A stretch of DNA of 63,799 nucleotides, counting the filler, from Platydemus manokwari (taxonomy: Eukaryota): assembly GCA_037951405.1 (NCBI GenBank). It is 6 parts of 6 records of this genome, joined end to end, with 100 filler letters (N's around TTAATTAATTAA, not from the genome) between each part and the next. Parts side by side here need not be neighbours in the genome. Positions count along the whole stretch, not along the records: positions 38,169 to 54,359 come from JBBMOY011201432.1; 5 more parts are not named here. The stretch is one strand, 5' to 3'. Numbering within the stretch: the first letter of the stretch is position 1; every line of letters begins with the position of its first letter. Shown piece after piece: positions 1 through 63,799 of this stretch. The notes below the pieces were generated by a model. That model made no database searches. It saw only the letters and a list, made by a program, of their open reading frames with translations, and had not been told where the DNA came from. Both the position numbers and the translations under genes were made by a program.

Positions 1-3000
1 ACCTCAATTTACAAAATATTCCAAAATCACTATCCTTTTACTTTACCAATTTCATTAAACAGACTTGAATTTTTTGATATCAGAAGGTCTACTTTTACTT
101 TCTACAATAATTCGTTCAAATGAATTAATATTTTGATAACTCACTTAAGCTTATAGTGTTATATTAGTGAATTGTGATTTATTATCTTGATAGGAATTAA
201 TAACTTAACCTTGCTCAAATTAGCTCAAATAATGTAAAACTCACAAGTTTCACCCACTTTACTCAGCCACTTTCTTAACAAGAAAACCTCATAGACAATA
301 CTTCTATCAAATTCGATGACCATGCGAGCAATATTTCACATTGTAATTTTTAATTTTTTTATTAATTATTTATTAAACTTTCACGTAGTAAGTCATCAAA
401 ATCAAATAATAATGCATTATATTATTCCATGCGTTATATTTTAATTATAAAATAATCTTACCACATAAAAGCAGCCATAATATGTATTAATAATATTTTT
501 TTTTAAATTGATGTAAATAAACAAATTTCGTTCTAAGAGTTTTCTATTTATTCAAAATGTACATTATTGATTCAAGCGACTTGTGAGTCGTTAAAAAGAC
601 AAATAAAATAAAATATTAAAAAAATAATTATCAAAATTATTTTAATCCTAAAATTTTAAAATATCTAAATTTACTGCAGATTACCACTAAGACCAAGATT
701 TATCGATATTTATATCTTTTGAATTCATAAAATTATCTTTTACGTTTTAACACCGTTTTAGAAATAATTTTAAAAAGTCATATTCGACTCAAGTAATGAA
801 CAAATTTCAGTAATAATAAAAATTTTGTATATGAAATTTGTAAACAAATTTAAGTTATTTTCAGAATAGTAACGATATTTCTCCTGTCTCGGCCAAAGAC
901 TCTAGTGACAGATATGAGAAGCATGTAGGTTTTTGTTGAAATAACCAGAGAGAATTTCTAAATCAATTAATAATATATTAATCAAATATAATAGCATGAA
1001 TAACATAAGCCTTATCGTTCAAGATGAATATATAAAACCTGTAAATAATAAAATCAGTGTATTTTAAAAAAATTATAAAATTTATCAGTCAATATTAAAA
1101 GACAATAAAACTTAACACTTATGAACATTTTATCCAAAACCACTTTAAATACAAACATCTTGCTGAGAGAAGATTCAACTATAAATATTTTAAAACTGAA
1201 TTTTGTGAAAATATGATTTACCAACAATTGAATTTTTAAAAAATATTTTCGAGAAAAGTGTTGTAAACCTGAAATATGATTTTGATCCAAAAAAGAATTT
1301 ATATTAATCAAATATTGAACTTTTGAAATTTAGCCGGACAACATAAATTTGAATCTCAATGTATGTATAACATATTGCTTGTTTATGCCTTGAAAGCTGA
1401 TCTTACAAATAGTACTAGTATCATTATATCTTAAAAATAATGTTGTAATCTAATTAAAGCTTTTATTCACTGCTAGATAAGCCGGACTCTGTTAATGAAC
1501 TACCAAGTTTGAATATAAGCAAATTATTTTAAGAATAATTGATTGCGTTATTTGTATAGCAATAAAATTTTATCAAATGAATGAAGTTCTCATTTAAATA
1601 GTTTTACATTTTTTAATCAGTGAGATTGATTTTAATTATTAAATTAGATAACATTTTGTGAAATATTTGATTTATTATTTAATATTGGTTAGATAAAATT
1701 ATGTTGATCCTAAGGGGCTTCAATATTTTGTATGAAGACAAAACTATTGGTACAGTTATTACTGAAAAATCTAAATGTGAAAAATCTATTGTTTAATTAT
1801 TGTAAGCCATTCAAAACTGATTGCTGATGTCCGCAACTTTTATATCTTTTCTTAATTTATAAACGACAACTTTGAAGCATTTATTTAATGCGATTGTAAG
1901 CCACCATTACTTTAATAAACTACGCATAGAAAATTAATTGAAAATTCAAAACAAAATTATATTTGAATACAATCACTTGAATAAATTAATAGTAAATAAA
2001 ATTGGATTATCAATCTTTTAGATTCATTTTTTGAAAATCATCAATATCATTTTAAAATAAGTACAGCTCTTAGTAATAAAATTTATAATAAGCTTTTTAA
2101 ACAATAAAACAATGAAAAGAAATTTATAAACTACGCAACTCAATACTCAGTTGAGTCGCCGCTAAATTCATTACATTGACGGGGAAGAGTCTGAAATGTC
2201 CGATTGTTTATTGCAATGGCTAAGTGTCAATAAGTAGTTACCTAAAATTATTAAATTGTGTTTACAAAAATCCAATGATAAATGTACGTGGACTAAGTCG
2301 GTAAAACAAAGTTATCTTCTTGTAAAATTGTGGTTCAAAAAATATTTCAATTAATCCGCACTTCAGAATAGCTTCAAGCTTTTTACAATCATTATGTCCT
2401 ATCAATATTCAATAACTACGACAATTATAAAAGATACATTATTCATATCATAAAATTCTTAATTTCTTAGATTTGTAAGAAAATGTAGATTAAATAGTTT
2501 TTGCTATGACGTAATAGAAAAGATTTCATGCAATTTGAGCAATTTTGTGAATTATAGAAATTTCTCTATTCAAAAACGAACTTAACAGAAATTTCCATTG
2601 AAATGATTGCATAATTGTGGGTTTTTTTGATAATTCAAGGCGGAACGCTTGAAAATTACAGCTTAAGAAAGTCTGAGAAGTTGTGGAAAAGCAAAGCTGT
2701 GATAAATAAGTCCTGCCCTTATAGAGTCAGGTAAAGCGGGACTGAAACATAACGTAATTGTCTGTATTTACAATGTTTTATTAGATAAATAGCATTTTTT
2801 GGACTTTATTACTCGAAAACAAGTCTTACGAAGATCATAACGATAAATGTATGCTATATTAACATTTTGATAAGTTAACAATTAAAATCATATATAAAGA
2901 CCTTCATTATTCTGATGTGGCTTAGCAAAATTAACATGATTGACATTTCTTAATTAAATTATTTTAGCAAAGATTAATCTTGAAATTTGAAATGAATTTA

Positions 3001-3964
3001 CAAACTTTCTTTTACAAATATAAAATAATCAAATAAAAATTCATAATTTAATAATTCATGAAAATGAATTTCAGAAGCTAAGAGAACCAGGAAAAAATCC
3101 ATCATTTAAAAAGATGATATTTAGAATTTAATATTCCACAAAAATTGAGGCATGCATCTGTAGAATAAACAGATCGTTCGTGGCACTTTCAACTGGATAT
3201 ATTAGGTTTCGATGTAAGTAGATATTAATTAAACTATGTTTTGAGAAAAAATTCTATACAATGCTATTTCTGGGAAAAAAAATTAGAGGACATTCGTTTG
3301 TTGGAATTCATGCCAATGAAACTTTGTAAAACAGTTTCGGCAACAGTTTGTTTTACCAAACACACATGAATATTATTTATAAGAAGGAAAATAGTTGAGT
3401 TCATTTTAGTCGGTCTTAATTTTTAATTTTTATTGATAAAATAGAGTATTCATAGACTTTTATTTAGGATAAAACTATTTCAGTGAACCAGATTAACAAA
3501 ATAATGGCAAATTCAGATTAAAAGCCAAGCAAAATCTGAAAAATAGGGAACATTTGTTGCGTTCTTTGTAATCTAATAGAATTAACTGAATTTAATCAAT
3601 TATTTCATTTATACTTATATCTAATCACTTTTTAATATCTTCTTGGCTAAGAGAAGCAACCATAAAAATATATCATTGTTGGAATATCTGAAATTAGATA
3701 ATCAAAAAATTTTCCAACACATAAAATTAATCACCAATGATGTATAATTCAAGAGTTATGGTTGAAAAGCTCAAGATCTAATAGTGAAATTTTACAATAT
3801 GAACTCTTTTGAATCAAGACCAGATTATTCTATTCATATTTCTGAGAAAACATAAAATTTTCGATAAGTATATAAATAATAAAATTACCATCCAGTCATC
3901 AAGTGATCGACGTGTTCGGATGAAATCCAAAATAATCAATAATAAACAACATCAAACTTGACTT

Positions 3965-4275
3965 TAAATTGGCAGTTGGACATCAGTATTTGTACTTGAG
4001 ATTTGTGTATCATTTTGTATCATATTTTGATTTGATATTTTATTTCTTATTGGATTTATTGATTTTGTGTACTTGGGATTGGTCAATCCCTATATGTGTT
4101 ACTGTATAATTAAGCAAATATTTTTAATTAAAATTTTTAATTTAAATCAGCTTTGATTGGTTGGTTACTATCCCTGTATTGCTGTGTGGTTATGTAAGAA
4201 CTTAATGATCTAAAATAAGGGTTCCAAAGTGCAAAATCGTTTTTCTTTTGCAAAATTTTCGTCTCTATTCAACAT
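3965..4275. repeat. Dispersed repeat, copy 1 (diverged direct copy at ~7767-8090)
   Basis: Shared collinear blocks taaattggcagttg / gatttgtgt / gatttgatattttatt / gggattggtcaat / tgtgttact / gattggttggtt / ttccaa..caaaatc. Confidence 0.75.
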
Positions 4276-4849
4276 TATTGATTATTTTATCCATTATATC
4301 CTCAGTGGTTGACATCTACCTCAGACAACTGAGATTGTTGAACGAGATAATATTAATCAGAAACACGAATATTCGTAATTAAAGCTTTTAAAAATCTGCC
4401 GATTTCCATACTGACAACATGCGATCTACCACTGAACAATGATTTATGATCTATAAAAATGAGAATTACCTTATCTGGTATAATGTGTTTGAAATATATA
4501 AATAATAAATATTTGGAGACATTATTTCAACTACCTTCGGAAATATTAATTAAGTTTGGACCTTGGACTTAAGAAATTGAATAATTGAAGCTACAAGCTA
4601 AGAAAATTAGACAATCCATTGAAACCAATAGATTTCAACTGGAAGACAAATAAATATAATAAGGTTAAAATGAAGGTATAAATAAAGAGGGCCTTTGTTC
4701 AGTCTTCGATCATAATTTTACTGACACAAATATATGTAAGAGAATTTAATAACTTGGACGAGAATTATCTGAGTAAGAATATATTAGCGAGGAAGCTATA
4801 ATTATTTGAGACAATTTTTGGAAACGAGTGTGAGTATATATAAATTGAC

Positions 4850-5620
4850 ATCGAGTGAATTCAGTGATAGGATTAAATCTAGAATTCATTTGACTTGGAT
4901 AAGGATAATCTTATTGGTGTGTTTTGATATTTTCTCAATCATAAAATCTGAATCAAATTAAGAGAAAAATGATGACAGTCCTAATTATATCTTTTTATAA
5001 AAAATATTTGTTAATAAACTATTTAAATAAATCTATATTATTTTTTTATCAGCTTAACAAACTCTAGCCTAAGGTTCCATTATCGAACTCACCTGCTGAA
5101 TTAAAAGAACTACATAATGATTAATTATAGCAACATAAGATATTGAAATTCAAGTTGTTGGATAAAATCTTTATTATCTTTTTTACAATTTTTTATTAAA
5201 AATAAAGTCGAAAGATCGTAAGCCTAATCTTATATTATCAAGACAATCATGTGATGTTTGAGACCTCAAGAGAATTAAAAAAAAATAATAATAACAAGAC
5301 ATAAAATTATTGATCTCGTGAAAAAAACGAACTCAAGCTCAACTATGAAACATCTAACAAACTGCCATTTAAAAATTTAAAATATTGTGAAAAATTGTCG
5401 AATAATAAGACACGCGCCTCACAATTCATATAATAACAACTGGAATAATCATGAGTTCCACTGAGGATTAATATTTATGTCAATTGTTTCTTTGAAAATT
5501 CAAGTTAGTCGTATAAAATAGTACACCCACTAATTGAGAAGATTATTTCAAAAAGCTACTTCACGTGTCTATTAACAATCGATACGATTCAGAATGACCC
5601 GGGAATTCAATGACTAAAAA
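4850..5620 (+). mobile_element. Highly decayed Ty3/Gypsy-like pol remnant
   Basis: Faint RT-like (LSNSPA) and RNase H-like (DxKP) traces in broken frames. Confidence 0.25.
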
Positions 5621-7766
5621 TACACTAAATTAAAATTTATTTTTACGAGTATAATAATAAATTACTAAGAGATGATTCTTCGTTTGCATTATCGTAAGAA
5701 GACTATTTATAAGCAATGATGACATTAATTATTTCAATGATAACATAGCTTATTAATATTGATTTTATGATAAACAAACAGTAATAAAAATATTGATAAA
5801 ATAATGGCGAAGAATAATAATGAAATTAGAAGATGATTTTGTCGTTTGAAATTTGTTTAAATTTACATTACGATAAAATTTCACAAACAAATTGAAAACT
5901 ATTTATTTATGGAGAGCTTGTTGGTAATTCTTTTATTTGTTTGAGATATTTCAGGAAATTTCGGGATAAAGGGAGAAATAATTTCTCAAACTAAATTACT
6001 TGATTGGAGTTAAATATATTCATTTCAAATGGATATTTTGTTCTAATTGAATTTCAATTTTAATCTTAAATAAACAACTCTTTTAAATTTCTTAATAAAT
6101 CATTTTTTTTCAAGCTCATTTTAAAACCATATTCTTAACAGCTTAAAAAGTTCTTTTATTGTTAGCAGAATCGATGGAATTTTACTGGTTTTGTATATCA
6201 CAAGTTTGATTAAAATCTAATGTAAAACGAATCTACCAATAATCTAATTGTTATCGAGTTGTAGGTTGCGTGCATAAATCACTTATCAAAATTAAGATAG
6301 CAAAATTTTATTTTTATTGCAAATGAATGGATAGCGATAATAATATAATGATTAAGTAATATCATTGAAATTCAAAGTGTGGCATCGCCAATTTTAATTA
6401 TTTAGAATGATTTATCACGAAAAATATGTTAGATATTTACTGATTCTACGTATTCAAAGTTATAATTGTAGGAAACTAAGTCGTTTCACAGTCAAAATCT
6501 GACTAAAAAATCATTCAGTAATAAGGTTAATTAGCGGATAACAACCCGAAGTATGAAACAATGACAGAAACTGACGACCATTAAAGGTCGTCGGAATAAT
6601 CATACAAAGCAGCACGACAGATACAGAGTTCACTGACCATGTGGGATTGGTAATTTACCTGTTATGTTGCAATTTTACTATGTAAAAACTAGCTTATTGA
6701 CAGATTCTCTTTTATCACATATGTTATTGGATTATCGCAATATTCGTTCCTTGCTGTTGATGTGCGCCAATTGATAATAAAATTCTATTTATGGGTTGGT
6801 ATTCAAATAGTTATGAAATGTACTACTGTCAGAGCTAACCGAATCTAAGCTAGTCTGATATGAAGGAAAACAGATAAAATTGAGATTAAATACAAAATAA
6901 ATTAATAGTCGATAATCATTAAATCGAAATAATAGGAATAATTTTTAAACAGAAAAGATGACAATGTAACAATAGAATATAAGGGGAATTAAAATAAAAT
7001 TATCAGAATAAATAATTAATCAAAGAGACAAACGCCCACAAAGATCAAACCATATAAACGAAGAAAAGAAACCACTAGATTTGACTTTTGTTCGTTGTAA
7101 TCAAAAACTTGAGAAGATTGAGTCCATTTGTATTTGGTTTTTTATTGTCCGACCAATTACCAATAAGTATAAAAGTCTAAGTAAGCGATAATTCGTATAT
7201 AATACTGATCTATATTATAATCATTGTTTCTCTCATATTATCGAGTTTTGTCTCAAATTTCTAAGATAACTGATTTTGCTTCAAAAGTGTGAGGTCTTTT
7301 GACCACCTTTTATTCCAAGAAGTTGATAAAGTTCACGTCATAGTATTTGACTGTATTGTATTTTAAAATTATTTTTTAACTATTTATATTGATGTTGTAT
7401 TAGTAAGTTGCCTATAATGAACATTTTATTTGTCAAGCATCGGTTTTTGATCGATTACAAAAAACTTAAATTGTTGCTAACAACTAAACATAGGTTATAT
7501 AGTTAGAGGCATTAAGATTAAGTTTGATATTGAGATCGATAGTAAATTATAGGAATACTGTTACCACTCTTATCGTCATCATACGATAATGAAGTGGAAT
7601 CTGAAAAATTAACACTTGCAATGTTAAATGACGACAACGAAGATCCTAGATTCAAAATCATTCAAAAATATATTAAGTAATTGGAATATTGTTGAATCCA
7701 GAAGACTTCAATAATCATCAAAAACACTTGGCAAATCAAACAAAAGAAATATCGTACAAATCGGCT

Positions 7767-8090
7767 CTAAATTGGCAGTTGACTACATTGACATCATTAT
7801 TTATACTTGGGATTTGTGTGTCTCGCTTTGATTTGATATTTTATTACTCAACTTTTTTTGGATTTATCAATTTTCTAGAACGGGATTGGTCAATTCCTAC
7901 CTGTGTTACTCTCTAGTTATGTTCATTTTTCCAATTAGAATCTTCAATTTACATCCTCTCCGATTGGTTGGTTGCTATACCTGTATGATTGTTTTATACA
8001 CGCCTATGTTTAAAGTGCCAAAACAAGGATTCCAAGGTTCAAAATCATTCTTCTTTTCTGTGTTTTCATTTTTACCCAACGATATATTAA
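7767..8090. repeat. Dispersed repeat, copy 2 (homologous to ~3965-4275)
   Basis: Same collinear blocks; it explains the two short overlapping ORFs at 7689 and 7886. Confidence 0.75.
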
Positions 8091-10278
8091 ATTCCTTGCG
8101 GCCAATGCTTTAAATAAATAAAATTACCCATAATGTTAAGTAAATGTTTGTTAAGAATGAAATTCCTATGATAAAAAGCTTTACGCTTTAAACAGGAATT
8201 TATATTTCCTTTGGATTTTTAAGTTTGGTTGTCTTTTTCTATTTCTCTTTCTATATTTATAGTTACTTTGCTATCTATTTCAGGTCACGCCGCTGCTCAC
8301 ATGACTGAATTAAATTTACTTGTTAATAAAAATATGCTCCTTGACATTTCCGTCCAATTAAGACATTTTCATTGATATTTTTATAAACGAATTTCGATTA
8401 CTAGTGCTTGAAATCATTTTTAAATGTCATATCAAACACCATCATTCAACAACCCCTTGATTTTCTAAACTATAATAAAATTATTATTTTATACTGCTTA
8501 GACTATATATAATGCTTCTCGTTACAAAAGTTGAAATTGAAATTGACCTAAAATTACTTGGATAAAACAATTTATTAAATGTTGTTATTTCTGATTTGAA
8601 TGTCTGTAATTCAAATAATCTTGATTATCAGCTGTAATGTCACTTTAATTGTTATTTTTAACTCTGGAATAGGGGTGTGAAACATTATTTTGGGGGGCGT
8701 CTAAAATTTGATAAAATTATTAATTAACAAAAAAACACAATTTGTATAATATCTTGCTATGAAGGAGATATTTATTTCATTTAAATAGTATTCCATATGG
8801 CAGTTATGACCTATTACGGGGCCAATTTTTGGGGCGTCAGTAGCTAATATAATAAAAATTGGGCGTAATTTAAGCAGTTTGAGCAGCCCTCATCGAGAAA
8901 ATGAATTACATGTTTATTTACAAGATTCAAACTATGTTAGTTCCTTCTAATTTATCAATTTTTTTGTTTATCATTTTTTTTCATTTCAACGAAGTTTATT
9001 TTAGATTGATTTTTATTGATTTATCATTTTTTTGCACTGAAAACTATTAATAAGGAGCCACTTGATTCAAATATTGATAATTTTTCTATTTTTTAAAATA
9101 ATTTTTGTCCACGATTTCTGTATATCATTATCAAACATAGGTATTGTATTTATAAATTAAATATATGGGACTTTCTAATAAATAATATATTTAACACATT
9201 TTATTACTTTTATTGATCTTGATTCCTAAAGTTAATTTATAGTTTGGTTTCATCGTGTTGTATTATACTTTTATATTTTATTTATGTTAATCATTATGAT
9301 AATCATTTCGGTACAATAACTCCTTCCTGGATTTTATACATCGAGATTCGTGAATGAGAGTTAAAATTTAAGATACTATTTTATGTAAATCAATGTACAC
9401 GAAAGATAATGTGTAAGCATACCATTGCTTTATGTCTGAGCTTCGAAGACCAATGTTTGATAAAATAGTTATGTTGCTCAAATTACACTGAAGGTTGCGA
9501 CTTTTCTAGTTACCTTTACTACATCTTTCATGTCGGAATTATTTTTTATTTATCGAATAACTTTCTCTGTTTCTGGATGTCATAACAACTTGCAAGTACA
9601 TTCTATCATTTCTCTTCTTTTACCACGCTTTTTTGAATATATATAATCCATTTCTAATCAATTCTTTTCCCTTATTCTCAGTCATTATGGTTAATATTCT
9701 GGTTATCATTTTTCTTTTGCTTACATTCTTATCTTCAGTCACGCACTGTGAACATGTGAACTCTACTTGATAATACGGGTTCAAATTTAATCTCTCAAAA
9801 ATTAGTCAATATTAAATCTATTAAAATCAATACTGTGTAGAAAATTCTGTGCCAATAATTATCAATAAATTCCTATATTAGAAATTTATTTACTAATTAT
9901 AATTTTTAATTCGAATAAACAACTGCTTTAATTTAAATAATTAATTTTAATTTAATTTTAATATTCATTTCTTTATATTTATTTTTTTTCGGTAATTATT
10001 ATTTTCTTTCAGTTTTATTTATTTATTTTTATCGTCAACAATATCAAATTCTTGTCTTTGAATTTCTTTCAGTTAATTACTGTTTTATTACTTCATTTTA
10101 ATTAATTATTTTTACTTCGATTGTATTGATAGAACAATTACGTTATAGGACTGTTAACTAATACACTACTAAATCAAAGAAGCAACCATTTTACCACTAC
10201 TAGTATATTCTATTTCAATGTCTTCCAGTAATTTTAATATATTTTTGTTAATAACGTTAATTCTTGCTCCTGTATCTA

Positions 10279-10378
10279 NNNNNNNNNNNNNNNNNNNNNN
10301 NNNNNNNNNNNNNNNNNNNNNNTTAATTAATTAANNNNNNNNNNNNNNNNNNNNNNNNNNNNNNNNNNNNNNNNNNNN
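10279..10378. other. Artificial contig spacer N44-TTAATTAATTAA-N44
   Basis: Exactly 100 nt with a central all-frame stop linker; the same structure recurs five times. Confidence 0.97.
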
Positions 10379-10708
10379 CTTTAGATCTATAATGATTGAA
10401 ATTGTAGCTTTCTATAATTTTTTTATCTCAAAATGTTAACACTGTCAAATAGTGTAACGAATCTAACGAATAAGTAACAAATCTTTCAGCCACAAAACTG
10501 TTGTCTAGGTAGTAGCATTTAAATCCATCATCAAAAGCACTGGCAGGAATATAGATTTGTAACTGAATTTTCCTTGTTGAGTTCTGTTATTTACATGTTT
10601 CGGTATATCCAATTTCAGCACCAATATTATTTACTGGGCTGCATTTCCTTTCAAATCTTCTAGTTTTGCCAGACATTCTCTAATTTTTAGTAAAATAAAT
10701 CATCATAC

Positions 10709-10784
10709 CTGCAACTGTGGCAGTGTTGCAACAACATATTCTCTGTAATGCTCAAAGTCAGCACAAGGGTTCCCTGTCATGAAC
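10709..10784 (-). CDS. LRRC6: Isolated exon of LRRC6/DNAAF11 (TilB)-like dynein assembly factor, LRR-cap region
   Basis: Flanked by aag| and |gtatga; translates [25 protein letters not shown], matching the LRRC6 LRRcap (GNPC.xFx[12 protein letters not shown]); no other exons found. Confidence 0.7.
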
Positions 10785-11746
10785 CTTTGAAGAGATATGG
10801 ACAAAATGTTTTATAAATACTAAAATGAGATTCGATCAATGGAAAGAATATGAAATTTTTACACAGAAGTAGAATGAAGAATATATTGACGAATAAAATC
10901 TACTAATTTAGTAGGGGGTCCTTAAATACCCACCAACCCAGCAGTTCTATATTTTAGCTGTGCTTATTTTGAGTTATTTTACTTTTAGTTTGAAAATCTG
11001 AAATCATATGTGGTGAAGAATTTAGAAAAATATCGACTGAAGAGAAAATAAATTGACAAAAATATCTTTTGAAAAAAATATTTTAAAAATACGAGAATAA
11101 CTAAACTTTTATGTTCGGAGAAATTATTATTTTATAAAAATCGATAATATTTCAAATGATTAAATATTATAATACACAAACAATCGATCCTTTAAAAGAC
11201 AAACACAAATCTTGACAATGCTCGATAGTTTGGGACCAGCTAAAGCATGCCATTGGTTGAATCGAACTACGACGTCATAGCATAAATATAAACAAAAATT
11301 GATTTTATTATTCGTTAATTTTTTTGATTGATTGTTGTATCGATTTGTCAATATGTTAATCGAATTTCAGATCGATCAATAATAAACAACAAATATTCAC
11401 ATGAATGAGTCATAAAATCAAAAAAAATAAATTATTGCTCATTTCCGTGGATCTTATCACATATTGCTAATATTCTCCTCTAAATATATAAGAACAGGCT
11501 ACAATCGAGGGAAAGCAATGTCATTACAAAGTAGTCTGTTTCCTGTTATTGATAAACATAATTAAAACAAAGCTCATAATCTTTTGAAGTGAGGAAAAAA
11601 ACTAATGAAAGATCAAACCAGTTTTCTACAAATGATTTGTTGTAAATGACAACTTAGAATTTCATCAAATTCATTTGAAATGAATAATTCTACTATATAG
11701 CTCACATTTTCTATATAATTGAGCATATTCATCTATTACATTTCAG

Positions 11747-11974
11747 ATCCGTCTTTCAATATCAAGTCTCAATGGCCAATGGGAGCGAATCTGGTTCCAG
11801 GTAGTCATATATTAGTTTTAGAAAAGCACTGTCATCTAGATATTGTTCTCATTTAAGAGTACTGTAATTCCTCCTATATATCGACACCATTTAACCAATA
11901 CTCGAGAGCAACGAACATATTTCAAGGCAAACAACACCAACAGAATTCCACCAATGGACAGTGGAGACCTCAGG
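11747..11974 (+). CDS. Probable upstream coding exons of the ETS gene (11747-11800, 11858-11974)
   Basis: GT-AG boundaries, 57-nt intron, open frame DPSFNIKSQWPMGANLVP/EYCNSSYIST...GQWRPQ; the phase-1 donor at 11975 fits the phase-1 acceptor at 14713. Confidence 0.55.
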
Positions 11975-14059
11975 GTAATTAGCTTTTTTTTAAAAATTAA
12001 GTTTCTTATAAATTTATATCTTGATATATATATATATATATATGTATTGATTGAATTTAAATCCATATCTATTCCTATATTCAATGAATTTCTAGATCAA
12101 TAATCTAAAGAATTTAAAGCATTAAATGAAAACAATTAAATCTCGGAAAACAATGCTGTTGTCGTTTAATAAATTTTGATTAATCTTCATTAATCCTCCT
12201 TTCCGATGCCATCTTTTCCCATTTATTCCACAACCACCAGCAAGCAAAGGCAACAAGTATGAAACAGCGATCGACCAATAGTAATTTAACTGGTCTATTA
12301 GATTTCCGCTTTATATTTTGTGTTAAAGAAATGATTGATTAATTTACTACTTGTTAGCAAGTTGTCAGTAGTAGATTCAACGGAAATTCGTGAAGCTAGT
12401 TAGCATTGAAGACAGGAAATGCATTAGCTCAGGCACATCGGCCTGACAACTACCTGAACAAGAAGAAATAATGTAGCATGGTTGAGATGGGGAGTTTAAG
12501 GAATCTAGATAAACAGAGCGGATATTCATTAGCAAGAAGGCATCCTATTGTTGATTAATGATGATATAAATATGCGGGTAGAGAAATTCGCTTTAAACAA
12601 CTCTGTGATTCGATGAGATATTACTCAGTGAGTTTGTCGATATTTGTAAACTGTATTACGAAGACGCCATTTTAATTTAAGAAATACCTCAAAGAATAAA
12701 TAATGTATTTTTATTTTATTGGGAACTCACTTAATTGTTTATTGGTGGATGTTTCGATTTTGTAAATGGTGAAAAATAATTGAATTTTTATGGACTTCCT
12801 GGATATAATTAACTAATCAATGGATTCGATTTATTATCCACGAAAACCAAACATTGAAAAACTGCCTCAACCTTTTTAATGACAACACGATTTCAACTCG
12901 ATAGATTTCAGTGGGAATTTTCATTTTACAAATCGTTTAAAAATTTCTTGATGACATCTGTCCTGACAGATAGTGAAAAACAGTACGAGGTGAAATAAAA
13001 ATCATCTGAACGGGGTTTAATTTTATAATGTCAAAAATATATAAATTCCTAAATTAATTAACATCGAAATAATAGCAAATATTTCTTTGATTTTGACAAA
13101 AAAAAATCCAACACACTTTGGTTTGATTTCACTGAAGGTTTGTTTGGAAATATTTCTTTTAAAAAAAAAAATTAATCAAACAACTTTCAATATTGGATTT
13201 TGCTAATGAATTTCCATTAAAAGTCTCAAACAATGTTTCAGTTTTTATTTTTCAATGTCCTCATTTTGCTTAGCAAGTTTATATTTAGAAATATTTCCAA
13301 TTAAGGAATTGTTGAGACGAATATTATAAATTCGTTTCATTTTAAAAAGCAAAATAAACTTTTGTAATAATAATATTGTTACGGTTATTATTATTAGCAA
13401 TGCCATTCCGTTGTTAGGATAATGATAACCTCAACTCTATTTTAATATGAATCCTAAACGGTATAAATTTAATCACAGCAAACTCAGCAGCAATTCATTT
13501 AATATTTAAAAATGGCATTAGTTGTACTGTTATAAATTCTACTAACTTTAAAAATTTAAATTCTTTCAATTATTGATTATTTGATTTGAGCGTGTTTATT
13601 CAATTCCAACCATGCCACGGTGTCAATTTTATTGAACTGTGCATGTCTATATTGTGAAGAATTTTAATAAAACAATGAACTGTCTCAAAGTAGTTCAACT
13701 TTTTGAAATTTTTTTACGGCAAACCAATTGATTGCAATTCAATTGGTTCTTTAATCGAGCTATTTGAAATCTTGTCATTTCAAAAATTTTCCATTCAACC
13801 TATTTTTAAAATGAACTTGGATCTCAAAATCTATCGTTTTTCTTTTTGATGAGAGTGACTAAGCTTGTGTGAAGATTTCATGTCTTTACTATAACAAGAT
13901 CCTCAACTCACAGAACAAATTCTTTAGAAAGATGAAGCCAAGTTCTATCTTAATTGATCGGTTAATTATTTTAACTGTGTTTATCGATATGATGAATAAC
14001 AAAATTGACTTCATAGAAAATCCACAGATCAACGCGTGTTTGGGTGCAATATGAAGATA

Positions 14060-14300
14060 CTGTCCTATTTCTTCAGGATAAAATTATTTCTCAATGGATC
14101 GAAACATGCTTACAATTGTTGTAGAACACTGTAGTGTGCTCAGGCAAGATGGTACCTGGTCGCATTTCTACGAACTCGTCATCAGCTATTTGAACTATGC
14201 ATTGCTAAAACGTTGGATTGGTCGCAGTCATTGGCCGTTTTTATTTCACGTGATTTCTTTCTGTAGGGTAATGTGAAAACATTACTGTATCAATGATATC
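14060..14300 (+). mobile_element. Tc1/mariner-superfamily transposase remnant inside an ETS intron
   Basis: RQDGTWSH...YLN...RWIGRSHWP resembles the FQQDGAxxH...RWIGR...WP catalytic-region motif. Confidence 0.6.
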
Positions 14301-14696
14301 ATCCTCAAACATTTACGACGAAATCCATGACTTTTTTGTCTCTTTTTATATATTTTTCATTATCTGCAACCTGTCTGGCGAGCATCTACTTTTCATACAT
14401 ACATTTATTAATTTACAATTTATTCGGTCTACTTTCGGGGTTGAAATATGTTCTTAAGAAATCTCGTTTTTTAATTTGTCTTATAATTTTTGGTCACCTT
14501 TAAGAATTTAGGCAATTTTTCACTTTGAGTATTTTTATTAGTAATTTTAAAATGAATGTGACATTCCTAATTTTTTACTCTTTCATTTTCATTTGGCTGC
14601 TAGTCAATGTCATCATTATTAATACTATTATTATATTATGGCTACTACTATTGTTATTATTATGATTATTACTCTTGATTATAATTATAATTATAA

Positions 14697-15698
<1,002 letters not shown>

Positions 15699-18587
15699 TT
15701 TTTGCTTTATTTGTATCACTTTATAATTTAATAAATTTAATGCATCAACATTCTTTTATGTTATCAAATATTCATTAGATATCTGAGGTACCTTGATATG
15801 GTCATGGGTTATTAATTTCACCTAAAAATCAATGTGCGTGGAATAGATAGATATTCAAATCAGATTTTTCGTAATCACTATCTAATGTTTTGATTTTATA
15901 AAAATAAGAATGTGCGTTAATTATCGATGCATAATATTTGTCAATATTGGGAGATCACGTTGCCAGTAGAACACATTGCTTGCATGAACTATGTTGTATA
16001 AACGAGTTTGTATTTATGAATATTTGCGCTAATCGAATAATTCAATGTACTTCATATATTAATAACAATGTAAGGGTTTTGTAACATACCACATGGATCA
16101 TGTTTGCTACAATCTTAATGCTAAGTTTGAACCTTATCATAGTTAACAGGCTCTTGTTTTATTATCTGACTTCTTACTAAATTAAATGTTCTCACCGATA
16201 ATATAACCAACCGCTTTCTCTCTATTGCATCTAAATATCAACAACTACGATAGATGTACGCTGAACAACAAAATCATACTAATTTTTAGAAACTACTCTG
16301 GTCACAAGAGAACATATAAGATTACAAAAATAATCTTACTTTATATGCTTGTTCTATATAAATGATAAATTTCCGAATTTAACCACATATCGATGTCAGC
16401 GTTTCCTTGGCATGGAGATAACAAAATAATTATCTTGAATTTGTAGCTATTTAAAACTTAATGTCTTTTCATATTTTTCTCAAAAAATGGTTTTTAAAGT
16501 TATCGATTGAACGCATTCATCGGTAATAGCTGACTGACCGTCATTGTCATAACATGGTTTGATTCCTATTCAAGGCAGTTTTATGTTTGGTTACCAGTCA
16601 TTCAGTGGTCAATTTCTAGTACAAATTCGTAACTATTGATCTTAATTCGATCAGCATCATTCGATTTTAAATAATTTGGTTTCTGATATGATTCTTTTCA
16701 TTTCAAATTTGATATTAAAAAGTTTCAATCCTATCAAAACTGTCACAGCAATTATATATCATGGAAATTTACAATAACAGATGCGAGACTTTTAAAGAAA
16801 TTATAAATAAGTGAAAAATATGAATAAACTTTATCTGAATTTATACAGCAGGAAAACAGAAAAATTTATAGACTAAATTGTCATCACTAGTTTATTGTGC
16901 AAAAATTTTCAAACCACCCAATTATTTTATCGGTCAATTACATAGCCATTTTTAAATGATAGATATTGGTGGAACTATAATATACAAAGTAAAATTTATT
17001 TCGGCTATGATAAGTATGTGGCATTCATTTTAAATGATATAGTTACAGATCCAACTTAATAAATTATCAATTATAATTTCCTTGTTTAACAACAGCGGTA
17101 CACAGTTGGGTATCATTGGTTATTTTTGGTATTATTGCAGTAATTAGAACCTTCCGAGAAAAGTATATTTTAAATAGTAAAACTATTGTAAGTTGCTCGT
17201 TTGTTATTAATATTTTTATTTATTAGCTCATTTGTTATTTGTTGTACATTTATTTATGGACTTATTCAGCTTATTGATGGAACATATGTTGTACCGATTA
17301 TCGAGTTTATTTAATTAAATTAAAATATTTAAATAGTTATTATCAACCAATAATACTGGATAAATATTATATATTACTCGCTAATTCAAACAAGAACTAA
17401 CTCAGTACTGTTAAGATAGACATGGCGTTGTTCGGTTTTTACGTGTGAGAATAAGTGTAATGATGTTTTATTTAAACTTTTATAACAAGATTTAAAAATA
17501 TTTTAGAAGATTCTGAGTTTATTATATATTTTCAAAATTTTCCAAGATTCATAAGTCGGCGATAAGCAGTATGGGTTTAGAAAAATTATGTATCTAAGAA
17601 AAATCTTTTGTGATAGAATGCAGTTTTTCACAAGTTTCAATTTTTTGCCATTTTCATAATTTATTTTTGAGTATTTGATAAATAAATAGTTAGGTAAAAT
17701 AAACGTAGATCCTGCATAAATCATATTCTTAAGTCTTAGTAAAACGAAATAAAAATATCAAAAATTTTATGATAACCACTAGACGTGAATAACTGTTATT
17801 AAATTATAATCTTCAATGATAACTGAGGCGATATCAATCTCAAGAATAATAGTCTCTTTTTTCACAAGTGGCTTCAAGGAGCAAAGTTGGCGAACACTTA
17901 ATAATTGTTTTTCAATTAATATTTTAATTGAAATTTCACCAGATTAATGGCTATTCTGAATACTTCATATTATGACTATAAATAAACAACAAAATATGGA
18001 TATTAAAAATTAAGAATATTTCGACGAATTCAAAGCAAAGAAAAAAAATGTTATTAACATTAACAGAAAATTTTTTCCATAAGATTTTTAGGTTATTTAT
18101 CAGTTCATATGTCAATATACGAAGTTCAATTTTAAGCCAATTTCGCTCTTCAACTGTCTTCAAATATGAAACTAAAAGAAAGTTATATTTTTGCTTAATG
18201 AAAAAAAAATATTAGAAATGAAAATTAAATAAAATAAACAAAGCAATTCTAAAAGTTAATACAAAAAGCAATTTTAAAAAGATATTTGAAGATCATTAAT
18301 TTAAAAATAATGACCTTACACATGATATTGGCTGTTGTTTTAAATTACTAAATTAAGTTACTAAATTATTATGTTAGTTTATATTTTAAAATGGTTAATA
18401 ACCTATATGATTAAATTATTATCATTTAAATATTATTGATAATAATTAATTTCTCTATAATTTTAAGCATCATTGCTATACAATCTTTTTATACATATTA
18501 CTTTCATACAAATTGTTATAACATTATTAAATATTAATAAAAAAATAATGTACATATAATTTTGTTATGTAAAATTTGTGTAGAAAA

Positions 18588-19081
18588 ATGGCAGAAGCGC
18601 ACAGCGCAGCTATTATTCCAACGATAAAGAATTTTGAAGAAAGTGAAGAATCAATCAATGATGTTTTTTATGCCTGGAAAAGTTCACTCTGCCGTCGTTT
18701 GTATCGAACTAGGTAACATATCAATGGTCATAACAAAATCTGAGATTGTTACAGAATTTCATTGAAAAATGGATTGTGGCCAACCTCGATTTATAATCTT
18801 GCATTTACCGTTGTTCTTGCCAATTTTCTTTTACTAATGGATTACGATTGGGCGAAACCCATTACGAGATTGTTATGGAAATTCGAGAATTACATTGCAA
18901 TCATCAAAGGTTTGAATAACGGTTTTCCAAATTATATTATTGACGAATTATTTTTTAGAATTTCCATATTTTCTACGCTTATTTGTTCTGTCATGGTGTT
19001 TTGGGCTTCTGTTTTTTGTTGTATTGATGTATGTCAGGAGGTACGCTTTGAGGATTTTACTTGCTTATCGCGGTTGGCTGT
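18588..19081 (+). CDS. CPT1: Carnitine O-palmitoyltransferase 1, 5' part (exons 18588-18712, 18755-18909, 18959-19081); rest lost at spacer
   Basis: Diagnostic N-terminus MAEAHSA; KNGLWP + TM1; TM2 followed by RRYALRILLAYRGWL (cf. RYSLKVLLSYHGWM); introns of 42 and 49 nt, GT-AG, phases consistent. Confidence 0.9.
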
Positions 19082-19395
19082 GTAAGATCTATTATATATA
19101 TGATCATAATTTGATATGATAATATAATGATAATAATAATTATTATAAAATTTAATTATAATTGTGAGCAATTTTGGTCAAGGGTTGGTGATGAGTTCGA
19201 ATAAATCAATGAGCAATAATTATGATCTTAATTAGAATGATAATTATATAAATTATTTTTAAAATATTTGTAATAATAATTAAAATAATAAAATTATTAA
19301 TTATTTATTAATTAAATAATTAAATTATTATTAATAATAACAGGTTATAAATATTTTAATAATAATAATGATAATATAATAATAAATAATTATAA

Positions 19396-19495
19396 NNNNN
19401 NNNNNNNNNNNNNNNNNNNNNNNNNNNNNNNNNNNNNNNTTAATTAATTAANNNNNNNNNNNNNNNNNNNNNNNNNNNNNNNNNNNNNNNNNNNN
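19396..19495. other. Artificial contig spacer N44-TTAATTAATTAA-N44
   Basis: Same linker; CPT1 is cut on the left and unrelated sequence follows on the right. Confidence 0.97.
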
Positions 19496-19672
19496 TGACT
19501 TTCAAGCACTGACATAAGATCTTCTATCAGTTGGTGTTCCAAATCTTCTTCATTTGCGAAATTTTCAGTTTTACTAATTGGAAAGCCAGAAGGCTTTGTG
19601 ATCTAAAATCATTTCTTTAGTTTATTGTTCGAAGTAGAGCGCCACCTAGTTTCGTACTTCCATTGTTCTCAT
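19496..19672 (-). CDS. Possible 5' exons of an unidentified gene running into the spacer (19672-19658, 19602-19496)
   Basis: MRTME|ITKPSGFPISKTENFANEEDLEHQLIEDLMSVLES with a 55-nt GT-AG intron; no family recognised. Confidence 0.3.
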
Positions 19673-22600
19673 TTTCAGAGCACAACATTAAATATCTGTT
19701 AATATTTTAGCACTACACATTCGATAATTTTGTATTATAATAAAAGGATTCCTATCATCGTTCATTATTTTATTATTTATTTATACTATATTATCCGAAT
19801 TACACGCAACCTACTGCTCTGATTGAATCTCGATTGTTTTGATTTTAATCATATTTATCTAACTTACGGATTGTTCAACGAGTTATTACTAGTTGAATTA
19901 TCTTTAAACTGTCACACCAAATACTACTTAGCACAGCCTAGTAGGATTCCACCTGTGAGGTTTAAAATTTGAATTAAATAATTTTAAATTTAATTTTTAA
20001 AATTAAATTTAATAATTTACAAATAATCTTTTTAATTGATTATATTAAAATATTTTTAATATTTATCTTGTTCAGACAATTATTGTAATCTCTCCAAATT
20101 TTAAAAAATCATTTATTAAAAAAAATAAAATGTGTTAAGAATAATTTATTTTAATTATTAAAGAAGGAATATTTGTTAAGATAATCTGTAATATGAAATA
20201 TATTTTTTACACTTTGAGAATTATGAGTTTAGAATATAGTTTAAAAAATGAAGAGATGTTAACAACTAACAATATCCATTTTTATAGAAATGCATAATTT
20301 ATTATTAAAATTATTTACCTGTGAGGTAAATAAGAATAAATTCTATCATGGTGCATCTAATTTTGATGAGCGTTTGTGACTACAACATTATAATATGATG
20401 TTATTAAGTGGTTAAAACTATTTATCATTGCATTTAATTTGAAATAGACTTTGTTTGAATGAATAATTTATTTATGAGAAGTGAGAATTCAAAGTTTGAG
20501 CTTATTTTATATTATCATACAGGTACATCGTATTCGAATTTCGGATAATTATTTAGAAATCTTCACATTTATTTCATAATGATGCTATGCTATTTACAAT
20601 GAAACTGATTAATAAATATACTGGAATATTAAATTGAATAAGAAAGTCATTTTGTAATTTAGATATCACCTTGTACTGGAAATGTAAAAAACATAAGAAG
20701 AACAAAAGTATATTTTGATTTTATTTCATTGGTCTTTTAAATTATATTTTATTCTATTGGTTCAATTCAACAAATTATTTTCTTTAAATACCATATAAAA
20801 TATCAAGCTTATTGTTAATTAAATAGTACAGTGATAAATTTTAAATTATTTTGATTTATTGTAAAACACAAAATGTTTATGAAATACTATCAGTTAACAA
20901 TAATTTATATGAATTTATCATGATCATTTAAAAATATTTACAGATATTATTTAAATTTAAAGCTCTTTTTGCGGTAACTATTCGACTGAATTCTCCAAAT
21001 GAAGCAAAAATGGGACGATTACCAAGTAACGAAAACATAAAAGGTAATGAAATATGTAAAAGATGAATATTTCATAAAAAAACTTTTGTTTCTCAAGTTA
21101 TATTGATAATGATTATTCATAATTTGTTGAAGATCAATTCTTGCGCATCAACACAATATATAAAAGATAAATAATATAATGTATGTTATTGATTCCATCA
21201 ATTATTAACGAAAAATAAGAAAACGAACTACCACTGTTATTCAAATATATTTAGCCACTACTTAATCCACAAAAACATGAAAAATGATTATAGTTCGACA
21301 ATATTGATAAATGGTTTTGGAAAATAAAAAATTAGTCTTGATAATCCTGATTGCAGATATTCCTTTCTCTGATAACAATATGGGATGCTCCCAAAGTTGG
21401 ATTATTGACTAAAGTCAACTCGATTTTGGGTTATGAATGTTTATTATGATTATTATTACAATTATACACCAAGTACTACTTTTATACAATTATGGGGCTA
21501 TAAATTACTACTTTTACTGTGCAATTATTACAATGAATACAATATATAATGGATTTTAAATGCTACTAATGGACAGTCAAACGCTGGAATAATTAGATAT
21601 GGTGTTAGGCATATGGTGTTTTACTACCTTATATATGTTTTCGTGGACGATAGGATTTTATTCGGGTTGAAAAAAATTTGCTAGTGGCTTTTATGCTTTA
21701 TTGTGACTAATTCTCACAATTCAAAAGAATTTTCTCTCTGCTTTAGTTGGCGTGGAGTTTTTTACTTTCGAGTATTATTTTAATATGCGGGTAATTTTCT
21801 GAAAAATAGGGGTTTTAAACATTAGATTTTTTAGTCGTTAGGCATAAAATGAAAATGATTAACTTGTTTTCATTTCAATTAATTCCACTTTATCTAAATT
21901 TTAACCAAAATTAACTTAGTTTTTATCCTAAATTATTATCATATTAAAATATGATAAAAGAATTAACTCAATTATTATCATTAACCAAAATACTCAACAT
22001 TTTTACTAAAAAATTTAATATTCTAATTTACGATAAAGATTTTCTTAACTATTTCCTATTTTTAATTCTAACTAAATATTATTATTATTTAACTACTAAA
22101 AACTCCAGATTAATTTGTTATGGGTTTAATAGTATCCTGCTTCAAAGAATAAACAAGATAAAAAAGATAAGATAATATTTGCACATCAGAATTATTTACA
22201 ATATCCATAAAAATAATACTTATGTACACCAAAATCAATATCATCGAAATGTTTTTCAGGAGTTATTTTCTCGAAACCCCAACAAACCTAAGCTGGAATA
22301 ATCTTAACATTTCTCAAACATGAAACATCATCTAATCTTGACGAGATATCAGTATATTGCTATTAATTTTTCTGCATTGATGAATTTTGCTACTTGAATT
22401 ACATATTCAGGATAACTAATAAGCTGTAATATTTTCTGATAAGCATGTAAAAGTAACAATAAACGTTACTCTAAAGACATCTATTTATAAATTTAAATAT
22501 CAAACGAATTTGAAATAAGCAGTTTCAATATTTTTTTCTGTTTATATTCTACTTATATTTGTAAATAATATATAAGATAACAAATTTATAATTACTTTTT

Positions 22601-24244
22601 TAAAATTTTCAAACGTGTTAGAGATTTTTGCTTTACATTATAATTTATTTATTACACCTTGAGAAATGCACATAGTTCACATATTTTATTTATATTTCAA
22701 TATTATATCATGATATTACCTGATCGGATGTTAACTAAATTCATTTTAATAAATATTGTGAAAATCAAATACAGGAATTTAATAATTTATCTTTCATAAA
22801 AAAAATATTCGTGTAGCAATCAAAGAAATAATAAAATTTATTCGAAAATCATTTCATAAAAACAAAGAATACAGCAACTGAAGATATAACCGAAGCGTCA
22901 AGATTAAAAGTTGATGAATATTTTATTTAGCTTCTGAAATCTGTTGACTTGTGATCGAGATTGGTACTGTGATTTATTATCGACTCTATCTAAATTATTA
23001 TCACAAATGTCAAGATTAGTTAAATTAAAATATTCCCTGCTTGAAACTGCAATTGAATGTCTGTATATTCCACTAATTTGAGTTCCATTCCTATTGTGAT
23101 TTATTCCAGTATTAGATTTTCAGCTCATATTCTTCTTTAATTAAATTTTCAAATTTTCTGTGTGATTGATTTGAGTGGAGCAGAAAATATTAATTGTTTC
23201 ACATAAAATTCTGAGTGGCTACCGTAAGCCGCTACTATTTAACAAAAGACATCGAAAAGCGACACCAAATTATGAATTTAAATATAATTATAATGTCAAA
23301 CAAAATCAAATCTTCAAAAATTAAATCCAATTCAATATTCTCACAGCTACAATTTTTTACTGAACTGAAATCGATGAAGATGATTTGGCAATTTGAAATC
23401 TGCTGTTCGTTTTGCTTATTATAATCCTTTTGTTTTCTTGCAATGTCATTATTAGTCGATCCCTTCCATACTTGTCATCGTCTGCTACTTTCATCTCGTA
23501 AAACGTTATATTTATTCTATTTTTTGTATACCCTTCAATTATCAACTTTTGCGTAATTTAATAATTTTTCAAGAATTACAAATTTCCTCTAACTGAGAGT
23601 CTCCAGATAGATGCTCATTACTATTTTTAGTTCATCATGCCTATTAGTAGCTGCTACTTCACTTGCAATTGATGTTTCAACCAAAGAAGTCATTATTACG
23701 ATTTTCTTAATATTTATTTAATTAAAACACTTAATATAATTTTTTAATCAAAATATAATTCATTTTCTAGAAGGATTCGATTTTCAATCTTAATCAAGTA
23801 TAGATAAATATTTAATTAATTTTCTAATTATTTTATTTTAAGCAATAAATTTTAAAAACACTTTTTGTAATTTTTTTAAAAATTTATAATCTTAAACTGT
23901 AATTAAAATATTTTATTAAAATAATATTTTGTAAAGCAATTATTTAAAATTATTATTAGTTAATTTAATTTAATTCTCATAATGACATCGACATATAATT
24001 CCATCAATTAATGTTTCAGCTAAAACCTTATTTCTTATTTGTCTTGTCCGTAAATTAATTGTCAAAAGAGAATTGAGCCATACGAAATCACGATTTGGAT
24101 TATTCCAAAATGCAGTTTCTCACGGGTATCACTTGTTCGATATCAGATCATTAATATTTATAATTTCATTTTATAATCAATATTAAACAAAATTATAAAG
24201 CGATAGAAGAATATAAACTACGGAAACTGGTAGAAGTTTCATTA

Positions 24245-24430
24245 TATCCAATATTAAATGAGATATTTAAAAAAATGAATATATTATTGGAAGAGATTTT
24301 GTTATGATATATATTTAGGTAATTATCATGACCTTCATGTGTATCCAATATTAAATGTGATATTTACAAAAATGAATATATTATTGAAATAGATTCTGTC
24401 ATGATATTTATTTAAGTAATTATTATGGCA
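24245..24430. repeat. Tandem duplication, ~98-nt unit, two copies
   Basis: tatccaatattaaatgagatattt... at 24245 and tatccaatattaaatgtgatattt... at 24343. Confidence 0.85.
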
Positions 24431-26074
24431 ATAATGCCGAGAAATAGATTAATAAATTAACGCTCAAATATTTGTTACATACACATTAAAACAAATTTTG
24501 ACAGAATAATGGATAGATAATTAGTGATAAATAATACCAATGTTCTGATAATAATAATTTAACAATATTTTAGTTAACAAAATATATTTGATAATAATAT
24601 CTATTGCACGAGAGCCAAACTAGAAAATAAAGATTTGATTTGGCAATTCTGATTTCAGATTTGTTAGTTCTGATGATGTTTAAAAACACTAACGAAGAAT
24701 TGTTATATTATATTAAAAGTGTAACAGCTTAAAGATATCTAAATATAAGAAATGTATGAAGAGAAATTTGCTACTTGATTCAGAGTCTCACAAGTTGATG
24801 TGTATTGAGGTTGCTTGTTTTAAATATCTTATGAGTCTCAATATTTTATAAATTAATATTATGGATCAATGCCATCTGGACCATTCTCAAATGAGCTCTG
24901 ACCAATCCCAAGGTGCAATCTATAAAACCTTATTTGTTTATTACCAAACTTCACCTCGCCATCAATACTATTTGATGATAGAACAATCGGTAGCAACGAT
25001 CCAGATATTATATTCTTCAATATCAGTCTCGAAATTAACTTTTTTACAATTATACTTTCTATTTTATCAAATCAGCAAACTATCAAATACAGCACGTTTT
25101 AATATTACTCCAAATATAAAAGTTACAAATTTGCTATTTTAGAACTACAATGTACAACTATAAAATTACACTTAAACGTCGATCTTACAAATTCTGGAAA
25201 TAAGCAACGATTGCAAACTTCAACTCGAGAATCCGAACCAATACACGTAAAACATTTTTTTGGGAGATGAAACTCTATAATATGGCTGCTGATGGTCACT
25301 AAACTAACTCGAATGTCGAAGGCTTTGTGGTTAATATGATCAAAGATTCTTCAAATTTTAAACGAAGCTTAAACAATCTAGTGGTTTCAAACTGATTTCT
25401 ATTTCTATTTCTATTTTTTCTATGTCGGCTCAAATAATAATTCTAATTATGATATATTTTGATACAATATTATAAATATCTCATATGTTTATTAAATATT
25501 ATTACAATATTATTTCCCAAATTTTTATTTATTCCAGCTATTATATTAACGGTTACTATATTTAGAAAATATTATTTAAAAATATCAATATATTTATTAC
25601 GCGATCATATAAATTATTTATTTCCAGAATTTCACATAGAAATAAAAATATAAACATTATCGCTACTTTGCGATATTCCGTGCAAAATAAATAAATGTTC
25701 CAATTTAGCCCCCTATAGAGTATAAATTAGATATTGAAACAATCTTACAATTTTAATAAAAACTGAAAAAGTGATACAATTCAATTAGCTTCGAAAAATT
25801 AATACAATATACACATAAAAGTTATAAATTACTACGATATATATTTATAATGTTAATAAAGTTGTCATAATTGTTAGAATTCACATTTGAATTTGAGGAT
25901 TGAATTTGTCAAAACCCCAACAAAATAAAAATAGAAGATTTATTTACCAATTAAATGGTATCTATGTTTACAAAATAATTGCAAGTAAAACGTAATATTA
26001 ACGATAATGTGAAAAGCAAGCTTCTAAAATTGTTAACATATTTTGAATAGATTTAGAGATAGATTGGCTTAGTA

Positions 26075-27516
26075 CAGTGGTTCTCAACTTATTTTACACC
26101 ATTGAGTTCTTCATATTTTTGCGACACACCTATCACAAAAAATAAATATTTTCTACTCATAAAGCCTTTTTCCAATGATATAATGTAAAATATAGAAGAT
26201 CATATAAAGAAAATTTTTCTTCACATAAATGCAACTTATCCGGTATTAAATAACGTGTATAAAATAATAATGATGAATGTCAATGGAACAGTTGTGTCCG
26301 GTGCTTTTGTACTACTGCTGCAATTTGTGAGCAAAAGTTAGAAAGACATACTCTTAACTCTTCTTCAATGTTTTTAAGTCTTTCTCATTTTTTATTTTTA
26401 ATGTTATTTAGGTAAGAAAATCCAAGTTCACATAAGTTCAAAGTTGATAATTGCAGCAAGACTTTGATGGCTTTTTTACTAAGAGTTGGATACTCTTCCA
26501 AAACAGAAATCCGAAAGACGTCTAATGACAGCTGTAGACTTTTCAATTTGATACCCCGATCATTTGAAAGACTCACTAGTTCTTCTTATTCACATAACTC
26601 AAAGTTGGAAAGATTAATGATCGATAAGTCTAATAATGAGAATCATCTAGATAGCGCATGCTTTACGAACTAATGGAAACGAAATCCAAATCGTTCAACT
26701 TCATTCTTGTCTTTTATATTGTAATTTCTTTCTTAAAAGTAACTAATTTATCTGTTACCGAAAGAATATTTTCATTTCAGTCTGGCTTATTGAGATGTCC
26801 AAATACCTCCCCAAGTACTCTATTTTGGACACACAAAATTCATTTTTAATGAATTTACAAAATATATCAATCTTTTCCTTTCGATAATCATCTTATGTCT
26901 GTGTGCAACAATAAACAAACATAATGAGAATCCATATTCTTGGGCAGCAATTCAAAAATTCTGGACTTCAAAGGATGAATTTTTCTGAAATTCATCATTT
27001 CGATCACTCAATTAAACGCCTCCTTTAGTTCATTTTTTGTTATCTTTGAAACTAATACTTGTATGTGTAAAAAACAATGAGTTCAATGAAGAGAATTAAG
27101 CTTTGTCGGACACAGTTACTGTTTTCTTAAACAGTTGACTTTGCCAAATATTTGATTCTAACAACTGTTGGAAATAATAGACTTTTTTTTAATATGATAA
27201 TGATTTGTAGTAAGATGCCATTGCTTCATTAGACAGTGTTTTGTCACATGCAATCATGTCCCTGAGAAGGAATCTTTGTGTCTCCAGTCCAGTGAAACCC
27301 AAGTTTCAAGTAATTATCACTATACAGCCAATGAATATTTGGTTTTTTAAATGAAGTTATAGCATAATTCTTGTCAACATCGTCTTTTCCTTTGAAAACT
27401 TTGTCCACATCTAAAGATGAATTAAATCTAAAATTGAAGAAAATAAATATAAGCGAATTTTTATCAAATTTGTTATTAGTCCTACTAAAACCTTGAATTT
27501 CATTAGGGAACCACTG
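26075..27516 (-). mobile_element. hAT (Buster/Charlie-type) DNA transposon, internally deleted, non-functional
   Basis: TIRs cagtggttctc... and ...gggaaccactg; 8-bp TSD gcttagta / acttagta with central TA; BED-adjacent N-terminal YLKLGFHWTGD and dimerisation domain EEYPTLSKKAIKVLL...CELGFSYLNNIKNKK fragments. Confidence 0.92.
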
Positions 27517-28159
27517 ACTTAGTATGTGAACATCATCCATACCACATTATGCTAATATCAATAAATAAATTCCTATTGAAATTAAAACTCATACAGAATC
27601 CTAATGATAGCTCAGGGAACTAACTTTCCTTTAAAGTTTTACCAATAGTAATTTAATATTAAACAATGTGTGTATCCAAGTATGTATCAATAACATATTG
27701 ATCATAACGTAACATGCAGAACGTAATTAACCAATCAATTTTGGTCAGTTAAAGAACAAATTCAAAATTAAAGGAAACAATAACAGCTTCATTTCCTGTA
27801 CTTAATGAATGATTGATTATCTATTATGGATTATGGATTATCGAATAATATAATTCCTCAAATAATCAAACTAATTTTTTTAAAAGGCTTTATGGTGCAG
27901 TCTTGGAGTATTAAAATATTATTTTAATTTTTAAAATTATCTTCGTGTTATGAATAATGAGAGCATGTTGTTTCTAGAATTCGTCGAATTTTAACCTTTG
28001 TTTCCAGTTATTTATGGGGATTTCAAAAAAATAGACATTATGGGGAAATGATAATGACACCAAAGTTTATTTATAAAAAGAATAGAATCTTCATTCCCTA
28101 CAAGAAACCTATCAATCATTTAATATCGTAAAAGTCATTATGATGCAATATTGTGAGTA

Positions 28160-28230
28160 CAGGCAACCCTCGTATAACGCGGTTAATTCGTTCAGCGTTA
28201 TATCAAAACCGCTTTATATCGTTACATTAT
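28160..28230 (+). mobile_element. Probable pogo/Tigger-like MITE end
   Basis: TA followed by caggcaaccctcgtataacgcgg, a pogo-type terminus; other end not seen before the spacer. Confidence 0.4.
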
Positions 28231-28324
28231 AATTTAGGACATAAAATCTAAATATTTTATTTAAACAATGTAGAAATAATATTATGTAGATAGTTATACT
28301 AAATTTTTTATCACCTGTAAATAT

Positions 28325-28424
28325 NNNNNNNNNNNNNNNNNNNNNNNNNNNNNNNNNNNNNNNNNNNNTTAATTAATTAANNNNNNNNNNNNNNNNNNNN
28401 NNNNNNNNNNNNNNNNNNNNNNNN
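28325..28424. other. Artificial contig spacer N44-TTAATTAATTAA-N44
   Basis: Same 100-nt linker. Confidence 0.97.
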
Positions 28425-29610
28425 TACAAAATTTGTAATATATAGATAATGATTAATAATTTTTATGCGAATCACAATTAGAATAATCATTGATTTTCTT
28501 TAACTACTATTTGAGATTTATTTTGAGGAATAATTAATTCGATTTTAGTAAAAATATTATTCCTAAGTTTATTATGGGTACTAAAAATATTACCAAATTT
28601 TACTAATTCGATTATAGTTGTAGTTGTAAATATTTATTTTTCTAAATCATTATTTTATAACACAGCAATGGAATAATAAAAAATATTTCACTTTATTTGT
28701 ATTAAATAAAATTTTAAAATTTTTATTCAATTTTATTAGAAAAAATTAATTAAAAGTATAAAAAATATTTATTTCTTCAATTAAAATATGAATTAAGAAG
28801 ATATTAAGTATATTATGCTTCATTAAGTCTGCAATTAATATTAATATTATTATAATGCATCGCGGATTATAAAATTCAGGTTTTTAATTTAAAATACAAT
28901 TTCGTATTTATTACAAGTTTGATAACGAAGGATTAATTTCCTTTTTAATGCAGTGAGTTGTAAAATGGTTTAGTCACTGAAAACGTTGTAAATAGTATTA
29001 GCATTAAGTGCAACTCGAAACTAAATAAATTAATATAAATTTAATGCTTCATTTCTCAAATAACCTGGTGGATGATTATGTAAGACTTTAAAATATAAAT
29101 GGTCAAAAATTATTACGAGTTTATAATTTATATTACCATGATTTGTGTTACTAACAGTGTGAATATTAACAGTATTAATTATTCTGTTGGAAAGTACAAA
29201 ACATTTTCTCTACCAATATTAGCCACAGGCACAGCTTGTTTGAATCACATGTGTCAAGACAACTCAAGTTAAAGCTCAATCTAATTGATTAATTTATTTT
29301 GACAACCTCAGCATGGTTGCACGGATTTTCTATGCGTATAAATGTGTCACATATTCTCTGATTGTTTTTCTAATATTATAAGAGCATTCCAATAAAATTA
29401 ATCAATAATTAAAGAATAATTTAATTAGTTATATGAGACGTCACAGTAAATCCAATCAATCTCAATTCCCTAATGAGGGATAAATAAAATTAAAATAAAA
29501 AACATCCCGAGATTAAGAAATCAAATGATAGCTATGAAGCATGCTTGGCAGAAGGAAATTTAATTCCAGAAATCGATGATCGTACAAATGAATTCAAAAT
29601 TTTATGATTA

Positions 29611-30297
29611 TTAGGTTGTTGCATAAGTTCCCGTCGTTACATGAAACTATTTGTTCTATTAAGGCTTTTCGATGTTTAACGACGTGTTATATGCCATAAG
29701 AAAGCCTGTGCTCTACAAGATTAAAGTAATCCTGTTAGACTATAATATATTTTTTGTCTTTTTGTATAACCGTTAAGTCGACAAAATATCGCATTTAATC
29801 GAGATAAAAAAGTGAGTGAAGCTAACAGAGACATTTGTACCGTTTATGGAGATAATGCTATAGTTGAGTGAACTCCTCGGAATCAGTTTACTAGTTTCAA
29901 ACACAATAATTTCGATCTCAACGACGCTCCTAGCTCAGGAAGACCAATCGAGATGGACTGGAACCAACTCGGAGATATTTTGAAGGAAGTTGACCACCAG
30001 AGATGCAGATAATTGGACGAAATTTGCAACAATTTCATGTCATCATCAGTCAATGGGGTTTGCCCAAAAGCTTGGAGTTTGGATCCCACACTAACTCACC
30101 CAAAACCAGAAGCACTCGAGTGAAGAAGATCTGGCCGAATAGAATCAACAAACTGGTGAAAAGATGGAAAGAGGTAGTGAACAATGAAGGAGTGCTATTA
30201 TTTGATTGAAGTGTTATTATTTTTGCTGTTAAAATTGTTGGATTTCTTTGAAAACAAATGTTTGAAAAAGACGGGAACTTATGCAACAACCCTTTAA
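29611..30297 (+). mobile_element. Mariner element, internally deleted (~690 nt)
   Basis: TIRs ttaggttgttgcataagttcccgtc / gacgggaacttatgcaacaacc, TA flanks; HTH remnant ICTVYGDNA...FDLNDAPSSGRP and C-terminal INKLVKRWKEVVNNEG; DDD core absent. Confidence 0.93.
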
Positions 30298-32544
30298 TAA
30301 CAAAAAAATTAAAGATCTCGTAAAAGTAATGAGAGAAAATCAATGATTTATTTTAATAATTATCAAATAAATGTGGTGATAATTAATAATATAATAAGAA
30401 AATTAATGATTAAATCAAAATTTGAAAACAATTGGCATGAATTTCCAAAAACAAAGCAACAAATACTTCTATTTTTGCTTCTTAATTTTTCAATTTCTTC
30501 TTGCAATCCTTCAATGGTTACTTTATAACTTTCCATTATGAATTCAATGTTTTTCTTACAATTATCCGATCCAAATATAAAGAAATCATTGTTATCGTTA
30601 GAATATTTGAACTTATCAGTGTGCTTTTGCAACAGAGCCATTGACAAAAAATCCACGAGTTTTGGCTCTATATCAACATGATAAATGTTAAATTGATAGT
30701 TTAATAATTGACAATTATCGATAACTTTTCCAATTATAAACTAAACCAACGAAATCATTTCAATAAATATAAAATTAAATATTAACAATTAAATTATTTC
30801 CACAACCTAATAAATCGCCAATAAAATTTGTAAAATTTCTTGAATATAAAAATGTATTTAATAAACCAGTAAAACAACATTGTGTTTTTCTTGATTTATT
30901 AAGGGTTTATTTCAATGGCAAAAAAATTATTAAAAATTCAAACTTAATTAATGTCAAATGTGAATGAGATATTATTTACAATTCCAATTATATGTTCAAA
31001 TAATAATTAATTAGAAACAAAATACAAAAGAACTTTTATTGAAACTTAAAACTCGTTATCGACAAATTTTAGTTGATACTTTTTGAAATTAAGAAAAAAA
31101 GCCAAAAGCAAACATTGTGTAATTCAATAAGATTTAGAAATTTTTGTTGATCAATCGAATTTTAACAAAGAAAAGTTTAATATCTGTATTTATCAAACAA
31201 ATATCCATTGTGAAATTTCCATAATTATTCGTTCCAAAGATAATTAAACTCACATGGTATATGTTGACTCTACATATATTGGTGTGTGTAAATATTTTTT
31301 TTCAACTAATAACGTGATTATGATATAGAATAATATATGAAAGTAATCAATTTGGTAGATAATTCTGTTTGGTTGAAATCGTAATTGTTGATCGAAGATT
31401 TCTAAGCGGATAATAATTTATGATTCTATCGTGAATCTGACAACTAACAGGATGGTATGTTGCGTGTAATTCGAGTTTATAGATAATGAAAATAAAAGCG
31501 TGTTACAATAAATTTATAAGTGTTATGACCTGAAGATGTTAAAAATCGACCTACTAAATTAAGTAGCGATCGACTTCGTTATGAAAACTAAGGGAGATGA
31601 TTTTCAGTTCCGATAAATTGGTTTAGACTTTGTGAATGTTTAAAAATTATAACGAATCTCTATCAGAGGTTGATACAATGAAAATAAGAATGAAATCAGC
31701 TAAATTTGATAAACTGATTAGTAAAATTCTAAATTTTGTTCGGATTTATGTAGTCGTTGAATTATTGCGTTAATGAGTCATATTTTAATAATTGGTAAAA
31801 TACTGATTATTTAGCCCGTTAATATGGTAGCGTAAATTGAAAAATCTATTGTCACATTAAAACGTCATGGTAGCTGGAATTCCAATAAATTTATAACTAT
31901 GATTAATTGAAATTTTATATTACGGCTTTTTTATGTTATGTAGCGAAAAATAATAAATTAATTGGTTGGTAGTAATAACTTAAATTTAATCGAGTGGTTT
32001 AAACAATCGGTTATTTGCCAATACTTGCTCGAATCCATCCTTTAAAACCCAATATCTCAAAAGATATCGTTTAAATATCTAAAAACCAAATGTCAGTCAA
32101 AAAGACATTTCGATGCGAATTATATTTTTCCAAAACAAAACCGTTAAAAAATATTGACAAACTTATCCCGCATTATTTATAAAGAATGTCAAGATCATTC
32201 ATTATTTTAATATTATGCTATAACAAAAATCAAATGAGATATCACAAGTGATTTGAAAATGTATTTATTAAAATGAATAAGACAGAGACAAATCATTGAT
32301 TTGATAAATCCAAATGATAAAAAATAATAAATTCAAATTTAAATATTCTGAGCACCCATGTTAATCCAATCACAGTGCATATTTTCAAATCAAAAGGTAA
32401 CAAATATCATTTTATTATATAAAAAAAATCAATTCATGTATAACAGACTAAAAAACCCTATGTGGTGAGCAGAATTTCAGCATTTCCAAAGCAAAAAATA
32501 ATAATATATACACAATCTAGTCAATATATTTTTAAGCAAATATT

Positions 32545-35500
32545 CTACGTTTTGTATACTTGAATTCCTAACCAATCACAAAGACCATGGTAAACTGTAA
32601 AACTTATAGCTGATGCTGTAGGGGTCTTGATTAGATTCATTGAAAATCCTTTATAAAGTCCTTGAACCACGCCTTCTGATAAAATTATTTTAAAAGTCTT
32701 CCACATGCTATGAGTATACTCAGGATGTCCTAAATTCATAAAATTCAGATTTTCACTATTAAAATTACTTTCTTTTATTTTATTTTATATTGTGACTGAA
32801 GTTATTTACTGTTTGTTCCATCAACAAAAATCAATTTCTTTAAGGTGACATTTAAATATCCATACAATGGCTTTGGTATTTCCACCAAATGACAGATGGA
32901 TTCTACAAGTATCGAAATTCAGCTTTACTAAAATAACCTTCAGTAGCCGAAAAAATGGATGTGCTCGATAATATTTTCACAATTCTCTTTTGTCGGTTTT
33001 TGAATGATTTTTTTACAAAGAAAATCTGTCTCCAGCAATTAGTAAATGATAATTCAACAATTTTCATCTATTAGGAAACTCATTCTTAAAAAGATAACGA
33101 ATAATCGTTTAACAAAAATTGGTTGAAATACACAGCATTATCAAATATACATAAATGCCACGCAGTTTTGTTTAATAATAACAATAAACATTGAATATGT
33201 TGGATTTTAATATTAGTTAACAAAAATAATTGGTGTAGCATTTTGTAAATACATTTCAGTTAAAATTAATGTGAAGAATGAGGCGCGCATTGAAGGGAAA
33301 TTATATTTAATAATTCATATAAAAGATTCGAAAGAATATTTAAAACTTGAAAGATTATCGTAAAAAAATAAATCCAATGTTTTGTAAAATAAATTTAACG
33401 AATAAATTTTATGGAATCTTCTTTTATAAAATGCCAGATATTTTCATTTCCAATTCATCTCAGGGCACTGTAAACAATGAAATATTCTGATTTGTCTTTT
33501 CGCATAATTAATTAATAAATTTTTTGAAGACTTATTTTTGTCAATGCTTTCGTCAAAAAAGACGAAAATCTTAATGGTATTGAATATATAAATGTGATTC
33601 ATCTAAATTATCATTAATATTTTACTGATTTTTCTGAATTAAAAGCAAAGCTGTTCAACCAAATTTTCAAGTACAAATTCTAATAAAATATATACAGAAT
33701 CGTTAGAATATATTATTAATATTTACAAATAAAAAATTTTAAGCCATATGGATTTGAGTGTCCCAAAAATATGTTACGCATCAGAACGTGTAAAGAAAAG
33801 CAATATTTTTGTTTCCATTATATGTAGTGATATCAAATTATTATGACTCGATAATATTCATACAAATTATTTACAAAACATAAAACATATTTGTCAATAA
33901 TTATGTTATTAAATAAATATATTATTCACCTGTAACTGGGCCAGTTTGCATGCGTCTTCTTACTATATCTAATGGATAACAACAAAATTGTCCCATCAAA
34001 CCACCTATTCCACCGGCACAAAATGTTTCAATCGTAGTTAATTTTCTTGAATGGTGTTCTTGAAAAAAGTATTTATAAATGACATTTCCTTCAAATAACA
34101 CATGATTACATATAAGGTTCGAAAATTTTTAAAAATATCTTCTACTGCAATTAGGGATGATCGAGATCTTCATATAAAATTATACAATCACAATACGGTG
34201 CTCATTATCACTATGAAATCGATACAGATTAAAAACTATTTAATCGAAGACGAAGGCATTTCTTCAAACCCAAATATCAATTTTTCAAGTTATTATTTTG
34301 GATCAGAGATAACAATAATCAAAATTTATAAGGGTTTGAAATCTGATAATTAATATAAAAACACAAGTAAAACATAAAATAAAATACACATTGAACTTTT
34401 GTCACATGTCTGATCAATATAAGCAGGTTGTTAGAAAGAAAATGGTTTAACCCAAATCATAACACATGCATAAATATTATTAGCAAAAGTGCTTTTGGTT
34501 AAATCAATTGAGCGAGTTGAACATTATAAAGAGGTCGATACTAATGTTTAGAACTGAATATCAAAGTACAACACATCTCATGTGATTCGGTTTCAATAAG
34601 TTTGCGATTGATATCAGCAACTCAAAGTGAAATATTGAAAATAAATTCAATTTATGAGATGTCCATAAATGTCATATTTAAAAACCAAATGAAAATCACA
34701 TCCAAATCGACAAATATCAATGATTAGATCAAAGTCAATACACTTCAAACATTTTCAATTAGAAATATAATGTGTCCAGGTGATCAATGAGGGGAAAATT
34801 AATGTTATCAATAATATGCAGACAATTTGCTTAGCAAATATTTATGTAAACATTTTATTTTCATATTTTAATATAAATAATTATTCATGTCGTGATCGAT
34901 AATATAAACAAATGTGGTATGGGTGCGGCATTTGAGATGTTTAAAATATAGTGCCAATATTGGGACACGATCATCTACACAGCATCTGGTTACGTAATAA
35001 TAATTTTATGATGAATCGTCGATTTTAAAGAAGATAGCTCATAGTTCAAAGAGTAAATAAAAATAGAGTAAAAATACTGTTCTGTGTGAAATACCATGTC
35101 CCGTGATTTTTGTCTGAGGTGATTATTTTGGTTTTATTTGGAGAAACATTAAGGAGAAAGTTGTCCTAAAATAATAAAAAAAACATTCCTAATACCGTCA
35201 AATTATTAAAGAAAAAGAAAAAAACAAAAAAATAACGTTTGAATGTTTTATCGAACGAAAATTCTCATAATGCTTGACATATTCTATCGTATTCACATAA
35301 TGTTACTTGAAGGATTCCTATCATATAAAATCGTCTAGATTATTAAATAAAACTAATGAAACCGAATGATATTGATATGATGCGTATCAGTTCTCGTTAA
35401 AAATACAAATTTAATAATAATAAAATTAGCTTATACATAAAAATTAAGCAATGACAGCTGGTTTATAATTTATGTGAGATAGTCAGGCGAAAAGAAAATG

Positions 35501-36307
35501 AAAGCATCTTTCTCAGTTTATTAAGGGGAAAATATATTTATGTAGATTTATTCTTGAACGAAACAATATGAGATATTAGAATCAATTAAGCAACCAATAA
35601 TAAATGTATGTATGGCGAGTCTGGAATACATCACAACATTTCACAATTATCAATCCATAATTGTGCCCTTGATTATGAAAGTGGTATAAATCATATATTT
35701 CTTGTTTGGAGATATTAAGGAATTTACATGTTAAAGAATTAAAAAATATTTGTGTAATATGGAATGAAATATTTTGACAATTAATTAGCGCCGGTAAATC
35801 AGCATTTAATATGATTGTGAAATTTATTACCATTTTTATATGGAAATTTGGTTTTGAAAGGTTGAAATGACTTATACCACTTTCATAATCAAGGGCTCAA
35901 TTAGTTCAATGATAAAACAAATAAAATGCTGCACCTGTGATTACATCTTTAATGCTTTCAAATACCAAGAATCCAACACCAGCATAAGGAATTATGCCCA
36001 TCAATGTTGGATTTATGCCTCGATATAATGCCAATAATCCTTCCTCCTTTCTCATTATTCGTAAAAGATCCAACAGATTTCCATATCTGAACAGATATCA
36101 ATGGGAACCCATTTATGAATCATGATATTAAAAATAATATTTATAATTGAGACAAAAAATAAAATGAAAACAAAATATAAAACAAAATCCAACCTCGCAA
36201 CATTTGTGACTGCCATTCGTGCTCTAGCGAGATCTAATGGATAGGTGCACAAGACCGATGTCATACCAGCCAGTGAGCCACAAATAAAATTTAAGAATAT
36301 AATTTTA
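32545..36307 (-). CDS. SLC25A42: Mitochondrial coenzyme A transporter SLC25A42, last four exons (36307-36194, 36086-35935, 34058-33930, 32729-32545); 5' exons not seen
   Basis: Carrier signatures [63 protein letters not shown]; GT-AG sites with consistent phases. Confidence 0.9.
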
Positions 36308-36649
36308 CTGAAATAAATATATGATTATATATAATTAATTATATAATAAATATCTTTTTATTAAAAGTTTATAAATTATTGAATTATAATGATTGTCATC
36401 AATGGGTTTAGAAACACTCACAATCCATTCAGGAACTATTATAATCAGAATAGCAATGACACTGGGGCGACATGGTTCATCTATCAATATTACAACTTCA
36501 TCATACAACACATTTTTGTAGTTCGAGCATTTTTCAATATATTGAGAAAGAATAAGGATAAAATATCACTGAGGAATATTACAATACAAGAACGAGAAAC
36601 CCATGTAAAAGTCTAATTAGCAATTTCAACAACTGTTATAATCCATATG

Positions 36650-37250
36650 AAATTCATTAATTAGATGGAAAACATGGATTTGATCAACTGATAAAGCAAC
36701 CAAAGACAAATGAGTCAAAATCAAATCACAAAAAACTGTTTTGATAACGATAAGGAAATGAGAAATCATACAAGATGATTAAGAATGTACGGGTAACCAT
36801 TGATAAATGAAGAATTTCATTTCAACTACGAAGTGACTGCCCGTAAATATACGATACATTCGATAAGGAATTATGAAGGAGACTTGTGAGGAGTTGCATT
36901 TATTCGATTTGTAATTATAATCAAAAAGATTCACTCCATTATTAAAATTAGTCATAAGATAAGATGTTTACCGTCCAATGGTGCGAAAGAGATCAATCTT
37001 CATCGAATTTACAAAATCCTTATATAAAACATTACAGATAACAATCCTAAGGTTGTCAAAAAATGTGATATTTTAGTAAATAATATCATAAAGCTTCTTT
37101 AATGAATTGTTGGCCATAACAATTACAATGATATTTGTCAACATTGTGAAAAACTATATAGCTATTTAAAAGATCAAAAGATGAACGTATCGCATATTGA
37201 ATGATCTATATTTCAAATAACCATTTTAAAGTTTTAAACGTTACCATGCG
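36650..37250 (-). mobile_element. Decayed Gypsy-like RT/RNase H remnant in an SLC25A42 intron
   Basis: Faint LGLxxxxxY.RIL and LDGKHLIL traces; many stops. Confidence 0.25.
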
Positions 37251-38068
37251 TTATATTAATATGATAGTTGGTAAATATTATTCGTATGGTACATATAATA
37301 TACTTATTAATTATTATTTATTTATGCTTTCGTTAATATTCTGACAATTGACAAGAAATGAATTTTAAGCGCAACAAAATCTCCAAATATGATGACCACA
37401 ACAAAATATTCTTTTAATGCTTTTCGAATAACTTTTTCATAAACTTCTTCTGGAGAATGCTTGAAAATTTCTAATGAAAACCTGAAGTTCATAGACAAAC
37501 AGTTCGATTTCATGATTGAAGAAAATAAACTCATTTTGACAAAACTCTCATCAGATCAGAAAAATCAGATGTATAATGAATGACATAGAGCTGTACATTT
37601 CAGATATAAATGTTGACAAACAGTTGACAAAACTATTATTAGAAATTCACAGTTGAACCATAGATAAAACTGATATATTCAATCAGATATGTGAACAAGA
37701 TAAGGAATATAATCGGGATAATTGATAAGATAAATAATTTATAAAACAATAATGAATATGATTGCTTTTAGGAAAAAGATTTAAATGATTTATTTTGATT
37801 GGTGATAATTGTGTGCTTGTAAATATAAATTAAACTAATGAAATTAAAACTAATTAAAAGAAATTAAATTAATAATTATTGATTAACTGGAATCAGTAAA
37901 AAACCAAATGAGGAGTATAATAACTATTATATGATAGGCCCATGAATTTTCATGAAATCAATATCAAGTGTGCCTGAGAAATGAAATAGTAATTGTTAGC
38001 CGCTCATAGTATTTAGAAACCACAAACTAAAATCAAAACAAAAAAAGTCAAGACACAATCAATTCTAT

Positions 38069-38168
38069 NNNNNNNNNNNNNNNNNNNNNNNNNNNNNNNN
38101 NNNNNNNNNNNNTTAATTAATTAANNNNNNNNNNNNNNNNNNNNNNNNNNNNNNNNNNNNNNNNNNNN
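38069..38168. other. Artificial contig spacer N44-TTAATTAATTAA-N44
   Basis: Same 100-nt linker. Confidence 0.97.
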
Positions 38169-38818
38169 CCAAATTTTATTTTGTATATATTTTTGCATTT
38201 TTCGAATAATTAAAAATTTCAATTAAGTAATATTCAAAGTTCGTTTACCTTTATTTTTACCTGAAAATTCTTGACACTAATAATTGATTTTATAAAAAAA
38301 ATACACATTAAGGCTTAATCAATTTCAGATTTTATCATAATTAATTTTAAATGTTGAAAGTACTATTAATTTCTGTCATAGATTTCTTGTTTTAATAATG
38401 AAATGTAATCACACCACAGTTAAATCATCTGTTACGTTTTCTATTATTAGAATTATTTTCTGAATTTCATCATAAGTTCAGAAGTTCCTGTATCGAAATA
38501 TATTCTAATATAAATTTCAACCATTATTATTTATCAATATCAACTCTTATCAGAGTTACCGGCAAAGGGAAATTGGTAAGAGATATTTATTTCTTAATAT
38601 ACACAAATAACAAATTCAAAACTAAACGATATATAACTATTTTATTACCAAATAAAATTTTAAGTCGATATTGATAATACAATGCGTTCAAAAATTGTAC
38701 TTTGTTCAAGTGACATGCATATCTGTATTTTATATGGTTTGCATGCATTGTTTGCATAGGTAGCATTTAAATAATCATTATAAATAATAATCAATTTTAA
38801 AATTTATTATTCATTCAG

Positions 38819-40216
38819 GAATTGAGAGAACGCAAATATCTATGGATATATCACAAAGACAAACACAAATGAAAATATCTATACCAAAATTAGGCAAACG
38901 TTTGCCAGTGTGGCGATTATTATTGCGAATGCCTATTAAAAAAAGCTGGCTTTTTAGTTGGAATTTGTTAATGATGTTTCAAATTTTCTTACCACTTAAC
39001 ATCACATCCCGCTTATGGGGATGGATAAATGGTCTTGAACTGCCGGTTTGGACAAGAGTTTATATTTATAGATTTTATAGTTGGGTTTACAAATGTGATT
39101 TAAGTGAAATGGTTGATCCAAATCTTAAAGCCTACAGCAATTTAAGTGAATTTTTCAGACGTTCTATCAGACCTGAATGTCGACCCATTGATAGATCTTC
39201 TTTGGTTAGTCTTTATCGATTGATTTGTTTTTCTTCTTTACTTGATTTTCTGTAATTATTTTTATATAAAAATTATCTGATTTGCTATTTATTGAGCATT
39301 TCTTTCCACGATAGGTCAGCCCAGTTGATGGGAAAATTGTGTCAGTGGGTTCCATTCATGCAGGACAACTGCAAAATGTGAAAGGCATCAGTTACACCCT
39401 TAAGGGCTTTCTCGGTCCGATCAGTTGGAATGAAACCGTGAATTTCACGAGTTTCTTGGAGAAAAGTTATCGAAGCATGAAATCGTCAGACAGAAATCGA
39501 TCGGATAAAATCGATGAAAACAATGCCAATTTTATCGATGAACTCAAGCATGACATTTCGACCAAGCTATTCCATTGCATCATCTATCTGGCACCGGGTG
39601 ATTATCACAAGTTTCACTCTCCAACCGATTGGAATTTGACATTCCGCAGACATTTTCCAGGTTAGTTGGCTAGATCCAGACAGGACATATTGATTTTGTG
39701 CACGCACTCACGCTTTATTCACCTCTTTTCTCCCCCCATTCAGGCAAACTGTTGACGGTTAATCCGCTGTTCTCGAGTTGGATTAAAAATCTGCTCTGTC
39801 TCAATGAGCGTTCAGTGTATGTGGGCAACTGGCGATATGGATTTTTCTCGTTGACTGCTGTCGGAGCTAATAATGTTGGTTCAATTCTGGTGGGCTGCGA
39901 TCCGCTTTTGCAGACAAACAAACCCACCAACCGGCTGTTGAGAGGCGTCATCAGAGGTTGGCATATCATGTCACGTGGCCTGAGTCCGGCTGACTCTCTT
40001 CCAAAGATGCAGCAGCGTTATTACGACAAGAAATTCGTTACCAAGGACAACGGAAATATCGGTACCAAGATTACGAAAGGGGATTTATTTGGAGAATTCA
40101 ATTTCGGCTCAACGGTGGTGCTGATTTTCGAGGCTCCATCTGATTTCAAGTTTTCTGTCGAGGTGAATAGCGTGGTTAAATACGGGCAAGCGCTTGGTAA
40201 AGTGGTTCGGGATTAG
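38819..40216 (+). CDS. PISD: Mitochondrial phosphatidylserine decarboxylase proenzyme (exons 38819-39204, 39315-39660, 39744-40216; possible small upstream exon ending 38575)
   Basis: SRLWGWIN, NLSEFFRR, SPVDG (Asp), YLAPGDYHKFHSP (His), AVGANNVGSI, GEFNFGSTVVLIFEAP (self-cleavage Ser); splice phases consistent; start codon not located. Confidence 0.95.
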
Positions 40217-41049
40217 ATTTATTTTCCAGCTTATCAGACAGATCCTCAGATATTTGGTGCAATATATATCTTTAGCGGTTTTTAATTGACGCAATACTCG
40301 ATGTTTGATGATGATTTCGAATGATGATTTTGATTGGATGATGATGGTCGATTCTGATTGGCTCTTTAATAATATGATTGTTGTCATAGTTACTCTGTGC
40401 AAAATTTAAAACATCTATATGTATTGATATTGTTTTCGTTATGAGCTTACAGTTATGCATTGCAAAATTTCGAATTATTATGCGCTTTCATTTTTACAAT
40501 TCGACTTCCATGGACTCCTGAGGACCTTACTGTCATGGTGTTTATATTTTCGATTTCAATTTAATGATAAAGTTTAAACTTGAAATATAAATTTATATTG
40601 AATTTGCTCAAATCATGTGACTAACTATGCTGATTATGACATGACAGTGATCAATGTGATCCTATTCTGTCGTTGAATGTTTGGATTTTAAAATAAATAA
40701 TTTTATGTTTTCTATAAACGGACGAAAATCTATTATAATAATCTGAAAATAAGTTGATGAATCAGAAATGGGAATTACTAGACAATAGCAATGAAATAAT
40801 GAGGTGAATTTGTGGGCAATATTTGATCGATAAGTTCAGGGTTTGTAAATAAACAGATTAGTAGAGATTATTGCTGTCTGTTGTCAATAAGTATGCGAGA
40901 ATTGAAGTCAAGTACCGCTTGCTTGATTTTAAATAGGCTAATAAGGGGGCATTTATAAACAAATATTATTATTAATGTATTAATCTAGTTGATTAGTATA
41001 ATTATTTATGAAATAAAAATAGAATCGACGTGACATGTGTTTTGAACAT

Positions 41050-44000
41050 TTCTATGGCACTAATCAAATATTTACGTCGATATAAATGAGGAAATCTGAT
41101 TTCCTTTAATATTATTGATTGATGAGAATTTATTCAAACCATCATTAAGAATTCTTATTCTTGAAGTATCAATCATTAAAAGGATCACTCATTAACAATA
41201 TTCTATGATTTCAGGTGACCAGCCTTTATAGTTATTCTTATACACGATTTATTCATAGAAATGAACAATTATCAAGTGTATATTTCTATATTTCAAGATC
41301 AGTACGGGATCATAAACGCGCTAGACTGTTGTAAAGATATTAACAAGCTCATCTCTCAAATTTGTGAGATCTGTCACTTCATGATAATCATAAATGTTCA
41401 ATTATAAAGATGTAAAATAATAAGCCCGGATAGAACATAATTTTTGCAACAGTTCATCTCATATAAACGTATATCATCATCAGTCTAATCCACTAAGGAT
41501 TGTTCTACAGTTACCTCAGCTAATTGTTCCTTTTTGTAAATATCTTTCAATCTCTTTCGAAACTTTCTACACTGAATTGCTCATATTTCTCATTGGTTTA
41601 TAAGTTATTGTAGTTATTGTACTGTATTCATGTTGTGTTTGTCTTCATATAAAATATCAAATCCATTACATGATAACCTTATTTGATTGGTGATAATTAT
41701 CGCTTATATAAATTAAGATTCTACTTTCTATTTTATATATCTTAAATAAAGATTAAAATTCTCACAAGATTTTGTTCTTCAAACTAATATCTTCATCTAA
41801 AATATTCAACCTTTGTTCCCAGGGATCAAAAATCGATTGATTGATTATTTGAAATCCCACCATATATTGGAGATAAGAAGCTGATATTGAATTTACAATA
41901 TATCTTGAAGTCCGGAACACACCATAAATAAAATTACCATTGATTCGAGAGGGCACAATGAATGTTAAAATTTCGATTAAAGATGAAATCAAGCAGAAAA
42001 ATCCTGATTAACATCAACCTTCAAACTCCAGAAATTAAAAAACTGTGACTACTTTCATCAATTAATTAAAACGAAATTAATATACGAATTCTATAAATAA
42101 ATTCATATTAAATAATGAAGTTCTTCTCCTAGCAGCGAAATATATCTCGAGTCACATTCGCAAATTCTCAATGGTTAATATCGAGACCTGATTAAGTTTA
42201 CGATTTCGTTCAAGAACTGGGATCATTTATCATTCTGATAAACATATTTTATTAAGGATTTCGAGTTCTATATTATTTAATGACCTTAAATGAAATAGTA
42301 ATGTAGAGTTCAAGTCAAGGTGACGATTTAAAATTGTATATTCGATAGTTATCGACAGGTACTTAGTGTTGCTGATAAGTTTAAAATGCTTATCGGTAAT
42401 AATTTTATTATTGTCACACAGTATCGAAGAAAATATCAGTACAGTGAAACAAAAGACACTTTTCTAGTCGAATTTCTCGGAATTATTCGGTTTTGTAATT
42501 CTTCTCATTGTCAACATGGTAAAGGATTGTCTTCTGTGAGTAGGAAAAAAGGAATTTCGTTATTAATAGCTGAACTTGGAAAACATTCCAATTAGCTCAG
42601 GTTAGAAATTTATTTTCAACGTTTTTCCAATAGTCAGACTTATTAACTTTTGAGACAAACAAACCCGTCCAAGCAAGCAATGGAGCGAATCATCACGGAG
42701 TAATTATCACGGAATCTCTTGAAAAACCCATCATACCATATTTGGACCTATGAAACCGTAAACCGAGCTCTTTTGTTTCGAACTGTCTTCAATCAAATAA
42801 ATTAAAAATTTTCCAGTTTAGGAGATCTTAAAGACATTCAGAAACAAGTCATATCGGTGATCTAATTCTAAATCTTTAATTCAATAACTGCATCAGATCA
42901 CCAATTGAGATGAACACTGATAAATATCAATAGGATTTTGGAAAATATCTCCCTATAAAGGTTTGCAGGAAAAATTAAATATTTATTATTTTTTATAAAT
43001 TCTTTTATAATTCTCGTGATAATAATGTCGATCGATATCCAATCGATATCCATGGTCTTGAAAAAGAATATTTTAATTGAGCTTTCAGTATATTTATGAT
43101 TTTCTAAAATCAATTATCAAAATCATCGAGAAATAATTCCTCCTCAGGCTACCACGGATTAAATAAGCTAGTTCAAATAATCGATAAGTTCAACAACAAA
43201 GAATTTTACTTTCTCCGCAAAAAAGTAATAATATCTCAATTAATTATTTCCCATTTTATTATTATATCAATCTGAATAAAAATATTTCGATTTTGAATTA
43301 TATTTTCTACTGCAACAAGCCATACAATCATCCGGATCAATTTCATATCGAGTTATCATCAGAATTTTAATATTTTTACAGTAAAAAAAATTGGGAAATA
43401 TATGTTAGCATGGCTCGTATGAAAGGTTGGAGATGTGGGTCAATCGATTGAATCATAAGACATCACTTGATTTTCAATGGAAGAAGAAATAAAATAGTAA
43501 GTAAGGGTGTAAATATTCGTCGATAATTCAACGCTGCACTCAGTTAATATTTGCATTTTTATTGAAGAAAATGTCACCGAAACAGGTCCAATTATATCGA
43601 TTATAGAATTTATACCATTCATTGTTTTGAATTCAATTCGAACGATTTCCAACTAGTTTCGAAGATTAATAATGCTCGGTAGAATTTCTTGAGATAGGGA
43701 GTACTGCAAATTTCTCTTTATAATTTATCGATTGATGATTTAATTGTCCTAAAATCGAAAACAATCGACTAGCATTGATTCTAAATGATGTATTTTTTGA
43801 TAATTTCTGAGAAGTCTCAGATTTTTGGTTCCATCACATGGCATCAATAATCCAGTTTATCAAGACTCAATTTAGAGATATGAATATCATCTACTGATTT
43901 GTGACTCTCTTGAATTCGGGTACTATCAACCAATGCTTTCCAAAAATTAAAGACAAGCAATGAAGCATCTTAGATTCACTCCAAACAATCAGTGGTGCTT

Positions 44001-45500
44001 GTCACCAACCATAATTGGTCCTAGCTGGATTTGTCAATTTATCTTTGTCTAGGAAACACTGATAACAAAATTTATCGTGAATTGATGTGATTTTATTGGA
44101 TCAGTAGATGATATTCATATCTCTTATTTTGTTTGAATCTATTATAATATATTTTGTTTATATGGATTAAATTGAGAATGATATTTCAAAGTTATTGATT
44201 AAAACAAATAAATAAATTTAGCCGAACATGTTTTCCGAGTATGCTTCAATTTATCACGAGACGAAACTAAGATCGAAATTCCCTTCAAAAAGAGAACTAC
44301 AATCAATAATGACAGCTCATTAAAACAAATCATAAATTATAAACACCAATTTGATCAGCAAACTTTGTGATGGGTTATTTTTGTGTTATTCAAAGGTAAT
44401 TTCTAATTTTATGTTTAATTGATATTCAATTCGTTTTTTCTCGCCCTGTATAAAATTGGCTGTATGTGCTGATTTGAGATAGCAACACTATCATAATAGG
44501 TGATCAAAAAAGAGAAGTGAGATAAAAGTAAATTTTGTGATATGGTTTTGAGTTATTGATTAGTGGCTAGACTAGAAATGAGTACAAAACTATTCTATTG
44601 ACGAATTACTTTTTGGAATTGACTATAATTGATAATCGATTATTCAGTAATGGGCATCCGGTATTCAATCAATAAACTCTCATAATCCTTCAAATTATCA
44701 TTTGAAGTTTTTAATAATTTTTACTTAAAAAATATTGTTCTTCAGAGTCATCTTCAGAGCCATACTTGAAACATTTCCAGTTAAGGGAATATTCAAATGT
44801 GATCTCAAACTAGTTTCCAATGGAGACGTTATTAAAACAAATTTGAATCGATAAAACACATTGTTTGCGAAAAAATAATTTTAAAGTTATTCCACGTGAA
44901 AAAATAGTTCAATTCAGTGGCTAACAAAGCTGGGTGACGAGATAAGTTTTAAATCATACCTAATGAAATCTCTGGGTGAACAAATTGTCGTGGATGTCAA
45001 CACAGTACGCACAAAATATTACCCGCAAACCAACGCTCGTCTTTGGTACAAAGTTAAATATATTATCAAAAGATTAATTATCTTACCGCAATCGTGAAGT
45101 ATATCAGAAAATAGAGCAAAGAATAACTAATTAACCTTCGCATCATCAAGTCGTCTAATGAAGAAAGTAGACATTTGATCATAGATAAAAGGAAAACTAC
45201 GCGGAATGATAAACATATATCATACTCATTAAATGATTATCTCTTGAGAAAGTCCAAGATATCATTAAGTACATGAATGATGAGATATGAAAACTAGTGG
45301 TGCAATAAATTAGATGCTCAACCTATTTATGTCATTGAATGTGTTGCCTAGATTAACCCCTGATTTCATCAATATTTTAGTGGGTATTTCATGAATATAT
45401 TCTTTAATTTTGGTTAGAATTTCCACACAACGCAACATTATATCGATTATTACTCCAAAAATGCTAAGTCAGATAAGATATTTTAAATTTACGCCAATGA
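41050..45500. mobile_element. Cluster of decayed Ty3/Gypsy-like fragments in both orientations
   Basis: Protease-like INGxxxxxxxxTS...NSIS (-, ~41.9 kb); FLGIIRF (+, ~42.5 kb); GHP and YYPQTN integrase-like traces (+, 44.65-45.05 kb). Confidence 0.4.
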
Positions 45501-48443
45501 ACATCAAAAGTTTTTAAAAAGTTTCTAATGATACTTTTGCTTGTAGAGTCTTTCAAGAAATTATCCACATTATTTATACATTATTAATATAATATTAATA
45601 TTTATTCCTAATAAATTTTAATCATATCACAAAACATGATCAATATTCTGCTCATATTATATGGATTATTATTATCAACTATTCGGTGAAAAATATTTTA
45701 TTAATCTCAAACTGAACAAGATTTTCTTATAATCGAAAGTTCATTATTTGTTGTCATTAAGCGAGCAGCTAATACTCTCATAATGAGTTAGATTTCAATA
45801 ACACCTCTTAGATTTAGTATTGGCACCGGGAAAATGGAGCGAAATTATTTCCGTTGATCGATGAGCCTTTTATCAATCGATAGGCAACAATATCCATTTC
45901 TTGACTGCAGGACGTGTTATTTGTTAGGTTTTCAGTGAGATTTGCTTTGAATATATTCTTCACGATGAATTATATCAGCCAGCCAGATCATCCAATCCAG
46001 TTACAAATGATGGGTCGCAATATTTGATATCTGAGTACGGTTTTCAGTTATAAAATCGATATCGATTCATGGGAGGACAATATTTTGATTTCATATTAGA
46101 CAAATATTTTTTAATAATTGCTAAATCTGTAACTTCAGATCTTCCTGGAATAAAGTCGCATAATTGTTCCAAATTTTTAGGAATCACAGTCAATTCAGGT
46201 CATTAATTACTGCATAGGTTTCATCTTCAATATCTCGACTCAAATCTTTAGCTTGGAATCGTTTATAAAGATTTTTAGAAATGTTTTATCTTATAGATAT
46301 TTATGCCTTCAAAATATTTAATGATAAACAAATCTGTTTACATAATCGATTAATTGTTTTGATATTTAATAAGCGCAGTGTAAATTCGAAACTAGCTCAA
46401 ATTAGATCTGACTCTGCTTTAACCAAAATTTCAACTTTGATTTTCAATGATAAAATATATAAGTTATTTGAAACAAGTAAAAAAAAACTGTTAGTAGCGG
46501 ACACCTCATTGAAAATTTGAAATTCGTCAGAATTGGTTATTGAGAAATTTTGACGATGTTGTCACAAAATGTTTGGATATTGTATTTGAATTGAGCTTCA
46601 TCACTCGATGATGACGAAACAACTGTGAATAATATAATATTTTATTACATTCTGTTTTCACAATCGATAGCTATTAACGTAACAACGATGGATCAGTTTC
46701 AAGGTCAGATTGTAATTTAAACAAAGACTACAATAGTCTACTCACTTAAGATCGTCATGAGTGGAAGTATATTACAGGGCATCAGTGAGTAGATTTGAGA
46801 TCTCATGCTCATCACATTTACTATTTCGAGATTATGTTAGGCAATCATGGAATGAGACTAACAATCTCACGATAAATTATGATGAGTCCAATAAAAGGAA
46901 AATATCGATAATCTGAAACCAAATTAATTTAGAACAATAGAATGAAATGTGTGAAATGTTAATAGAAAATTGATAAGTTTAGTAAACTTGAATGATGATG
47001 ATATACGTCATGATATGCATGGGTGATGAAAAAACAAAGATAAGAAAGATGGGAAAAGTCGTGGAAAATACAAGATGAACAAAAAAATTGATAAAGAACA
47101 GTTATGAAACTCAGAGACAGTAATAAAAAGTCTAATATTAGAATAATAGAATCAAGACATTTTCTATTATAGATATTGTGCTATTCTGATCAATAAAGAT
47201 ATATCGAAAATACACGACAACGCAGAAAATTGAAAGTTGTAAAATGAGGATCTAATTTTGTTTCGAATAAAGAAGTAACTAACGAGTATTTAATGTTGAA
47301 TTCCAAAAAGAAAGTCACGTGTAGCATGATGAAATATTAAAAATGAAGACAAAATATAAAAAATGGAATCTCAAGTAATACAGTATAATGCATGTACAGC
47401 TACCTGAATTCTATATTCTCTACAATATCAAATTGGAATCTCAAAAAGTATGTTAAGGATCAGAAGAACTGTCAAGAGAAAATTTATTAATACCCCTTCA
47501 GTACACCCCCATCTGTTATTATCAGATAATCATCATAATCGTTAGCAATTGAAAATAATAATGATAGAAAAATGAACAGAGAAATTTGTTGTGTATTTTT
47601 GAATGAATATCGATTTTAACGAAATTATGTGCAAAACTGTTTGTTTAAATCGTATTTGAAATGCCGGAATAATCTTTATCTGCAATTCCTGACATTTACT
47701 TTCTCCTTAACGAATCAAATTATTATTTCCATTAACTCTAATTAAGAAAAATGTTTTCAAATTTTAATTATTTAATCCAAAAGTTAATTTCAACTCGATC
47801 AGCATCAACTATTCGATTTCAAGCTCTACGAGAATATTTATACTAACGAATTATAAACTGAGAGAGAATAGCCAATGAAAAACCATTTAAAGTATTCACT
47901 TGTAATTAAATATGGATTTGTTTTCAGTTATTATTTATCTTTATCTGTGTAGCGCTATTTACTGATTTTAGCAGCTAGTAATTTCGAATAATTCTCATAT
48001 CAAATATCTGTGACAACCGATATTCCTTCAATCAATATCTTTCACTCTTCAAACATATTTGGTGATTAAAAATAATTTCGTGATTAAGGCATTTCTATAT
48101 GAAAATTGTGTGTTGAAATGATTTTATTTGTATTGATTTATCGAAAATTATTAATAATTAATTAATTAGATGATTTAATTAATTAATCGTTTAAGCCAAT
48201 AATCAATAAATTTTAAAAATATTTTCATATGAGTTACATCATTATTTAACCCGGAATTTTACTGAATCTCTCAAAAAACTTTCCCCATTCAATATCCTTG
48301 AGGCGATTAAAATTGAAATTAATATTCAAAATGAAAATAAATCAACGTTAATAAAGTTATTTAAAAATAAGGAATTCAATACAACACGATTTATTATTTC
48401 GGAATTTAAATATTAAAGCTAAAATTGTCTATTTTTAGAATAA

Positions 48444-48448
<5 letters not shown>

Positions 48449-48478
<30 letters not shown>
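48449..48478. repeat. (ATT)n microsatellite
   Basis: About 10 ATT units. Confidence 0.85.
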
Positions 48479-48481
<3 letters not shown>

Positions 48482-48646
48482 ATAAATTAAATTTACTTTG
48501 ATTTCTGTTCAAAATATTATTTATTTTTCCTAATAAATTTATTTTATCATTTTTTTAATTAAATAAATAATAAAAATATTGATTTCAAATTTTTGTGGTG
48601 ATAAAATTTTGTTGGAATAATATTTGATAAAATATATAAATTCAAA

Positions 48647-50155
48647 ATGACTGATAATATGGTTTGTTATGTTTGTTATGAAGAATTTAGCACAAATTTT
48701 GATAATTTCGCCATGTTTCAATGCGATCACAAGCTCTGTATTGAATGTATTGACTTGATGATATTCAATAATCAAGATCTCAAATGTCCTTTCGACAATA
48801 AACTCGTTGACATTATTTACAATCAAACTCTCTTCAAAACAATTGCAGAATACACATTGGATTTATGGGCTAATAAACGAAAATCAAAACAAGCTCAATT
48901 TGAAAATTATTGGTGGAAGTTCATTTCAAGTTTTGTAACTGTTGTCAATTCGTCGTTGAAAATTATAAATGGAGATGATGAAACAAGTAGAACAATAAGT
49001 CATAATTCCGATAAGATAATCAAACAAAGCCAGGCTCTGTCTGAAATTCTCAATAATACACTTTACCAGATCAAGAAATCATTCTCAGAACATCAGGCAG
49101 AGAAAGAGATTCGTATAATCGAACATTTTTTGAAAAAATATCCCCGACAACAAATTCCACCTTTTGATTACAATATTCTCAACAGCAATTTTATATTTGA
49201 GATAACTGCTCATTGTTATGAATTGAAAATGTATTGCCATTCGTTGATGATGATCAATGACTCACGCAAAACGAAACTTAATCAATATCTCAAAGAGGAG
49301 ATGAACTATTTAACAGGAATTACTATTTCACATCTTACCAACAATCAACATATTTATCACTTAGCACGTCCTGATGTCATAGCAACCGATATTGAGAAAT
49401 GTTTGATTTGTTGTTCATTGATCAACGGAAATGAATTCGCCATGTTTCCTCAATGCCAACACAAAAGATGTTTACATTGTATCGAAACATGTCTAATTAT
49501 GCATGGCAGTTGCCCGTTTGATGGTAATGAAATTGTAAATTTGCAAATTCCAGAAACTACCGAGTCGGTACGAGTATATATATCGAGTAATTATCGAAAT
49601 ATTGCCACCAAATTATTTAACAGATGTATGGTGAATTATATCAAGATAGTCAGCAGAACGTCGGATATATTTCGTGATACACCAGATTTAATGAAAGGAT
49701 TAATAGACTATCGAGCAAATAGATCTGAATCGATAATCAAACGAATTGTAGAATTGGTACGAAAAGAAATAAGTCGAAATGAATTGAGTCCTATTCTTTA
49801 CGAAGAGAAACATAAAAAGACATTCTTAATCTTGAAATATTATCTGTCTAAATTTTTGGAGTTTGATGGGTTTGTCAATGAATTTGCAGTCGTTGATAGC
49901 ACAGTGATCGATATGATTGGCGAGTGCCTATATTTCACATCTTCCTATAGTTATTTATCAAAGTTGAATTTGGAATCAAGTGATTTTTGTGTAAGAAGTG
50001 TGGAAAATTTACTCAGACGCTTTAAAAAGTTTGCTCATTTCTTAGAACGATTCGAAACAAAACAATATTGCGATGAACATTTCTTTGAGTTTCATAATCA
50101 AGTGATAAAGTTGAAGAATATCATTAGTGCTCAACAGCACCATTTCCGTATTTAA
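48647..50155 (+). CDS. Intronless 502-aa protein with two tandem RING (C3HC3D-type) + helical modules; putative E3 ubiquitin ligase
   Basis: RING1 C-x2-C-x15-C-x-H-x2-C-x2-C-x12-CPFD from aa 7; RING2 C-x2-C-x14-C-x-H-x2-C-x2-C-x10-CPFD from aa 252; both contain FAMF; 1.5-kb open frame in very AT-rich DNA; AATAAA ~200 nt downstream. Confidence 0.85.
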   Translation: MTDNMVCYVCYEEFSTNFDNFAMFQCDHKLCIECIDLMIFNNQDLKCPFDNKLVDIIYNQTLFKTIAEYTLDLWANKRKSKQAQFENYWWKFISSFVTVVNSSLKIINGDDETSRTISHNSDKIIKQSQALSEILNNTLYQIKKSFSEHQAEKEIRIIEHFLKKYPRQQIPPFDYNILNSNFIFEITAHCYELKMYCHSLMMINDSRKTKLNQYLKEEMNYLTGITISHLTNNQHIYHLARPDVIATDIEKCLICCSLINGNEFAMFPQCQHKRCLHCIETCLIMHGSCPFDGNEIVNLQIPETTESVRVYISSNYRNIATKLFNRCMVNYIKIVSRTSDIFRDTPDLMKGLIDYRANRSESIIKRIVELVRKEISRNELSPILYEEKHKKTFLILKYYLSKFLEFDGFVNEFAVVDSTVIDMIGECLYFTSSYSYLSKLNLESSDFCVRSVENLLRRFKKFAHFLERFETKQYCDEHFFEFHNQVIKLKNIISAQQHHFRI

Positions 50156-50765
50156 TCTGAATAATCTTATACAAACGTCATGTGCCTGAATGTGATCACC
50201 TCTGATAGTCTAAACAGTACACTGGTTCTTCCAACTAACTATGTGATTCACTAAATTTCTTTTTTAAATCAATAATCACATTCTTCTGAACATGAATTGA
50301 TTTATAATATTTTCCAAAACATTTTCAAACATATCTTGTCACAAGAATAATAAATAAGAGTTTATAGTAAAGAAAATTACGTCAATATCTATCACCAATA
50401 TTGGGCATACTGGATCTGAATGTGTTCTATGAAAGGATGCAATTTTGATTTTATGATGATAAAGTATACAAGTTGGTTAATACGAGTACACGAAAACCAT
50501 TAAAAGTTCTTGGAATTAATTAAATTTTGAAATTCGCTAAAATGAGTCATTTTTATGAAATTTGTTTTATCAAATTAAATTAAACATTTCTAAACAAATT
50601 GAAATTGAAAAAAGAGCGCTTTATTTGTTACCGATCTTAATCAGGAATATCGATATTAAAATATATCAACTTTTACCATTTATAATAGTTGCGGACATTG
50701 AATGTGTTAATGAGTTGAAATCCAATATAGAAGAAAGTAAAATGAAAGGTAATTCAACCAAAGTT

Positions 50766-51330
50766 AATGAAATGAATTTTTTAGATCTACTTGATATTTT
50801 TCCTTCAATTCTTTAATATGTACTCGTTTGGCTTCTTGTTGTAATCAATTTGCAAATTTTATATTATTATTCTTCATTTTTAAAATGTCCTCCCGTAAAT
50901 ATTTAATAATATCATTAGCTTTAAGTATTTTTACATAAGTTAATATATTACCCTCCAAAACTTTTAGTTGGAATAAATATAATTTATCAATACCGTGTCT
51001 AATTGCTTTACACGAATTGGTTTCTATGAATCTGTTTCTTCTTATAACTTAATTCAATATGGGAAGTCTATCTGTTAATGGTATTTATTATTGTTAGTCA
51101 ACTAGTGCCAACAGCACAATGTAGAATAATTAATTGAAACATTTCAATCCTAGGTAAATTGGGTCAAATAATTGACACAGCCCCCAATATTCCACCAGAT
51201 ATCAAAATGTAATAATTTAAACAACTATCAAATTTATTCCATTTTTTTTTATTTTTTATAATGGGATAATAATTTTTCTAAAACTCTTCTCATTCCTGAA
51301 ATTATCGATTCTAAGCTTATATACACTTAT
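50766..51330 (-). pseudogene. Frameshifted small membrane/coiled-coil protein of the type seen in Polinton-like elements
   Basis: LLSHYKK*KKKWNKFDSCLN + Gly-rich hydrophobic stretch + CKAIRHGIDKLYLFQLKVLEGNILT; family recalled from memory only. Confidence 0.35.
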
Positions 51331-52597
51331 TTTTAATTGATGGTTTTTACACTTAAATAAAATTTAGTAATACTCCAGGTCCAGATAATTTTCTTTAAAT
51401 AAATCTCTGATTTCAAATTTTTCTTGCTCAATTAAACCTCTTCTAATTCATATAAGTTCTAAGAGATTAGGTTTTGATGGATTATGAGGAAATATAATCA
51501 AAATATATAATTTAATTTCATATGGAATCTTTAATTCCTTAAGTAATACATTATTTAAGTAAATACAAAACTTTCCATTTTTTGATCTTTTATTAATTTC
51601 ATAAATTAATAATCTCGGTTTTTTAGCCATAAAATCAATTTCTTTCTCAAATAAGAGAAAGAACATTTGTCGCAATATATAAACTCTGCTCCATGATTAT
51701 TATCCGGAAAAACAGTTCCATATTTTGTTCCAATACAGCTTCCTCGCCCACCAACATATTGAACAAGAAATACAAAACTGAATTTCATCGGATTAAAAAG
51801 CCTAAAGAGTCCCTCCATCTCTCCCACAATTCCTTTATGCCATCAAATCCAATATTATTTATTTGCCATTATAATATTCATGAAAACAGTTCCAATTTAT
51901 GAGATATAATCAATGATTCAATTTATAATATTTTTCAAATTTTGTAGGCCGCTTATCATTAAAAATCATAGTTCCAGTTTTATAACAATTAATATTGGTT
52001 CGATCTTTCTTTAAACACGCACACATTTGTCTATTTTTTGTCATTGTTAATAAAAATAAGAGATTTAAATAGCTTGTTTAAGTTCACACCTAAATTTTTA
52101 TCTACTTGTCCTCTAAAATGAAGGCTAAATTATGTAGTTATCATTTCTAACAATTTGGATTCTCTTTTACCTTGTATGAATTTTAATTGATTAACTTTTT
52201 CATTGAATAATTTTATCTTTATTTTATTTATTTTTTTTATTATCATTTATCATTACAATTATTGATTTACATACCGCATTGTTATATAGGCTGTTTATAA
52301 CTAAATAAATACATAGTTAAAATAAAATGAAACTATAATATTTATTCAATTAAAACATATAATTTAAAGCACAGAATTTATTTAAAAGGGGTAACCGAAT
52401 GCGTAAGCATTTTGTCAGCCTAAAACATGAAAGCATAATGTAAAATAAAATATTACCAACATACTTACTATATAGTGAATTTAAGCAAAAAATTTGTGTT
52501 TATATCATTTTTTAAACTATTTATACTAGTTAATAATATGTGCTTTACATAGTAATTATAATTAATTATAATATAATTATAATTTTTAATTAACTAT

Positions 52598-52885
52598 CAG
52601 ATTGAGCCACGACCATCCATCATACTCGTAGTTCAATCTGTAATTTATTATGAATTAGATTTCTCCAATGGGATTTGTCTTAACTACAATGATAAGTCAA
52701 AATTTAGCCTTATTTGTCTGTGGTTCGAGGCACTGATGAGGGCCCTGGGAGGCCAAAATACGACATTACCCTTAAAACCACCATCGTCATCATTGGAGCT
52801 ATCGTTCTTCAAGTCTCAGAGAAATAGCCGTATGCCTCTGAACTGATATACTGCTTAGGTCTACAGGGGGCCGAAATAGGACTAA
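52598..52885 (+). ncRNA. Structured element with two degenerate hammerhead-ribozyme cores sharing stem I
   Basis: CTGATGA at 52733 + ggcc/ggcc stem II; CTGCTTA at 52851 + ggtct/gggcc stem II + GAAA at 52873; 52722-52732 pairs with 52833-52844; 52704-52713 pairs with 52876-52885; 15-bp hairpin 52598-52640. Confidence 0.55.
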
Positions 52886-53174
52886 TTTTCTGCAAAAGAT
52901 AGTTTATTTATTTATTTTTATATTTTGATAACTTAACAGAATCAGGTCTACCAATACTTTCTTTCTTATTACTAATAAATTCAGATCTTTTACTTGACAT
53001 AAAAGTAAAAATTCTAAAAATTTTTTGAGTTTCATTTTTAAAATTTACTGATAATTTATTGAGATTTATTCTAGAAAACTTTCAAAATTTACTCTAGAAA
53101 ATTTAATCTTCAAATATTTATTTTTTAAAATTTACTCTTCTATATAAATCTCAAATATAATCTCAAGGATCAAA

Positions 53175-53822
53175 TTTTCATCTTTATTTAAAGTAATATA
53201 TTTATATTTTGTATTCCATTGTTTATTTACATTAAAATTAAAAATTTTCTAGAGTTTTACTGAGTAAATCTGAATATATTAAATCTTTATCCCTTTTATC
53301 AAATTTGAATAAAGTAATGAACATTTCTGATTGCTTTGCTAGGTAAATCAAACTAATTTTTTATTGATAAATTAAATTACAACTATTATGTGTTCCTATT
53401 GTATAATAAGCGGACATAATTTCTTCATTTTTTCTGTAACACAATCATCAAATATTATTAATTTTTTTAGTTTCATTTAAATCTGATGGATGTATTTAAA
53501 TCTGCAGGCATAGTTATAGCTATATTAAATTTTTTGGGAAATATTTCTGCATAAATTTCACAAATTTATCTAATAGTTAAATCTTTTAGAAAATGATTTT
53601 GTTCTCCAAACATTCCTGTTATGCTTTCTTTTAATAACTAATTTTTAATCCCGTGATATTGAATTTGATATTCTTGTTGGTAAACAGGTTTTGAAAATAT
53701 TATTAAATTATCATAATCTAAAAACCATGATATTAATTACATTTCAAACAGTGAGTTTTTTCACAACGAGCACTTTCACAAATTAATATTCTAAAAGAAT
53801 AATGAATATTTTCATGATTATT
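53175..53822 (-). pseudogene. A32/FtsK-HerA family DNA packaging ATPase pseudogene (Polinton-type)
   Basis: In order: FRILIC(E)SA(R)C(E)KT (mutated Walker A, 53795-53754); FLDYDNLIIFSK..YQQEYQ; IHPSDL; LIIFDD (Walker B, ~53460-53444); YYTIGTHNSCNLIY (cf. RGRHxN); FDLPSKAIRN; several frameshifts and stops. Confidence 0.85.
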
Positions 53823-53929
53823 AAATTTTATTTTATTTTGATTCCAAACAAAATTCATTTTAAAGTAAGAAAATGAATATTAAATTTCACAAAATAAATT
53901 TAAATTATGTTTTGATCCCACATTTTTTA

Positions 53930-54291
53930 ACACTTATTGTAACCATTATATTTGTGAAGAATGTGAAGAAAAAATTAAAATGAAGATTGTATAAGGGAAT
54001 TCAAAGATAAACTTAGATAAAATCAGAATATTTTATCAAAGAATTTCAGGATAAAGTTCATTGGAGATGTATTTCTATTAATTAGAAACTTTCTGAAGAT
54101 TATATCAGAGAATTTCAAAATAAAGTTGATTTGGAAAGTATTTCAGAATATCAAAGACTTTCTGAAGATTTTATCCGAGAATCTAAGGATAAAGTTGATT
54201 GGTCATTTATTTCATGTTATTAAAAACTAAATCAAGATCTTATCCTAGAATTAAAGGATAAAGTTGATTGGTCATTTATTTCATGTTATAG
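53930..54291 (+). pseudogene. Tryptophan-repeat (23-aa) protein pseudogene, entomopoxvirus/NCLDV type, preceded by a RING-like half motif
   Basis: Exact 69-nt period (ataaagtt at 54051, 54120, 54189, 54258); EFQDKVHWRCISIN*KLSEDYIREFQNKVDLESISEYQRLSEDFIRESKDKVDWSFISCY*KL...; upstream TYCNHYICEEC. Confidence 0.8.
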
Positions 54292-54359
54292 GGTTTTTTA
54301 AGTTTTAAAATAAATTTTGCACAATTTAAGATAATTATTTACATGAATAAGAGAATTGT

Positions 54360-54459
54360 NNNNNNNNNNNNNNNNNNNNNNNNNNNNNNNNNNNNNNNNN
54401 NNNTTAATTAATTAANNNNNNNNNNNNNNNNNNNNNNNNNNNNNNNNNNNNNNNNNNNN
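54360..54459. other. Artificial contig spacer N44-TTAATTAATTAA-N44
   Basis: Same 100-nt linker. Confidence 0.97.
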
Positions 54460-54532
54460 TTGATATTGAATTTTATTTAATATTAAATTTTATTTATTTT
54501 CTTTAAATAATTGCCTTTGAATAGAATTGAAT

Positions 54533-54690
54533 GTCGTGACTTTTCAGTTCGTTTTCTGATGCGTGTTTTATAAAATAGTAGAGGCTTACATGGTGATCAA
54601 TCATCTGGAATCGATCGGTGACTGAAAATTACAGAAAAGAAGGAGGAAGATGTTGTAACTATATAGAGAATATATAAAGAAGATGTAGAG
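54533..54690. repeat. Inverted repeat, left arm (partner ~56810-56962)
   Basis: cgtgact...ttacatgg...catctgga...gaaaagaaggag.aagatgttg...tagagaatatataaagaagat is the reverse complement of 56810-56962. Confidence 0.8.
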
Positions 54691-56809
54691 AAGATATAAA
54701 GGAAATAGAATAATTATATATTTTTATGTAGATAAATATTTTATACATTTTCAATTAATAATACAAAGAAAATCAAAGATTTTGAAAAATGGGGGGGGCG
54801 TGAGAATTGTTAAATGAATTATAATTTTAATGATTTGATTTTAAAATTCTATTGATTTGTTTATATAATTCTATTTAAGTACATAATTTGGTGTCGTGGG
54901 TTTTCAGTTTGTTATCAAACCATGCTTTGTAAAAGAGTAGCTGCTTACAAGAAGTATCCCAAATAAACTTACCGAAACCATAATTTCGGAGTCAGAGTAA
55001 ACAGTGCAAATCTTTCATTCTTGAATTTTTGATGTTTCTATAGAAATTCTAATCTTGTTTTCTTTTACTAAAATAAGCACTGAAAATAAAATTTAAGAAC
55101 TTCAACCCAGAAAAGTATATTTCTTCTAAATATTCAATCAAATTATCAAAACACATTTTCCATTATTTATTTTATTTAAAATGATTATTTAAAAAAAATT
55201 ATCTCATAACTTTACAATCATTCCATTTATGAAAATAATTCTTAGACGTTCTAAATTATTTCTACTAATCTTGGCTCCATATATATTAAACCGTTCCAAT
55301 AATAACTTGATCCGTCTTTCATAAATTTAAAATAATATATTTTTAATTAATATTTCGTTTTCGAGGATTATTTACTCCCGTCACTTTATGTTGAATTCGG
55401 ATTGAATTAAAAGAATTCCCATTTTGGGAATCAATATAATTTCGCTATATAAAATTTTGAACTCATTTCATTTGATAAGATTCGTGTGTTTCTATGATTT
55501 TTAATTATTTAATCCAAATGACAGTTCCGCAAATCTACTATTTGAATCTCCGAACCCACTTGTTTTATTTATCGAGAAAGAAACTAAAGGAAATATAAAT
55601 ATTAACTAAACGGTTATCATAGTCACTGTTCAAGATACATTTATCTAAGAACTCAGAACTTTTTTATTTTTAATAAATAAATTTAAACTTCTTCGAATTC
55701 AGTTTGTCGAATAGTTTTGCTTTACTTTAGATTGGGAATCTGATATATTTCTTGATTATAAAAATCAAACAAGATGAAGATCGATATGGTCTCATGAAAT
55801 CAAACTGAAATTCCTAAAAGTAAAGAAATGATGATAGTTCCATGGGTTAATGGTGTTTATTATACAGATAAATAGCGCTTTCAACTATAAACATAGCTGT
55901 GGGATTTAAAATTACATGCGTTTTAAAAAAGTGTTTTAGAGGCGCGGTAAATGTATAAGAAAATTACCTCTTCAAAATTAGTACTTTTATTACGAGACTG
56001 CAAATAACAGAGAAATATCTGTGAAATGATATGATTCATATAAATAAGCACTCCGCCCAGTGTAAATTTTCAATTTCGTTGACAATTTATATATATTAGC
56101 AAATCGACGATAGTTTCACATTATTAAATTTACCTCAGATTTTAATTGTTTTATTGAAGTCGGATTTTAGGAAAACATAAAACTTTCACCGAGGCGGTTG
56201 AATATCGGTTTTTTTTAGTATTCACAGCTGATTTTCAGACTTAACTCTACTAATATTGCAAGAAGTAACCATTCGCGGAATATCAGTCATATATTATTGA
56301 TAGTAAGTGGATGCAATAGTCGATTAATAGATCATTGATTAATAGACCAATTGGCTCATGGTTCACCAAAATTTATCCAGGGAAATCAATGGCCATTTCT
56401 GTTATGAATCTTTAAATATCAATGTGATCTCATGATTTATTAAAATACGAGTTCCTGATTAGCTGAAATAAGAAGAATGTTTACACGATTTTAAAGTTTG
56501 ATAAGGTCTTCACAAAGTTGACAGAAAAATAATCTATTCATCTTTATTTATGTTTAAATATTAGCCGCTACTATTTTATAAAACGTTCGTCGGAAAGGAA
56601 CTGAAAAAGACACGATAATTAATCATATATTTATATACAAATATTCACTAAATAATTATAATTTTATGTAAAATTATATCTTCAAAACTTTAATCAAATT
56701 ATAAAAAACTGACATTCCCCTTCGTTTAAAATCTTTGATTTACTTTGTTGTCTCAATTGACATTGCATCGAATACTCTAGGTATTTATCTACTAAACACC
56801 TCTAATTCC

Positions 56810-56962
56810 TCTATCTTCTTTATATATTCTCTATTTAGTCTCAACATCTTTCTCCTTCTTTTCCGGAATTTTAAGTCATTGATCTACGCATAATAGAATC
56901 CAGATGAGTGGTTGCCATGTAATCCTTCATTATTCTAAAAAACACACATACATAGTCACGAT
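56810..56962. repeat. Inverted repeat, right arm (partner ~54533-54690)
   Basis: atcttctttatatattctcta...caacatctt.ctccttcttttc...tccagatga...ccatgtaa...agtcacga. Confidence 0.8.
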
Positions 56963-57410
56963 ACGGCCTTGAAATAAAGATATTAGCCTTCAATTTCAAT
57001 ACACCGACCTCGTAAACTATAGTCTCATAATATATCCTAATACGTATAGCTTAGTTGACTTTTTAGCAATTAAAAGATCTCCGACTTCAATAAATAAACA
57101 GAATGAATGAATGATATTTTCTTTTTATTTACTTACTATTTTTGACTTTATTTGTTCTTTTGTTTCCAAATATAACAGAGACAAAAAAATCGATTCCCAT
57201 TTATTCATGAATATTTATTATTGAAATTGAATATGTTTAATAATCCTATCTTTCACCATCTATGATCCTCCCATTGTACAAGTCAGTTTCAACATTGAAT
57301 TATTGACAGATCAGAAATGGATTGTATGGCTTTTGTTTTTACTGGAGATAATAAATGATTGACTAAAAACAAACTATAAAACAAAAACAAATGCAATAAC
57401 TGAAAATTAA

Positions 57411-57740
57411 TGTTTTAATTTAATGAATATTTAATTCGTAATTAATCTATAATTATTGTTTTAATTAATCAATATTTAATTCATAATTAATCCATAGTTA
57501 TTGTTTTAATTAATCAATATTTAATTAATGTTTTAATCAGTAATATTTAATTCATAATTAATCTATAATTATTGTTTTAATTAATCAATATTTAATTCAT
57601 ACTTAATATATATTTATTGTTTTAATCAATCAATATTTAATTCATACTTAATCTTTATTTATTGTTTTAATTAATCAATATTTAATCCATACTTAATATA
57701 TATTTATTGTTTTAATTAATCAATATTTAATAAATCAATA
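57411..57740. repeat. AT-rich minisatellite, ~45-nt unit, ~7 copies
   Basis: Unit tgttttaattaatcaatatttaattcata(a/c)ttaat.tat..ttat recurring at ~45-nt spacing. Confidence 0.9.
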
Positions 57741-58070
57741 TATCCAAGTTTTTTGAGCCATTTACGTTTATCGGAAACTCGACTATTGATACATATTCAC
57801 TCAGATTAAAACAAAATACGGGAAAAATGGAAAAATTGAACAGCTCTTGATTAATATTCGATCATGTTTTTATGAATGTTTATTTTTATAAATCATAAAT
57901 TATATGAGCACGATATTTGTCAATAGTTGTCGATTTGTAAATTTAATATTGAAATCTCTTGCTGATATTTGAGTCGAATCGAAAATTTGAAAGTGGAAAA
58001 TTTGTAATTTCTTATCTATAAGAATTAGATTCAGTTCATATTCGCATGAATTGAAAGTGAATTGTTACAG

Positions 58071-58207
58071 TTACAGAAGTGAATCAAATCTCAGACTTCG
58101 ACTTCGCAGGGATCACAGTGGAGAAATCCTTAAGTGTAATGTGGCAAACGATAAGAACTTTTTATACAGAACTCCACAATCCGGGAATGTCATGATAAAC
58201 GTCTTAT
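58071..58207 (+). CDS. Possible coding exon, perhaps an upstream exon of the RGS gene
   Basis: Tandem ttacag/ttacag acceptors, consensus gtaagt donor at 58208, open frame SESNLRLRLRRDHSGEILKCNVANDKNFLYRTPQSGNVMINVL; no homology recognised. Confidence 0.35.
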
Positions 58208-58597
58208 GTAAGTAATCCAATATTTTAATTACAAGAATTTTGTATTAGATTTATTTTCTTTAATCAACAATTTTAAAAGACATTTTAATTTATCATCGAG
58301 AGTTGAAGGCTTTCATTGCTTACAATATTATTGTTCAAATTATAAGTATTATTGTTATTATTATTAATATAATAGTATTGTTGATATCATTATTATAACG
58401 AGAATCATAAAATCCATTGAAAATAAAAGTATTTATACCAGGATTTATAAATCATTTGGTTTTTTCATGTTTTGTGCCAAATCAATTCGATGATGTAGTG
58501 ATGACTAGTAATAATTATTGGAGATACTATTAATATTATCGTGTTCATTATTATTATAACAATTATAAATATTATTGCTATTATCATTATTGTTATA

Positions 58598-58657
<60 letters not shown>
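58598..58657. repeat. (ATT)20 microsatellite
   Basis: Perfect trinucleotide run; it produces the spurious poly-Ile ORF. Confidence 0.95.
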
Positions 58658-60759
58658 TGTTTTTACCTACTGTCATGTCTATGTGCTGAAATAAATTTTT
58701 GCCTTAAAATCTTTCTCGACACAATAATACATTTGACCTAAATTAGTCGTTAAAAAATCTTTTGCAACATTCAATGAAGCCGGTAAAGTCTGAATATCTG
58801 ATATCGGGAAAAGTAAATGTTTCTGTATCTTTGTTAGATTTCCGAAAATCTCGGCACATTCTTGCTGATCCATTTTTCTTTGGAACTGCTACGATTGACG
58901 AAAATCAAGATACGATAGGCTCGATATTTTAAAATATTTGCTATCAGGTCTTGGTTCACTGGTTACTGTCCGGTAATTTGCGAAATTGCTCCCATTTTAG
59001 TTTGGATCTCGTATTTAATTAAATTTGTTAATTCTAAATTAAATCGAGTAGCTATAAAAATCTCACCGTCGAACCGACAACAATCTCTTCATTGTTAGTT
59101 CAATTATATCTTCATCGCTGTGTTTCCTGTTTACATTCAATGCGTCGATAGTTCTTATTTCTGCTAAAGACGTCCCACGTGTTTTCATCGCTGTGATTCC
59201 AGCAATAAATACAGGTGAACACTATTTTAACCACGAATCTTAAAATCTATTTTTATTCGAAATTGTGGGAAGCATTATCTTTTACATTAAGTTTTCGAGC
59301 TTAACAGAAAAACCGCCAGTTAATTTTTCTTCAGACTTTTTTTACTCATTACAGTTTTCAATGAATCCGAATGCAATAACATTTATAGCTTTGATTCATT
59401 GCATTCTATTTGCATTCTATCTCTCGCCTATAAATATCCTATTAACTCGACCCTATTCACAATATAGATGTCAAGAGATTGATGCCAGTTTTTTCCTTAT
59501 CTTCAGATAGTAAATGATCTAAATATTATATTTCTTTCTCGTTTTGAATATTTTTTTCTCATCAAGTATACAAAGAGCTCCATGTATCTGTATCTTTGTA
59601 TTTCTTGATGAAAAATTGTTCTTGCTCCTCTGTTCCTAATGTCAGGCATTTATCTCAAAAAGGAAGACAAAACTTCCGAAACCTCATCTCAACATAGCAA
59701 AGACAAGTTCCGATTTTCTAAAATGCATCTCGTGGCATCGTTTTTCTTTTAAAATAATTAAAAAGCTTAGTGGCTATCATCTTTATGCATCGTGTGGTCT
59801 GTCACTAGATGCTGATACCACATTGAATTTCTATATATCTCAAGGCATCGATTCAGATTTCCTTTGGATAAGATATCTTGACTGCTTTTTCACATTTCCT
59901 GCACGAATACTCTTCATTTTTCTAACATTACCTAATGTTGTTAGCAGGTCTAACTGGAGTAACTATTTCCAAAATACCAGTATTTTCTTGAGCTTGCTGC
60001 TTTGTAGTTCATTTAAAACATATAATCATGTGACTTCCTTTATCGATATCCTCTTTACATACACTTAAATGACCAGCTAGCTTTCCCGAAGCTCATACCG
60101 TTTTACTTTCACGCCAACTCTTCGCTAACCACTGACAATTCCTTAATTTTAACATAAATCGATTTGATATTTGAAATAAGCTTCATTAAAAAAACACAAA
60201 TTGCATCATTAGTGACAGCTTCTTACTTGCTACTCAACCCTATCATTTCTTTGTCTATACTTTCAGGTACTGTTAGATTTTGGTTTGAAATAAATGAGAA
60301 ATATATATTTAAATAATTGGATAACTCTTTATTGATCTATCCCAGAAATTAATATCAAAAAATACTATATCATTGCGACAGTTCTTATCATTACTTGTGA
60401 TTAACTTTCGTATTGAGGTGTGGTTGATAAAAAGGTATTATGCGGCTAGAATTACCATAAACCAATTTTATCAATAGATATGAATATCAGAACTCCCACA
60501 TGTCAGCTCATCAATTCATTATTTGTCGTACAAAATTGAGTAGAGCTTACGTCGTGATAATATTTATTGGCTAAAGAAATACTTCAAATAATAAAATCCT
60601 TTTCAACCAATTGTCGATTGTAATGAAAACGTGTTTGAGACGACCTTCTGCAAAATAATGAAATCACAAAGTGCCATCCAGAATTGAACATAATAATTGT
60701 AAAAAATATAATCAACATTTCGATATTATTTTGTTTTGATTTTATATATTTTCTTTCAG

Positions 60760-60926
60760 TTGGACGCAAAGTTTTCCATGAATTCCTCAAATTGGAATAC
60801 AGTGAAGAAAATATCATGTTTTACAAAGCCGTAGAAGAACTCCAAGTGGAAACAAATATCAATCTTATCGAAGAAAAGGCCAGAGCTATTTATGAGGATT
60901 ACATATCGATTTTATCTCCCAAGGAA
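60760..60926 (+). CDS. Internal exon of an RGS-domain protein, RZ subfamily (RGS17/19/20-like)
   Basis: ctttcag| ... |gtacga; GRKVFHEFLKLEYSEENIMFYKAVEEL...IEEKARAIYEDYISILSPKE is characteristic of RGS17/19/20. Confidence 0.9.
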
Positions 60927-61099
60927 GTACGATGATAATTAAATTTTTATATATAATTCTACTCTTAAATAAGACCGATTTTCAAAGATGACAACTGCTG
61001 ATTTTGTTTTCGACTCACATTGTTCTTTATTTAGAAAGCCAGTACATCTTCTTATTGATAAATTGGACTCATCGGTATAAGATTCTTTTAATCGTAAGT

Positions 61100-62450
61100 T
61101 TAGAACGAGTTTAAAATCTTCTAATTTATTATAAACTTCTATTTTGATCCAAGATATCGAGTTCAGTCAATCACCAGAGTAGTTTTATTACAAAAAGACT
61201 CTTTGTCATTTGGCATTTTTTACGATAAGTAGATTTATTAAGTATCAAGAAATCCAGTACAGTGATCGGGTTCCAAATTTTCAGTACCTACAAACCTATT
61301 TAAATGCATCTCTGAGTCCGTCAATATAACTCAAACAATTGTTATTATTTTCGTAGTTTTATATGACCTTGATCTTACCAAGCATGAAAACACAAAGCTA
61401 ATTTCCTGGTTTTTATCAACTGTCACGATTCGATTTATTGTTTTGGCGCCAAACATTGATATTTTCGTTTAAAGTTCAAATACAATAGTGTTTATTTTAG
61501 GAAAGGATCCCATTTGACTAAACATCACCAACACGATAACCCATTCAATATTCAATGAAAAATAACCTGCTGGTTCTTTCTAATCTGCAAAACGATTAAA
61601 ATATGCAATCTTGTTGAGATAAATCTAATGTCCGTGGAGAAAAGATTTTAACAAGTGAAAATCAAGTTGCATTCGGCGTCTGTTAATTTTGAAGGTTTTT
61701 TGACAACATTAATTTCATTATTAGCAATGAAATATGTCGATTATCATACATAATTTAATTAAAAATCCGTTAATAGAGCACAATATATTGAGATAAATTT
61801 CTGGCTCTTATTCGTGGCACTGTACGTTATAATAATCTAAGCACAAGTTGTGTTGGATTGTTTATAACAGCTCAACAGAACAAATTCTCTAATATTTTTA
61901 AGAGAAAATTGAACCTACGACAGATAATGGATAATGATCGATAACACTTTTTTTATCCTTAACTTGACGATCAATCTCAACTTTGATTTCACAATAATTT
62001 ATAAACAAAAATATCAGTCTTTATTAATACCACACCGTAATAGTCGGTGAATAGAGAATGATCACCAGTTTTGGTATACCTTTGTGATTGATTCAAGTCA
62101 TTGTTTCGTTGCAAATCACAGCATATTCAGTCATTAAAGTCAAGCATCGTCACAAATCATAAATAGGAATACGATATACCAACTAAATACTTTGAAAAAT
62201 AGAATAAAATAATTAGAAAATCAGTGTACAAAGGATTTCTCTATAATATTTCGAATACAAACAGAAATTATCTTCTTTTTATCAACATTAGTCATTCTAA
62301 CAGTGAGAGATGTAATCACAGTATCGATAAAAGGTAATAGAAAACAGAGATAACCTTCCACTTGGAATAAAATTATGAAGCCATACAACTAAGTGGAATA
62401 TTACAAAATTTTAGCTATTTTAAACACGTTATCCAGACTCAATAGATTAC
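61100..62450 (-). mobile_element. Decayed LTR-retrotransposon-like remnant in an RGS intron
   Basis: Coding-like composition with weak pol-like traces; many stops. Confidence 0.2.
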
Positions 62451-63799
62451 CATAACATTACAGCAATCAAGTTGGTAGTCATAAACAAAGATATAAAAAG
62501 AAAAAGTTATGGTACGGATAGATCCTCAATTTATAATTCATAGATTCATTACGGCACTTCAAATGGATCTCAGATTCACAGATTCATTAAAATCCAGATT
62601 TATTGAATGACTGAAATGGCGGATAGCGCCATAAAAATAGATTAGCAAAATATATGATATATTGGTTAAGAAGTTGGCTATTTTAAAAATATTTAACCCC
62701 TGTTTCTAAAAATGACTTTTCTCTACATTATTTTTATTTTATCCAGACACTTTTGTAGTTCTAATACTCCTAAAAGTCATATGTTTTTATAAATGTAAAT
62801 TATTGTCAACTTTTTTATTTAATGATCCATTAAAACTGGCCGATACATTTATTTTTCGACACAAGTAATGGTTTTTATTGATTGGTATAGAGTTCGTGTA
62901 ATTGTTTAGAAATGAATGAAACTAATCCATAAAGAAGGAACGGTGTTACGTAATCACCACGTTACAGTTAAATACATAATCAAATGGATATCTCATTTCA
63001 CAATCAAACTCTTTAATATAAAATTGAAAAGTGATGCTGAAAACCCAAAACTTGCATCCAATGAGAGACGAGCTCAACATGTTATTTTTAGAAATATTTC
63101 GTTATTAGCGTGAGTGAGATGCAGTAAAAGAAAGTATTGATAGGATATCATAGGAAAATTAATTGTAGATATATTATTTTGAATAGACAATTTAATAGCG
63201 TATCGAATGTATACAAGTGCATCACATATTAAAATAATAATAAGAGGCTCTTGAAATTATTTTCAAATAAATCCATAAACGTGATATAAGTGAAGTTCTG
63301 AGTAATCGAGTTTTAATTTTTCGTCAAAAATATTTTTCAATTAATTTTTTCCGTTTTTCAAGAATAAGATGTGATTTCAAGATTTTAGTTTTAATTTCAG
63401 GATTTGTTCTGTGATGAATTCTTTCTGAGCTACTTGAACAAAAATGACATTAGGTTTTTGTAGTTGAAATGTTTGGAAATCGTTAATTTTCTCTTTCGTA
63501 ATTCTTAAAAAGTGTGGACAGAAAAAATTATCGATCTAGATATTCCAGGAATTTTTATCGAATAGGTGTCTTTAGAAATGATTACTATTGTTGGCTCGGT
63601 AACAGATTCGTTTGTACATGACGGTGTGTAGGTTTTGACTACATTTGCAACGGCCCGCCAAACGTACTATGAAGCACACGAACATTATGACAAAAACCTT
63701 GCTACAGGTCACGGTTGTCTATTGAACATTTAAATGACTTATTAATGATTTCAACTACTCATTTTGAACCACAATTTTTGTAAACCTATCATAGTTTTG

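Follow-up and report, generated by a model that had tools for sequence, protein, structure and literature searches.

A broken Polinton-type packaging ATPase beside a broken tryptophan-repeat gene in an animal genome sequence of Platydemus manokwari

At the right end of one piece of the window (the whole stretch of DNA analysed here, 63,799 nucleotides with linkers), a full-length but broken packaging ATPase of the Polinton type lies next to a divergently oriented, broken tryptophan-repeat gene, with a series of fragments to the left of them (Table 1). Also on the piece concerned, 38169-54359, are a RING gene, which is intact, and a spliced gene for phosphatidylserine decarboxylase; other decayed repeats can be recognised in it by eye. 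The RING gene (48647-50155), with a depth of 24-25 over the part that was mapped (from 49700), is flank and lies outside the element; its protein has no exact match in the protein collection searched. An intact frame of 516 codons adjoins the Polinton-like stretch. The window is AT-rich, with a GC content per kb of 19-41%, and in another of its contigs there is an ETS domain (E 2.4e-31), which we take to be animal-specific and to mark the host as an animal.

The window is made up of six pieces with five identical 100-bp linkers between them, each of the structure N44-TTAATTAATTAA-N44, and this core is described elsewhere, in the available text of PMC3554770, as an artificial six-frame-stop linker. 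Sequence to the right of the linker at 54360-54459 need not adjoin the Polinton-like stretch in the genome. The element had been described as cut on the right by the spacer; an artificial contig linker is indeed present there, but the tryptophan repeat ends 70 bp before it.

Table 1. Features of the Polinton-like stretch and its borders (positions in the window; a point in the strand column means no strand)
Feature	Position	Strand	Evidence
RING-finger gene, intact, intronless, 502 aa, single-copy	48647..50155	+	Pfam zf-RING, E 8e-6
Approximate left edge of repeated DNA	50480..50635	.	Summed depth 27, 93 and 170 in successive bins
Exonuclease-motif-like stretch of protein-primed polymerase B	50652..50717	+	PFIIVADIEC at 50676-50705; weak
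Broken coding-like stretch, mildly hydrophobic segment near 51223	50770..51300	-	Codon signal; depth up to 4,500
Broken Cys/Trp-rich gene, high-copy	51400..52050	-	Codon signal; depth up to 16,600
Non-coding stretch, partly high-copy	52200..52880	.	0/10 windows with coding signal; depth 237-4,128
Basic open frame, 57 codons, just downstream of ATPase	52908..53081	-	No NCBIfam match
Polinton-type A32/FtsK-like packaging ATPase pseudogene, full length	53186..53861	-	Profile and frameshift-aware alignment
Tryptophan-repeat gene remnant, 23-aa (69-bp) units, stop-interrupted	53990..54289	+	Tandem array; phrog_3532
Other sequence at contig end, 70 bp, in deepest bin	54290..54359	.	Depth
Artificial contig linker, not genomic	54360..54459	.	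5 identical copies in window

In 50480-54359 there is no stop-free frame longer than 89 codons, which explains the observation in the preliminary description that an ORF track misses the element; with a longest open frame of this length, the copy encodes no working protein. The packaging ATPase that had been proposed on the minus strand is present as a pseudogene. An ATPase profile matches this strand in order, from ~53855 to 53190, over three frames, its best single-frame match having an i-E of 1.6e-10, as against a best of 0.9 elsewhere in the window, and the frameshift-aware score of 89 was reached by none of 150 host tiles and none of 60 shuffles. The gene (53186-53861) has 6-9 frameshifts, 6-8 in-frame stops and a degenerate Walker A, makes use of all three frames, and is collinear in frameshift-aware alignment with all four relatives that were traced, over 207-221 aligned residues at 37-42% identity. 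An A32/FtsK-like ATPase such as Polintons/Mavericks carry is therefore found here in pseudogene form.

The relatives were reached through a polymerase-B motif scan of viral contigs, which gave five loci, including L002. This locus encodes a double-jelly-roll capsid (PF21738, E 3e-47), a C5 protease, a PLA2 domain and an A32 ATPase, as well as a protein of 1327 aa in which the polymerase motif occurs; its ATPase is the only ORF of the five loci that matches the window. A search with the L002 ATPase returned 1694 relatives; 119 of the 120 matches listed were used, and P0002 was excluded from the ATPase profile. All 119 of these Polinton-type ATPases score 157-231 against 53186-53861. In a control comparison with 20 Polinton-type queries, 19 were scorable, at 135-231 (L052, which has no single ORF, was dropped), whereas other viral ATPases (n=6) scored 35-67, P-loop-only controls (n=9) 25-41 and shuffled sequences had means of 28-46; this is a ranking of scores and not a tree, and its controls do not include a true poxvirus A32. 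The pseudogene scores far better against ATPases of the Polinton type than against those of other viruses or P-loop ATPases of the cellular kind. A grouping with cellular ATPases had been named beforehand as part of the outcome that would speak against a viral origin, and the scores of 157-231 for the Polinton type and 25-41 for the P-loop controls point the other way.

Single-frame scans with Pfam, PHROGs and NCBIfam did not detect the ATPase. When the single-frame ATPase was used in a word-based search, six candidates came up but no matches, and there were none among 27 viral contigs; scans with motifs derived from the window returned one unrelated match and nothing in prokaryote genomes, and no solved structure matched the ATPase alignment.

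The divergent tryptophan-repeat gene noted earlier on the plus strand was also recovered, as a 69-bp tandem array of 3.8 copies at 54026-54284 that matches phrog_3532 with an E of 3.3e-25. Of 24 viral stretches taken as candidates, the remnant matches eight, with an identity of 46-62%, these relatives sitting on viral contigs of 55-409 kb, and seven phage records, one of which is annotated as 'tryptophan repeat gene family protein'. The tandem 23-aa Trp units of the tryptophan repeat gene family (phrog_3532; named as in Bacillus phage vB_BpuM-BpSp) are present, and the identity to its members is as given above; those members lie in jumbo phages or large DNA viruses, whereas the copy here is broken and has a Polinton ATPase as its neighbour in the genome of an animal. 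The repeat is absent from the fetched Polinton loci. It was found in 8 of the 99 fetched loci, all eight having been fetched for it, and there is no Polinton core gene in any of them. Two contigs from a public sequencing run, X1, join the start of the ATPase to tryptophan-repeat sequence in the other orientation (with sides of 35 and 44 letters), which hints weakly at a common family for the two genes.

A fragment of an endogenised poxvirus, or of some other large DNA virus, would account for an A32-family ATPase beside a tryptophan-repeat gene, and the Pfam label of the ATPase relatives is Pox_A32. In the available text of PMC6540820, tryptophan-repeat EVEs in ants are assigned to entomopoxviruses, and the viral contigs that carry relatives of the repeat are large. 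The ATPase nevertheless scores 135-231 with the Polinton type and only 35-67 with the other viral ATPases in the control set given above, an integrating element would fit the high apparent number of copies, and no other poxvirus or NCLDV core gene was found in the window by Pfam. A poxvirus-like origin is accordingly considered very improbable. A limited search of PMC6540820, which pairs the tryptophan repeat with entomopoxviruses, found no mention of Polintons in the text available, and a similarly limited search of literature retrieved with Polinton terms found no mention of a tryptophan-repeat gene, which is not proof of absence.

Run X1, a single public run that contains 57% of the words of the stretch and may be the source sample, provided contigs that were mapped on 49700-54355 at 80% likeness; no RNA data set was listed as containing the stretch. 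The stretch is fitted at 80-100% identity by 2722 of 4,305,408 contigs, 215 of them at 99% or more, 364 at 95-99%, 736 at 90-95% and 1407 under 90%. Depth, summed over overlapping contigs of this one run and hence not a copy number, is 24-29 up to 50479 and rises from ~50480, with successive peaks of 4,500, 16,600, 4,100, 36,000 (in the ATPase, where it ranges from 4,100 to 36,000) and 38,000 (in the last bin) and troughs of 25-90 between them. Bins of near single-copy depth are found at 52040-52195, 52976-53131 and 53912-54067. The last bin (54224-54355) has a depth of 38,386, as against 379 in the bin before it, and it is likely that high-copy sequence at 54290-54359 caused the assembly to break. 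The rise in depth by three orders of magnitude indicates a large, diverged family, of which this locus is likely to be one of very many copies.

The left edge of the repeat is crossed by a single 2312-bp contig with 0 differences, which bridges the RING gene to 50771. Four more, all gap-free and with 0-2 differences, lie on interior parts, and none of those listed spans the ATPase; because the contigs agree, the breaks in the five parts covered in this way are not assembly errors. Contigs identical to the window have a depth of 5.5-7.7 inside the element, compared to 24 on the flank, which polymorphism or AT bias could explain. The bridging contig, the 2722 related contigs and the ETS gene, with the contigs coming from one run, indicate that the stretch is integrated and multi-copy in an animal genome.

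These contigs bear on two other explanations. One is that AT-rich DNA has produced the patterns by chance, or that the locus is a host pseudogene or reflects errors of sequencing, as might be suspected from the failure of the single-frame scans to find the ATPase and from the left-hand fragments, which are without a homolog. That the ATPase score is unmatched by the host tiles and shuffles, that cellular-type P-loop controls are at background, that short-read contigs are identical to the window and that the adjoining 516-codon frame is intact leave this reading with almost no probability; for the ATPase and the tryptophan repeat it is ruled out, a verdict that does not extend to 50560-52200. 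The other is that the high depth stems from a relative replicating as a free virus in the sequenced animals, the locus being its dead endogenous cousin. Some variants are indeed carried by a few very deep contigs (~10,300 over 13 contigs at 53262, where single-copy sequence has 24), and adintovirus DNA is reported at 25 times the level of a host gene in a fish, in the available text of PMC8502044. Thousands of contigs, half of them less than 90% alike, are however better fitted by many diverged genomic copies than by one clonal genome, and there is no long deep contig among the pieces listed (8 of 2950), which makes a free virus an improbable source.

Leftwards of the ATPase the coding signal stays on the ATPase strand, as it does in intact elements. 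The codon model behind this signal was trained on a set that included tryptophan-repeat loci, and it detects AT-rich viral-like usage only, given that the intact RING gene scores at background. Closely packed coding sequence had been described throughout the stretch, and this did not hold: none of ten windows in 52200-52880 shows a coding signal, and 50560-52200 taken alone does not rise above its null, its value of 0.27 falling short of the maximum of 0.35. Intact relatives have penton and pX-like genes where 52200-52880 is non-coding here. The Cys/Trp-rich fragments reported on the minus strand stand as regards their composition, one frame of 51451-52050 having 10 C, 6 W and 7 stops per 200 codons where 4.8, 1.8 and 15.4 would be expected, and the gene has a plausible main frame by codon signal. 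No homolog of it was found by Pfam, PHROGs, NCBIfam or a phage search, nor in the one viral contig compared, and its best value against a protein atlas, 0.78, is under the lead level.

The fragment that had been called membrane-protein-like does have a hydrophobic stretch near 51223, but it is only mild and is equalled by 2.4% of all 19-mers in the frames of the window. The relatives have a hydrophobic gene downstream of the ATPase, presumably a GasderminX-like one (a name used in PMC8502044), as in the Beta-type virion module with its membrane-active GasderminX/cupiennin genes. The position and strand of 50770-51300 would fit this gene, but two profiles and five single sequences of it are at null against 50770-51300. 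Fiber, GIY-YIG and pX-like identities were tried for the fragments and were not supported.

On the plus strand, PFIIVADIEC is present as reported, and is the best polymerase-B match of the window, as a motif only. It comes first among 127,594 six-frame positions with 38.0 against 23.0 for the next, a ranking that is partly circular because the pattern with which the pPolB loci were fetched had been selected in view of the motif in the window. Pairwise scores of the pPolB-like stretch are 36-45 against null maxima of 34-44, the match covers only 10-22 residues, and the full PolB profile is not above null on the stretch. The motif lies 2.5 kb from the ATPase and is likely, if weakly so, to be a polymerase remnant.

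For the other Polinton genes, 84 further loci were fetched, and 77 profiles were made from the 78 loci kept (the ORF set omits L001, L007, L008 and L082-L091). Only the ATPase profiles match the region, and in a frameshift-aware test the ATPase alone of 17 Polinton gene profiles exceeds the null. Profiles and single sequences of the double-jelly-roll capsid and penton, from distant relatives, are at null in the fragment, as is the rve integrase profile from relatives within 50200-54359, a gene that may lie past the contig end. Adenain (C5) protease is at null, its targeted score of 15.6 being reached by 12 of 174 host tiles, and PLA2X is not above null in the stretch in tests derived from relatives. 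Polintons end in terminal inverted repeats of 100-1500 bp and target-site duplications of 5-8 bp, according to the available text of 10.1101/2023.08.22.554363 and PMC8502044; neither was found in the contig, where no inverted partner exceeds 19 nt and the right end is unassembled. Capsid, integrase and TIRs had likewise not been seen in the preliminary description. The negatives for the genes are weak, as the relatives that could be compared share only ~40% identity with the ATPase here.

Measured against the defining features of Polintons/Mavericks in the same two sources, the stretch resembles these elements (with which adintoviruses, abundant in insects, are mostly synonymous according to the available text of PMC11296320) in its ATPase type, its weak pPolB-like motif, its integration in the host, its degradation and its multiple copies. 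It differs in being 3.9 kb long rather than 13-25 kb, with no capsid, penton, protease, integrase, TIR or TSD detected. The elements around the intact ATPase relatives carry, in a conserved order, genes for pPolB, the double-jelly-roll capsid and the C5 protease, a PLA2-domain gene and a gene in the integrase position, and the ATPase is ~40% identical to those of the intact and decayed loci L002, L009, L016, L018, L025, L032, L040, L050 and L056. Like the stretch here, fetched Polinton loci have a divergent gene upstream of the ATPase, and their hydrophobic gene, 1.5-2 kb downstream and on the ATPase strand, may correspond to the mildly hydrophobic piece at 50770-51300; no other gene of theirs could be detected in the window, and tryptophan-repeat and Cys/Trp genes are found where they have PLA2-domain, penton and pX-like genes. 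Polintons that are rearranged, that lack a polymerase or that bear cargo are described as common in insects in the available text of 10.1101/2025.02.07.637071, but those are intact and bounded by TIRs, while the stretch here is heavily decayed. As one gene feature is clear, one is weak, and capsid, integrase and protease were not found within the bounds given, this is a remnant and not a complete member.

By similarity of sequence, the tie to Polintons is limited to the ATPase and, weakly, to the polymerase motif, and the tryptophan-repeat gene, the Cys/Trp-rich gene and the non-coding part could instead be other nested repeats or viruses. The swings in depth from 25 to 38,000 with near single-copy bins among them, the lack of a Polinton match beyond the ATPase, the occurrence of the tryptophan repeat in phages and large viral contigs and not in the fetched Polinton loci, and the other decayed repeats of the contig would all agree with such a patchwork. 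Low-depth bins may, however, simply mark where this copy drops below 80% identity, and distant parts are linked by joints of low depth, for example 50913-53114 and 52458-53891 (single contigs with short sides). The two contigs that join the ATPase to the tryptophan repeat, and the coding signal that keeps to the ATPase strand as in intact elements, also argue for a common origin, so that a patchwork is thought unlikely.

The stretch, in which a broken full-length Polinton-type ATPase lies beside a broken tryptophan-repeat gene, is probably a dead, deleted and rearranged copy from a high-copy Polinton/Maverick (adintovirus-type) family. The preliminary description of an endogenised, decaying virus is supported in respect of the Polinton-type ATPase, but the locus is likely to be a member of a high-copy family and not a lone relic. 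An ancestor would have entered the germline next to the RING gene by means of the retrovirus-like integrase of the family, and the family would then have expanded, with hundreds of copies as the probable result. The copy seen here would have come to lack selection and accumulated stops and frameshifts by neutral decay, and may have lost or rearranged its capsid, its protease, its integrase and nearly all of its polymerase sequence. The original role of the ATPase would have been to load viral DNA into capsids, as is known for the family (available text of PMC8502044).

The possible link of the tryptophan-repeat gene to Polintons is the sole unusual aspect of the locus. It is conceivable, if doubtful, that the Polinton family of this animal, with hundreds of copies and maybe an active lineage, carries tryptophan-repeat and Cys/Trp-rich genes as accessory genes. 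Should this be the case, arthropod 'poxvirus' insertions called from tryptophan-repeat matches may often be Polinton cargo, and Polintons would be a route by which the tryptophan-repeat family passes between animals and large viruses. Taken alone, the locus is of little importance, degraded adintoviruses being described in many animals in the available text of PMC8502044, which includes a disrupted relic on human chromosome 7. It does flag a virus-derived repeat family that is apparently very abundant in this genome and is unannotated, and this affects repeat masking.

The window is made up of six joined pieces, as indicated by the five identical linkers, and sequences to either side of a linker need not be adjacent in the genome.

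Within the broken Cys/Trp-rich coding-like stretch of the probable Polinton-type remnant there is an imperfect 30 bp direct repeat (51698–51727 and 51872–51901), with a spacing of 174 bp (58 codons), which is perhaps an internal protein repeat. The intact 502 aa RING protein encoded to the left of the remnant has no entry in the exact-match protein collection.

The decayed integrase-like remnant on the plus strand, which from its motifs looks to be of the LTR-retrotransposon type, has no match in Pfam. The inverted-repeat pairs resemble a non-autonomous DNA transposon.

Features of the window outside the remnant
Feature	Position	Strand	Remarks
Linkers, N44-TTAATTAATTAA-N44	starts 10279, 19396, 28325, 38069, 54360		n=5, identical; 100 bp each
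ETS factor	14697-15698		host gene
Mitochondrial carrier	35909-36324		host gene
Phosphatidylserine decarboxylase	38791-40216		host gene
Candidate LTR-retrotransposon-type integrase remnant	44840-45090	+	decayed; seen by eye
Inverted copy of second RING of RING gene	45817-45876	-	short, degenerate; 3.5 kb upstream
RING gene	48647-50155	+	502 aa, intact, intronless; two RING-like domains
Inverted repeats, three pairs	54521-56884		58-72 nt, ~2 kb apart; start of contig right of 54360 linker
Tandem array	57350-57776		AT-rich, 45-bp units
RGS domain	60639-60935		host gene

Two further loci, L100 and L101, carry Polinton-type ATPases with 59–64% identity to the search query in bacterial metagenome-assembled genomes, where they are probably mis-binned host DNA.

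Follow-up and report, generated by a model that had tools for sequence, protein, structure and literature searches.

The A+T-rich DNA of Platydemus manokwari contains a G+C-richer island in which two hammerhead modules lie as homologous direct repeats; each has the type III layout, their stems and core are conserved over their loops, and each is broken. The interpretation that we lean towards, with modest confidence, is that the island is a decayed two-unit array of type III hammerheads, retrozyme-like in layout, with modules of 62–64 nt flanking a 56-nt spacer. A small, mobile, self-cleaving circular RNA is its probable origin.

Setting and extent of the island

The window, that is, the whole stretch of DNA analyzed here, comprises 63,799 nt of assembly GCA_037951405.1 in six parts joined by filler, and the island lies within the contig at 38169–54359 (JBBMOY011201432.1). 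Five identical spacers, each of 44 N, 12 bases and a further 44 N, are present at 10279, 19396, 28325, 38069 and 54360; these join separate contigs, and neighbours across them are therefore unlinked. The window is A+T-rich animal DNA with exons of ETS, RGS, mitochondrial carrier and phosphatidylserine decarboxylase genes. For the decarboxylase exon, the highest identity to a named species is 48%, to the mite Dinothrombium tinctorium, followed by 47% to a tapeworm, and two further records reach 68% and 75%. Against this background the island has a G+C content of 41%, as compared with 18% in both 300-nt flanks, which bears out the contrast described in the initial annotation, and all 19 of the motif stretches named there were found to read as given. 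The island is among four stretches of the window with at least 40% G+C; of the rest, one overlaps an ETS exon, one a mariner relic and one the PISD gene. The second of these (29770–30209, +) is a decayed mariner transposase (Pfam HTH_48, E 2.4e-6). The outer features of the island are as follows.

52592–52904 (no strand assigned): the island at its widest extent, with candidate 7-bp inverted ends at 52592–52598 and 52898–52904 (helix probability 0.52) and low-complexity flanks
52598–52640 (+): 15-bp hairpin
52641–52703 (+): linker, in which 52676–52688 pairs with the 3′ strand of half A stem I and 52663–52671 pairs with the spacer

The 15-bp hairpin had been proposed previously and proves to be real, with a folding z score of −6.4 (0 of 200 shuffles). 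It is the only one of 39 such hairpins in which the G+C content of the arms is at least 30%, and loop 1 of half A is a possible alternative partner for its 5′ arm (52602–52611 with 52719–52728). An alternative 8-bp pairing proposed alongside it is at chance level, a perfect helix as long being present in 80 of 200 shuffles; this pairing is formed in the predicted ground state with a probability of 0.97. The predicted ground state is a rod, formed with the linker pairings, that sequesters core A (z −1.81; 10 of 200 shuffles), and the folding z score for the island as a whole is −1.57. Two further candidate signals were rejected, namely a third partial copy of the module at 52660–52703, which was matched by 545 and 637 of 2000 shuffles, and the presence of three strong helices in the island, a number reached by 30 of 400 shuffles.

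Two type III modules in direct repetition

The modules, which we designate halves A and B, and the elements within and between them are listed below.

52704–52767 (+): half A, a contiguous type III hammerhead module, identified by a match to RF00008 (11.2 bits), a descriptor score of 29.6 and the column table
52704–52713 and 52758–52767 (+): half A stem III, 5′ and 3′ strands, from the module layout
52712–52714 (+): half A triplet AUU, the candidate cleavage site
52715–52720 and 52727–52732 (+): half A stem I, with loop 1 at 52721–52726, from the module layout
52733–52739 (+): half A core CUGAUGA, followed by an extra nucleotide at 52740, from the module layout
52741–52744 and 52751–52754 (+): half A stem II, with loop 2 at 52745–52750, from the module layout
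52768–52823 (+): 56-nt spacer separating the halves, with no repeat of it on either side (17–20 of 59 positions identical at the repeat offset)
52824–52885 (+): half B, a diverged direct copy of half A located 118 nt downstream, from its alignment to half A
52851–52857 (+): half B core, noncanonical at positions 6 and 8
52858–52862 and 52868–52872, with GAAA at 52873–52876 (+): half B stem II and GAAA box, both intact
52715–52832 (+): predicted 118-nt unit between the two cleavage sites, the would-be monomer or circle, deduced from the repeat period and the two triplets

The order of elements is the same in each module: 5′ strand of stem III, triplet, stem I hairpin, core, stem II, GAAA box and 3′ strand of stem III. 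The canonical type III hammerhead has a helix I of 6 bp with a 6–8-nt loop, a helix II of about 4 bp, an RUH cleavage site and a GAAAY box (PMC7936874, in excerpt). Half A compares with this in having five of six stem I pairs, a 6-nt loop, a 4-bp helix II, an AUU site and a Y after its GAAA box; its loop 2 contains 6–7 nt rather than the canonical 4, and position 12 (52755) of its core is noncanonical. The extra nucleotide that precedes stem II is a known natural feature of hammerheads, as an excerpt of PMC4209133 describes. In half B the module's own stem I has two mismatches in six pairs, the same proportion as its strand-swapped stem I has over six positions (considered below), and two nucleotides present in half A are missing at the cleavage site (52832/52833). 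Each half thus retains what the other has lost, CUGAUGA in half A and GAAA in half B.

Several measures support the relationship between the halves. The cores are direct repeats 118 nt apart with 22 of 32 positions identical without gaps, a value reached by 8 of 2000 shuffles, and the contrast that had been drawn between this locus and the usual tandem direct copies of animal hammerheads consequently falls away. Local alignment of the two halves extends over the full modules with a score of 51, which none of 20,000 shuffles reached and for which the best unrelated match in the window was 40. Half A, for its part, matches RF00008 end to end. The proposal that the island is hammerhead-derived and probably descends from a mobile self-cleaving RNA is supported. 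Of the 462 candidate pairs of cores in the window, this one takes first place on hammerhead score and again on mutual similarity, two measures that are not fully independent. The tests on the cores and on the pair were set up after the sequence had been seen, and they partly overlap.

The distribution of differences follows the hammerhead map. Overall, 38 of 58 aligned positions agree (66%), and agreement is concentrated in the stems and core (34 of 45 positions) as opposed to the loops (4 of 13; Fisher p = 0.006). Neutral decay of a perfect duplication would not favour the stems and core in this way, and from this pattern of substitutions we therefore infer that the two halves diverged while functioning as hammerheads. 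With a period of 118 nt, approximately 1.5 units are present, and the whole island measures about 300 nt. Loop 2 of half A and the corresponding loop of half B contain complementary triplets (52745–52747 and 52864–52866) that would face each other if the modules were nested.

Hammerhead scores against the background

The covariance models of Rfam gave a limited signal. A search of 52698–52775 alone returned two matches, the second of which was Hammerhead_3 (RF00008) at 52707–52764, covering model positions 1–54 with 11.2 bits and an E value of 6. This is far under the gathering score of 48.5, and since about one such match is expected per 64-kb window, the half A match does not stand alone as evidence. 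No match was obtained for half B by itself, no hammerhead was found in 52400–53100 at E values up to 10, and the search of the whole window gave nothing at the gathering score and nothing at E ≤ 5 at the island.

We also used a custom-built hammerhead descriptor, scored with and without correction for composition. Core A scores 29.6 and core B, in the nested fold, 29.1. Among 5000 shuffles of the island, 32 reach 29.6, but none gives two cores at 29.1, in agreement with the initial identification of two hammerhead-like cores. Single cores as good as these are common in the window background, and by the uncorrected descriptor the 12 highest-scoring background sites all exceed 30 on either strand of the window. 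After correction, core A is the best site on the plus strand and two minus-strand sites beat it, while the pair scores 23.4 as compared with 22.5 for the runner-up pairs (descriptor alone). On the opposite strand of the island no hammerhead was found, the best minus-strand descriptor scores being 18.9 and 17.1 versus 29.6 and 29.1.

These backgrounds bear directly on whether the resemblance to two hammerheads might be fortuitous, the island being instead an old duplication of short length within a patch of higher G+C, or else a structured RNA of some unclassified kind. Such an account would fit the lack of Rfam matches at the island in the whole-window search, the catalytic residues missing from both cores, the two sites that outscore core A after composition correction, the modest folding z score of the whole island and the design of all tests after inspection of the sequence. 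It does not sit well with the failure of any of the 5000 shuffles to produce two cores this good, with the first rank of the pair among 462 on two measures, or with conservation between the halves that tracks the hammerhead map. We therefore consider a chance or unrelated origin improbable.

Proposed shared stem I and nested fold

In the initial annotation, a single helix was drawn as stem I for both cores, so that one hammerhead would be nested head-to-head within the other. The helix in question can be described as an alternative fold of the tandem.

52715–52850 (+): strand-swapped, or shared, stem I, formed by 52715–52732 with 52833–52850 (17 pairs, two bulges, one mismatch and three G-U pairs)

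The stretches proposed for this helix are indeed present, but the helix as named stops short of core B, and reaching that core requires the addition of the weaker pairing 52715–52721 with 52845–52850, which contains one mismatch, G-U pairs and a bulge. The complete duplex has a predicted energy of −16.1 kcal/mol, reached by 55 of 20,000 shuffles. Stem III of core B was also correctly recognized, with nine of ten pairs in register with the AUU site. With respect to the nested arrangement as a whole, the fold can be formed, but it lies 14–19 kcal/mol above the predicted minimum (14 with the shorter constraint) and the pairing probability of its helices is 0.00.

The proposal that core A is type-I-like, with tacg paired to cgta, is not borne out. 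That register leaves core A without a cleavage nucleotide and position 15.1 unpaired, two nucleotides are missing there relative to half A, and no type I fold is found there among the 10 descriptor solutions listed. Rfam likewise returned no type I hammerhead match on 52720–52848, and the best descriptor folds are type III.

Much of the shared helix can be accounted for by the repeat itself. A strand swap is open to any tandem of hairpin-bearing modules, and the six pairs beside each core thus follow from duplication; as the halves are tandem paralogues, each of type III, the duplication of a single hairpin accounts for 12 of the 17–18 base pairs in the shared helix. What is left is the pairing between loop 1 of half A and loop 1 of half B, which is at chance, since 28% of random loops equal it, or 16% if the first U is held constant. 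In other words, the shared stem I is an isomer made by swapping strands and is available to every tandem of this kind.

Nonetheless, the nested layout might have been the working fold, with paralogous hammerheads co-evolved head-to-head on a 17-bp stem I, core B cutting at 52714, core A cutting at 52832 and the excised 118-nt piece remaining paired. The site at 52714 can in fact be served either by core A within its own module or by core B when nested, while the site at 52832 is two nucleotides short, leaving core A without a cleavage nucleotide in the register drawn. Across stems I and III, 24 of 30 positions pair when swapped as compared with 19 of 30 within the halves, and in all three columns in which both strands differ between the halves the swapped pairing is the only or the better one. 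With three columns the sign test gives p = 1 in 8; moreover, two of these columns belong to stem III, in which a monomer circle of 118 nt would pair the same strands and so fit equally well, and one of these two is at a helix end. The two mismatches in its own stem I leave core B with the nested form as its only good fold (29.1). The bulges of the shared helix are 5–6 bp from each core, and with both cores forced the nested fold is 2.8 kcal/mol better than the self-folded one. A 7-bp helix (52717–52723 with 52861–52867, −6.9 kcal/mol), which overlaps stems I and II, could link the stem I strand of core B to loop 2 in the manner of the arthropod type III pseudoknot (PMC7936874, in excerpt). Against these points stand the energy and probability of the nested fold, the chance-level pairing of the loops, and the observation that the stem I strand of half A pairs about as well with 52675–52692 and with 52602–52611. 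We thus regard the nested layout as unlikely to have been the working fold, and the case for a special shared-stem arrangement as weakly supported.

A short word recurs in both orientations within 52590–52905 (52602–52610, 52680–52687, 52796–52803 and 52839–52846 versus 52628–52636, 52720–52728 and 52898–52904), and loop 1 of half A thereby gains several rival partners.

A more specific version of the shared-helix reading places it in a virus, with paralogous type III modules that work only head-to-head, having co-evolved onto one shared helix I, and that cut a 118-nt RNA from a small transcript of an invertebrate's large DNA virus or of a virus-like element. We hold this to be unlikely; searches of the open-licence literature, in part off topic, found neither a hammerhead dimer that shares helix I nor a hammerhead of an animal DNA virus.

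Catalytic state of this copy

In neither motif are the CUGAnGA core and GAAA intact together. Excerpts of published work assign G12 as the general base and G8 as the source of the general acid (PMC6155905), and a natural A6C hammerhead variant is described as slow (PMC3088659). Core A lacks the general-base position, core B lacks the general-acid position as well as position 6, and the second site is two nucleotides short, which makes activity unlikely. Judging from these substitutions, this copy is most likely inactive in any fold, in line with the earlier view that the island is decayed and probably inactive, given the departures at position 12 in half A and at positions 6 and 8 in half B.

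Proposed origin and neighbourhood

Returning to the two-unit array, the anatomy suggests a possible cycle. Cleavage at both modules would free a 118-nt RNA, which might be circularised by a host ligase and reinserted by a borrowed reverse transcriptase; all of these steps are modelled on excerpts of PMC7761336 and PMC7229834, the anatomy being what is observed here. The two units were probably already different variants when they were joined. Several findings count against an array. At 118 nt the unit falls short of the 150–450 bp reported for animal retrozymes, whose motifs are of type I; the spacer has no second copy; the Rfam match of half A is weak; and region 52704–52885 folds no better than its own shuffles (z +0.68). 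Folded as a circle, the 118-nt unit would adopt its hammerhead fold at 5.4 kcal/mol above the minimum.

Also weighing against this reading, no further copies of the island were found in the 64-kb window, in phages, in plasmids or in prokaryote genomes. Specifically, blastn of the island returned short matches only (E ~4), in 29 phage records, and no match among plasmids; a motif scan of 185,579 prokaryote genomes gave two loci, which were rejected as both fall within protein-coding frames and lack a hammerhead match. No Pfam match to a reverse transcriptase or GIY-YIG domain was obtained in 137 nearby frames of at least 36 aa, with the contig ending 1.45 kb to the right. Box C/D snoRNA, tRNA and any other Rfam family gave no credible match for the island, and telomerase RNA, 7SK, RNase P/MRP and SRP were dropped when their motifs, as generally known, were not seen. 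A sigma-70 scan was at chance level and is not relevant to this host.

The surroundings of the island include virus-like debris. At 53884–54300 (+), a RING fragment (53884–53991) is followed by a frameshifted remnant of a 69-bp (23-residue) tryptophan repeat like that of Bacillus phage G, which is cut by the contig end. This remnant (54086–54220) matches PHROG 3532 (E 3.7e-13) and seven phage records, one of them annotated as a tryptophan repeat gene family, a family also present in insect poxviruses. To the left, 48605–50155 (+) is an intact intronless frame of 516 codons with two RING-like cysteine clusters, one weak match and no phage match; its nearest Atlas look-alikes are viral clusters (0.88, a lead only), and it is possibly a kept virus-derived gene. 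A frameshifted gene remnant is located at 51451–51842 (−), with a single 163-aa relative (P0180, E 4e-6) and no family matched. The island had been described as inserted in a viral relic. With the tryptophan-repeat remnant 1.2 kb away, and virus-like debris within 1–1.2 kb, insertion into a virus is a fair guess, but the island interrupts no recognisable gene.

This neighbourhood also invites the reading that the island, instead of being an inserted retro-element, is a small-RNA gene native to the host or to the virus-like DNA, with an RNA polymerase III transcript that is processed by a pair of hammerheads akin to those flanking prophage genes. Active hammerheads are clustered in prophages (PMC3088659, in excerpt), and both the tryptophan-repeat remnant and the RING fragment are 1–1.2 kb away. 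Using box patterns as we know them, an A-box-like site (52629), a B-box-like site (52722–52731) and a T4 run (52886–52889) are in the right order. Such sites are nevertheless frequent, with 15 A-like and 12 B-like sites across the window and three B-box-like sites found versus 1.5 expected (21 of 100 shuffles reach three). The A-like site moreover falls inside the 15-bp hairpin, no tRNA was found at the island, and the viral origin of the left flank depends on an Atlas lead below 0.9 and one relative. A native small-RNA gene is consequently a very doubtful explanation.

Other repeats and remnants were seen on the next contig. Inverted arms of 45–72 nt with 70–88% complementarity, about 2 kb apart at 54521–54945 and 56558–56949, look like an old element with long terminal inverted repeats, and 57350–57776 is an A+T-rich 45-bp tandem repeat of about eight copies. 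Short frames at 58682–58904 (−) have what we take to be a resemblance to the start of a gypsy-type reverse transcriptase; they are without Pfam support and belong to a different contig from the island.

Comparison with known systems

The features of known systems given here are those stated in excerpts of the cited papers. Searches of the open-licence literature, partly off topic, found no diverged type III tandem in an animal, and the reports of type III hammerheads from animal DNA in the excerpt of PMC7936874 are limited to scattered motifs in termites and flies. Those genomic motifs, which are related to HDV-like RNAs, have the same type III topology as the modules described here, and the nested reading of the island would share with them a long helix I and a possible pseudoknot to loop 2. 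In HDV-like and dipteran type III hammerheads, the long helix I has an internal loop that pairs with loop 2. The genomic motifs are, however, isolated and carry GCCR/YGGC pseudoknot letters, whereas the island is a diverged tandem pair without those letters.

Dimeric hammerheads provide a second point of reference. In avocado sunblotch viroid, the newt satellite and Penelope-like elements, tandem cores can likewise exchange strands (PMC4209133, PMC6155905), but they join through a short palindromic helix III, whereas a swap in the island would share helix I, and each half has a long helix III. The hammerhead of Penelope-like elements is a type I motif of minimal size, in which helix III is very short or absent, as compared with nine of ten helix III pairs in the island, and those elements have a linked frame for reverse transcriptase and GIY-YIG, neither of which was found in the 137 frames near the island. 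Viroid-like RNAs with ambisense ribozymes have one ribozyme per polarity, unlike the island with its lack of a minus-strand hammerhead.

The closest parallels are the retrozymes. Animal non-LTR retrozymes likewise consist of short tandem hammerhead units that are non-coding and below 50% G+C (PMC7229834; bioRxiv 10.64898/2026.07.22.740005), but their motifs are type I with a weak helix III in units of 150–450 bp, as opposed to the helix III of 9–10 bp, short type III loop 1 and 118-nt unit observed here. Such retrozymes also occur in many genomic copies and are expressed as circles, whereas the 64-kb window holds no further copy of the island. Plant LTR retrozymes likewise have two type III hammerheads in direct repeats around a unique non-coding middle, and double cleavage would in the same way free a monomer (PMC4918200, PMC7761336). 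Plant elements of this class further have a primer-binding site, a polypurine tract and a 4-bp target duplication. The island differs from these in its animal host, in repeats of about 64 nt versus about 350 bp that are only 66% identical, and in a middle of 56 nt versus 300–700. It is thus retrozyme-like but outside both retrozyme classes by size or hammerhead type.

As a single broken copy, the island should be taken as a starting point for searching the genome and not as a result in itself. If intact relatives were to covary across the shared helix I, they would represent a novel mode of folding in which each of two ribozymes gates the other. Hammerheads of type III are characteristic of plants and of the infectious circular RNAs found in plants. 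A tandem of them is unusual for an animal, and through a diverged pair with a unit of 118 nt the retrozyme layout would come to include an animal element of very small size. The pair also bears on the origin of plant retrozymes and viroid-like RNAs, and for the former, horizontal transfer from insects has been raised (PMC7761336, in excerpt).
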